DNA of 63,217 nt, filler included, from Octopus bimaculoides (taxonomy: Eukaryota), in NCBI RefSeq assembly GCF_001194135.2. It is 6 parts of 6 records of this genome, joined end to end, with 100 filler letters (N's around TTAATTAATTAA, not from the genome) between each part and the next. Parts side by side here need not be neighbours in the genome. Positions count along the whole stretch, not along the records: positions 13,219 to 37,278 come from NC_068990.1; 5 more parts are not named here. One strand, given 5' to 3'. Made by a program: the position numbers and the translations under genes. Shown here piece after piece: positions 1 to 63,217 of the stretch (positions are counted from its first letter, which is position 1; every line of letters begins with the position of its first letter). A model generated the notes under the pieces. That model saw only the letters and a program-made list of their open reading frames with translations. It ran no database searches and was not told where the DNA came from.

Positions 1-28
1 ACACACACACACACACACACATACATAC

Positions 29-62
<34 letters not shown>

Positions 63-188
63 ATATATGTATATATGTATATATATATAAGCGTAATTAA
101 AACAAGAAGAGGCGTACGAAGGACAATATGAAACAATATGTAATCATTAGTTAGGTGCTCGATATGAGAAGTGGGAGGCAGAAGGCGT

Positions 189-222
189 TTTGACGTTTCG
201 AATTTAAGTTCTTCTTCAGAAA
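189..222 (-). ncRNA. Type-I minimal hammerhead ribozyme-like motif in a probable Penelope-type terminal repeat
   Basis: Minus strand reads TTT-CTGAAGA-A-GAA(cttaaa)TTC-GAAAC-GT-C-AAA: intact core, stem II, palindromic ACGT stem III, GUC triplet; stem I is only 3 A-U pairs. Confidence 0.6.
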
Positions 223-662
223 GTTAAAAAGAAGGAAAATTGTACAAAAAAAAATGAGAGGATACAGGAGCTGCGTTTTAGTCCGTATCTGATCGTTTTG
301 CAATAGAAATCTAGGTTATTTCATTTACGTATATCGTCTAAGAGAAGTTTCCTTAATCGTTTATTTAATTATACGTTTTTTTTTTTCATTGCATGGATAT
401 AATATCGTAGCTCCAGATAATTCAAGATTTATGTGAACGTTTCCTGAGTATGTCGTTGATGAATAGCTTTCGCGTACTCATTGTGATCTACCTTGTCAAG
501 TACTACGTACTTTCATAGGGACAGCGATGGTATATCTATCTCTATATTCCCTCTCACACCCCCACACATATACATACATATATACATACACACATACGCA
601 CACACATGCATACATACACACACACATACATACATACATACATACATACATACATACATACA

Positions 663-1594
663 GGGTGATAACAATATTGACAACCAGAGCAGTCTATCGT
701 GGACAAATAATCGGATCACCAACTCTCACTTTGAAGGGTATGCCTTTGCTATTCAAGAACAAGAAATAGCAACCAAATTCCTAATTAACAAACGGGACAG
801 AGAGGCGGGCAAAGCGCCACAATGTAATAATCGATGCAGATTCTGTGGAATCAGTATCGAAGATATCACCCACATCATTAGCAGCTGTCCAAAAATGTCA
901 TCACTGTATTACCTACATATGAGACATGATGTTGTGGCCAAGACACTGTACAATGAAATCCGCCGACAGGATAACCCCGGGGCTAAGGAGATGAAAACCC
1001 ATAATGAGGTAGAGGCCATTACCACTCACAATATGAAAGAGTATTGGTGGAATGTCCCAATAAAAACCTCAATAAAATGCAGACATAATAGACCGGATAT
1101 AGTAATCTGGGACAGAGNNNNNNNNNNNNNNNNNNNNNNNNNNNNNNNNNNNNNNNNNNNNNNNNNNNNNNNNNNNNNNNNNNNNNNNNNNNNNNNNNNN
1201 NNNNNNNNNNNNNNNNNNNNNNNNNNNNNNNNNNNNNNNNNNNNNNNNNNNNNNNNNNNNNNNNNNNNNNNNNNNNNNNNNNNNNNNNNNNNNNNNNNNN
1301 NNNNNNNNNNNNNNNNNNNNNNNNNNNNNNNNNNNNNNNNNNNNNNNNNNNNNNNNNNNNNNNNNNNNNNNATATGCATGCATCTAGACATGAAAATATA
1401 TACATAAAAACGCATCCATAAAACAAACATGCAAATCTGCGCATACACTAACACCAAATACTGCGCACACACACACATATGCACAAATACCTAGATGATG
1501 TTGATAAAAGTTCCAATGAAGGAGCCTTGAATCTATGTTAGAGTCCGGCTCTTTCTCTATGGACAAGAAATACAGAAATGAAACTGATTGATAA
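663..1594 (+). mobile_element. 5'-truncated RLE-type (R4/Dong/NeSL-like) non-LTR retrotransposon, 3' part
   Basis: Frame reads FEGYAFAIQEQEI...CRFCGISIEDITHIISSC (CCHC knuckle)...RHDVVAK...HNRPDIVIWDR (PD motif of RLE); gap 1118-1371; probable 3' UTR ends in (CATA)n. Confidence 0.85.
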
Positions 1595-1596
1595 CA

Positions 1597-1630
<34 letters not shown>

Positions 1631-1780
1631 CATACATACACACATACATATATAGAAGTAAATACTTTCTATATTTAGTACATACGCCACCCCAAAGACC
1701 AACTGCGGAGTCGGATCTGCAGTTAAATTGGATTCGGTACCTACATATCTACGGTTTTCTAATAACAGACAGACGAACAA

Positions 1781-1856
<76 letters not shown>

Positions 1857-1975
1857 GGACAGACGGACAGACGGACGGACAGACGGACGGACAGACGGAC
1901 GGACAGACGGACGGACAGTTAGATAGATTGACAGACAGACAAACTGATACACTAAAGAGAGATAGACAGACGAAC

Positions 1976-2039
<64 letters not shown>

Positions 2040-2463
2040 CAAAGGGATAATAATAAACCTGCCTATTCCCTCTTCAGCACATTATGCTGGATCCTAGGGA
2101 GGGTAGTAAGGGATTATAGGATTATTGTTACATATTCCTATATATTATGACATCCATTACATGAGATCGTATGAATTGCGTAATCTTTTACTTGTTTCAG
2201 TCATTTGACTGCGGCCATGTTGCGCGTATGTGTTTGTGTGTAGGCTTATAAACGTACGTACATACACACATAAAGAGAGAGAGGGAGGGAGAGAGGGAGG
2301 GGAGGGGAGGGGAGGGGGACGAGAGCGTGAGAAACAAGCAAAATTGTAAAAAATCAATTCTTGACTATTAGTCTTCTGACCAACCTGCTGCCCTTTCACT
2401 CTTTGCAATCACGAAGGTCTCGCCCCGTTTGCAAGGATCATCATCTGTAGACGTCAAGTGGTC

Positions 2464-3111
2464 CGTGGGCGAAATTCGTTTTCCCACGAAAGTTCCGGAC
2501 CCCAGTTATGAACTCATTTGCATACAGCCAATCATTTGCATATAGCCAATCAGAGCTCAACTATCAAACTAATTTATGAGCGCGTAACGAGTGATGCGCG
2601 ATAAGATAAGGTCCCTTGGGTAAGGAATGCTTGTTTTCTGCGCAATTATTTGTGTTGTTGTTTACTTTGTAAAACAGTAAGGGAAGAGGATTGCTAACAC
2701 CTCACCTCCTACCCATATTTTTTCCACCCACATCTTTACCATATGGGTCCCTAACGAAATCCGGTAATCGGTATAAATGCAAATCTATCTAATTACTTGT
2801 CTTCTTCTAAAATCAGGCATAACTTGGCGATCGGTCGACTTACTACACCGTTCTTCGTCTTATGTTTACTTGACAGAGTGTTTTAACAAAAGATTGGTTG
2901 TTTTTTGACACATTCACGAGTTTTATGTTGGGTTGTGTGTCCAGGCATTATCTGAGAGCTGAACGGATCTGATCCTTCGTTATCCGCATGGCTACCTCGG
3001 CGTAGTTGTTTGTGTACAACAAGGTTCGAGGTGAGCTCTGATTGGCTATATGCAAATGAGTTCATTATCGGGGTCCGAAACTCTCGTGGAAAAAAAAAAA
3101 TTCGCAGCACG
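2464..3111. promoter_or_regulatory. Inverted repeat (~100/80-bp arms) with octamer plus CCAAT cassettes around a CpG-rich spacer; promoter-like region or MITE
   Basis: 2533-2559 is the exact reverse complement of 3032-3058; ATTTGCAT at 2516 and 2534, ATGCAAAT at 2777 and 3050; CCAAT at 2528 and 2546, ATTGG at 3041. Confidence 0.55.
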
Positions 3112-3184
3112 TGGTTTGCAGGTGAGATGATGTTAACAATAACTATTTTGGGCGCTTGACCAATAGACTCAAATTCAAAAGGCT

Positions 3185-3578
3185 CAGCTTGTCCCACTGA
3201 GTTCCGGGTTCAGTCTCACTGCGTGGTAGCTTGGTCAAGTGTCTTTTACTATAGCCTCGGGCGGACCAAAGCCTTGTGAGTGGATTTGGTAGTTGGAAAC
3301 TGAAAGAAGCCCGTCTTATGTATGTATGTGTGTGTGTGTGTATGTGTGTGCGTGTTTGTGTGCATGTGTGTGGATATGTTTGTGTCTGTGTTTGTGTCCC
3401 CCCCCCCTAGCATTGCTTGATAACCGAGGCTAGTGTTTGCGTCCCCGTAACATAGCGGTTCGGCAACAAAAACCGATAGATTAAGTACCAGGCTTACAAA
3501 GAATAAGTCCTGGGGGTCGACCAAAGGCGGTGCTCCAGCATGGCCACAGTCAATTGTCTGAAGCAAATAAAAGAATAT
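3185..3578 (+). mobile_element. tRNA-derived SINE, family B (abundant, internal microsatellite)
   Basis: B-box-like GGGTTCAGTC; body and tail shared with copies at 6357, 6935, 12338, 50463, 53547 and 59363. Confidence 0.85.
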
Positions 3579-3636
3579 ATATATTATACATATCTACACA
3601 CATATACACATATATAAGTATACACAAAACACACAC

Positions 3637-3717
<81 letters not shown>

Positions 3718-4642
3718 GGCAGACGGGCAAAAGAGCAGACACACACACAGAAGCAGACAGACGGACAGACGGACGGACGGACAGACAGACAGACACAAGG
3801 AGAGAGAGAGAGACAGATCAGATATGATATGATAGATGATGCGATGCATATGAGACAACTATGTGAACTGGAGGAACATAAACGGAATTCAGACAGAATT
3901 AAAGAATGAGTGCTTATCAAAAATAAGCGGAAAGAAACAAACAAAAACCAAAAAAACAAGGAGGAAAAAGACTCTATATTTCCATAAAGAGAAACTGGAA
4001 GTGATGGGACGTTTGTATGTCTGATGTGAAGACATGAATTACACACACACACACACACNNNNNNNNNNNNNNNNNNNNNNNNNNNNNNNNNNNNNNNNNN
4101 NNNNNNNNNNNNNNNNNNNNNNNNNNNNNNNNNNNNNNNNNNNNNNNNNNNNNNNNNNNNNNNNNNNNNNNNNNNNNNNNNNNNNNNNNNNNNNNNNNNN
4201 NNNNNNNNNNNNNNNNNNNNNNNNNNNNNNNNNNNNNNNNNNNNNNNNNNNNNNNNNNNNNNNNNNNNNNNNNNNNNNNNNNNNNNNNNNNNNNNNNNNN
4301 NNNNNNNNNNNNNNNNNNNNNNNNNNNNNNNNNNNNNNNNNNNNNNNNNNNNNNNNNNNNNNNNNNNNNNNNNNNNNNNNNNNNNNNNNNNNNNNNNNNN
4401 NNNNNNNNNNNNNNNNNNNNNNNNNNNNNNNNNNNNNNNNNNNNNNNNNNNNNNNNNNNNNNNNNNNNNNNNNNNNNNNNNNGATGGTGGTGATGGTGGC
4501 GATGGTGGTATGGCTGCTGCTTCTGCTGCTGGTAGCTGTATATCTGAGAGTAACGTTAGTAGAGTTAAGAAACGGAAAGGGAGGGGTGGGGTTTTTATAG
4601 TGAAAATCGTAGTGTTGGTGCCAGTACAAACAGATACGGTTA

Positions 4643-4698
<56 letters not shown>

Positions 4699-5117
4699 AT
4701 GGTTGTGGTGATGGTGGTTGTGGTAGCAGTAGCGGCAGAGGTAGTTGGTGGTTATGTTTATTGATGCTAACCAAATTGGTTGGTGTGTTAGTAGCGGTGG
4801 AAGTGGATGCGGTAGTATTACTCGTTAGGCGGTGGTGGTGGTGGCGGTGGTGTCAATGCTATTCGATGAAGACGATGTAGAAGGATGCCATAACGAGAGG
4901 AGGAGGAGGAGGAGGAAGAAGAAGAAGAAAACGAAGAAGAAGAAAACGAAGAAGAAGAAGAAAAAGAAGAAGAAGAAGAAAAAGAAGAAGAAGAAGAAAA
5001 AGAAGAAGAAGAAGAANNNNNNNNNNNNNNNNNNNNNNNNNNNNNNNNNNNNNNNNNNNNTTAATTAATTAANNNNNNNNNNNNNNNNNNNNNNNNNNNN
5101 NNNNNNNNNNNNNNNNC

Positions 5118-5450
5118 TCTTCCTCCTCCTTTCCTCTTCCTCCTCCTTTCCTCTTCCTCCTCCTTTCCTCTTCCTCCTCCTTTCCTCTTCCTTCTCCTTT
5201 CCTCTTCCTCCTCCTTTCCTCTTCCTCCTCCTTTCCTCTTCCTCCTTTCCCCTTCCTCCTTTCCTCTTCCTCATCCTTTCCTCTTCCTCCTCCTTTTCCC
5301 TTCCTCCTCCTTTCCTCTTCTGCCTCCTTTCCTCTTCTGCCTCCTTTCCTCTTCTGCCCCCTTTCCTCTTCTGCCTCATTTCTTCTTCTGCTTCCTTTCC
5401 TCCTCCTCCTCCCACCTCCTTTCCTCTTCCTCCTCTTCCCCCCTTCTCTT
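5118..5450. repeat. Polypyrimidine minisatellite of CCTCCTCCTTTCCTCTT-like units
   Basis: Tandem degenerate units directly visible. Confidence 0.85.
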
Positions 5451-5784
5451 TATTCAGCTTCTCCCTATTTTTGCTCCCTGCCTCTTCATTCCCAATCTTG
5501 AGCAAATTGCATAATTTAAACAGAAACAAACTAAGAGAAATACCTGAATGGTCAATGGTCAGTGTCTATGAACAATAAAGACAAATACAGGTCTATCAAA
5601 TGCCATACAACATATATAAATTCTTGATTTGTCCAATTCATCTACAGGTGCTAAGACTCTACATTCTGAGATTAGGTGTGGTCTATAGTTTCAATCTCAT
5701 CGTTACAGAATCGGCATTGTGGGTCAGCTCCATATTTTATCACGTTGGCTTGGTAGTTATTATTATTATTATTATTATTATTAA

Positions 5785-5990
5785 GGTGGTGAGCTGGCAG
5801 AGTCGTTAGCGTGCCAGACGAAATGCGTAGCGGTATTACACCCGTTACTATGTTCTGAGTTCAAATTCCACCAAGGTCGACTTTGCCTTTCATCCTTTTG
5901 GAGGTTGATAAATTAAGTATCAGTTGACACTGAGGTCATTGTAATCGACTTGTCTCCAGCTCCCCTTGTGGAAAAAATTTGAAATAATTA
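5785..5990 (+). mobile_element. tRNA-headed SINE, family A (Meta-domain-like body)
   Basis: A box TGGCAGAGTCGTTAG, B box GAGTTCAAATTCC, body GGTCGACTTTGCCTTTCATCC; superfamily label is recollection-based. Confidence 0.8.
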
Positions 5991-6048
5991 TTATTATTAT
6001 CATTTAGGTATTATTATATATTTGAAAGACAGAAACTGAAAGAAGCCC

Positions 6049-6083
<35 letters not shown>

Positions 6084-6125
6084 GCATGACTGTGGTAAGA
6101 AGTTTGCTTCCCAGTCACGTCATTA

Positions 6126-6335
6126 AGGTAGTGAGCTGGCAGAATCGTTAGGATGCCAGGTAAAATGCTTAACGACATTTTTCTGTCTTTACATTCAGAA
6201 TTCAAATGTCACCAAGGACAATTTTGTCTTTCACTCTTTTGGGGTCAATAAAATAATACCAGTTGGATAATGAGGACAATGCAATTGACTTGTACCCTCC
6301 CCACAAATTGATGACCTCTTTCCAAAATTTGAAAT
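6126..6335 (+). mobile_element. SINE family A, diverged copy
   Basis: Same head and body as 5785-5990. Confidence 0.75.
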
Positions 6336-6356
6336 CATTATTATTATTATTATTAT

Positions 6357-6560
6357 TCTCTTTTACTCTTTTACTTGTTTCAGTCATTTGACTGCGGCCT
6401 TGCTGGAGCACTGCCTTTAGTTGAGCAGTTCAACCCCAGGACTTAATCTTTGTAAGCCTAGTACTTATCCTATTGGTCTCTTTTGCCGAACTGCTAAGTT
6501 ACGGGATGTAAGTACACTAACATTGGTTGTCAAGCGATGATGTGGGGACAGACACACACA
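6357..6560 (-). mobile_element. SINE family B, 3' half
   Basis: Reverse complement of the family B tail (GACTGAAACAAGTAAAAGAG). Confidence 0.8.
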
Positions 6561-6616
6561 TACATATATAGACACACATACATATATAGACACATATACA
6601 GACACACACATACATA

Positions 6617-6905
6617 TAAGGCGGCGAGCTGGCAGAAACGTTAACACGCCGGGCGAAATGCTTAGCGGTATTTCGTCTACCGCTACGTTCTGAGTTCAAA
6701 TTCCGCCGAGGTCGACTTTGCCTTTCATCCTTTCGGGGTCGATTAAANNNNNNNNNNCGCCGAGGTCGACTTTGCCTTTCATCCTTTCGGGGTCGATTAA
6801 ATAAGTACCAGTTACGCACTGGGGTCGATATAATCGACTTAATCTGTGTTTGTCTGTCCTTGTTTGTCCCCTCTGTGTGTAGCCCCTTGTGTGTAGTAAA
6901 GAAAT
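6617..6905 (+). mobile_element. SINE family A, CpG-rich (young-looking) copy interrupted by a 10-N gap
   Basis: GGCGGCGAGCTGGCAGAAACGTTA...GAGTTCAAATTCCGCCGAGGTCGAC. Confidence 0.85.
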
Positions 6906-6934
6906 AACACACATACATATATATATATACACAC

Positions 6935-7066
6935 ACACGATGGGCTTCTTTCAGTTTCCATCTACCAAATCCACTCATAAGGTTTTGGTCAGCCCAAGGT
7001 GCCATGCAGTGGGACTGAACCTGGAATCATATGGCTGAGAAGCAAGCTTCTTACCATAGTCATGCC

Positions 7067-7108
<42 letters not shown>

Positions 7109-7262
7109 CACACACGATGGGCTTCTTTCAGTTTCTGTCTTCCAAATCCACTCACAAGGCTTTGGTCGGCCCAAGGCTATAGTAGAAGACACTTGCCCAA
7201 GGTGCCATGCAGTGGGACTGAACCGAGGACCATGTGGTTGGGAAGCGAGCTACTTACCACAC
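6935..7262 (-). mobile_element. SINE family B 5' halves, two tandem partial copies
   Basis: Repeated GATGGGCTTCTTTCAGTTT...GGTGCCATGCAGTGGGACTGAAC blocks. Confidence 0.8.
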
Positions 7263-9284
7263 ACCCAAAAGTATAGTAATTGGATGTTTAAACATTAAAT
7301 GGCCATGAGGGTCCCTGTGAATAAAACTGAAATCAAAGGGATCCATAGGCAGAAAAGAAAAAAAAAGGTAGAAGTGGAAAGGAATTTAAGAAATCAAAAC
7401 TTCCTATTCTATGGTATTTAGTGTTTGCTATTCAAATATGTGCGATGAGCAAGCTGAGGTATTTCTCTGGCTTTTGTTTAGGGTTACAACTATCTGTTTT
7501 GTAAAAAGTGGGGTTTGCTTGGGGTTAGTTCCCTCTAGTTTACTTTCCACTTCATGCTCCAATGGGCCACACCCACCAGCAGATGTCTAAATCAGTGACC
7601 AGCCAGATTGTCTTAAGCTCCCTCTTCACCCTTCCAACCTTGTTCTTTTGTACTGGTTTCCTCTCTTACTTTTGCCCCCTCCTTCTCCCCACCCCTTGTA
7701 CCCCTATTTATTTATTTATTTATTTCTGCCTTTGTGACTAAATCACTTTAGTATTTCCTCACTGCAAATTATTATTTTTTTTGTTTTTGGTTTTATACAA
7801 ATTGTTTTGTGTGAGAGAAGAGGTAGAATGTGTGTGTATGTATAGCTGTATGTGTTTATGCAGGTATGTGTAAGTGTTTATGAGTATGTATAGATGTGTG
7901 TATGTGAGGGGTTTTATACATGTGTGTGTGTATATGTGTGTGTGTATACATGTGTGTGTGGGTGTGTATACATGTGGGTGTGTATAAATGTGTATGTTTT
8001 CATGTGTGTATAAATGTGTATATATATCTGTGTGCATGTGTATAATATAAGTGGTGTGTGTATATTTGTGTATGGTGTATGTATAATATATATGTTTATA
8101 TGTATTATGTGTATGTGTATGCATATACATACTTGTCTCTGTGTGTGTATATATGCATGTGATGTGTATAATACATGTGTATAATACATGTGTATAATAC
8201 ATGTATAATACATGTATAATACATGTATAATACATGTGTATAATACATGTGTATAATACATATGTGCCTGTATGTATTTGTGTGCTGTGGATTATATTAA
8301 GGGGTTCTTTGTTCAACCTGTACCTGGTTACCTTAAATCAAAGGGGAAAAGATTCATGGCCAGAGTTTGACCCTTGGCTCACCACCCCACCCTCAGTACC
8401 CCTTCCCTCTCATGAAACAAAAGCTCTTTTCCAAGGCAAAATTCTCAAATTTCCTATCCCCTGGCACTGCCTAATAATCTGGGGTTTTTTGTCTTTTTCT
8501 GGGAATGGATGTCTCAGAATGATGATCTTGCCATCAAAATATCCCCTATTTTCCTGCACAGAAGGAAAAAGGATAAGTGGTGAGGTGATTTCCCTGGAGT
8601 TCAGGAAGATTGAAGGGATCTATTTCAAAACGGGGGCACCAGTATTTTCTTAACGAAACACTAATGAAACACTTTGAAACTTGGGACACTGGTAGAATGT
8701 GTCATATAAAACATCTTTTACTCTTAGTCTTCTTAACAAAAAAACGTACATCGCAAGTTATTCCATGTTAAAGTTGTCGTATTTCTGTAATTTCAACCAA
8801 TCACTGACGTCTATTCAGCTGAATAGAGTTACTGCTGGGCAGTCATAAAAATGTTATTCCCTGTGACATATTTCATCCGGTTTAATCGTAATTTATACGC
8901 ATATATTGTTTATATAATAAATTACGCTGTGCATATCTATGTGTGTAACAATTTTAGAGTTCGGATTCTAGAGTTAGGGTGTGTGTAGATGATTCAGAAT
9001 GTTCTGGTCTGGGCTCACTTGAGTGGCTTTGAAAGTATTCTTTCTCCAGTCCCCACCTCACCTGATTCTCCCACCCTGGCTCCTTTCTTGTGTAAGTGTC
9101 ACTGAAGGATTGAATTGGAATGAGTGAGTGTTAATCCTTCCTTACCTCCTTTACCCATTTCATTTAATCCTTTAGTTCAAAAATTGCATACAAATAGTTT
9201 GTGTGTGCGTATGTATGTATAATTGTGTGTGTGTATCTGGGTCTTTGTGTGTTTGTATATATATATATATATATATTAGTCCTC

Positions 9285-9614
9285 ACAGAGGCAAAGTAGC
9301 TGAGTTCCTTTTGAGTGTTGACCCTCAGAGAAGTAATGACTGAGATCTTTGGCATTATGCCGTTCTTGAGAAGACCCATCAAGCCGAGCAAAATTGCAGT
9401 CATGGCAGATACCAGTGTCATACAAATGGCACCCATGGTGGTAGCACATAAAAGCACTCATTACACTCTCGGAGTGGTTGGCGTTAGGAAGGACATCTAG
9501 CTGTAGAAAACCATGCCAAATCAGACTGGGGTCTGGTGCAGCCTTCCAGCTTACCAGCTTTGGTCAAATCATCCAACCCATGCCAGCATTAACAAAGAAC
9601 GTTAAATGATGATG
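9285..9614 (+). mobile_element. Retroposon family C (RTE-like 3' tail)
   Basis: GGAGTGGTTGGCGTTAGGAAGG...CAACCCATGCCAGCAT...GTTAAATGATGATG; shared with inverted copies at 9768 and 11269. Confidence 0.7.
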
Positions 9615-9624
9615 TGTGTATGTG

Positions 9625-9757
9625 TTAGTAGTTAGGGCATTCAGCTCACAAATGTAAGGTTCGGAGTTTGATTCCCAGCTGCATATTGTGTCCTTGAGCA
9701 AGACACTTTATTTCTGGTCGCTCCAGTCCACTCAGCTGGCAACTCAGAAATGAGTTC
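9625..9757 (+). mobile_element. tRNA-headed SINE fragment (same head family as 48255-48525)
   Basis: GTTTGATTCCCAG...TGTCCTTGAGCAAGACACTTTATTTC...GCTCCAGTCCACTCAGCTG. Confidence 0.65.
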
Positions 9758-9767
9758 ATTGTCTTTA

Positions 9768-10150
9768 TCATTTAACGTCCGCTTTCCATGCTGGCATGGG
9801 TTGGACGGTTTGACCGATAACTGGTTAGGAGTGGAGCTGCACCAGATTCCAATCTGATTTGGCAAAGTTTCTACGGCTGGATGCCCTTCCTAATGCCAAC
9901 CACTCCTAGAGCATAGTGGGTGTTTTTTACGTGCCACTGGTACAGGTGCCATCGATATGACACTGGCATCATCCATGATTACGGTCTCACTTGGTTTGAC
10001 AGGTTTACACAAACATGGGATATAACCAAAGGTTTTGGTCATCTGTCACTGCCCCCATGAGGCCCAACACTTGAACGGTGCTTTTTATGTACCAGTCAGA
10101 CAGCACTGGAATCGTCCATGACTATAATTTCACTCGGTTCAACAGGTCTT
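9768..10150 (-). mobile_element. Retroposon family C, inverted copy
   Basis: Clear reverse-complement match to 9440-9614. Confidence 0.7.
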
Positions 10151-10785
10151 CAACAAGCACAGCATCTTGTGTATACCTGTAATTCAAAGGGGCTATCCTT
10201 GTCACATTCTGTACCATGCAATATTTCCCTGACAATTATGTTAAAGGTATGCATGTCTGTGCAGTACTCAACCACTTGCAAATTATACACACACACACAC
10301 ACACACATGTATGTGTTTGTTCTTGTTTAGCCCATGGTTTTGCCTGATTGTGGAGACCTATGATAAGTTTTTCCATCCATGACTGTCCCATCTTATGTTT
10401 GCAGATTCCAGAACCACATTATCCAACATGTTCTTTTCTAAAGACATTAATACAATTTGAGTGATTTAATTGCTATTTCTAGCATTCTCAGTGATTCCCC
10501 TCCATACTACACCTCCCCCCATCTCATTGGTTTTGTGTTTATGCCAGTCTTACAGATGTCTCTATCTTCCATAACTTAGTGGTTTGTCAAAAAGATATTG
10601 ATAAAATAAGTACCACACTACAGAAATAACTAGGGTTGATGCAATCAGCAAAAACCCTCAAATGCGATTTCTGCTCTCTCGTTAGTTAATTCTAATGGAG
10701 GTCTCTGTGACTAAATCTTAATTAATCTTCTAGAAGTGATTGCTTAACTGTTGTATTATATTTTTTTCTGTTTTCTTCAATCCAG

Positions 10786-10908
10786 ATGGTTCCACCCAAA
10801 CATATGGGGTATCGATGCGGAGAGCCTGCTCATGGAGCGAGGCTTCGATGGAAGCTTCCTCGCTCGCCCCAGCATGAGCAACCAAGGAGATTTCACTCTA
10901 TCGGTGAG
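10786..10908 (+). CDS. PTPN11: Internal coding exon of SH2-containing tyrosine phosphatase SHP2/corkscrew (N-SH2 domain, first half)
   Basis: Polypyrimidine tract and CAG acceptor at 10761-10785, AG|GTAGGT donor; translation (R)[40 protein letters not shown](R) matches SHP2 residues 5-46; 123 bp, phase 2-2, as in vertebrate PTPN11 exon 2. The ORF track shows the wrong frame. Confidence 0.95.
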
Positions 10909-11057
10909 GTAGGTACTGCTTATGTTGTGTTCTCATACTTTTTCAAGTGTATATNNNNNNNNNNNNNNNNNNNNNNNNNNNNNNNNNNNNNNNNNNNNNN
11001 NNNNNNNNNNNNNNNNNNNNNNNNNNNNNNNNNNNNNNNNNNNNNNNNNNNNNNTAT

Positions 11058-11094
<37 letters not shown>

Positions 11095-12337
11095 ATAGGT
11101 TTGGTGATGGCAAACAGGAAAATAGAACTCAAAACACGAGTATGTGTATGTGTTTGTCCATGGTCGTGCTCCAGCATGACAGCAGCCACATGGCTGAAAT
11201 GAGTAAAAGAATAAAAAAATACACACATACACACACATACACACAAATTTTATCATTATAGTTATTATCATCATTTAATGTTCACTTTTCCATGCTGGCA
11301 TGGGTTGGATGATTTGACAGAATCTGATGAGTCGAAGCACTGAATGATGCTCCAATGTCTGCTTTTGTAGGGTTTCTTTATAGAATGTAACTAAATGCTC
11401 TTTGATGCAAAAAATTTTGCACGAAGCACATAGAAATTTCAAAATTTGTCATTTAAATAACGACATTAACACTACACCCTTTCAGCTATGAATAGCTACA
11501 AGACCCTGAGATGGAAAATTCTTGTCATATCTGCCACTACTGTACATAGAAAAAGCTCAATGGAAGGCCACAATGGATGAATACAGTTCCTGTATCTGGG
11601 ACAGAACTGCTGTTGCTACACAAACACAGACAACCTTGACCACATCCAGAGAAGGGCCACTCAACTGGTTGGCATTCAGTCTCCTACAGATACACTTCAG
11701 CCTCAAGCCCACAGGCACACTGTTTTCTCTCTCTCCTCTAATGGCCTCTGTTCCTCTGAGCTGGTTGGACACAGTCCTCTGCGGTTCAAGCCCTCCTATT
11801 CCATACATCTCTCCCTTTCTTATCACCCTTATTACAACCAACCCTCACCTCTCTTTCCTCACACTACACATTGTACTTAATCCTTCTTCCCCCTAAGCAT
11901 CATCCGTCTGGAATCTCCTCTTCTCTGCTCATGTTTTTCCGGCAGATGTTGAATTATGACAATTTAAAAAAGAACATTAACAACATCTACTGCACTGGTC
12001 TTGCGAGGGTCACACACACTGTCTCTTCCTCCAGACACAGCAAATAAAAAAAAACCCTCCACACCCCCATATGAAACCACACCCTAAAAAAGTCATCTCT
12101 CAACCAACCTGTACCTGTAACCCATAGAATATACCAGTTTATCACTTTTGCATTTAAGGTTAATTACACTGATGGACATCTCTACTTATTGCTGTGGAGT
12201 GGCTCTTATTTTAGTGACCCTAGAAAGATGAAATATAAAGCCAACCCCCACCAGAGTTTGAACTCAGAACCTAAGGAGGCACAATGATATACCAGACTTA
12301 TTTCCACATGATTTCCATGATTACAGCTGTTTTGTAT

Positions 12338-12770
12338 TACTCTTTTACTTGTTTCAGTCATTTGACTGTGGCCATGCTGGAGCATCGCCTTTTAGTCGAG
12401 CTAATCGACCCCAGGACTTATTCTTTGTAAGCCTAGTACTTATTCAATCGGTCTCTTTTGCTGAACCGCTAAGTTATGGGGACATTAACACACCAGCATC
12501 GGTTGTCAAATGATGTTGGGGGGACAAACACAGACACACAAACATATACACACATACACATAGACATACATACATACATATATATATATATATACACACA
12601 CATGTACGACAGGCTTCTTTCAGTTTCCGTCTGCCAAATCTACTCACAAGGCTTTGGTCAGCCCAAGGCTATAGTAGAAGACACTTGTCTAACGTACCAC
12701 GCAGTGGGACTGAACTTGGAACCATGTGGTTGTTAAGCAAGCTACTTACCACACAGCCACTCCTACACCT
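12338..12770 (-). mobile_element. SINE family B, near full-length
   Basis: Head (rc of TTACCACACAGCCACTCC), body and tail all present. Confidence 0.85.
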
Positions 12771-13218
12771 GTAGTTTTATTAATTCTAACAGTTCAAATC
12801 ATATACATACATCTTGCATCAATATGGATATTACGTATACATAATTTGTTATATACAAAGGGTGTTATAATCACAAATCAAAGAACAATTAAGTCACTTA
12901 TTAAAATAAGTATATTAATTAGACGTGTCTTTAGGCATTGATTTATCACTGTACCATACCACCCTTTCTTTGTATAACTAGTCATATATATATTGTGCTT
13001 CAAAGGGTGTATAAATATATTCTTATTTACATATTTTTATTTATATATTGGGTTGGGCCTTTTGTTTTTGATCACACAGGTGCAATTTCGTGGATGAAAA
13101 TATATATATGTATATATANNNNNNNNNNNNNNNNNNNNNNNNNNNNNNNNNNNNNNNNNNNNTTAATTAATTAANNNNNNNNNNNNNNNNNNNNNNNNNN
13201 NNNNNNNNNNNNNNNNNN

Positions 13219-13251
<33 letters not shown>

Positions 13252-13501
13252 TATAATATAATGATATATATATAAATATATAATTACATCGTTTGTAGAA
13301 ATACATAAATCCTGAGGGGAAGCACACGCTAAGATGTAGAGCAGTTAATATTATAACAGGGGAGGTTAGTTTATGGGGTTACCCTGGGTTTCTTGCTTAT
13401 AAAAGGTTTAGACTTACGGCGTATCTTCGGACCCCAAACACTGCTGGCCTAGACCTCTTTAACACCAATGTAACCTCATAAACCGGTCTTCACCATTATA
13501 T

Positions 13502-13574
<73 letters not shown>

Positions 13575-14133
13575 TTATAAAGTTAGATCCATATACATAC
13601 GTATATACATATAGATGCATACAAATACATGGGTACATATATATTGTATTATATTTTAAATGCTAAAGAAATGTTGTCTCAATAAAAATCGTAGTATAGG
13701 ACAGAAAAATTTTCATTGCAGACCTATATGACTTGACACTTTCATTCTGACGAACGCAAAACTTCTAAACACTCAGCTACGCATACATATTGTGATCGTG
13801 GTCCTTTACTTTGCCACAGTACTGCACGTGTTTCAACTCAGGGCGGTGTCATTTAAAATCACGACAGGACACATCCATATGAATGGCAACCAACTGACTA
13901 GGCATTTATCTGCAACACAACAGAATCCACTACGCTTAGTTATATTTAAATTGTAAATAATTGGTTACGAAGGATGATAAAATCGCTTATGCATTCCCAC
14001 ACACAAACATACATATAGGATAAAGTATTTTAAGTATGTAAAGGTACGCGCACGTCTGTAGTTATTACGTTTATATATTATAGAGACATAACACCCCCCC
14101 CACACACACAGACACACACACACAAACACACAC

Positions 14134-14191
<58 letters not shown>

Positions 14192-15396
14192 NNNNNNNNN
14201 NNNNNNNNNNNNNNNNNNNNNNNNNNNNNNNNNNNNNNNNNNNNNNNNNNNNNNNNNNNNNNNNNNNNNNNNNNNNNNNNNNNNNNNNNNNNNNNNNNNN
14301 NNNNNNNNNNNNNNNNNNNNNNNNNNNNNNNNNNNNNNNNNNNNNNNNNNNNNNNNNNNNNNNNNNNNNNNNNNNNNNNNNNNNNNNNNNNNNNNNNNNN
14401 NNNNNNNNNNNNNNNNNNNNNNNNNNNNNNNNNNNNNNNNNNNNNNNNNNNNNNNNNNNNNNNNNNNNNNNNNNNNNNNNNNNNNNNNNNNNNNNNNNNN
14501 NNNNNNNNNNNNNNNNNNNNNNNNNNNNNNNNNNNNNNNNNNNNNNNNNNNNNNNNNNNNNNNNNNNNNNNNNNNNNNNNNNNNNNNNNNNNNNNNNNNN
14601 NNNNNNNNNNNNNNNNNNNNNNNNNNNNNNNNNNNNNNNNNNNNNNNNNNNNNNNNNNNNNNNNNNNNNNNNNNNNNNNNNNNNNNNNNNNNNNNNNNNN
14701 NNNNNNNNNNNNNNNNNNNNNNNNNNNNNNNNNNNNNNNNNNNNNNNNNNNNNNNNNNNNNNNNNNNNNNNNNNNNNNNNNNNNNNNNNNNNNNNNNNNN
14801 NNNNNNNNNNNNNNNNNNNNNNNNNNNNNNNNNNNNNNNNNNNNNNNNNNNNNNNNNNNNNNNNNNNNNNNNNNNNNNNNNNNNNNNNNNNNNNNNNNNN
14901 NNNNNNNNNNNNNNNNNNNNNNNNNNNNNNNNNNNNNNNNNNNNNNNNNNNNNNNNNNNNNNNNNNNNNNNNNNNNNNNNNNNNNNNNNNNNNNNNNNNN
15001 NNNNNNNNNNNNNNNNNNNNNNNNNNNNNNNNNNNNNNNNNNNNNNNNNNNNNNNNNNNNNNNNNNNNNNNNNNNNNNNNNNNNNNNNNNNNNNNNNNNN
15101 NNNNNCACTATTGACGAATCTGTCAACCAAATCAACAAGACTAAGAAAAAAGTGGGGAAACAAAACCAGCAAGGTGTAACAAGAAAAAATAATCTATTTT
15201 CATAGTTTTTAAACAAGATAATGGCTAGTGTAAACTTTATAGTCATCACCTAACGAATTAGATATACCATCTTCATAAATACATTGATATTTAATTATTT
15301 TGCAAAGTAGCTGGATCTAATCGTAAAAAGTATAGAGCTTTTAATGTTTAGTAACTCCTTAAAAATGAAAGTGAAAGCCAACTTTCTTCCTTTCCT

Positions 15397-15497
<101 letters not shown>

Positions 15498-15725
15498 GTC
15501 CGTCTGTTTATCGAACTAGCTATATTGATTGATAGTTTATCCTTCTCTCTGTATATACCATGTATATGCATATGTGTATGTATGTATGTATGTATGTATG
15601 TATGTATGTANNNNNNNNNNTATATGTATATATATATATGTATGTATATGTATATGTATATATATATGTACATATATATGTGTGTATAATATACATATAT
15701 ATGTACATATATGTATATAGCACCG

Positions 15726-15757
<32 letters not shown>

Positions 15758-16081
15758 GATGCCACACGGAAAATTTGTCAGTGAACAGGTCGCGGTTTCA
15801 ATTTAAATGTTCAAGTGAACCTAACGTTTTTTTTGGTTTTGTTTTAAATGGTTTATAAACCCCTTCCACGCTGCAATTGATTTCGATCCAGCACACGATC
15901 TCAGATCAGGTCACTTGCTATGCAAGTACTTCTCCGTAATATATATAGTATATAGAAAAATTGTCTTACCTCGGAAAATGTTTTCATAGATTCCTTGTAA
16001 TTGAAATAAATGGGGAAAGTGAAAGTGAGAAGAATGCAGAGTGAGAGAGAGAAAGCGAGAGAGAGAGAGAGGGAAGAGAGG

Positions 16082-16112
<31 letters not shown>

Positions 16113-16297
16113 AGGGAGAAAGAGAAGGAGAGAGAGAAAGAGAGAGAGGAGAGGAGAGAGAAAGAGAGTGGGATATCAGAAGGTGATATCAAACGAAAAA
16201 AAGCCACTGCATACACCCAATGAGTTGCAGATTGAGTAATAATGACAGATGTATAAGAAGAGATATATAGAGAAAAGAAAGAGAAAACTAGATAGAT

Positions 16298-16331
<34 letters not shown>

Positions 16332-16431
16332 TTAGATAGATAGATAGATAGATAAATAGATAGTTAGATAGATAGATAGTTAGATAGATAGATAGATAAA
16401 AAATAGAAAGAAGGATAAATAGACAGATAGC

Positions 16432-16468
<37 letters not shown>

Positions 16469-16580
16469 AGATAGACTGATTGATTGACAGATGTAAGTAC
16501 AAAATGTAAGAGTAGCAATTAAAATCTATGATTAATTAAGAAATGAATTAACAGTATGAGAGGGAAAGAGCGAGGGAGGT

Positions 16581-16613
<33 letters not shown>

Positions 16614-18897
16614 GAGAGGTAAATAGAGAGAAAGAAAGAGCTGCGCCTGTATGTTTGCGCATGTGCATATGAATGTTTTTTTTAAGTATGTCTTTGCCTT
16701 CGTCAAAATATTGTGTAAGTTCATGCTTGTGCCCATAAGTGAACTGAGATGTGATGGTTGTACTTCTGGCTCTTTCTTCTTCTGCTGCTGCTGCTTATCG
16801 GAACGGCATAAGGAAGTGTGGTACAGGTGCTAGTTGGTGATGGCTACAGGTGGGATTAGTGGTGGCACTTGTGCCAGTGATGTATAACAGTTTTAATCTA
16901 GATAAATAGTTGGAAGTATTGTGATGATGGTGGTGCTGGTTGGTGTAGTCTGAGGTTTAATTCTTTTCAAAGTTGATGAATGATAGTGATTATGATAAAG
17001 ATGAGGGTGATATTGGCGGTGGTGGTGGTGGTGGTGGTGGTAGTGACGTGATTGTTGTTGTTATTGTCCTTGTTTAACCTTAAGTCAACCCTGATTCAGT
17101 AAACCTATGATTAAACCTATTCCAACAATGAAAATCTTGTGACTTGTCCAACCTACTTAACACGTGTCGTTTTTAAAACAGTTACGCTTAGCTGTTATTT
17201 CTAACAAAGACTACATTTAATCGTTTAAGTGTTCATGAACGATAGTGATGATGGTAATGACGACGAGGGATTGTACCAACGGTAATAATAGGTTTTATTG
17301 CAATTTCAATATTAGAGGTGGTGGTGGTGATGGAATTCTGCGGTTTGGTGTTGATTTCTTTTTGTTAATAAAGTATTTAAAAAGTGGAAAAAACTGTATT
17401 ATCAAAGCTTTGATATTCGCTTCAGAGTTTTCCCCTTAAGGTTACAGCCACTACTACTGCTCGTGCTACTGCTACTACCGTTGCTGCTATTACTGCTGTT
17501 GCAACAGTAGTAGCTGCTATAGCAAAAGTCAGTTGTTGCAGCTGTTACAACTTGATCAAAATAGGAGCACCAAAACGGTAGAAACAGTGGCTGCTCTGGT
17601 TCTTTTATAACAACGGTTGCGGGGTTGGATAACACACTGCATAAAATTGACAAAAATGAAGCAAAAATGAACGGCTGAGGGGGAAATTGTGTGAAAAGGG
17701 GAAACGTGTTGTAAAGGTAGCTGAGTGGTGAAAGTCCGGGAATAGGGAAAAATGGTAAAGCTTGCGTGCAAAGAAAAGAGAGGGTGAGAGAAAGCGGGAG
17801 GGAGAGAGAGAGAGAGAGGTAGACAGACAGGAAGGGAATGAAGTATGAAGTGAAAGAAAAAGAAATATAGAAAGAAAACGAGGAAAGGGAAAGAAATAGT
17901 TTAGAGATAACAATATACATATATGTATGTATGTATATATAAGTGTGTGTATGCGCGTGCGTGCTTGGGTGTGTGCATGTGTGTGCATGTGTGTGTGTGT
18001 GATAAGTACTAGAGAAATTGCTAAAAGATGTGTATATACGGTATTTGTGTATGTGTTTGAGCTTATACACATAGGTAAAGCGGGACTTGTTCAAAATGGC
18101 AGGTTTATTCAGTGAAGCAAAACGGAATTATAAAGATATATACATATGTATATACATAAACCCACACGCACACGCATTTCTCTCTCACTTTCTCTCCCCT
18201 TCTGTGCGTGTGCGTGGAGGGCGCGCTTGTGTGTATGTGCGTGTCCGTGTGTATATGTGTGTGCGTGTACGTGTGTGTGTATGTATCTATATACATGTAT
18301 ATAATATCATCTGGGTAATAATCATATAACGTGCATTCCAAAGCTCCTCTATGAATATCGGCTACCGTATACTATCATACCACAGACATTCTCCTTTTAC
18401 TGGATATACATGCGGAAAACCGTTAGTGTACGAATATATATNNNNNNNNNNTATGTATGTATGTATGTATGTATGTATGTGTGTGTACACTTGTGCGTCT
18501 GTGTTTGTTCCCACCACCATCGCTTGACAACCGATGGTGGTGTGTTTACGTCCCCGTACTATTACTACTCTTATATATATTCTGATTTATACAGAAGTTC
18601 AAACAAATTTTAATCTAAATCATTACAATTGTTTCTGTGCATTAACATCAACTGTTAACTCTTGAATGTTTCACATATTATACATATTATTATATGTATA
18701 TGATCGATCAATTGTTGTATACCTGTTCGTCATTAGGTAAGTGGCTTTCAGAACACTGCTAGATCATCTATAGTTTCCCTTTGCATTATACGTATATTCT
18801 ATTTTTTAGCTTTCCCTTGACAAAGAGCAACACGTAAATTCAAAAAGATACAAATAGTAAAAATACCAATAACAACAACAACAACAACAACAACAAC

Positions 18898-18931
<34 letters not shown>

Positions 18932-18962
18932 GTAATCATGATGATAATAATAGTAATAATAA

Positions 18963-19473
18963 ATGCCCTGATGCAGTACCAGGCAGTGGCTCTCATGGTT
19001 TTTCATCTTAACTGAGTGGAAGTATTATCATGTACATTCTTTTGACTTGGTATAAAAAATGGGCTACAGCAAATATTCTGCTTAATACCACAGATTTGCT
19101 TGTCAGTTGTTTGACCTTAACCAGTTGAGCATGTCCCTTGGTGGCTGACGATATGTGCATCTCTGATGTGTTGAGAGGAATTATTTGGGGTTTCAATAAT
19201 TCACCTTTGGAAACATGGGTGTTTTGCTCAACATCCTTAAACAAACCTTATTCAGGGACCTTTTGAGCGGGATGGGCTACTCGACCTGAAGAAAATTCTA
19301 ACTGGGCCCCGCATGCGAGGTCATGCGCTGTTTATCTTGATATGAGGTCACCATGTTGCATGTGATGCATGTGCCTGGTGTACCCTTATCAGACGGGTAG
19401 TCATGATGGGTATATTGGGCTTTGTATATTTTACCCCGGTATCACTTTGATGGCATACACTGCTCTCTCACTC
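18963..19473 (+). repeat. Interspersed repeat flanked by (AAT)n on both sides, probably retroposed
   Basis: Its 3' end CACTGCTCTCTCACTC(AAT)n recurs at ~22705-22744. Confidence 0.6.
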
Positions 19474-19543
<70 letters not shown>

Positions 19544-19931
19544 GATAAAATAATGGAAATAAAAATCAAAAATATAAAACATGAATTAACAAAACCCCTT
19601 ATTGAATCCGTTCTTTAGCATAAGCAGGTCCCGCTTTCTATGAAGATAGATGAACACCCGAAGATTATAATGTTACATATGCACAAACTAGAAAAATTCC
19701 TTACCTCCTGTGTCTGTGATGCTTTTTACTTCGAAGGAAGTCATTTGCGCGCGGTCAGTTTATTACCACAGCCAGGACACTTCAATCTGTTTGCTCATAA
19801 ACTTAATTTTAGTTATCCTTAGGTCTCTTCACAATCGCTTTATCAATCCTTAAGAGACGCTATCACATCAAGAAGAATTTGCTTGCCTGCAGCCTTATAC
19901 ATACATACATACATACATACATACATACCTA

Positions 19932-20793
19932 TGTGGTCTGATCAATAAGTATCCGGACTGTTACCATACTAACGAAGCTAAAGCACGCAGAATAAAGCCG
20001 CTTGGCAAAGATTGATCTTGAACTCTCTTTGCATGTGCACTAAATTTTAACGTTCTAGCTCACTTCCATTGTTTACAGCAGTGCTTGGAAGGAAGGTGTG
20101 TAGCATCTGTTTGTCGCATTGACCATGACAGAGAAAGCTGGGCAGAGAATCTGCATCAAATGTTGCCAAAATCTTGGTGATACCTGCTCAGAGACTTACG
20201 CAAAGTTTTCAAAAAGTTTTCATCGTTCTCGACACAATCAAGATCTTGTGCAACTGAAACCCGAGTGTCTTCTTGGTTAGCTGAAAGCAGTTTTGGCACA
20301 AACTTGGAAGACACGCGTCTCATACCCAAATCGTCAGTGATAATGAACTGAACTGTAACTAATCTGCACATCTTCTGATAACCCACGGATGATGCACGCA
20401 CATCTGCGATGTTTCTCTCAGTTCTTCTGGTTGCAGCTCTCCCCAAACGTTTGTCAATATCGACATTTTTCGGCCATCTTGGAAACTTCTGAACCACTCG
20501 TACACTTGTGTGCGAATCACACACACCTCTCCATGCATTTTCTGCAACTTTGCACATGCCTCTGAGCAGGTATCGCCATAAGAACTTTCTTTGTCATGGT
20601 CAATGCGATGATCATACGCTACACACATTCCTTATAAGCACTGCTATATATACAGGGGAAGTGAGCTAGAACGTTAAAACTTTGTGCGCATGCACAACAT
20701 AATTTAAGGTCAATCTGTGTCAAGCGGCTTCACTCTGCATGCATTAGCTTCGTTACTATGGCAACAGTCCAGATAATCATTGATCAAACCTCG
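19932..20793. mobile_element. Non-autonomous mariner derivative made of two inverted 5' halves
   Basis: TA-flanked TIRs (TGTGGTCTGATCAATAAGTATCCGGACTGT and rc CGAGGTTTGATCAATGATTATCTGGACTGT); transposase ATG on both strands (20125 +, 20597 -); HTH-type QVYEWFRSFQDGR and RRVSSKFVPKLL. Confidence 0.9.
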
Positions 20794-20814
20794 TACATTG
20801 GTGGTTGTCTACTT

Positions 20815-22440
20815 CCTCATGCAGAGTCTGACCACCACCTTAGATCTATCATGGTGTCTGATGTGGATTTTAAACCAGACAATGTTTTGAAAAGACACCC
20901 ACATAAATTGCGTATCTGCTTTTGACCACCAAGAGCTGCAGATTAGTTCTGATATTTGTGGATTTAAAAATGTCTTTTGAGGCCTCCGTTAGATTTGCAG
21001 ACATTATGGCATACATGGCATTGACAGGTATTCACAGACGGATAGGCAGAGTATGTGGTAGAAGTGGTAAGGATTCATTTCTCGTTGATCATAGCATTTA
21101 AAAAAAATTATCTGAGTTTCGCATGGGTCATTTTGGTTTTTCCAAATGCTTTCACTCCACTCCACACTTTTGTTCACCATCCAGCTCAATCCGAAGCAAG
21201 GTTTTTCATGGCTTTTTCGATCCATTCCAAGTGGTTTCATGTTAGTCCTTATACAGTCTTTAAACCTCTTTTTAGGTATAGACTGATTGCGTTTCCCTTC
21301 TGCAAGTTCGTCATAAAACAACTGTTTGGGTGTGCGTTCATCCGTCATTCGAACGATGTAGCGAGACCATCTCATTTGATTTTTCAAGATCATGGATTTA
21401 AGTGAACTGATAACTGCAGATGCAAAGACATCTGTCTGGAATAAAAACATCCGATTTAATGTTTAAAATGTAACGAAGGTATTTTTGTGGAACCTTTCTA
21501 ACAATTTGAGATGTCCTTTGTAAGAGGTCCATGTTTCAAAGGAATACTACAATGATGGTAACACAAACGGGTTTTTATTTATATGTTGCTGGCGCCAAAC
21601 GCGTAACTCCAAACCACCAATACTTGGGCTGCCCTTTGATGCACTTCTCTGATGTATTTCTGTGTTCAGATTTCCATCATTTTGTAAAGAGCTTTGGAGG
21701 CAGGTGAAAGAGTCAATAGCCTCAAATAACTTACCCTCAACAAAAATTTTAGTGGAGTTGCAAACAGCACAACGTGCAGGTTGATACATCACAACTATCT
21801 TTTTCAAGTTGATGGTCCAGCCAAAATCAAACATTAAGAAAGCCTACCACCAAAGTTAACGCTAGCCTTTATAGCTTGAGAAACTTGCCTATATACATAA
21901 AGCCCTAAACATGTTTACAAATTTTTCTGGGCAATTTATTTTCCTTAGAATTAGCCACAAAGTATTGATTAACAATATTGAATCCTTTGTTTAAATCAAC
22001 AAAGTAGTGGTATAGTGCAAGTTTCTGTTCAATGCACTTTTCCTGAAATCGTCTGATTGTAAAGATACAATCAGCCGTAATCCTGGAGGAGCGAATACCA
22101 CATTGAGACTCAGACACTATATTTGAAACTATGAAGGAATTTAAACGCTCTAACAGAATACAAGCAAGTACCTTTCCAACTACAGACAAAGCGAAATCTC
22201 ACGAACATTACCACACAGATCCTTTCGTTCCGATTTATACAAGGAGACTAAAACGGCATCAATCCAGTCTTGAGGCACTTCCTCTGTTCCTCAACAGTGA
22301 CAAATTAATATATTTAAGACTTCAGGCAATTTGTTACCTCCATATTTCGAGACGTCTGCACAGATTCCGTGAGATCCTGGATACTTGTTATTCAGCTTAT
22401 TCACAGCTAAAGGAATGTCATTTAAAGTTGGTTCAAATGC
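20815..22440 (-). mobile_element. Decayed RTE-clade LINE (RT, C-terminus, C2H2 remnants)
   Basis: VGKVLACILLERL...ESQCGIRSSR..ADCIFTIRRFQEKCIEQ...YFVDLNKGF; QMRWSRYIVRMTDERTPKQLFYDEL..GKR; many stops and frameshifts. Confidence 0.9.
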
Positions 22441-22745
22441 CATCTCCTCTATAACTGGAAGTTGTTAGGTTTGTTCTATTATCCTCATGTCAACGGTTGA
22501 TGGTCTATTCAAAAGTACAGAAAAATGTTCTATCTAGGTTGCCTAGGGTTAAAGCTAACTCACCTTGTAAGTTTATGGAAAATACCATCCGAATCATTTG
22601 CTGATTCAGTAGAATGATAAAGTGATAATAATAAAATGTTACAGTGGCTATTCGCAATTTAAAAAACAAAAGGCACAAGTACAAACGTCACTAAAAGTGA
22701 CACACGCACGCATGATGGGTATAATGGGGCACTGCTCTCTCACTC

Positions 22746-22794
<49 letters not shown>

Positions 22795-22805
<11 letters not shown>

Positions 22806-22990
22806 ATCGAAAAATACCTTAGGAATGAGAACCCAGGTTCGAAATTTCCCCCAAGACACCCGAAGAAGGCTGGAGGGTCTATCAGCCGAAACGTTGTGTT
22901 AACAACAAACAAGATGAGGACAAATATCCGTCGAATGTAAATAATGTAAATACTGTACATAATGCCTCATCTCTTAAATATAGAATTGTA
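22795..22990 (+). mobile_element. Headless copy of the hammerhead-bearing repeat (family F)
   Basis: Same body as 46274-46420; hammerhead-like motif at 22855-22900 with CCGAAGA core. Confidence 0.75.
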
Positions 22991-23019
22991 GAACCTCTCT
23001 AATATTAACCAGAATAATA

Positions 23020-23490
23020 ATAGACCTGAAAATAGACATGGGAAAAATATTTGGTTCGCCCCTTTTCACTTAACGTAAAAATTAACACAAGTCAAAGTTT
23101 CCTGTCTCTCTTAAGACAAGCATTTTCCAGAAAATCATGGGTACAGGATAATATTTAACAGGTGATCTGTGAAATTATCATATAGCTACTGCCCCAATAT
23201 GAAGAGTATCATCACACGAGGCCATCACCATGTGTCCACTCCCAGTTGTAACTGTCGAGACCCACGAAACTGTCATGTCGACAAGCAATGTATGATTAAG
23301 TCCGTCATATATGAGGCAGAAGTTACTGCAACGCTAGATTATAACACAACTGATAAGAAGAGTTATATCGGACTCTGTGAAGGAGACTCCAAGAATCGCT
23401 ACTCTAATCAAATATTTTATTTCCGACACAGGTACAAAAACAAAGCTACTAAGTTAGTTAGTCACGTATGGAGTTTGAAATCGAACTCAA
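23020..23490 (+). mobile_element. Penelope-like element fragment (linker and GIY-YIG endonuclease)
   Basis: KLSYSYCPNMKSII...CNCRDPRNC....C..KSVIYEAEV...KSYIGLCEG..KNRYSN; degenerate. Confidence 0.8.
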
Positions 23491-25084
23491 CGGGGTTCAG
23501 TTCATATAATTTCTCCACTTATTTCCACAATAGTTAATCATTTTACCTATGGTATGATTAATGTACCTACTTATTATTGGCACAACTCTACGCGAGGACA
23601 ATGTTTACAGGTTCCCTTTTACGGAACACTGTTAAACCCCATGTGACAGTCAATCACTACAACCTGCTCTCTACTACAAATTTTGGTTATGGCTTTGTTG
23701 ATTAGATATTTATAAACATGAGCCTATACAATATCCTGTCCCCCCAAGAGGCCAATAAAGCTTTTGTCACATCTTGTATCTTATGAAATAACTATGCTAT
23801 CAACTTATGACTCCCTATTAATTATGTTCACTAGAATGTTGGGATCATCTTACGTAATCTCTTGCTGCTGGCGTTCTTTGTTGTATGACACTAGTTTTTT
23901 TGCAGTGCTTGTCTCTCCATTTTTTCTACATTTTTTCCAGTTTTTATTGGACATATTTGTTTATATTGCTGATAGTATTTTATCGCTCACTTTTAGAGTT
24001 GTTTATTGTTTTATAACAAAGGTAAGCCGCTGGATTTAGTTAAAAACAAAAAACGACGAGCAATGGCTAGAAGAATATTGAGCTAAATCTAATGATCACC
24101 TGATCTAGCAGGCGGAGCCTCATTTCAGTGTGCAATGATTCCGTCGAGAGGTAGACCCTGAAACGGTACGCATGCTCTCCTGATGACTCCATAAACTTGC
24201 TGGCGTCCGGTATGCAGAGCTTTCAATTGGCAGCACTTGCATCTGCAAGGCAAGTTGTTTGTAAAACATCATCACTGATTTTTATGGTTATTTTCCATGA
24301 CATTTGCTATTTAATATTCCTCTATATTTTTCATGTCTTTCTAATATTTCTGTATTTCATAGAATTTATGATGGTCGAATTAGTTGCGCCTTTTATTGCT
24401 ACATTTAATTTATTGTTTAGTTTTATTCTTAAACTCTTGACGCCTCAGGAACGTCTCCTATTGTCTTTAATTCTTTAAATACTTCTATTTCTAGATTGAC
24501 AGCTTTATGAATACTGTCATTAAAATTTCTTATTCTTAAATCCTCTTCATATTTCCTGTTTTTTTATATATATATTTTCTTGCGTTGTTTCGGTCCAGGT
24601 TTTTGTTAGTCATTATGTTACATGTTGTTAAAGACTACGAGCTCGCAGAATCGTTGGCACGCAGGGTAAAATACTTAACGGCATTTCGTCCGTCCTTACA
24701 TTATGANNNNNNNNNNNNNNNNNNNNNNNNNNNNNNNNNNNNNNNNNNNNNNNNNNNNNNNNNNNNNNNNNNNNNNNNNNNNNNNNNNNNNNNNNNNNNN
24801 NNNNNNNNNNNNNNNNNNNNNNNNNNNNNNNNNNNNNNNNNNNNNNNNNNNNNNNNNNNNNNNNNNNNNNNNNNNNNNNNNNNNNNNNNNNNNNNNNNNN
24901 NNNNNNNNNNNNNNNNNNNNNNNNNNNNNNNNNNNNNNNNNNNNNNNNNNNNNNNNNNNNNNNNNNNNNNNNNNNNACAACGGATGTGTTTTTGAACGCT
25001 CCATATAAGTACTTCTCGAAAATTTGTTTTATACTCGTTGGTGCGTTATTTTTTCGGTTTACATTTTGTTCCAAGTTGTTAATA

Positions 25085-25980
25085 GAAACATGAAGAATCT
25101 GTCACTGGGCTTTTGTGTTTGCTTGGCACCTCGTGAGCAGGTCTATCCATAACAACCTCCACCTTATGCAATACATCATAGAGAGGACTGGGACCAAAGC
25201 TTGCATCGGGAGTGCTCTGATCAATTCGGATCAATCGAAAGCATTCGACAGGGTCGACCATCGCTACTTGAAAGCCGTCCTGAAAGCAGGCGATTTCGGA
25301 CACGTTTTCAAGGGGTGAAAACGAGTCCGAAATGCACAGTGGCACTTGTTCAGTGGTCAAAGTAAATGGTCATATATCGGAACCGTTTGACATCTAATGC
25401 TCGGTCCGTCAGGGCTGCCCGCTGTGGCCTCTTCTGTACGTATTGGCACTCGAGCCAGTGCTTCGAAAGTAGGAACAGCTAAGGGGGCATCCCTTTCGAA
25501 CTGGGACAAGGAAGGGCAGTGTCGGCACACGCGGACGACATCACCGTCATGGTGTCGGACGCCTCCGAAGTGGAGACAGTCGGCACCATCCTAAAGGAAT
25601 ATCAGTCAGTCGCAGGGGCCAAAATCAACGCCGACAAATTGGTGAGTTTGCGGTTGTGCTACTGGAAAGGCAGGACGATGCCATCAGACGGCGTCGTCGG
25701 ACGCTGGACAGATAGACCAGTTAAGCTGCTCGGAATCTGATTTGGTCCCGACCTCCAGGTTGATAAAAATTGGGACGTGGCGAACAGGGTGGCCTGTCTT
25801 ACCCAGAAATGGGCTGAGAAGAGCTGTTCCTGAAGGGTCGGGCATAGGTAGCGAATGCCTATATCGCCTCCGTTATCATTTATCGCCTGACAGTCGTGTT
25901 TTTTCCCTTTTACTACTTGGCCAGGTTGGAGCGTCTCTTATTTAAATTCTTGTGGAATGAACGCGTTCCAATGGTCAGAA
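25085..25980 (+). mobile_element. Tx1/L1-clade RT core fragment
   Basis: GRSIHNNLHL...DQSKAFDRVDHRYL...VRQGCPL...AHADDITVMV...GAKINADK; frameshifted. Confidence 0.9.
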
Positions 25981-25989
25981 AACTTGCAA

Positions 25990-27327
25990 AACGAATTGAT
26001 AAATGTCATTTGAAAGTTTTTTTTCAGTTTGTTTAAGAGAAACATTTTCATCTGTTGATTAGAACGCATTTTTTTCTTGGTGATCTTTGACAACTATATC
26101 CGGGCTATTGGACTTAATTTCTCTATCTGTGTGTATTGGCATAACCAAAAATATGGTTGCTTTCTCATATTCAGTGACCTTTTCTGGTTGTGCCTATATC
26201 ATCTTTTTTCTGTTGTTATTCCATAGTGTTGACTTAGATTCCAGTTTATATAGGTCCCAATTCTTAGCAAGGACTGGGCAGCCAGAGACAATATGATTTA
26301 TTGTTCCTTCTCCATCTCCGCATATTCTGCAGTACGTGTATTTCTTTTCATTACATGTTTTTGGTAATTTCTGGTGGGAAGGCTTTCATCTTGTGCCGCA
26401 ATTAAAAATCCTTCAGTCTCTGCTTTGAGTCCTGAGCTTCTGAGCCATAATTGTGATTTTGCATTGTCTATTTCTTTTCTGTTTAATATTTGCCATGAAA
26501 GGGCTTTCTTGTCAGTATCTGCTATGAAGGAGCTTTTCTTGCCAACCCTTTATCATGATCCGTTGCTGTTCCAGTTTTAGTTTGGATTTCAGTTGTGTTA
26601 CAGTTTTCGTTGTTTCTTCTTTTTCTTCATAGTTATTAGGTACTATGACTTCTTTTTTGTATTTGTCAGCTTCCTTAAAGACTGAAAACAGTTTTTTGTT
26701 TAGTTCGTGTTTTGTGGCTAGTTGTATTAGTTTTCCTTGCTTCTGAATCAGGTATTTTTGTAGTCCCATGGTGGTTATTTTGTAATAGTTTTCTAGCTGT
26801 ATAAGGCCTCTACTACCTTCGATAAGTTGTATGTCAGATTTTGGATGGTGCATCCTAAATCCTGTCATTATTTTTCTTGTTTTCCTGTCTATTTTGATTA
26901 GTTCATTTAATGTCCAGTTAAGAATATTGTAACTGTAACTTATAACTGGGACGGCTAGAGTGTTGATACCTATTATCTTGTTTTTCGCATTGAGCTCTGT
27001 TTTCAGTATTAATCTAACTCGTCTATAGTATTCTTTTCTTATCTTTTCTTTCATTTGTATGTGTTGTATCGTATTTAGTTAATTGATTCCTAAGTATTTG
27101 TATGCCTGGCTTTGGTCTAATTCTCTTATTTCATTTGCTTTATCTAGTGTGATGTTACTACTCTTAACTAGTTTTCCTCTTTCCGGGGTTACTTTGACAC
27201 ATATGTTTATTTCTACTGTCTGCAGTAATGTTTCCAGCTGTTTATCATTTGTAGCGTACAGTTTTAGATCACCCATATATAAGAGGTGGCTGATTGTTTT
27301 GCCGAAACAGTTGTATCCACATTCCAG
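25990..27327 (-). mobile_element. R4/Dong-like RLE retrotransposon fragment (RT C-terminus to endonuclease)
   Basis: ISHLLYMGDLKLY...YKYLGI...KEYYRRVRLILKTELNAKNKIIGINTLAVPV...PDIVVKD. Confidence 0.9.
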
Positions 27328-28082
27328 TTCTGTCATCTATTGTATTGTGTTTGCTAAAATTACGCGTGAAGGTTTGACTATTTTTGCTAATCCTAGCTAT
27401 TTCATCTGCTATTTCCTTTAATCGTGATTCACTGTAACCGCGTCTGACATATACAAAAACATTTCCATGTTTCCAGTAATCCCCTATGTCAGTACAAATC
27501 CGTTTTATCCTAAAAAGTTGGGATTTCAGATTTGACCGAATAATATAATATGGATGATCGGAGCGGCGGTAGATATAAATGTGGGATGACGTGGGCTTGC
27601 AAAATAACTCTGTCACTATTCTGCCTCCAGAAAACTTAACTTTTATCTCCAAAATTTCAACTTTAGTTTTTGAAAAACTAGACGTAAATTTTATGTTGGA
27701 CTTAAAGCCATAGTTTTTAGCATAACAGTCACTGAAATGCAAGAAGTTCATTAAACTATCCTGCGATCCTTCTCAGACAAAAAATACGTCATCATTGAAC
27801 CGTAACCAGAGTATTGGTTCAAGACCATGAAGGGATTTGAATGTCTGCAGTAAGTGTGTCTCGAAATTCGTCATAAAGACATTGGCGAAATTAACTCCCA
27901 TGAGGTTATCCATGACGCAACCTTTTGTCTGGTGGTAAAATCGTAATCTAAACTTCATTGTGTTACTTTGTAACACAAGATTCATTAATCTAAAGAGAAA
28001 ATTTGATGGAATACTTTTATTTGACTGCTTTTCGAAGGCATCCATGCATGCTTCTACCCCTTCATCATGGTCAATATTGTTT
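27328..28082 (-). mobile_element. Penelope-like RT fragment (inverted arm)
   Basis: IDHDEGVEAC...FYHQTKGCVM..MGVNFANVFM...WLRFNDDVFF...LFCKPTSSH. Confidence 0.9.
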
Positions 28083-28089
28083 TCCTCCA

Positions 28090-29520
28090 TTAATAAGGTG
28101 GAATGTAGGATTTTACGGTCAGAAAGAAGAACACCTGTATTTTAGAGTCTCCCTAAAAATACATAAAAAATTTGAAAGATTTCCTCCTACGCACTCAATT
28201 TGCAGCGGAAATGAATGTTTGTACGGCCAAGATTTCAGAATAGCTGGATGGCTTTCTACTCCCTGTTGCAAAAGATCAGGTTCCTATATCGGGATACTTT
28301 GATTTTGTGTCTAAAATCAACAACTTTTTTAAGCAACATGTCGAGAACTGTTTTTTGGTAACCATGGATGTTTCTTCCTCATATCCCAATACTGACCATG
28401 ATGAAGGGGTAGAAGCATGCATGGATGCCTTCGAAAAGCGATCAAGCAAAAGTATTCCATCAAATTTTCTCTGTAGATTATTGAAGCATGTGTTACAAAG
28501 TAACACAATGAAGTTTAGACAACGATTTTACCAAACCATCATACATAATTTTTGCAAACACAATACAATAGCTGACAGAATTCCCTTAGTGATTAACTGG
28601 CACCGACATTTCGCTGGCATTTCAAAAGTGTTGCATGAAAGTTACCAGCGTGAGGCGAAAAAATATCCTCGTTTCAAACATATTTCCTCAGTCGCTTATT
28701 GTAGCCTTTAGACGGAATAAGAATATAAGAGAATTATTGACCTCTATTTCTGACTCCAAGAAAACGAACATTGGAGTATCTGCACGCTGTACCTTTTAAG
28801 GTACAGCGTAAGAGAAGTAAGCCCTGTTCATTGTGCAACAACATGACTAAAGTGAATTCCATCAGAAATCATAACAGAAATGTTAAGATTTATACAGAAG
28901 GTGGAATCTGTAAAGATTCCCATTTGGTGTACGCTGTAGAATGCACGAAACACAACTTGTCGGTTGTACGACAGAACAATTAAACAAAAGGTTTAATGGG
29001 CACAGATTCGAAATCAGGCACAAAAACAGTAGTTCGACAGAACTTGCCGAACATTTCGTTTCCAGCAGCTGCAGTTCTGAAGAAGTGCATATTCTCAGAA
29101 AATATTTTGAAACTGCTTCACTTTCACTTCTCAGAGGTATGAGGAGAAATATGCTTGCGGGTTATTAACACCACGCCCTGGAAGAATGAATAAGATGACA
29201 GGAGAATATCATCAAATTTATACAAAACTGTTTGTTTAAATATTCTTCTTTTTCTCTTTTTTCTTTCCTTTTTTCCTGTCGTCTTCTTTTTTTTGTTTTT
29301 TTTCTGTCTTTTTCTTTCAGCCTGTTATAAAATTGAAACTTAAAAACTTATGATGTCATTCCATCAACGTGTGGATGCTGGTTGTTCTCGTTCATACATT
29401 ACGTTTAAATTTCTATAATTTTGAATTTTTTTCACTTATTCTGAACTTGACAAAGACTGACTTACTGTTTAAATATCATTCAACCAATAAAATATCTATT
29501 ACAATCGAATCGCGCTCTTC
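28090..29520 (+). mobile_element. Penelope-like (Neptune-type) element with internal deletion: RT N-part, GIY-YIG and 3' terminal repeat
   Basis: RTPVF.SLPKIHK, FLVTMDVSSSYPN, PCSLC, HLVYAVECTKH..VGCTTEQLNKRFNGHR. Confidence 0.9.
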
Positions 29521-29532
29521 GTCTTAACTATT

Positions 29533-29570
<38 letters not shown>

Positions 29571-29642
29571 TATTATTGTTATTATTATTATTTTTATTAT
29601 TATTATTATTATGATTATTATTATTATTGTTGTTGTTGTTGT

Positions 29643-30953
29643 CTTTGCACAACTTCTAACGCTGGAGATGTACTACGGTGCCAGATGTTCACTACCAGTG
29701 AACCAAGGCAACACCACTTATTTTTCGAGCACCTCCCGGTGTATTATAACGGTTCCAAACAGTGCTGTTTTCTGTAAGTGCTCCACCCTTATTGCAGTCC
29801 CTATTTGCTTCATGTACTTCTGAAGATTTTTACTCACTGTTCCCAGGGCTCCGACAATTATTGGTACGACTACCACCTTTTTCATCGACCACAACTGCTT
29901 AAACTCCCAAGATACCCTGTTACATCTGTCGACTTTTCTTTCTTCCTTACCGCATGCCTTGTTGTCAGTTGGGCATGCTATATCTATGGTCCATCATCGT
30001 CTGCTTTCTTTCGCAATTAACACTATGTCCGATTTCATATTCTCTATCTCATGGTGGCACTGAATTATAAAATCCCATAAGATCTTTGCATTATCATTTT
30101 TGATGATGCCTTCGGGTTTATGTTCGTACTACTTTTTTGCTCTGTCAAGTCCATATTTGTTACAAAGTGCCAAATGGACCATCCTTGCTATGCTGTCATG
30201 ACGTCTCATATTCTTTCTGGGCTGGTGGCGTGCATTAATTGATAATATGCCATACGATTTCACCATTTTGTTCACAAAATCTGCACTTATCACTTTCTGA
30301 TGTGTGGTCTATTTTGTATTTGATGTAATTGGTTCTTAATGCTTGCTCCTAGGCAGCACAGATTAGAGCCTCCGTTTCCTGTTTTAAATCACTTTTGGTC
30401 ATTCATAGCCATCCTTTATCTCTGTCTGTCTTATCTTCAACATCCTTTGAAATTGTCCATGCATTCTTTTCTTTATCCACCTATTTTCAGTTTCATTCAT
30501 TCTCAAGTCCTTGTACAGTGCTTTATCTTTGCAGTCTTCCATCCTACACAAGCCTGACCTTCTTACTTCCAATAATATCGGTTCTGTGGCATTTTTTACA
30601 TACCCTGCTATATTGCTTTCTTCTGCTCTAATGGTGTGTTCGCATCCAATCAGGCCTCTTCCTCCTCTTCTTCTTGGTACATACAGTCTGTCTGTGTTAC
30701 TTTTTGGGTGGAGTATACCATATCTAGTCAGCAACTTTCTTGTCTTTCTGTCTAAGCTGTTTAGTTGTCTACTGTCCATGCGATTACTTCTGCTCCATAT
30801 CTAAGTAGTGAAACCGGCCATGTGTTGATAGCTTCAATCTTATTCCATCTGTTTAATTTCGACTTAAGGATCAGTCTCAGTCTGCACAAGTACTCCACCT
30901 TAAATTTTTCTGTCTTTTCTTTCTCAGTCCATTTATCCATTTCCAATATCTCC

Positions 30954-30955
<2 letters not shown>
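29643..30955 (-). mobile_element. 5'-truncated R4/Dong-like RLE retrotransposon embedded in trinucleotide repeats
   Basis: EYLCRLRLILKSKLN...LDRKTRKLL...HPKSNTDRLYVPRRRGGRGL; TAT/CAT/GTT repeat tracts on both sides. Confidence 0.9.
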
Positions 30956-31009
<54 letters not shown>

Positions 31010-31029
31010 CATCATCATCATCATCATCC

Positions 31030-31060
<31 letters not shown>

Positions 31061-31208
31061 TATCACCATCAACATTATCATCATCATCATCATCCTCCTC
31101 CTCCTCCTCCTCATCATCATCATCCATATCACCATCACCATTATCATCATCATCATCATCGTCGTCGTCGTCTTCCATGTCGCTGCTGTTGTTGTCGTCG
31201 TCATCGTT

Positions 31209-34200
31209 GAGGTAAGATGTGTTTTTCAGAGCTCCGTCAGTTTAAAATTTGTTGTTAATTTTCAAATTTATTGACTGTTTGTTTTTGGTTTTTGTTTTCC
31301 GAACCCATTTTGGTGTACAGGAGTTCTTTTGTTAAACATTTCGGACTTTTTGTCTATTTAAAAAAAATTTCGCTTTCTCGGTTGACGAAAATAGCAAGAT
31401 AGCTTCTTTTGTCGAAGGGAGTGGCAGTAGCTGTTCTGACGGCCAGTACAGTCAAGACTCCCCCCTTTAAACAGCACAATCACAAGCAGTGATGTCAGCA
31501 GCACCACCATCAGTAACAAAGAGAATCTGGCAAGCCAAGAAATTGTTCCAGAAAAAGAGAAGGAGGAAGAAAGAACAACAAAAAAAATAATGACACTGAC
31601 ACCACAAACACGAACAGCATATCTAGCGGCAACGGTTTCGCCTCGGCAGCATACCAGACAAAAGAGTTGATGAATTTAACAAAAAATGAACTACAAATTG
31701 CAAAGAAGTTGTTAAGGAAGGAAGGAAACAACGTCTTCCTTAACACACCTCAGGAGACGGATCGAAAAGCGCTTCGGTACAGTGGAAGTGCATTTTGCTA
31801 CAGAGAAGGAAGCAAGACAGCATTCCACTGTCCCCCTAAAAACAGAAGAATTCCTGCTCGTGTCGACATACCTTGATCGGCGCGTGACGAAAATTAAAAT
31901 TGGAGATGTGTCCCCCGAAATAAATCTATGCTGGCTGGTGGCAGCTGTCCTCTATGATATAGAGAACACCGCCAATATACTGGAGGTGCATAAATTGCGT
32001 CAACAAAATTGGACGGGTCAGGGATCAGAGCTTCTTGTTCACATTTAACAACAAGTCATAAATTCTATCCATGACACCATAAATCTACCAGACGACCGTG
32101 GTGACAACCAACACCTCAAGGTCAACTGCCCCAAATACAAAGAAAAAAAAAAAAAAGTTGCAAGCATCAAGAGAAACAAGGGCACCTCCAGTGCAGCAGC
32201 AGAAAACAACCCCATCACTACCAGCAACAGCGGCGCTGCCTCCAACAGTCGCTAGCGCACCACGAAAACCGGACGGTGTACCACCACCAGCCGGAATGTC
32301 ACCGCAAGCCGAAGTGGTACAGCTGATCGGAGAGCCATCGTCATCAACAACATAGACTTCGTGAATACCACAGGGAAGACTTTGTCTTTCTAACACACAA
32401 TGCACCATCACCACACATAGAGATTTTAAAAAATACAACAGGAAACATTCAATGCTTTGAAAATAAACTTTCCAAATGCTGCTGGCTCCTTTCAAAACAT
32501 TTTCTTCAAAAGGTAAGTTGGTGCTCCTAGATGTGAACAGTAATGACGGCGGTGCTTTCAGACTGGTGGCTGCTTATGCTCCGACAAGGGGCAGGGCGAT
32601 CTGATTACTTCAAGCGTCTAGAGGTTTTCCTGGAAACATCTCGGACTTTAGTATTAGTAAGGGATTGGAGCGCTGTCTTAGATGGACGTTAGATGGACGT
32701 TTCGATTGCTTGATAGAAGAGGTGGGTGCAAAAGCCACAAAAACCTGCTCACACTTTTTCAGTTGTGTGACAGGTACCGATTAGATTACACGAATGTGCC
32801 AATGTGGACTTGGACAAACCGCATCGGGTCATCTAGATCGTATCTAGATAGGGGATTTTGTAGGCCAGCGGACAAGGATAGCATAGGGTGTCCACAATTT
32901 CACATGATCGGCTACAAAGACCACAAATTTGTGATCTGAACGGTCGACTGAGATAGGCCTAATAGGGTCCCGGTTACTGGAAGCTGAACGCGTCGTTACT
33001 GGCATGTCAAGCTTACAGAGATCAGGTTAGGGAATTAGTTAAGCGGGCGTTACGGGTGCAATCGTCAACAACAACTGGTGGATTGATCATAAAAGGGCAA
33101 TTAGAGTAGAATCGATCAGAGCAGAGAGAAATAGAATAGAGGGTGATTTAGTTAGGAAGTTAGATGAGGCACTTAGGTAAGGCATCGCAATTGAAGTGTT
33201 GGCGGCGAGATTAGCCCTTGACCAATCTTTCAACGCCAGACACGAAGGCTGCGTTGTCAGAGCTAGGCACGCTCACTAAGCGGGGAGGGAACGTAAGCAT
33301 CAGGATGGGCCCGCGTGGCAGAAGCGTAAAGTGGCAATAAGCCGCCATTTGGTCTTTGGTGGACCAGAACGGATGCGTTGTGTTCGAGCCGAAACAGATG
33401 TGTGCAGCTTTTCAGCGGCACTTTGCTCGACTGCCCGAGACGAATGGTGGTGTAGATAACATAGCAGACTTCAGTCTCTACCTAGTCGGCCTGCCACCAC
33501 TCTCGACGAGCGGAGTGCTGCGAAAGGCCGATAACAGCCGCCGAAATACAGGAAGCGATGAAGAGTTGCCCGAGAGAAGAACTGGGATGAGGTGTTGAGC
33601 AGGATAGCCAATCTCACCCAGAAATGGGCCGAGAGAAAGCTGTCCATGAAAGGTTCAGCGGAGGTGTCAAATGCGTACATGGCATCTGTCATCTATTTCC
33701 GCTTGACTGTCGTCCCTTGTCCTGTTTGCTGCTTGACCAAGCTGGTGTGCTTACTCTTCCGCTTTTTGTGGAAGGGGCGCGTTCCACTGGTCAGGCGCTC
33801 CATCTGTTGTCAACAGCCACTGAATGGATGGCTGGACATGCCATGGTTATTGATGCGCGGACATGCGCTGAGGTTGCGGTATCTCCAGCGATTCCTTGAC
33901 GGTGAGCATATGTGGTCACCGTTTGTAATACACGCTTTTCCACAGCTCGTCTCTTTAATGAGTTGCAATCCTGGATTAGGCGTAGACCGAGGAGGGGCGC
34001 TTGGCACCTCAAATGCCATGAAGCGCTCACAGCCCCCCTGCCAGGCGGGTAATGCGGTCGGTTCTACTCTAGCGTTATATAAAGGACTAGTGAAGGGAAA
34101 GTGCGACGGCATTCTCGAGGAAACTCTGGGCGTCGATGAAGATCAACTAACCGGTCTGTTTCGGAGAACTTTCGGGCCTGGGCCTATGGACAACTTCCAG

Positions 34201-34920
34201 AAATCACTTGCCTGGCAGTGATATCGAGGGACGCTGCCTGTTCGAGATAAACTTTACAGGCATGGAAGTGCCGTCAGCCGAGGTGCGCCCAAAACGATGA
34301 AACCGTTCTGCATGCCCTAGTCCAGTGCCCGAGTATTGCTGACCTGTAAGTTTGTGTCGAACACCTGCTGTCGCGTGTAGGACGAATCCGGCTATCAGCT
34401 GAATCCATTGCGAAGATGCCTCGCTGCCCTCTTTTGACCGGGAGGGGAANNNNNNNNNNNNNNNNNNNNNNNNNNNNNNNNNNNNNNNNNNNNNNNNNNN
34501 NNNNNNNNNNNNNNNNNNNNNNNNNNNNNNNNNNNNNNNNNNNNNNNNNNNNNNNNNNNNNNNNNNNNNNNNNNNNNNNNNNNNNNNNNNNNNNNNNNNN
34601 NNNNNNNNNNNNNNNNNNNNNNNNNNNNNNNNNNNNNNNNNNNNNNNNNNNNNNNNNNNNNNNNNNNNNNNNNNNNNNNNNNNNNNNNNNNNNNNNNNNN
34701 NNNNNNNNNNNNNNNNNNNNNNNNNNNNNNNNNNNNNNNNNNNNNNNNNNNNNNNNNTAACTTAAAGCGTCTCCCCGCTGGAAGTTTAAATTGTTTAATT
34801 TTAATTGTTATTATATACTTTACACGTTTTAAAACCCATTGTATCGTGTTGTTTTTGTCCTTTATGTTGTTGTATGCCGCTTAATGTAATTTTATGTCAG
34901 CCCTTGTGGCCAATAAACGA
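31209..34920 (+). mobile_element. Near full-span Tx1/L1-clade LINE remnant (ORF1, APE endonuclease, RT core deleted, C-terminus, polyA signal)
   Basis: RLVAAYAP, WTWTNRIGSSRSYLDR, LLFRFLWKGRVPLVRRSICCQ, TLPVRDKLYRH; AATAAA at 34912 followed by (ATT)n; 5' boundary approximate. Confidence 0.85.
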
Positions 34921-34980
<60 letters not shown>

Positions 34981-34989
34981 TTCATTAGC

Positions 34990-35900
34990 ATCTTCTTTCA
35001 ATTCTGTATCCATTTCTTGCGGAGTGTCTTCCTGAAACCTAGGGCAAAAAACCGTACTTTATACATTGGTAGGCCATTAAAACAAACACATCAGATTGTT
35101 CATTTACAGAGCCATGTGATAGAGAAAAAGGGGAAGACAGAGGGAAAAAGGAAAAAATTAAAAATAAGAAAAGTAAACAAATACAATAAAGGGGGAAAAG
35201 GAACGAAAATTCAAAGCGACAATTCTCTTCTCAATACATGTGACGTACCAGTTAAGACAATCTTTTGCACCTCCTGCATGGATGTTAAGCCAGGCATCAT
35301 TCTTAAATAATTTTCAGTTCCATTTTGATCATTGCAAGTGCTCCTACAATCACTGGTATTGTAACCGTTTTGAGGTACCACATTTTTTCGATTTCGATTA
35401 GCAAATTTTCTGGGCTTATCAAAATCTTTTGCCGAGATATTATGGCCCATGTCAATCAATAAACAGACTTTATTGCTTTTGTCTTTCACAACAATACCTG
35501 GTTTATTAGCTTTGATGGTTCGGTCTATATATACTGGAAGATCGCAAAGAATAGTTTCATTTTTTTCCCTCAGTTACATCCAGAGGGGTACTTGTACAAT
35601 TTGTCAGCAGTTTTGATTTTATAATGCCAACACATTATCCAAATTAGATATTGGCCAACTCTCTCGTGTCTTGATTTGTACTCTACAGGATCTAAAACCT
35701 TACATCCAGCGATTAGGTGGTCGACTGGTTCTCTCCCATCGTTGCAGTATCGGCACTTTGGGTCTACACCATTTTTCATTACATTGGCTTGATAGTTCCG
35801 GGTCAATAAGCTCTGATCTTGGGCAGCCAAGGTGAAGCCTTCACTCTCTGCCTTTAAGCCAGAGCTCCGTAGTAACTGATGGATGTGCATCAGGTCGAGT
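34990..35900 (-). mobile_element. R4/Dong-like RLE retrotransposon 3' fragment
   Basis: LKAESEGFTLAAQDQSL.TRNY...KCRYC....PVDHLIAGC...RHERVGQYL; KVCLLID. Confidence 0.9.
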
Positions 35901-36565
35901 AGCCCATCCCGCTCAAATGGACGCTGAATAAGGGTTGTTGAAGGATGCTGAATGAAGCACCCATGTTTCCAGAGGTAAATTATTCCAGAGGTGAATTGGA
36001 GAACAGCCGCAAGAGAGGTAAGCCCTGTTCATTATGCAACAAGTGTCAAGTGAATTCCATCAGGAATCATAGCAGAAATGTTATGATTTATACAGAAGGT
36101 TGGACATGTAAAGATTCCCATTTGGTGTACGCAGCACAATGCACAAAACACAAATTGAATTATGTTGGTTGTACAACAGAATAATTAAACAAAAGGCTTA
36201 ATGGGCACAGATTCAACGTCAGGCACAATAACAGTAGTTCGACAGAACTTGCTGAACATTTCGTTTCAAACGGCTGCACTTCTGCTTCACTTTCACTTCT
36301 CAGAATGCATGAGGAGAAATATGTTTGTGGGTTATTAACATCACACCCTGGAGAAATGAATAAGATGACAGGAGAATATCATCAAAATTTATACAAAACT
36401 GAAGTATATTTGCCACTTAAATGCGGCTAGACCTAAGGGTGAATGCTACTGTTGCTTTTAGCCCCAGGAGAACCTCTCCTCCAGCTGATTATTGACACAC
36501 TTTCTGTGCCCTGTTGGTATTTGCAAAGGGAAGTCATTCTTCCCATCGTCGATCTCACGTGATAC

Positions 36566-36608
36566 GCACGGACTCGAGTTTCTGGGTATTTACCCTTCGT
36601 CAGCGTAC
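36566..36608 (-). ncRNA. Type-I hammerhead-like motif
   Basis: GTACG-CTGACGA-A-GGGT(aaat)ACCC-A-GAA-ACTCGAGT-C-CGTGC. Confidence 0.65.
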
Positions 36609-36646
36609 GACAATCACCGATCTTCGATGCGAAGGGCTCCCTTGTC

Positions 36647-36689
36647 GTACGCTGACGAAGGGTAAATACCCAGAAACTCGAGTCCATGC
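36647..36689 (+). ncRNA. Type-I hammerhead-like motif, inverted twin with one stem I mismatch
   Basis: GTACG-CTGACGA-A-GGGT(aaat)ACCC-A-GAA-ACTCGAGT-C-CATGC. Confidence 0.55.
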
Positions 36690-37378
36690 GTATCACGTCA
36701 GATCGACGATGGGAAGGATGACTTCCCTTTGCAAATACCGACAGGGCACAGAAAGTGTGTCAATAGCCAGCTGGAGGGGATGTTCTCCTGGGGCTAAAAG
36801 CAACAGTAGCATTTACCCTTAGGTTCTAGTCGCATTTAAGTGGCAAATATACTTCACATTGTCGTGCAGTTACTGTTTATACCTCGTTCAAAGATTTAAC
36901 ATTGTTTATACATAACTGTTTGATTAAATATTCTTTTTCCTTTTCTTTTTTCATTTTTCTCTCTCTTATTTTCTGTCTTTTCATTTTGCCAGTTATAAAA
37001 TTGAAACTTAAAGACTGATATTATCATTCCATCAACGTGAGGACGCTAGTTGCTCTCATTCATATTTTATATTTGAATTTCTATAATTTTGAATTTTTAT
37101 CACTTTTTATTTTGAACTGGACAAAGACGGGCTTGCTGTCGAAATATCGTTCAACCAATAAAATATCTATTGCAATCGCATTGCGCTCTTCATCTTATCT
37201 GTTTACATTTGTGAAGAGTTAGGTCAGTCCTTTTAAAGTCTTCTTCTTCTTCTTCTTCTTCTTCTTCTTCTTCTTCTTNNNNNNNNNNNNNNNNNNNNNN
37301 NNNNNNNNNNNNNNNNNNNNNNTTAATTAATTAANNNNNNNNNNNNNNNNNNNNNNNNNNNNNNNNNNNNNNNNNNNN

Positions 37379-37414
<36 letters not shown>

Positions 37415-40400
37415 CACCAGTTAATGTTTAATTTATTGATTTCACTTATCCTTATATTATATAACAGGTCTTCATCATATTTGTTTACTGCTCAGCTTTT
37501 CAACCAAACAGATTGTAGGATGTTAACTTCTCCATTTAATTCGTATTGTTTATCACACCCTTTTAACCCCTTCTCATTATCATTTATTTTTTAAATTTTT
37601 GTCATTTTTGCCATTTACGATTGCACTTTTGCTGTTGTTTTATGCAAGTATTAATTGTCTGATTGGAACAGTTTCTTAATGTTGCCCTACATACACAATT
37701 TGAAAACATTGTTTCATAGTGAAACTAGAACCCATTTAGCTTTTTAAGAAGATTTAGTCAACTAAATATACACTAAAATCCAGAAACAGAAGAAATGGTT
37801 ATGTCCTGTGTCAGCAAGAATTAATCCATATGAGAATTTGTTGGAAATTTAGTATGTTAATATGTTGTGAAGAGTGAAACAATCTTATGCTACAGATTCT
37901 TGCCTTTAATCCAAGGGAAATTATATATAGAAATATTGAAGACTTGGTCACAAAATTTGATAAACTGTATTACCACTATAACAGAATTTAGAATCTTAAA
38001 TCTGCCAAGTGTTATTTGGACCCCTCACTCACCATACCTTTGAACTTCAATTTCTATCAACTACTCCACATCGTACCTCTGTCATGGTATAACTATGACC
38101 CATGGGACTCTCTGAATATCATGCCTAATGAAAAATTGCCTTTTTTAGTAACATGGTCCACCTGATAATGAGCCATGTCTCATGTGGCCTGCTTCTTGGA
38201 AAGGGTTGCCTATGTCTGTTCTCTCCCCGGAATGTAATATTCAAAATATAGTATTTATCACAAAATGATATCCATGACTGTTTAAAATTCAAAATTTCAA
38301 ATGTTTAAATAGAGTAGTTTTTAAAAAAAATTTTGAATCTATTTTTTAAAAAAACATTAATAATATTAGAGACAAATCTTCTATTGGACAGGATGTTTGT
38401 CTATCGTAAGTTGTTTCTCTGGTGAGCAGGTATCTACTTTCCAGATGCAGTTTATTGCAGAATATAATTCTGTAGCTAAAAATGTTGACATTTTTAATAA
38501 AACAACCCTTTAGGTACTCTTCTGTAGCATCTGAAAATTTATTAATTAATAAACAATGCCTATGTATTATATAATTTGAATAAAAGTTAATAAATTAATT
38601 GATAATATAAAACCTGTATGTTAAAAGATATTCAGTTGTTATTTAAATATTATTGATAGTCACAAGTCTAAATAATTTTGTGTCACATAAGTTTATGTAC
38701 TTACTGTATGTATCTTTATACTATATACTATTGAAATCTTCTTACTAGGTACAAACAAGGTTTTTTTTTTTCAGTTTCGTTGCATGAATGAACTGCAATA
38801 TATTAATGGTACTTAATGGCTCCAGTGTTGAAAGACAATCTAGAATTTTATTGTTTCAGCCATAGTCATTGCTCTTTTATTAATATTAATTTCTTATTAG
38901 GTACATATTCAGTATTTGTAGGGGGAGAAAGAGAGTGTCGTCGATTAAATTGACTCTCTAGTGTATTAATGGTACTTGATTTATTAACTGTAGAGAAATG
39001 CAAACTAGAGTTGATCTCTGGCAAGATTTTAACTCAAAACTTTAAGGAAGAAAGTAAATACTACAAGGTATTTATTTCAGTGCTCAACTGTTTCTGCCAG
39101 TGGGTTGTTCTTTTTCTTATCATATTGATTTCTAGCATAGGCATATGGTGTCCCATTTGGGGAATGGCTTTAGTTAATCAATTGACTGGATGTTTATTTC
39201 TCATTATATTGATATCTTTAATGAAGGCTTTATCTGTTAACTATTCATATCAATTTGGACAGCCACAAGAAATTATTATCTTTGTAACTATTTTTGAAAG
39301 TGTTTTTTAATGTTTTTATTCTGTTGTTTATATGAAATCAGTTTGTATGTTAGTTGCTTTTTTGAAGAGAAAAAGGTTATTTATTTATTTATTTTTACAA
39401 TACTTTTCATGATCTTTTGCTTTATTTAAATGTTGCCTTTTGGATGTGTCTGTAACTTGTAATATTAAATAGTTTAGTGAATGCAATTTCATATCAAATT
39501 ACATCTATAATATGGTTGATTTTAAGGATTTATTGGAGTTGTTATATTTATTTTTTACATGGGTGATGAAAAGGATGGGAAAATTTTTCATTTATAAGAG
39601 AGAGGAAAATAAACTACAATGTTGATGCCATAAATTATGATGTTGTTGCTATAAAGTACAATGTTGATGCCATAAATTACGATGTTTTCTGACAATATTA
39701 AATAGGTAAGTGCAGTGAAATGGCTTCTATCAGGAAATAAAATCAAGCCAAAAAAGCTAGCAAGTGAGTCTATATATACTCACTCAACTTTCTAGAAATC
39801 AAAAGCACATCGCCATCAGATCATCTTAAAACATTGGAAGGATATAGTTAACAATGTAGATGTGGTTATACTATGTATGAGAAAAATGGGATTGTCATGG
39901 CTAGAATTCCTTTGTTGTTCATCAATACTAGCCTTAGGCTAAACCACAGATCTTCACTGGGAGCTTACTTCTACTATCAAATGTCAGAAGTATTATACTA
40001 ATATGAAATACCATTTTTGCAAATTTGATACCTTAGTTCTATCAGTTTAACAATATTTAGTTAACAAGCAGCTGCAATACTTCATCTAGATGAGATTTGG
40101 TGGATATTCTCTATTGAACAAACTAATTCATTAATATTGCCTCCTCTAACTGCTGTTAGTAATATATTTGTATTTTTTAATGTTTCTGAAATATTTGGGT
40201 TTGATATTATTAGCTGCTAGAGTTACTGTGTTAAACATTGGTGAATTAAACAGAGCTACAAATTCACTGAATTCATACTTGCCTTGAATTGTAAAAATTA
40301 TTGCAAAGGCAATCTTTTAATATTATTGATTATAGTTGTTGGATTTGGATACATTTTGAGCTTCAACTGTATAAATTTTAATTTATGAAACAGTATACAA

Positions 40401-42669
40401 GAAACCTTTTGTCTGTTTGAAAGGCAATCTCACTCAAACTGTGCAATAATTGCTCATAATAAATTCATTAGGATCTACTATTTGAATGGCTCTTCATTTG
40501 TAGTTGTGTGGCAATTTCTTACTGGGTTTTGAAATATATTCCAGCAAGCAGCAATTGAATAAATGAAAGCATAAAACAAAATAAGGGAAATCTCTCTTGT
40601 ATAGTTTCCTATTCAGTGTATGAACAATTACCAGAGTTCAGCAATGGTAATCTAATTTATGGAAAATTAGTTATTCTAATTAATTGATTGCATTATTCAT
40701 TGATTATTTGTCAAATCATATTGCTATTATTATTACTTATAAAACATCAGTTCTTCTAAAAGATGCTATTATTGATTTGTTATTGGTTTAAGTGACTTGG
40801 TGCATGTAGTAGAAGATTGATCAAGTTTCATTTCGTAATTTAATATAGTGGTTTCTCTATGCTGGAGTTAGATTCTGTTAAATCTTACATTATCATTGGT
40901 TTTCCTATTCATTGGTCTGTGGTCAGTAAAATAATTGCCAGTAAAATAAGTCTGATACCGAGGCTGATCTTACTGAGTAGAGGAAAAAGTAAAACATTTT
41001 GTTAGTCTAATTATTTAATTCATAATTGCAATAATTGATAATTATATGAAAGAATCTAGAATATCTTTGTTCTTAGTACCTATTAAACTTCAGCTGTTGA
41101 ATAAAACCCTTCTCTTTAAATTCTTTAAATTTTCAAGATATTTATCTTTTCATTGTATTTTGCGCATTTTTCACTTGAAGAACATTTTGAAATAATCGAG
41201 TTATATATAGTAAATGTTATGTTCAGATTGTGAAAGTAATTCTTTATTGGATTAATAGAAATATTATTCAGATTATTTTGTTTTTATATGCAATATTGGT
41301 TTCTAATTTTTCAAGGAAATTACCTCAAATTCCCTTGGTGAAAAAAAAAAATGTTATAATTAGAATCAATAATCCCAAAATGTCTCTAAAGAAATATGAA
41401 AATTCTGATAATGTTTCTAGATTATAAAAATTTTTATACTAGAAATCTAGTGGATTCTGAAAATCATTGTACATTTCAATGATTTTCTGTTTGTTACTTG
41501 GCTTAAGGAAGAGAGCAGAGCACAGCTTTTCTAGGAGTTTGTATTCAAATTAATCTTCTGATATAATTGATAACTTTTAGGAAAGTATGGACAAGGAGGA
41601 CATATTTAAAGAGCTGTATTTCTATGGAAGAAGGACTGGAGAAATATTAATAATGGTAGTAGTGAGATAGTTGTTGTGAACATGGTAAGGATGATGATGA
41701 TTGGCAGAGAGACTGGTACATCAAGTGGATTTGGGCAGTGGATGGCACAGAGCTTGCTGGTTCAAGGGAATAGACATTTCTGTAGTAACAGAAAAGACAC
41801 AGACAACAATACAATATGAGTGCTAGTGTTTATATCACGTTGGTAAAAAAATGTTAACCACTCATTCTCAGACCTTTTCTGAAATATAATCCAAAATAAT
41901 TGTGTATAGGATCTTTTGCTGTACTCTAATGTAGATTACACTTGTGCTTTATAAAGGTTGTCCAAAATTGAAATATTTTCCCTGCTCAAAAAGGAATTCT
42001 AGCTTTCAGAATGCAAATTTAATCATTTTAGTTATTATTTTGATGAGAAGTCATAGAAAATAGTGAGGTTTATTTGAAAAAAGAAAACAATGCAAAGATT
42101 TTCTTTTACTGACTGTCAGTTATGAATACGGAGGTCGACTTATTCTCATTAGACGCTGTTTCCAAGATCTCTGCAGATAAAGTGGTGTGTATTGAGTAGG
42201 AGATGTCTAAGTTGTGTGTGGAATGATTTTTTGCTTTGGTTAGAAGCACTCGTGGAAATGTATTTTGTGCAGTGATAAAAATATCACATAAGCATACATT
42301 GGAATAAATGAAATATGGCTTGGCAAAAGGTTTAGAGACACACATTGTGATGCAGTAGTTTGACAAGAGGATGGATGAGTGGAAGACATAAGTGGGTAAG
42401 CATTAATAAATAGTGGTTAAGCATTCAAAAATAGTTCAAGGTTTTGTTGATGTTGAGCAACAATATCGTTTTCACCAAAGTTCTCCAGAACAAAGAGTAC
42501 TGCAATGTGATGTAGGAAAGCATGTCTTGCTGTAAGTTGGAGTAGAGACTTAGGGAAAAAGAAAGTCGAGGCTCTGCATGCATCAGTTGTCTCTGATAAA
42601 ATGGATATGTAAAATGTGTGTACATTTCATATTTCTAAATATATACTGGAACAATGTCAATAATATAAA

Positions 42670-43652
42670 GAGTCCCATAAATTATTTTTCAAAATATTTT
42701 GGTATATCTCTGCATTCATTCTACCATCTATCACATGTAAATTGTCAGTGCCATTTGCAGACAAACACCCCTACACAATGATGTTGCCACCTCCAAACTT
42801 TATGCAAATTTTGTCCAAACAATTCAATTTCGACTCGTCTGTCCAAAGAACATTTTCCCAGAATGTATCAGATTTATCTTTATGTTCAAAAACAAATTTT
42901 AAATGGGCATCTCTATGCCTTTTAGTCAACAGCGGAGTTTTTCTAGGAGAGCATGACTTCAGTTAATTCCTATGAAGTTCATTGCTGATTGTTCATAGTG
43001 TAACACTAGTCCCTGAAGCTAACAAATCTTCTTGCAACTCCTTTCTGGTGATCATTGCGTTTTTTTCGATACTTCTCTTCATTTTTCTTAAAGATCTAGG
43101 GGAAATCTTGCATGGTGCACCAGATCTTATTCTGTTTTCAACAGTTCCCGATTTTTTATATCTTTGAATAAATGAAGATTTGGTAGAAAATGGAATACAA
43201 AGGGTCTCTGATATTTTCCTGTAACTTTTACCTACTTTCCACTGTTCAATAATTAAGTTTTTCACTTAATTTGTGAGTTCTTTATTTTTGCCATTATTAC
43301 GACACTACTTTATGTTGTCTCAGTGCTGAATGAAGAAGCTAGCGTTTTGACACTTAAAAATGACCACTGATAAGATTATTGGAACAAACGAGAAAGTTTT
43401 AGTAAAAAAAAAATAATTTTAACAGTATTTTGTGGCATAGAAACTCATAAATTTATTCTGTGCGAATACTTTTTTCACCCCTAAATATTTATAATTGTAT
43501 ATAAATTCATTAGTTTCTATAATTTATTAGTTTCTTTTGAATATTCTTAGTTTATGCATGTGTATGCAAATATAGTATTGGTATATCCCATTTATGTTCA
43601 TTAGAAATTAAATAAAGAATTTTGATATGTACGAATATTTATTTCTCCCCAC

Positions 43653-43654
<2 letters not shown>
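42670..43654 (-). mobile_element. 3'-truncated Tc1-family DNA transposon
   Basis: Terminus CAGTGGGGAGAAATAAATATTCGTAC beside (TA)n; ATG at 43294; GKSYRKISETL, RSGAPCKISPRSLR, FWENVLWTDESK, KFGGGNIIV*GC. Confidence 0.9.
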
Positions 43655-43719
<65 letters not shown>

Positions 43720-45411
43720 GTGTGTGTGTGTGTGTGTATAAGGGATGACCACTAGGTGGACATCCAATATGCTAGAAAGAGGTCATCAACAATCCAACCA
43801 CAGAAAAATAATGTTCTCCAGAAAAATTTCGCAAAAATGCAAGAACAGGAAAAAATGAGAAATATACAAAATAAAGAATTACCTATGGACTGCAGTTTCA
43901 AACCTTAACGTTATACTTATGTAATAACATCCATGTTCTCATCAACATAGATGTTCTAGAATCAATATAATTTGCAGAACTATACACAAATTGTCTTCAT
44001 GAAACAAGACTTGCATATAGTTCTACCAATTACATTGGGACTAGTTTTTATTAGGCCACTTGGTTTTAAATCGAATTAATATTCGATTTATCACCCTATC
44101 TATATAAATAATACTTTAAATNNNNNNNNNNACATTGGGACTAGTTTTTATTAGGCCACTTGGTTTTAAATCGAATTAATATTCGATTTATCACCCTATC
44201 TATATAAATAATACTTTAAATAGTTATGTTCTCCAGCTGGCAACATATACTGCAGTGAATTATTCACTGCAGAATTTTTTCCGGAACTTTGCGTGCCAGA
44301 GCTGAGGCATTTTGAAAAATAGCCCCAATGTAACTGTTGACTATTTTGGTGTGCATGTACAGCCATCTGTGTATGTGCGAGGAGATAGATATATATGTGT
44401 ATGTCCCCCTCAAATGTGATGACAGTGACTGTTGACTATTTTGGTGTGCATGTACAGCCATCTGTGTATGTGCATCTGGGCACACATATGTACTCATCAT
44501 TCTATGCTTTTGTATCCATAGATATCTACGTATGGTTATGTATACAGGCATAGGCATGTATATTGGAGTGTTTATAACTTTATATGGTTTTATATATTGT
44601 TTGTAGGCTTTTTTATGTGCCTTATATTTTTATATTTTCATTTTTTATTTTTTTAACTTTATTCTTATGTTATATTTGTATTTAATTTTGTAAATCTCTG
44701 AAGAATCCTAGCGAATCATGCATGTACCCCCATTACATCATTTTCATCTACTAATTACTCCAGCGTACGGGAGCTATANNNNNNNNNNNNNNNNNNNNNN
44801 NNNNNNNNNNNNNNNNNNNNNNTTAATTAATTAANNNNNNNNNNNNNNNNNNNNNNNNNNNNNNNNNNNNNNNNNNNNTATATATATATATATATATATA
44901 TATATAGATAGATAGATATACATGCATGTATATATATATATGCATATATATATATATGCATATATATATATATGCATATAAATATATATATATATATATG
45001 CATATATATGTGCATGAATATGTATATATGTATGTGTGCACATATACATGTTTATCTCTTTGTGTAGGTTCGAACGTTTTCTGACTCCAAAATATGATTA
45101 TGCGATTGAGAGCTTGTGTATGACTGTGTGTGCGTGTGTGTGTGTGTGTGTGTGTACATGTGAGCACATTGCATTCATGTCCCAAAAGTTTCTGTTCGAG
45201 TGTTTGCGTGAATTGCATATGTCCAACAGAGAGAGAGAGAAAGAGAAAGAGAAAGATAGACAAAGTGTCAGTAAGTAACGTGTGTATGTGTGGTGGGGTG
45301 GGGAGGCATCGGAGATTTGTTTTTGACAATTTGTTGCACACTGCACACACATATTCTGAATGTATGTAAAAGTAGATTTATGAGGTTATTTGTGTCTGTA
45401 TGTCTGTAAAG

Positions 45412-45486
<75 letters not shown>

Positions 45487-46273
45487 TCTGGCTGCATTTC
45501 TAAAAAGTGCATATAAATGTTTTAAATTATCATTGTTGTTGTTTAGACTCAGATTAGTCCTGATTGAACAGATTCATGATCAAACGCATTCCAGTCACCT
45601 TATCTCATTAAGACAGGTGTATTTAAGATTACATTATCTGCCGTGGTCATTTTTTTGTTTAAAATGGCAAAGTTTGCTTTGAAGGAAATTTCGTTGCTAA
45701 TTCTAACAAGTTACAAGTCTTCATAGAGTCTCCTTTTTAGTTTCAATTCACTCATGAATTAAATTAGGCCATTTCTTCTATGTACCAATCAAAAGAATTA
45801 CATAATACTTTGGGAACAAAAAATTTCAAGCAAGGGTACAGTCATTATACAGCCATCTTCAGATTTAGAAAGGAAAATAATTCCTACATGATCATCTTGG
45901 GTCTGAAGGGGAAAGAAATCAACATTTCAAAAACATTAGGTTCTGTTATCAAAACTGCAACTCACTTCTGCCTCTCCTCAAAATATAACAATCATATGCT
46001 GTCATATGAGATGCTGATCAATAAAATTAGGTCTGGTAGCAAGATGTAGATATTATAAACGTTGCTGTTAAATAAATCTCTCCCAATTATAAACTGGATA
46101 TTTTTCATGGGTTGTAGAACCCACGAATGTCAAACACCATTTTTGCAACAATGGACGTAATAGTCTTTACTATGTTTTTGCACTATTAAAACACTGATCC
46201 ACAATACAAGTACCAATGGAATCAAATAATCTTCTAGATTGTACCTGCTAGTAAGTCGATGACATGTTCAAAA

Positions 46274-46422
46274 TACATTATTTACATTTGACAGATATTT
46301 GTCCTCATCTTGTTTGTTGTTGATACAATGTTTCGGCTGATATACCCTCCAGCCTTCTTCAGGTGTCTTGAGGAAATTTCAAACCGGGGTTCTATTTCCT
46401 GAGGTATTTTTCAATGTCATTA

Positions 46423-46466
<44 letters not shown>

Positions 46467-46712
46467 GTTCAGGTCACTGCCTGGAATTGAACTTGGAATC
46501 TTGGGGTTAATAGCCTGCACTCAACCACTATGCCATATGCTCACGGACATAGTTGTTAAGAGTGCAAGCTACTGACCCTAAGATTCTGAGTTCGATTCCA
46601 GGCAGTGAGGGTATATCAGCTGAAACATGTTAACAATAAACAAGATGAGAACAAATATCCGTCAAATGTAAATAATGTACATAATTCCTCATCTCTTAAA
46701 TATAGAACTGTA
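46274..46712. mobile_element. Head-to-head dimer of tRNA-headed SINE family F with hammerhead-like body
   Basis: Inverted tRNA-like heads at 46474-46540 (-) and 46545-46608 (+), B box GAGTTCGATTCC at 46588; hammerhead-like motif at 46322-46367 (-). Confidence 0.8.
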
Positions 46713-47001
46713 TTATATTCAGAATAGGTGATAATTTTTACCACACCCTTGCATTGAACCAAGTATTGACCAACAGCAAAAATATTTGTAAGTTGATGGA
46801 GTCTTGCAACTTTTAAAAAATTAAGATTTTCCACCAGGAACTACAAAGGCCAGAACTGAAATTTGTCATATATTTTGGTAAGGGCTCACTGACAACTTTT
46901 TGTTTTTTTGATTGAAGGTTACCTGTCCAGAGACCAGGCAAATGATATACATCGATATGAATATAAGCAGATGCACACACATACATAAAGACACTCTCTC
47001 T

Positions 47002-47058
<57 letters not shown>

Positions 47059-47613
47059 CCCTCACTCACCATATTGCAACATGGAAATATTTAAACTTAT
47101 CTAAGTTGGTGACTCAATGACTGATTTATAAAAGTTGTCGATATGCATATAAACATGTTTACCCCCCCCCCCATCTCATTCTCTGTTTTTATACATTTTA
47201 TGTGTGTGTGTGTGACGTTATTATTTCCATGTCGTATAAAACTGACTCAAAACAGAAACTATGTTTTTATACACGATACTTTTTATATTTCACATGAAAC
47301 AGAATTTCTACAAAGTTACCAAATACAAATTAGTGGTTGATATCAGAGAGTCTCTGGTGAACAATTAAATTTGCTACAAAATAAAGGCATCTGCATAAAT
47401 CTAGAAAAATGCCAAATTATATATGATCAGATAAAGAAAGACACTTACTCAGCAAAAGTTAGATGTATGTGGACAAACAAAATGTGAATGCTAATATATA
47501 TGATAGTAAAAAGTATCAAACTAACTTAAGCGAATACAGCAGAATTTAGTTCGTAAAGTGTTTAAGAGTTTGGCTTGAAATGTTCAAGTAAAACAGAGTT
47601 TGTTTTTAACAAT

Positions 47614-47997
47614 GTTGTTGGCACTCCGTCGCTTACGATGTCGAGGGTTCCAGTTGATCCGATCAATGGAACAGCCTGCTCGTGAAATTAACGTGCAAGT
47701 GGCTGAGCACTCCACAGACACATGTACCCTTAACGTAGTTCTCGGGGATATTCAGCGTGACACAGTGTGACAAGGCTGACCCTTTGAATTACAGGCACAA
47801 CAGAAACAGGAAGTAAGAGTGAGAGAAAGTTGTGGTGAAAGAGTACAGCAGGGTACGCCACTATCCCCTGCCGGAGCCTCGTGGAACTTAAAGTGTTTGC
47901 GCTCAATAAACACTCACGACGCCTGGTCTGGGAATCGAAACCACGATCCTATGACTGCGAGTCCGCTGCCCTAACCACAGGGCCATTGCGCCTCCAC
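47614..47997 (-). mobile_element. Complete tRNA-derived SINE with a perfect 12-bp TSD
   Basis: Head GGAGGCGCAATGGCCCTGTGGTTAGGGC...GGTTTCGATTCCC; TSD GTTTTTAACAAT at 47602-47613 and 47998-48009. Confidence 0.9.
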
Positions 47998-48254
47998 GTT
48001 TTTAACAATACAAAAAAAGTAAATGATAAATAAAATAAATAAAATCTTGATAAATGATCCTTTTTTAATGAAGCAGGTAGAAGTTAGGAAAGTGTATGCA
48101 TTTACAAGTAAATAACTATCTTTCAGATCATTTCACTGTTCGATGTTAACTGATGGGATGTCACTGTTATTTTCATTTTTGCGTAATGTACACAACAGTT
48201 TATTCACCGTACCCTGTGTATGGGTGTGTGGGTGTATCTATAAAGAGTAAAAAT

Positions 48255-48525
48255 TTTCTTCGGTCATGAATGATCATGGGATTGCGTCTAGAAAGTTTCC
48301 CTCCAAAGCACAAGTCCAGGCAAGTTTGTTTATGGAAGACCAGCAGTCACCCATGGATACCAGCCTCCCCACTCCATGCCAGTGATGTTATCCAAAGGAA
48401 AGACGAATCTTGATATAGCTTGGCACCAGTGATGTCGCAACTCATTTCTACAGCTGAGTGAACTGGAGCAACATGAAATAAAGTGTCTTGCTCAAGAACA
48501 CAACACCTTGCTTCGTCCAGGAATC
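48255..48525 (-). mobile_element. SINE (same head family as 9625-9757)
   Basis: rc of GTTCTTGAGCAAGACACTTTATTTCATGTTGCTCCAGTTCACTCAGCTG. Confidence 0.7.
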
Positions 48526-49323
48526 CAACTCATTACACATATATATATATATATTTGTGTGTGTGTGTTTGTACAGCCATGATTGATTGCTAAATCCACA
48601 AGTTTTTTATTCTTTGTCTATTTATTTCCTTATATTCCTCTCTGTTGAAGAGCAAAGGCTCGAAACGTAAAAGACATTCCCCCTTTCCCAAGCATCAAAC
48701 TAATACACCAGCTTGTTGTTTATACACCTCTCTTATTTTGTTTTTCTTTAAATTTCAATATATATATATAATAATAATTATATATNNNNNNNNNNNNNNN
48801 NNNNNNNNNNNNNNNNNNNNNNNNNNNNNNNNNNNNNNNNNNNNNNNNNNNNNNNNNNNNNNNNNNNNNNNNNNNNNNNNNNNNNNNNNNNNNNNNNNNN
48901 NNNNNNNNNNNNNNNNNNNNNNNNNNNNNNNNNNNNNNNNNNNNNNNNNNNNNNNNNNNNNNNNNNNNNNNNNNNNNNNNNNNNNNNNNNNNNNNNNNNN
49001 NNNNNNNNNNNNNNNNNNNNNNNNNNNNNNNNNNNNNNNNNNNNNNNNNNNNNNNNNNNNNNNNNNNNNNNNNNNNNNNNNNNNNNNNNNNNNNNNNNNN
49101 NNNNNNNNNNNNNNNNNNNNNNNNNNNNNNNNNNNNNNNNNNNNNNNNNNNNNNNNNNNNNNNNNNNNNNNNNNNNNNNNNNNNNNNNNNNNNNNNNNNN
49201 NNNNNNNNNNNNNNNNNNNNNNNNNNNNNNNNNNNNNNNNNNNNNNNNNNNNNNNNNNNNNNNNNNNNNNNNNNNNNNNNNNNNNNNNNNNNNNNNNNNN
49301 NNNNNNNNNNNNNNNNNNNNNNN

Positions 49324-49369
<46 letters not shown>

Positions 49370-50462
49370 CATGTACAGCATTAGTTATGCAATGCTTGCC
49401 TCTCTACTCCACTGCTTCAGCATGCATTCATAAAAATCAATTTGGAAAATGAGAATGGGAAGATTCCACTGGTTTGGCCTTCAACAGGTCAGACGAGCCT
49501 ATTACATTGATATCGGCCAAAGATAATGGAAAACAATGTCAGAGCTTGTTAGCTTTGAACTGAACAATATTCCTTAAAGGAAATGTTAGTGTAGCACAAG
49601 AAAACCTGGTCTAACAGGCTACAGAATGCAAGGGGAGAGGAGGGGTGTGTAGGAGAAAGGAAAGAGAAGAAAATAATCAATTTACAAACTGAGTGAGCAA
49701 TGTTATTTGTAGGTGCACTCATCGAATGCACCACAGGAAGCTTGATGGGCTTAGATAACCGAGAAAAAGTGTGTGAGACATAGAGAGTAGAAAGAGAGTG
49801 AGAGAGAGAGAGACAGAGAANNNNNNNNNNTAGAACTGCCCTATATATACATGTGTGTGTATGTATGTCAGTATGTATGTACATGTGTGTCCATATGTAA
49901 ATATACATGCACATATATATATTTATTTAAGTATATCCTTATTTACACACACACACACACACAGACATACATACATACATACATAGATTTATACACACAT
50001 AGATACATATATAGATATGTGTATGTGTAAAACAAATCAGTCAAATTGGCAAACTTGTCAGAGTATCACATAGATAACTTTGCAGTAAATGTTGTAGCTC
50101 CCTGTACTCTGAGTTCAAATCCTGCTTAAGTCAAATTTACTTTACAACCTCTTGCATGTATGTGCGTGTGTGTGTGGGGGGGGGCACAATGAAATATTAT
50201 ATCGGTCAAGCACTGGTATTGTCTCTTCTTTCATTGTAGTTCTTCTGTCTTTTTCTTTCTCTTCTAGAAGAATTTGACTATAGTTAAACATAGATAAAAA
50301 TGGGGTTGGCCAAATTTAAATTACTCAAGCTCGTCTATGTGCTGTGCCTCATCTCATGTTGCTCTACCTTTAGTTTGACACCTGATGCATGATACACAGT
50401 GCACATGTTCAGACGACGTCGATTTGATGGAGAGAATGCACTGATGTGCAGCACATACATTT

Positions 50463-50640
50463 ACTCTCTCATTTTACTTTTACTTGTTTCAGTCATTTGA
50501 CTGCGGCGATGCTGGAGCAACGCCTTTAGTCGAGTAAATCGACCCCAGGACTTAATCTTTGTAAGCCTAGTACTTATTCTATCAGTCTCTTTTTGCTGAA
50601 CCACTAAGTTACGGGGACGTGGGGGGGGGGACAAAGAGAC
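50463..50640 (-). mobile_element. SINE family B, 3' half
   Basis: Family B tail; followed by a gap. Confidence 0.8.
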
Positions 50641-50642
50641 AT

Positions 50643-50673
<31 letters not shown>

Positions 50674-51002
50674 NNNNNNNNNNNNNNNNNNNNNNNNNNN
50701 NNNNNNNNNNNNNNNNNNNNNNNNNNNNNNNNNNNNNNNNNNNNNNNNNNNNNNNNNNNNNNNNNNNNNNNNNNNNNNNNNNNNNNNNNNNNNNNNNNNN
50801 NNNNNNNNNNNNNNNNNNNNNNNNNNNNNNNNNNNNNNNNNNNNNNNNNNNNNNNNNNNNNNNNNNNNNNNNNNNNNNNNNNNNNNNNNNNNNNNNNNNN
50901 NNNNNNNNNNNNNNNNNNNNNNNNNNNNNNNNNNNNNNNNNNNNNNNCACTATAAACATCAAATATTTGAGGGGCCATGTCAAGACATATGAATGTGTGA
51001 AT

Positions 51003-51041
<39 letters not shown>

Positions 51042-52693
51042 GGCTGTAACCGACATACAAGACAGTGTCCTTCATTTTTGAATCTTCTGTGAAAAGCCAT
51101 CCAATGATGGAAAAATATTAACTTGCTTTGAAGCAGATGATTTGCCAACATGAAGGGCATTTGGCTGTAGAAAATCTGATTCAACAAACTACATCTGACC
51201 TAGGCAGGCATTGAAAACTGAACATTAAAACAACAATGACCATGATGACTTCAGACAGACTGAGCCAGTTTTAAAATAGCAACAGCTATTTTTATCTCAA
51301 ACCCTGCTACCTTCTATCAACAATAAGTCTATGGCCATTAAACCTTAATGATGCAGATGAGTTGAATGGATTGAAATGCCATGAAAAAGATACAATAAAC
51401 CAGATACGAAAGAATAGAGAACAAACAAACAAAAATAGACGTCAATACAATGAAAACAAATCTAATCTGTCAACTTTTTCTTATCTCTCTTTGTCATCTT
51501 TTCTTCATCTCTCTTTACTATCCTTTTCTATCTTTTTCTGCTAACCTTTCCTCTTCAATCTTCTGTTTCTTCTTCATCTCTTTCTTGAAACAAAAAGCAA
51601 TGCAATAAACCAAAATCATGCCAGATCAAGACATTTGATCAAGAGATCTTTATATGAAATTCAGAGCAGCAGTGACAATAATAATGAATTAGGTAGGGAT
51701 ACATTTAGCTGATATTTCAATACAGGCTTTCATCTTGGTTTTGTTTTTTTATATGCCTAGGATGGTATTAGAATGTCTTATTTCATTGAAAAAGGAGGCT
51801 GACCTCCTTCATAAGACTCTCTAAACTATTAGAAGTTTTAGACTATGTCTACTGTCTATGATATAAGTATAAAATGGATTTGTAAAACAATACTTTTTTT
51901 TTTCTACACACAAAACAGACACAGAAAATTCTGCCAAGGTCCTTATGAGGTTGATACAATAAGTACCTGTTGACCCCTTCACCTAAATTTCAAGCCTTGT
52001 GCCTATAGTAGAAAGTATTATTATTATTATTTTCACCAATTCTTTGCTTTCTTTTTGTTTTTCTTTCTTTTTGTTTTTCTTTCTTTCCTTCCTTCCTTCT
52101 GTTACCTTTTGTGAAAGACTGAAGACTGATGACATTGTTTTACCTGCCATTGCGCCTCCACCTTCAGCAGGACTATTACAATAATAACCAGAGAGGTTTA
52201 GAAATATAGATAGCCTTCTGTATATTGAAGAGCACAACAGGAATATTATCCTGTGTCACTGAGACAAATAATATGATGAACAAAATAACATTGTCAGAAT
52301 CTATTTCCAGGATGTCATAAATGCTTCAAAACCGTAGAATGAATCATAAGGGAAGCAAATATAATAGACACAATTTACCTGGAAAATGAATAGCTAATAA
52401 AAATATCAAACATGCAATCATATTGACATAACTAAACCATGTAGTAGTAACTGTGGAGTTTGGTTGATGAAGTTAAATATCAAGGCTGTTAAGATTGAGT
52501 TTTGCAATACCACCCCTGACCTATATATAACCTTCAATATCCTTGTCAAAATTGAATACTTCTATTCGTATTTCTTATTGAACATCCTCGTTAACCTTGA
52601 ACACTTTTGTGCGTGTCCTCGAAAATGTAACTAAAATTTTGTTTCAAGAAAAGGAATGCTTGACGTATTTCTGAAACCATAAATAATAAAGAT

Positions 52694-52731
<38 letters not shown>

Positions 52732-53546
52732 GTAGTAGTAATAATGCTATTTATAACATTCAGAATGGAAATTATTATAAAATCAAATAATTTGTTTTAT
52801 GAGTTTTTCAGCTTTTTTTTTTACACTGTAAAGAGACTGAAAAATGAAGATGCAGTAAAAATCACCAAAATACACAAAATTGAGACAGGAAATGTCTAAC
52901 AACAATGATTCTGAAATTAGCAAATAGTTCTCTTTTGAATGGCAATTTCCATATTCTCCATGTGAATGTGTGTGTGCATGTTATTATTGTCAGCATCATT
53001 ATCATCATCACCATCGCTCTCATAATCACTACCATCATGTCAAACCAATGGCAAAGCCTCAATGACGTCATTTGATATGCAAGAAATAGCAGCCAAATTT
53101 GCTTCAAATCACAATTACTTGCCTTTAAAAAATGGAAGAACACATTGAATAATGTTCTCCTAGGGACATTGTGCCTGAAAAAGATGGAACGATCAAAGTT
53201 GGCATTATTTGATACCATTGTCACTATTCCTTCTTCCTCAGCATTATCATCATCACCATAACAACCAGCACCAATATTCTGGGAATGATAAGACTAATTA
53301 AATCCTTTCCTTAACATTGGATCTCTGGACTGTGGAAATTAGACAAAGATTCTCTCTGGAGAATCTGGATATGGATTGTGGTTTCATTTCAAAATTCAAT
53401 CAGTTTCATTTTAACTTAGATTACTAATCGTCTATGTAAGTTTGAAATTTGGTTTTAGCTCCCTGTTGGAACAATTCAAATTTCCTATATACCTTTATAA
53501 ACTTTGCTGCCAGGTTTGATTTCTAGTTTGATTGATTTTATTTATA

Positions 53547-53940
53547 GGCGTAGGAGTGGCTGTGTGTTAAGTAGCTTGCTTACGATCCACATGGTTCCGT
53601 GTTCAGTCCTGCATTGCACATTGGGCAAGTGACTTCTACTATAGCCTCAGGCCGACCAAAGCCTTGTGAGTGGATTTGGTAGACAGAAACTGAAAGAAGC
53701 CCATCATATATATGTATATGTATGTGTGTGTATATGTTTGTGTGTCTATGCTTGTCCCCACCAACATCGCTTTACAATTGATGCTGGTGTGTTTACGTCC
53801 CCGTAACTTAGCGGTTTGGCAAAAGAGACCAATAGAATAAGTACTGGGCTTACAAAGAATAATTCCTGGGGTTGATTTGCTCGACTAAAGGTGGTGCTCC
53901 AGCATGGCCACAGTAAAATGACTGAAACAAGTAAAAGAGT
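53547..53940 (+). mobile_element. SINE family B, full-length
   Basis: Head GGCGTAGGAGTGGCTGTGTGTTAAG through tail GACTGAAACAAGTAAAAGAG. Confidence 0.9.
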
Positions 53941-56023
53941 ACCTTCAATAATAATTTTTTCTTTGTAACCTTGGCAAATAAGATTCAGTATCCATTTGCA
54001 GAAATTATATTTTAATTCCCTCCATCCATCCATCCATCCATTCACTTCTCTCACTATTCATGAGAGGGTTGTGAGAGTAAAGTCCTCAGACCCCTTCCTC
54101 ATAGTGTTCTACCAAAAGCAACTGCTATTGGACTTTCTGGCAGATTCTCAAGGACTACTAATTGAGACTATGGAAATTATCCAACCACTTTATTCTTGAT
54201 TTACCCCTAAGTTCCTGCCATTTGGCTCCCCTTGAAGAATCCATCTTGCATTTCTTTACCGCACTATTCTTATCACGTGTCCATAGTACCTGAGCTGTGA
54301 TCTCTCACTTTAATCTACCAATATTCTTTTGCAAACCTTTCAGTATGTTCTTTTAGTTTCCAGTTGGAAACAACTTCATTCAAATTTAAACAGCCAAATC
54401 TTTTTTGTAAAGACACGAATATCACCTATCACCTCCTTCCATGCCACCTTTTCTTTCCGAAGTAAAGAACCCTTATGTTTTTGTCAAGACCAAACTCATG
54501 TACGTCTTCCTCCGTTTTTGTTTATATTTCTTTTTTGGTTGCAAATAGAAGGAAAAATGTATCAGTTTCAAGATATCAAAACAAAAAAGAAAATACAGGA
54601 TAAAAAAAAAGCACGAATGCAAATAGAAAAATAAACAACAGCAAAAAGCAAAATGCAATAGCTGACAGAATCTAGTCAGACATGTTGTCAAAGAGGAATT
54701 ATAGGATGCTGTTTGTTTATTTCGGTTAAGAAACATCGAAGATTTGTATGAGAACTATTGAATAGAAAAGGACGTTAAATTCAGTTTATACAAATGGATT
54801 AACAAAGTTATTAAACTTTTCAAAAGAAACTAAATAACATAAGGATGATATATATCGTATGTGTATGAGTGTATGTCCATAACAGGTATTTCTGTGCATA
54901 TACACACATACACATACACACACAAAACGATATTCAGGCTTATACAAAAATTTGCTGTGTATCATGATGTTGAAATTATCTCTGTGCAAGTACAGAAAAA
55001 TGGGTCACGACCAACAAAGACAGCTGCACATATGATATATGCTTCTGGGAAAATGTGATGCTAAGAGAGTCTGTAGAGCAGAATAATGCATGCAGTGAGT
55101 GTGCCGAAATAGGTGAACATGTGAAAGGAAAGTTGCTGCATTTATGGTATTCTGTCATTCTTGGTGCCTAATGTGAATTTTCCATATAATCTCTGTTTCA
55201 ATGAACTAATGAAGCTGTTATATGTATGACAGGCATGAAATGGTGGCATAGAAGATGAAATAGAATGTGTGTGTATTAGACAGATAGATAAATAGATTAA
55301 TAGAGAGAGAGAGAGTGACAGACAGGATATAAGAAAGAAAAATGGAAGGAATAACAGTAAGAAGAAGATAGATAGAGGAGCAAAAGGAAGGAAGAAAAGG
55401 AAGAAGGAAGCAAAAAACAAAAGAAAAGGAAAAGCAAGTATATGAAGGAGAAGACAAGAATGGAAAAACGAAGGAATGAAATTAACAAAAGACGAAATAA
55501 AGAAAGAAAAAACGAAAAGGAAGGTATAGAAAAAGGGACTGAAGGAAGGAAAGAAGATGAAAAACCAGGGAAGAAACTGGAAAGAACAATAAGAAAAAGG
55601 AGGAAGGATGAAAGAAAGGAATGAGCGAAATGTAGAAAGGAGATAGACCGAGAAAGAAAGATAAAATATGAATGGTGACTTGAATGTACTTTTCTGAAAT
55701 TCCCCCTTTTTTTTATGTCACGGCTTCTTAAAATCATTTTCTGAAGATTTACTTCAAAAGGTTCTTGAAAAGCTCACATTATTATTATTATTTTTATTTT
55801 TGATAAAATAAATATTGTAACAAAAAAATACAAAAATCAAAAGTTTGATATTTAGTGCTTCCTTTACCAATATATAGAAATATTGACAAAAATGTTGAAA
55901 TGCAAAAGTAAATGCTCACTGTATTTTTGATCTTGCAGTTGAAACAGATTTGGCAGTCAAACAAAACTTATACACAGATCTGTCTGTTTGTATTTACAAA
56001 GACACATACATACATACATATAC

Positions 56024-56066
<43 letters not shown>

Positions 56067-56454
56067 AGTGTGTGTGCATATATATATATGTATAGAAACC
56101 ACATATATCACTCCAGTCTATCAGTTTTAGCTTGGTTTCGATGCTTGGGTGTCCTTCATAGAGCCAGTCACTTTACAGAATGTACTGGATGTTATTTATT
56201 TTTTTTGATACCAACACTACTGAAGTGAAATAAAGAACCCCCATAACTGAGTAAAAGTATAGTAGAGGAAATGTGGGGTTGGGGTCTTTATACTAATTGT
56301 TAAGTGATTAGAGTATGATAGAAGGGACAGGAAGAGATTTGCTGCTGTCAAGAGATACCTAAAAGTAATTTGCTTTCAAATTTTGGCACAGGGCCAGTAA
56401 TTTTGGAGTTGGGGGTAAGTCAATTACATCGATCTCATTGCTCAACAGGTACTT

Positions 56455-56552
56455 ATTTTACAGTTTTGTATTTAAGAGATGAGGAATTATGTACATTATT
56501 TACATTATTTACATTTGATGGATATTTGCCCTCATCTTGTTTGTTGCTAACA
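56455..56552 (-). mobile_element. Tail fragment of family F
   Basis: rc of AACAAACAAGATGAGG...CCTCATCTCTTAAATAC. Confidence 0.7.
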
Positions 56553-56659
56553 CAGCAATATGTGTATGAATGTGAGAGGGGAATATGTTGAATAAAATCA
56601 TAATTAGCTAATTTTCCTGTATTTTCTTTTACCAAAACACAGGATCTTTTCAGCACCCC

Positions 56660-56704
<45 letters not shown>

Positions 56705-59318
56705 GTGTAACCTCACTTAGACTTGTAACAAGTATATAATAATAAAAATTATACTTTTACAAATCAAGGATAGGTATTAAATACAAAATTTCTAATGAAT
56801 GAAAAGTCAGAGGAGGTCTTAAACTCCTGAGGCTCAATAAAAAAAGATGTTATTCATCTGTAGGATATGTTTCATGTGATCTGTAGTTACCCCAAAATAT
56901 CATCAAAAATATGAATCCAGCCATTGCTATAACAATATGCAACAGCATCCATAGGAAAAAGGCTAGATGAAGTTGAAGCTTATCGCAAGAAACAGTTAAT
57001 ATTTCAAAGAGGATTGTAGAGAAAAAGAGATGCAATACAATAATAAGAATAGCTAAGAGAAGACAAAATGAAACAAAAGGGAAAAACAAAGACAAAGCTT
57101 GATAAAGAAAGAAAATAAATAATCAAAAAGATGTAAAATGTAAAATGAAAATTCAGAGAACGCAGAAGAAAGAAGGTTGACTGCTAGGAACAGATATAGG
57201 GTTCTTATTGCAGAAGGAAATGAAGAAAGTTGTATCTTCAAAAGACAAAGATAAAAATTATTCTAAGTGGAAGAAATACAAGATTTCCAAACAATTGTCA
57301 ACAGCAATCATTTTCTAGAAGAAAATTTAAGTGCATCATTCATATGGGCTATGAATATAAATTGCTAATCCTGTGATGCCAATCATCTTTTTATCAGAAT
57401 GTTCCTTAGATGTTAGTTTCCAAAACTGCTGTCATACATAAAATAATATTTCCTAACCAAAGAGAAAACACTATATCTTCATAATTAAATTAGCAACCCA
57501 TGGTATCTTAATTATGAAAACTTCAAAGATATTAGTTCCTAGAATGCAGCATTTTCTTTGATTTTCTGGGAGGGCACATATCTTACGCTCTAGGTTGTAG
57601 GTTATATTGTTTCCATGTTCATGGCCAAATCTGTTATTGAACCAGCAATATACAATCCTATTGAAGGAGAATTGTTGATTCCAAAGTAGCCTCTGTTATC
57701 GAATTAAAGAACCAGGTTAAGGAAAGATGCCGCCCTGAAGTTATGACTACTTAAGAGCAAATAGTCTTTATGCTTTCACGTGTAACATGCTTAACATGAT
57801 ATGTAACAGTCAAAGATGAAGAAATTCAACAAGTAACAAAAGCAGAATTGTCAATATGCCATTGAAGATAAACTAAAACAAAAGACTGAAGATATTGTAG
57901 GTGTCCAAGCATGAAACAAATAACAATGATATGTTTTTTTTTTAAGGAATTATCAATGCTATTGAAGGTAACTAACATATTTACCCAAAAAACAACTTTT
58001 TTCATCAGTTTGAAATTGACGAAAGAAACTGTTGTTTCTTTAAAACTTAATTTTCACGAAGACCTAATCTTCACTCAGTGACTTAGATATGATCCTTTCA
58101 TCATATAATCCACCACCAGTCTCACTGTTTGTACAGATTCTCATGCATCTCTGTCACCATCGAATTCTATTATTCATATTTGAATTGGGAGGTTGAGTCA
58201 CAACAAATCTTTCATTAGCTGATTACACCACCATGGTTGTCACCCCCTCTGGATGCATTGTAGTTACTCTCTTCATAGAGCTTGGTGATCCCGACCATTC
58301 ATCTTTTAGGATTCCTCCATTCAGCATCAGTGTCAGAAGTATTATTGGCTCAGTATAGCATTTTCACTGCTGCTTCACAATCTGCTATGTTGCAAGTCCC
58401 ATGCCTTCACCATACCCCTGGCAGGGTTGCTGAAGAGGTGCTAAGCCTTGCCGAAAATCAGCCCTTAATTATGCAGGGCACAGTCATTACTCCATGAAAT
58501 ATTTTCAAAATACCTGCTTACCTTCTACAGTATCCATCAATAGGAAAAGCGAACTATCATGTCTTTTCAACCAGAATTATATGCTGTTAATAGAAAGTTC
58601 CAATATGGNNNNNNNNNNNNNNNNNNNNNNNNNNNNNNNNNNNNNNNNNNNNTTAATTAATTAANNNNNNNNNNNNNNNNNNNNNNNNNNNNNNNNNNNN
58701 NNNNNNNNTATATATATATATATATGTATATAAAGTGGGTGTGTTTGTACATGTGTAGCTTACGAAAAGAATAGTTAGTGGTGTCACTACCAATTAGAAT
58801 ATCAGTGAAAAATCTAGTATATAGACAATAGGTGGGAGTAGATACAACAAGTGCAACACAGAAAAACGTAAAATACTGAAGTTACCAGTCAAGATATTGA
58901 GAAAATGTGGTGAAGTATTCTTTACAGATATTCAGAGAAAGTAGTTGAGTCTTTCGTCTAACTTAAACAAAGTTATTCGATACTCTTGAAATTCAATGTG
59001 GATAATTACTCTTTCATTTTTAACATAAACAATATACGAAGTGCTTTTGGTACAGAAAAAGACAAAAGCAATATTGAAAATGATATCCAATGAGAAAAAA
59101 GGTAATGGTAACGCAGGTGAAACTTTTCTATGAAGCTCAAGAACAACATGCTGAAACCACATGAGGTGCGATTACCAACGGAGGAATCGATATGCAAAAG
59201 AGAATTGCCCTAACTTAAACATTAATGTGAAAACGTTCATGTTTATACAAAACCCTTGATTCAATAACGCCTGAACAAGGGATACGTATGAGCAGGAACT
59301 ACTTACAAAATATATAGA

Positions 59319-59362
<44 letters not shown>

Positions 59363-59364
<2 letters not shown>

Positions 59365-59630
59365 TCTTTTACTCTTTTACTTGTTTCAGTGATTTGACTG
59401 CGGCCATGCTGGAGCACNNNNNNNNNNTATATATATATATATACTCTTTTACTCTTTTACTTGTTTCAGTGATTTGACTGCGGCCATGCTGGAGCACCGC
59501 CTTTAGTCGAGCAAATCGACCCTGGGACGTATTCTATTGGTCTCTTTTGCCGAACCGCTAGGTGACGGGGACATAAACACACCAGCATCGGTTGTCAAGC
59601 AATGCTACGGGGACAAACACAGACACACAA
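59363..59630 (-). mobile_element. SINE family B, 3' half, partly duplicated across a gap
   Basis: Family B tail and body. Confidence 0.8.
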
Positions 59631-59638
59631 ACACATAT

Positions 59639-59675
<37 letters not shown>

Positions 59676-59967
59676 CATAATTACTTTTGCTATCTTGAGT
59701 ACATTGCCATCTACACATTACTTCGATCTCTTCACATATCCACTATTTTCCTTCTTTTTTTACTGCTTCGTTTTGTTCATATATATCTTTCTATTTCTAG
59801 CACCAACAGATCTGCTTTAAAATAAACAGCTTTAGCCGCTTATGTATGTATGTACGTATGTNNNNNNNNNNNNNNNNNNNNNNNNNNNNNNNNNNNNNNN
59901 NNNNNTATATATATACATATTTATATATATATATATACATATATGTATGTATATATATACATATATG

Positions 59968-60015
<48 letters not shown>

Positions 60016-60069
60016 CACACTACAGACATGTACATGCATGTACACACAGGATCGTACATACTCATATAG

Positions 60070-60130
<61 letters not shown>

Positions 60131-60319
60131 CATAATTACTTTTGCTATCTTGAGTACATTGCCATCTACACATTACTTCGATCTCTTCACATATCCACTA
60201 TTTTCCTTCTTTTTTTACTGCTTCGTTTTGTTCATATATATCTTTCTATTTCTAGCACCAACAGATCTGCTTTAAAATAAACAGCTTTAGCCGCTTATGT
60301 ATGTATGTACGTATGTATG

Positions 60320-60845
60320 CTGTGAGGTACGTTTATCTGGGTCTCTTGACAGGAAGAGAATCAGTTTTAATTTGAAAACACCTACATCCACTGTGTATAG
60401 GTCCTTCAGGCTCTTTGGAAAAATATTAAAAATCTGCGGGTCACTGCAACCCAGTTTATTTCAGTAACTGGTTCTGTAACGCGACAGCATTGCTAGGATC
60501 TGTGGCAATGTGCAGTGGCGACTCATTCTAACATCTGTGTAGCTTTCAATGCTAAAATTTTCCACAATCCTTTCTAGGATCTTCCAGGATCTATATTATT
60601 GCATATCTCTACCGCCTCCGCTCCATGGCAATGAGATGATCGTCTCTGTGAAGCTTTGTAGGATTGCTTCAAGGTCCGCTCTTAATTATACACTGTGTAG
60701 TGACCATAGCTGGGAGAAGTAGTTCATGCGGCTGAAGACGAACGTCCACGAGAGGACCATCATGGTTTCCTTCTCTCTGGTTGTGAAGGTTTTCAGGATG
60801 CAGTCAGCCAGCCGTCTGCACTTTCTCGCAATCTTGGTAATGTGC
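60320..60845 (-). mobile_element. CR1/L2-group LINE 3' RT fragment, decayed
   Basis: ARKCRRLADCILKTFTTREKETMMVLSWTFVFSRMNYFSQLWS...LEAILQSFT...ERR*RYAII. Confidence 0.85.
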
Positions 60846-61697
60846 AATTGAAAAGATATTTATAAATATGTATTTATGTNNNNNNNNNNNNNNNNNNNNN
60901 NNNNNNNNNNNNNNNNNNNNNNNNNNNNNNNNNNNNNNNNNNNNNNNNNNNNNNNNNNNNNNNNNNNNNNNNNNNNNNNNNNNNNNNNNNNNNNNNNNNN
61001 NNNNNNNNNNNNNNNNNNNNNNNNNNNNNNNNNNNNNNNNNNNNNNNNNNNNNNNNNNNNNNNNNNNNNNNNNNNNNNNNNNNNNNNNNNNNNNNNNNNN
61101 NNNNNNNNNNNNNNNNNNNNNNNNNNNNNNNNNNNNNNNNNNNNNNNNNNNNNNNNNNNNNNNNNNNNNNNNNNNNNNNNNNNNNNNNNNNNNNNNNNNN
61201 NNNNNNNNNNNNNNNNNNNNNNNNNNNNNNNNNNNNNNNNNNNNNNNNNNNNNNNNNNNNNNNNNNNNNNNNNNNNNNNNNNNNNNNNNNNNNNNNNNNN
61301 NNNNNNNNNNNNNNNNNNNNNNNNNNNNNNNNNNNNNNNNNNNNNNNNNNNNNNNNNNNNNNNNNNNNNNNNNNNNNNNNNNNNNNNNNNNNNNNNNNNN
61401 NNNNNNNNNNNNNNNNNNNNNNNNNNNNNNNNNNNNNNNNNNNNNNNNNNNNNNNNNNNNNNNNNNNNNNNNNNNNNNNNNNNNNNNNNNNNNNNNNNNN
61501 NNNNNNNNNNNNNNNNNNNNNNNNNNNNNNNNNNNNNNNNNNNNNNNNNNNNNNNNNNNNNNNNNNNNNNNNNNNNNNNNNNNNNNNNNNNNNNNNNNNN
61601 NNNNNNNNNNNNNNNNNNNNNNNNNNNNNNNNNNNNNNNNNNNNNNNNNNNNNNNNNNNNNNNNNNNNNNNNNNNNNNNNNNNNNNNNNNNNNNNNN

Positions 61698-61733
<36 letters not shown>

Positions 61734-63217
61734 TGTACTTATCTCTGTATTTATCTATCTATCAACCTCATATTTTCTTCTTTTTCTCACACCCAACACA
61801 TAACAACCACAACAATTCAACTCACACCCATTCTCTTTTAATCTCACTGTGTCTCTCTATATTTGTCTCTCTATACTCGCCTATACTGTCTCTCATTCTC
61901 TCTCTTTGACTCTTTCTCTCTACTCTCCCTCACTTTTTCTATGCAGCTACCACTCTGTCTTAAAATCTTTTACAGTATATATGTATATGTGTGTGTGTAT
62001 GTATGTATGTATGTATGTATGTATGTATGTATGTATGTACAAATACATACATGTTGGCATTTCCTCACTTCTCTCGCTGTTCCTCTTAATTCTCCCGCCT
62101 TCACACATCTGTTAGTCTCTATTTCACTCCGTTATTTCTCCCTTTCTCTCTCTATATATATATTCCTCAGTCTCCTTTTGTTTATCTCTATCTCAATATC
62201 TAACTGTCTTAGTGACATGTTGTTCCCCCCGTCATTTCTTTTTTTGTTTTTATTTTGTTTGTTTTGTTTTGTTTTATAAATGTCGCAGCTTTATCTCTCA
62301 TACTCTGAGCTTATAATCTATAACTCTTATATATACACCTATCTATTCCATTCTGACTTGCTAGGTCTTTTTTTTTTCTGCTTTTTTTCTTTTTCTGTCT
62401 TTATATCTACGCATTTTTCTTTCTATATTACTCCTGTCTTATTCTTTAGCGAACTTTTTAAGAAGAAGAAAAAAAAAAATTAAAATTAAAAATAAAAATA
62501 ACTGACGCCCTTTTAATCCTCCAGTATTTCTTCTTTCATTCTCATCTGCCCTTTTCTTTCTCACTCTCTCCTGCGGTCTCCCACCCGTCTATCTATCTCA
62601 TTCTTGTCTCTCTTTATAATACTAAACTTTCTCAACACCTCTCCACCCTTAACTCTCTCTATAAATCTCTCTCTATGTCGCCATCACTTTTTCCCTACAC
62701 GCTTTTCTTCCTCTCTTTCTCTCATCCCCCCCTGTCTCTCTCTCTCTCTCTTTATCTATCTCTATCTCTCAGCATCTACAGTTTCTTTCCTCTACACTAT
62801 CATACAAATATTACCCTTCACTCGTTTTTAAACTTTTCTTTCGATTTCCGAAGAACTTACATTTTTATCTACAATCCATTCCTTCTTCCCTTCCGTCTTT
62901 CTTTTTGTCCCTTTCTCTCAATCTGCCTCTCTGTCTTTCAGTTTTGCCTCCTTCCTCTCTGTCATACCCTATTATACTATTTTTTTACATTGCTTTTTTT
63001 GTCTAACTTCTTCTAATCCCTACCACTCTTTATCTTTCTCTCTTCATTATTCAGATTAGTCATTATTCTGTATACGTTGTTCCTTAGACACTATCTTTTG
63101 TGAGATGATGGTGGGACAGGAAGAAAAGGTTGTTGGGGTGGTGTGGATAATAAGAGTCTTTGTATATGTCAGAACTCACACGTAGACAGATTTCCTTAAA
63201 GAATATACAAATAATAT

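What the first reader, a model, noticed from the sequence alone, without database searches (positions are those of the whole stretch)
36388..36918. TSD-flanked fold-back insertion carrying a hammerhead ribozyme on each strand
Seen: a 503-bp insertion into a Penelope 3' region. It is bounded by a 14-bp TSD with 1 mismatch, and the sister copy at ~29218 has the uninterrupted single site. The insertion consists of ~212-bp inverted arms (about 10 substitutions and 2 indels by eye), a 28-nt loop and a 50-nt tail. Each arm contains GTACG-CTGACGA-A-GGGT(aaat)ACCC-A-GAA-ACTCGAGT-C-C(G/A)TGC. Known: type-I minimal hammerheads with palindromic stem III are typical of Penelope-like elements and act as dimers. 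Inference: the long TSD and asymmetric tail suggest TPRT with fold-back or template switching rather than a MITE. As an intronic RNA it would be a long dsRNA (ADAR or siRNA substrate) that masks its own ribozyme. The extra A before GAAA is non-canonical.
Basis: partly seen in the sequence, partly recalled or inferred. Interest (0 to 1): 0.85.

Follow-up and report, generated by a model that had tools for sequence, protein, structure and literature searches.

The report
Head-to-head Penelope-type retroelement stub with hammerheads
The 503-bp palindromic insertion is real, but it matches the already documented layout of truncated Penelope-like retrotransposon insertions (two inverted end-pieces, each with a minimal hammerhead motif, and a short tail on one side), so it is an ordinary dead transposon fragment and not a new kind of element.

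Summary
A 503-bp insert (36402-36904) lies between a 14-bp target-site duplication with 1 mismatch. The site is single and uninterrupted in the sister copy (29217-29230) and in an Octopus sinensis copy of the same host element. The arms are 214 and 215 nt and 94.9% identical, with a 28-nt spacer and a 48-nt tail on the right side only. Each arm carries the same type-I minimal hammerhead motif, on opposite strands. None of this is unusual for Penelope-like elements (PLEs). Published descriptions already cover an inverted 5'-truncated copy or inverted pseudo-LTR abutting the direct one. They also cover a 30-40-bp tail at one end only, short target duplications (8-10 bp in the examples read), AT-rich targets at another PLE's ORF/pLTR junction, and minimal hammerheads 100-700 bp apart on opposite strands. 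A purified PLE protein cuts and extends both DNA strands in vitro from two nearby start sites, which would give this geometry directly. The hammerhead scores below Rfam's threshold and has an extra A on each side of helix II. The plus-strand copy also has a C.A mismatch in helix I. In a transcript of this locus the motif would be buried in a 214-bp duplex. I found no other copy of the arm, so descent from an RT-encoding PLE is inferred, not shown.

The parts
36003..36401 (+). Host element, left part: C-terminal GIY-YIG endonuclease region of an older, decayed Penelope-like element. It ends at the ORF/3'-UTR junction, where the insert sits.
   Evidence: 80% identical to sister copy 28803-29230 and 81% to O. 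sinensis L001 12098-12513. Pfam GIY-YIG E=6.7e-4, 20.3 bits, just below the cut-off of 22.6. The sister copy carries RT motifs and the GIY-YIG region in one orientation.
36388..36401 (.). Left copy of the target-site duplication, TTTATACAAAACTG. The last two bases (TG) could equally belong to the arm (2-nt microhomology).
   Evidence: The site is single-copy in the sister copy (29217-29230) and in L001 (12500-12513).
36400..36613 (-). Left arm: a copy of the hammerhead-bearing unit in antisense orientation on the + strand. It lacks the tail.
36565..36609 (-). Minimal type-I hammerhead motif, the better copy. Helix I is 6 bp (CGUACG/CGUGCG), the core is CUGACGA..GAAA, helix II is GGGU/ACCC with loop AAAU and an A on each side, and helix III is the palindrome ACUCGAGU. 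The predicted cut is after GUC, between 36571 and 36570 on the minus strand.
   Evidence: Rfam RF00163 19.6 bits, full model 1-45, below the gathering score of 34. It passes the strict descriptor.
36614..36641 (.). 28-nt spacer between the arms. It contains a mini-palindrome, CTTCG-ATG-CGAAG (36622-36634), centred on the axis of the large palindrome. Non-complementary patches of 8 nt and 7 nt flank it.
36642..36856 (+). Right arm: the same unit in sense orientation.
36646..36690 (+). Second copy of the hammerhead motif, with a C.A mismatch at the second pair of helix I (CAUGCG in place of CGUGCG, a CpG-to-CpA type change). The predicted cut is after C36684.
   Evidence: Rfam RF00163 15.7 bits at 36647-36693. 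It passes the descriptor only with helix I relaxed.
36857..36904 (+). 48-nt one-sided 'tail' continuing the sense copy up to the right duplication. It has no counterpart on the left arm. CATTG occurs at both of its ends (36857-36861 and 36900-36904).
   Evidence: It corresponds to the optional 30-40-bp PLE tail (PMC3846280, PMC8557442, PMC11167929).
36905..36918 (.). Right copy of the target-site duplication, TTTATACATAACTG (1 mismatch).
36905..37203 (+). Host element, right part: the 3' untranslated region of the older PLE copy.
   Evidence: 79% identical to 29217-29532 and 84% to L001 12500-12763.

Best explanation
The insert is a dead-on-arrival retro-insertion made by the machinery of a Penelope-like element. 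It consists of two head-to-head, severely 5'-truncated copies of the hammerhead-bearing terminal (pseudo-LTR-type) region of a PLE or of a PLE-dependent non-autonomous element.

Proposed mechanism. The element's GIY-YIG endonuclease nicked both strands of an AT-rich site 14 nt apart, at the ORF/3'-UTR junction of an older, unrelated PLE copy. The bottom-strand 3'-OH primed reverse transcription from the distal start site (the end of the tail, 36904), giving the sense copy. The top-strand 3'-OH primed a second synthesis from a start site 48 nt upstream (the arm end, 36400/36402), giving the antisense copy without a tail. The two growing strands were joined near 36614-36641, and fill-in produced the 14-bp duplication.

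Shown: the anatomy, the single-event duplication, two empty sites, the hammerhead motif, and the absence of terminal inverted repeats at the true ends.

Inferred: PLE parentage of the arms, priming on both strands, and two start sites.

The locus has no evident present function. In any transcript through it the hammerhead would be locked in a 214-bp duplex against its own antisense copy.
For: Anatomy and single-event duplication. Two independent empty sites.

The target is AT-rich (11 of 14) and lies a few codons before the host PLE's stop codon.

The motif has the PLE-specific traits of a nucleotide between A9 and G10.1, a loopless palindromic helix III and a short helix I (PMC4209133). Two copies co-fold into the dimeric double hammerhead as the minimum-energy structure.

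Literature. In PMC3846280 the typical Penelope structure has an adjacent inverted pLTR, and a 31-bp tail is optionally present on one of the inverted pLTRs. The pLTRs are 181-218 bp and the duplications 8-10 bp. [quoted passage not shown] PMC4209133 reports dual minimal hammerheads 100-700 bp apart on opposite strands in Schistosoma mansoni.

The same window holds a second PLE head-to-head pair: a minus-strand RT piece at 27825-28079 abuts the plus-strand copy that starts at 28090.
Against: No other copy of the arm was found, so no link to an RT/GIY-YIG ORF is shown. The arms have no significant similarity to the host PLE's 3' region.

The tail is 48 nt, longer than the usual 30-40. The 14-bp duplication is longer than the 8-10 bp seen in the rotifer examples.

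The 8/7-nt non-complementary patch beside the central mini-palindrome is not predicted by any simple model.

The hammerhead is below Rfam's threshold and has an unreported extra A between C11.1 and G12.
Confidence: 0.7

Rival explanations
1. The same PLE-type retro-insertion, but the palindrome arose from one cDNA. The first-strand cDNA, primed at 36904, snapped back on itself or switched template at the short palindrome CTTCG-ATG-CGAAG and copied itself. The top-strand end then joined by TG microhomology.
For: A mini-palindrome sits exactly on the axis of symmetry. There is a 2-nt TG microhomology at the left junction. PMC3846280 infers self-priming from palindromes at inverted PLE junctions.
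Against: Self-copying should make everything outside the priming hairpin perfectly complementary. The 8/7-nt non-complementary patch next to it is therefore unexplained. Nothing in this model explains why the copy stops exactly 48 nt short of the other end, whereas two start sites do (PMC11167929).
Confidence: 0.3
2. The arms derive not from an autonomous PLE but from a short non-autonomous hammerhead element (an animal 'non-LTR retrozyme' or solo-pLTR-type SINE) mobilised in trans by PLE proteins.
For: The unit has no open reading frame running through it in any frame. A protein search with its ORF found nothing. A 2026 preprint (10.64898/2026.07.22.740005) argues that animal retrozymes are pLTR-derived non-autonomous PLE sequences. 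PMC3846280 shows that pLTRs alone suffice for trans-mobilisation.
Against: Retrozymes are described as head-to-tail tandems (PMC7229834), and this insert is inverted. A 291-nt 5'-truncated stub of an autonomous PLE would look identical.
Confidence: 0.25
3. A full-length PLE with the layout inverted pLTR - pLTR - ORF - pLTR+tail was inserted here. It later lost its ORF by recombination between the two direct pLTRs, leaving an inverted pLTR plus a solo pLTR with its tail.
For: The arm length (214 nt) equals typical full pLTR lengths of 181-218 bp (PMC3846280). The duplication would be preserved by such a deletion.
Against: There is no trace of internal sequence. PLE insertions are known to be very often 5'-truncated (PMC8557442), which is the simpler route.
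Confidence: 0.1
4. A MITE or foldback-type DNA transposon that happens to carry a hammerhead-like string.
For: Long inverted arms and a flanking duplication.
Against: The real ends of the insert are not inverted repeats, because of the 48-nt one-sided tail. By my recollection of DNA-transposon superfamilies, not looked up here, a 14-bp duplication is longer than any of them makes. The arms carry a full PLE-type hammerhead, which did not occur in 500 shuffles.
Confidence: 0.04
5. An assembly artefact, meaning a chimeric fold-back read or a collapsed inverted repeat.
For: The scaffold contains N gaps, and PLE inverted structures are known to trouble assemblies (PMC8557442).
Against: The arms differ at 11 positions. 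The insert is flanked by a duplication of a site that is single in two other copies, and it has an asymmetric tail. An artefact would give identical arms and no duplication.
Confidence: 0.02

Closest known systems
Typical Penelope-like element insertion with an inverted pLTR and a one-sided tail (for example Pen2a_Av of Adineta vaga; Penelope of Drosophila virilis)
   Same: A head-to-head inverted copy abuts the direct copy. The repeats are about 200 bp. An optional 30-40-bp tail sits on one of the inverted repeats only. There is a short target-site duplication, a nested insertion into another retroelement, a palindrome at the inverted junction, and a hammerhead in the repeat (PMC3846280, PMC8557442, PMC4209133).
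   Different: No ORF and no second direct pLTR lie between the repeats, so only the two terminal pieces are present. The tail is 48 nt and the duplication 14 bp. Parentage from an RT-encoding element is not demonstrated.
PLE minimal type-I hammerhead (min-HHR; Cervera and De la Pena 2014; Rfam RF00163)
   Same: The CUGANGA/GAAA/UH core, a nucleotide between A9 and G10.1, a G-C pair closing helix II, a loopless palindromic helix III that forces dimer formation, a short helix I, and occasional pairs on opposite strands.
   Different: There is an additional A between C11.1 and G12, so helix II is separated from the core by an A.A juxtaposition. Helix II is only 4 bp, against 6-8 bp in many PLE hammerheads. 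The Rfam score is below threshold.
In vitro mobilisation of the Anolis PLE PAc (PMC11167929)
   Same: An AT-rich target at a PLE ORF/pLTR junction, cleavage and extension of both strands, and two reverse-transcription start sites whose spacing equals the tail. Together these predict an inverted pair with a one-sided tail.
   Different: PAc starts 111-118 nt into its ORF, about 90 nt after the hammerhead cut. Here the ends lie 172 and 220 nt after the predicted cut, and no ORF start is visible.
Animal non-LTR retrozymes (PMC7229834; preprint 10.64898/2026.07.22.740005)
   Same: A short non-coding unit with a type-I hammerhead, a duplication longer than 4 bp, and a link to PLE pLTRs.
   Different: Retrozymes are head-to-tail tandems that yield circular RNAs. 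This is a single inverted pair that cannot form the tandem dimer in cis.
LINE-1 5' inversions by twin priming
   Same: A 5' part is inverted relative to the 3' part within one duplication-flanked TPRT insertion, and the second target strand is used as a primer.
   Different: By my recollection of the L1 twin-priming model, not looked up here, the inverted segment comes from RNA upstream of the direct segment, with little overlap. Here the two segments cover the same 214 nt.

Membership tests
Penelope-like element (EN+ PLE) insertion | Single ORF encoding RT plus GIY-YIG endonuclease inside the element | tested here: not met
   The insert has no ORF with such domains. All three sense frames contain stops, and a protein search with its longest ORF found nothing. 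This is expected for a 5'-truncated or solo-pLTR stub, so it does not exclude PLE origin.
Penelope-like element (EN+ PLE) insertion | Head-to-head inverted 5'-truncated copy or inverted pLTR adjacent to the direct copy | tested here: met
   Arms 36400-36613 and 36642-36856, 94.9% identical, 28-nt spacer.
Penelope-like element (EN+ PLE) insertion | Optional 30-40-bp tail present at one end only | tested here: met
   A 48-nt extension at 36857-36904 on the sense copy only. It is somewhat longer than the published range.
Penelope-like element (EN+ PLE) insertion | Target-site duplication at an AT-rich target | tested here: met
   A 14-bp duplication, 11 of 14 A/T, with the empty site seen twice.
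Penelope-like element (EN+ PLE) insertion | Hammerhead motif within the terminal repeat | tested here: met
Penelope-like element (EN+ PLE) insertion | Sequence homology of the repeat to the pLTR of an RT-encoding family member | not testable with these tools
   No searchable cephalopod genome was available. There was no match in the window, in L001, in two metagenome scans or in the host PLE 3' regions.
Hammerhead ribozyme, type I (Rfam RF00163) | Conserved core C3-A9, G12-A14, A15.1-U16.1 and H17 | tested here: met
   CUGACGA ... GAAAC ... GUC aligned to the full model 1-45 in both arms.
Hammerhead ribozyme, type I (Rfam RF00163) | Score at or above Rfam's gathering threshold (34 bits) | tested here: not met
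   19.6 and 15.7 bits. Helix II was left unaligned as a 14-nt insertion. No hammerhead hit at E<=1 over the whole piece.
Hammerhead ribozyme, type I (Rfam RF00163) | G10.1-C11.1 pair stacked directly on the core | tested here: inconclusive
   A G-C pair closes helix II, but an A lies on each side of it. The A between 9 and 10.1 is a known PLE trait. The A between 11.1 and 12 is not described in the papers read (PMC4209133, PMC3088659).
Hammerhead ribozyme, type I (Rfam RF00163) | Helix I able to form | tested here: met
   6 bp in the minus-strand copy. The plus-strand copy has a C.A mismatch at the second pair.
Hammerhead ribozyme, type I (Rfam RF00163) | Self-cleavage | not testable with these tools
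   Only folding was possible. The monomer's minimum-energy fold is not the hammerhead, and two copies co-fold into the dimeric form at -31.3 kcal/mol. Published PLE minimal hammerheads cleave poorly in vitro (PMC4209133).
MITE / foldback DNA transposon | Terminal inverted repeats at the very ends of the insertion | tested here: not met
   The left end is TGAAGTATAT. The right end is ...TTTAACATTG (reverse complement CAATGTTAAA). The inverted repeat stops 48 nt before the right end.
MITE / foldback DNA transposon | Fixed, short, superfamily-specific target-site duplication | not testable with these tools
   Only one copy is available. By my recollection, not looked up here, its 14-bp duplication is longer than those of known DNA-transposon superfamilies.
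Animal non-LTR retrozyme | Head-to-tail tandem repeats, each with a type-I hammerhead | tested here: not met
   The two units are inverted, not tandem. There is no further copy in the piece.
L1-type twin-priming inversion | Inverted and direct segments derive from adjacent, essentially non-overlapping parts of the RNA | tested here: not met
   The segments overlap completely over 214 nt.

The most novel reading that the evidence does not exclude
The insert may be an unusually clean natural fossil of symmetric, both-strand target-primed reverse transcription by a dimeric PLE ribonucleoprotein. In that reading both nicks fall 5' of TTTG, 14 nt apart, and the two cDNAs started at two sites 48 nt apart, each next to a CATTG. 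It would be in vivo support for the both-strand and two-start-site behaviour so far seen only in vitro for one lizard PLE. In addition, its hammerhead, with an A.A juxtaposition between helix II and the core, may be a still-functional, undescribed core variant of a cephalopod PLE family.
Probability: 0.25. Interest if true: 0.4.

Novelty: new member of a known kind. Interest (0 to 1): 0.2.

Why it matters
The main result is a correction. A palindrome with a ribozyme motif on each strand looks exotic when read cold, but it is the standard footprint of Penelope-like element integration and should be annotated as a truncated PLE or pLTR insertion.

It has modest value in three ways. First, it is a compact, duplication-flanked example with two empty-site controls, and it fits the recently proposed both-strand, two-start-site integration model. 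Second, it points to an uncharacterised hammerhead-bearing PLE or retrozyme family in an octopus-like genome, whose hammerhead has an extra A on both sides of helix II. Third, such 200-bp perfect-duplex hairpins are candidate dsRNA sources in an animal lineage known for heavy RNA editing, but only if they are transcribed, which was not tested.

Tried and rejected
1. Rfam over the whole piece gave no hammerhead at E<=1. The strong MIR399, MIR781 and mir-734 hits are generic responses to a long hairpin, on both strands and below their thresholds, so I rejected them.

2. I searched for other copies of the arm. Self-BLAST of the piece and BLAST against O. sinensis locus L001 found none. Two metagenome scans with strict and relaxed hammerhead patterns gave 0 hits. 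A protein-database search with the 102-aa ORF spanning the hairpin found no candidate.

3. I looked for octopus DNA through transposon proteins. An RT fragment gave one O. sinensis gene model, and its locus L001 supplied the second empty site. A LINE ORF gave only hits at about 50-60% identity from unrelated ENA assemblies. Two of those loci were fetched. The one that could be compared, L002, showed only about 70% transposon-level similarity and no arm match.

4. I tried to identify the window's own record by exact ORF look-up. Nothing was on record.

5. I tested whether the tail is homologous to the host PLE's 3' region. Similarity was marginal with one copy (z=3.55) and absent with the other two, so I treated it as chance.

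6. I looked for a hammerhead in the host PLE's own 3' region and found none.

7. I looked for an ORF start in the arm, as in PAc or A. vaga pLTRs. No frame stays open through the arm end and tail.

8. I asked whether the differences between arms show an ADAR-like A/G excess in the sense strand. By my own tally from the list, 5 of the 8 transitions are A/G in the sense orientation. That is too few to mean anything.

9. Pyatkov et al. 2004 (Penelope endonuclease) could not be retrieved.
Full report
WHAT IS THERE. The region reads as the first-stage reader described. The repeat finder reports inverted arms at 36431-36613/36642-36824 (183 nt, 95%) and 36400-36431/36825-36856 (32 nt, 97%), separated by a single-base indel. 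BLAST joins them into one 457-nt self-complementary match. A global alignment gives arms of 214 nt (36400-36613) and 215 nt (36642-36856). They share 204 of 215 columns (94.9%), with 10 substitutions (8 transitions) and one 1-nt indel. A 28-nt spacer lies between them (36614-36641). To the right of the right arm lie 48 nt (36857-36904) with no counterpart on the left. The insert is 46.9% G+C, against 39% and 29% for its flanks.

ONE INSERTION EVENT. The flanks belong to a decayed Penelope-like element (PLE). Positions 36003-36401 align to 28803-29230 of a sister copy (80%), and 36905-37203 align to 29217-29532 (79%). The two alignments overlap by exactly 29217-29230. That 14-mer, TTTATACAAAACTG, is single in the sister copy. 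It is duplicated around the insert at 36388-36401 and at 36905-36918, the latter with one mismatch.

An RT fragment of the host element matched an Octopus sinensis gene model at 80% identity. The locus fetched for it (L001, CM016878.1) holds a third copy of the host element, 81-85% identical. There the 14-mer is again single and identical (L001 12500-12513), and both flanks align. So there are two independent empty sites. Because the duplication encloses the whole palindrome, the palindrome formed during integration and not by later rearrangement of a monomer. The 11 differences between the arms and the presence of the duplication also rule out a fold-back assembly artefact.

THE HOST. The sister copy carries RT motifs and, in the same orientation, a CxxC region followed by a GIY-YIG-like region. 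The host fragment next to the insert hits Pfam GIY-YIG at E=6.7e-4, just under the cut-off. The insertion site lies a few codons before the host ORF's stop codon, at the ORF/3'-UTR junction, in AT-rich sequence.

THE HAMMERHEAD MOTIF. CTGACGAAGGGTAAATACCCAGAAACTCGAGTC occurs at 36652-36684 (+) and 36603-36571 (-), and nowhere else in the piece. Rfam's type-I hammerhead model (RF00163) aligns end to end to both. Its consensus is aUccagCUGAcGA..GAAACGcgCGUCcuggAu, against the window's CGUACGCUGACGA..GAAACUCGAGUCCGUGCG. The scores are only 19.6 bits (minus strand) and 15.7 bits (plus strand) against a gathering score of 34, because helix II is skipped as a 14-nt insertion. Over the whole piece no hammerhead reaches E<=1.

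I wrote a structural descriptor that requires the core, helix II of at least 4 bp, a palindromic helix III and helix I of at least 4 bp. It finds the minus-strand copy, with helix I of 6 bp, and nothing in 500 block shuffles of the piece. The plus-strand copy passes only when helix I is relaxed, because CGUGCG has become CAUGCG. That is a CpG-to-CpA type change, and it puts a C.A mismatch at the second pair next to the cleavage site. So the motif is real and not a chance string.

Helix II reads A-GGGU(AAAU)ACCC-A. A nucleotide between A9 and G10.1 and a G10.1-C11.1 pair are listed as consistent traits of metazoan PLE hammerheads, as is a palindromic, loopless helix III that forces dimer action (PMC4209133). 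The second A, between C11.1 and G12, is not described in the papers I read. Its effect on catalysis is unknown.

In silico the isolated 45-mer does not prefer the hammerhead fold (-11.5 against -7.7 kcal/mol). Two copies co-fold into the dimeric double hammerhead with an 8-bp intermolecular helix III as the minimum-energy structure (-31.3 kcal/mol). A transcript of the whole insert folds into a 214-bp duplex (-411.6 kcal/mol) that buries the motif.

WHAT IT IS. Every feature that made the finding look exotic is part of the published description of PLE insertions.

- Arkhipova et al. 2013 (PMC3846280) describe the 'typical Penelope structure' as pLTR-ORF-pLTR with 'an adjacent inverted pLTR'. 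The whole is flanked by a short duplication (8-10 bp). [quoted passage not shown] The pLTRs are 181-218 bp, and palindromes occur at the inverted junction.
- Craig et al. 2021 (PMC8557442) state that insertions are highly 5'-truncated. [quoted passage not shown] The insert here equals that typical structure reduced to its two terminal pieces: an inverted piece without a tail, and a direct piece with one. The same window contains a second PLE head-to-head pair. A minus-strand RT piece (27825-28079, continuing leftwards) abuts the plus-strand sister copy that starts at 28090. Measured against the contiguous O. sinensis copy, one partner extends about 300 nt further 5' than the other. This is the same topology as the hairpin, whose spacer can be read as a 28-nt longer 5' end of one partner.

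HOW IT WAS PROBABLY MADE. The geometry fits priming on both nicked strands. The bottom-strand end (...GTATAAA-3') is followed by the complement of the tail, so it primed the sense copy from position 36904. The top-strand end (...AAAACTG-3') is followed directly by antisense sequence, so it primed synthesis on a sense template from the arm end. Both inferred nicks precede TTTG and are 14 nt apart. There is a 2-nt TG ambiguity at the left junction.

The Anolis PLE protein PAc cleaves and extends both strands of its target in vitro. It prefers AT-rich DNA just downstream of a PLE ORF-pLTR junction. It starts reverse transcription at two internal sites whose spacing corresponds to the genomic tail (PMC11167929). 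An inverted pair with a tail on one side only is what that behaviour predicts.

It is supported by the mini-palindrome CTTCG-ATG-CGAAG (36622-36634) on the symmetry axis. It does not explain the 8/7-nt non-complementary patch beside that palindrome, or why the copy stops exactly 48 nt short. I rate PLE-machinery origin at about 0.7. Within it, both-strand priming is somewhat more likely than snap-back. A later solo-pLTR-type deletion of a full-length element cannot be excluded. A MITE is unlikely because the true ends of the insert are not inverted repeats. By my recollection, not looked up here, 14 bp also exceeds DNA-transposon duplications.

WHAT IS NOT SHOWN. I could not find any other copy of the arm. 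No cephalopod genome can be searched with these tools. So I could not test whether the parent is an autonomous PLE or a pLTR-derived non-autonomous element (an animal 'retrozyme'; PMC7229834 and preprint 10.64898/2026.07.22.740005). I also could not test whether family termini cluster at the two proposed start sites, or whether the double-A hammerhead is conserved.

The arms are not detectably related to the host PLE's own 3' region, and that region has no hammerhead. No ORF runs through the unit. Intronic location, transcription, editing and small RNAs are untested. The arms' 5% divergence and the one mismatch in the duplication indicate an old, neutrally decaying insertion.

VERDICT. The object is a new example of a well-described kind, not a new kind. 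Interest is low (0.2). Its modest value is as a clean natural specimen consistent with both-strand, two-start-site PLE integration, and as a pointer to an undescribed hammerhead-bearing PLE or retrozyme family in an octopus-like genome.

Noticed in passing
window 27825-28079 (-) and 28090-29532 (+): The sister host-PLE copy is itself a head-to-head pair. A minus-strand RT-coding piece, which continues left to about 27270 with motifs FYHQTKG...FNDD, abuts the 5' end of the plus-strand copy. The inverted overlap is 27933-28079 with 28387-28533 (147 nt, 93%).
   Followed up: partly
window 29533 onward, window about 37251 onward, L001 12799 onward: Three copies of the host PLE family each end in or near a different trinucleotide microsatellite: (ATC)n directly after the copy's end at 29533, (TTG)n directly after the copy's end in L001, and (CTT)n about 47 nt past the end of similarity in the window's second copy. 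This may reflect the microsatellite insertion bias reported for some PLE clades, or simply the repeat-rich genome.
   Followed up: no
window 29231-29540; L001 12480-12820: The host PLE family (C-terminal GIY-YIG) shows no recognisable hammerhead in the roughly 300 nt after its stop codon. This is noteworthy because canonical hammerheads are said to be general in EN+ PLEs with a C-terminal endonuclease.
   Followed up: partly
window 28533-28739 versus minus-strand copy 27270-27933: The plus-strand sister copy jumps from RT motif '...RFYQ' to the post-RT linker ('NFCKHNTIADR...'), so it lacks the RT core that the minus-strand copy retains. The O. sinensis copy (L001 about 11921-12032) has a similar but not identical internal gap. 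This suggests internally deleted PLE derivatives.
   Followed up: no
window 19935-20137 and 20585-20790: Another inverted repeat (206 nt, 82.5%) with about 450 bp between the arms and a 133-aa ORF on the minus strand between them. It has no hammerhead pattern. It may be a DNA transposon or another inverted retroelement pair.
   Followed up: no
window 24900-26200 (+), 32700-34700 (+), 26000-27250 (-), 35570-35890 (-): The surrounding sequence is a patchwork of LINE fragments (RT with YADD-type motifs, and an RTE/jockey-like C-terminal region with a CxxC...H motif), abundant microsatellites and N gaps. The neighbourhood is transposon-dense, and no host gene is evident.
   Followed up: partly
window 36857-36904 and the target 36388-36401: The tail contains TGTTTATAC (36874-36882), and the same 9-mer is recreated at the tail/duplication junction (36902-36910). 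CATTG also brackets the tail. This could hint at a target or template sequence preference, or it could be chance in AT-rich DNA.
   Followed up: no
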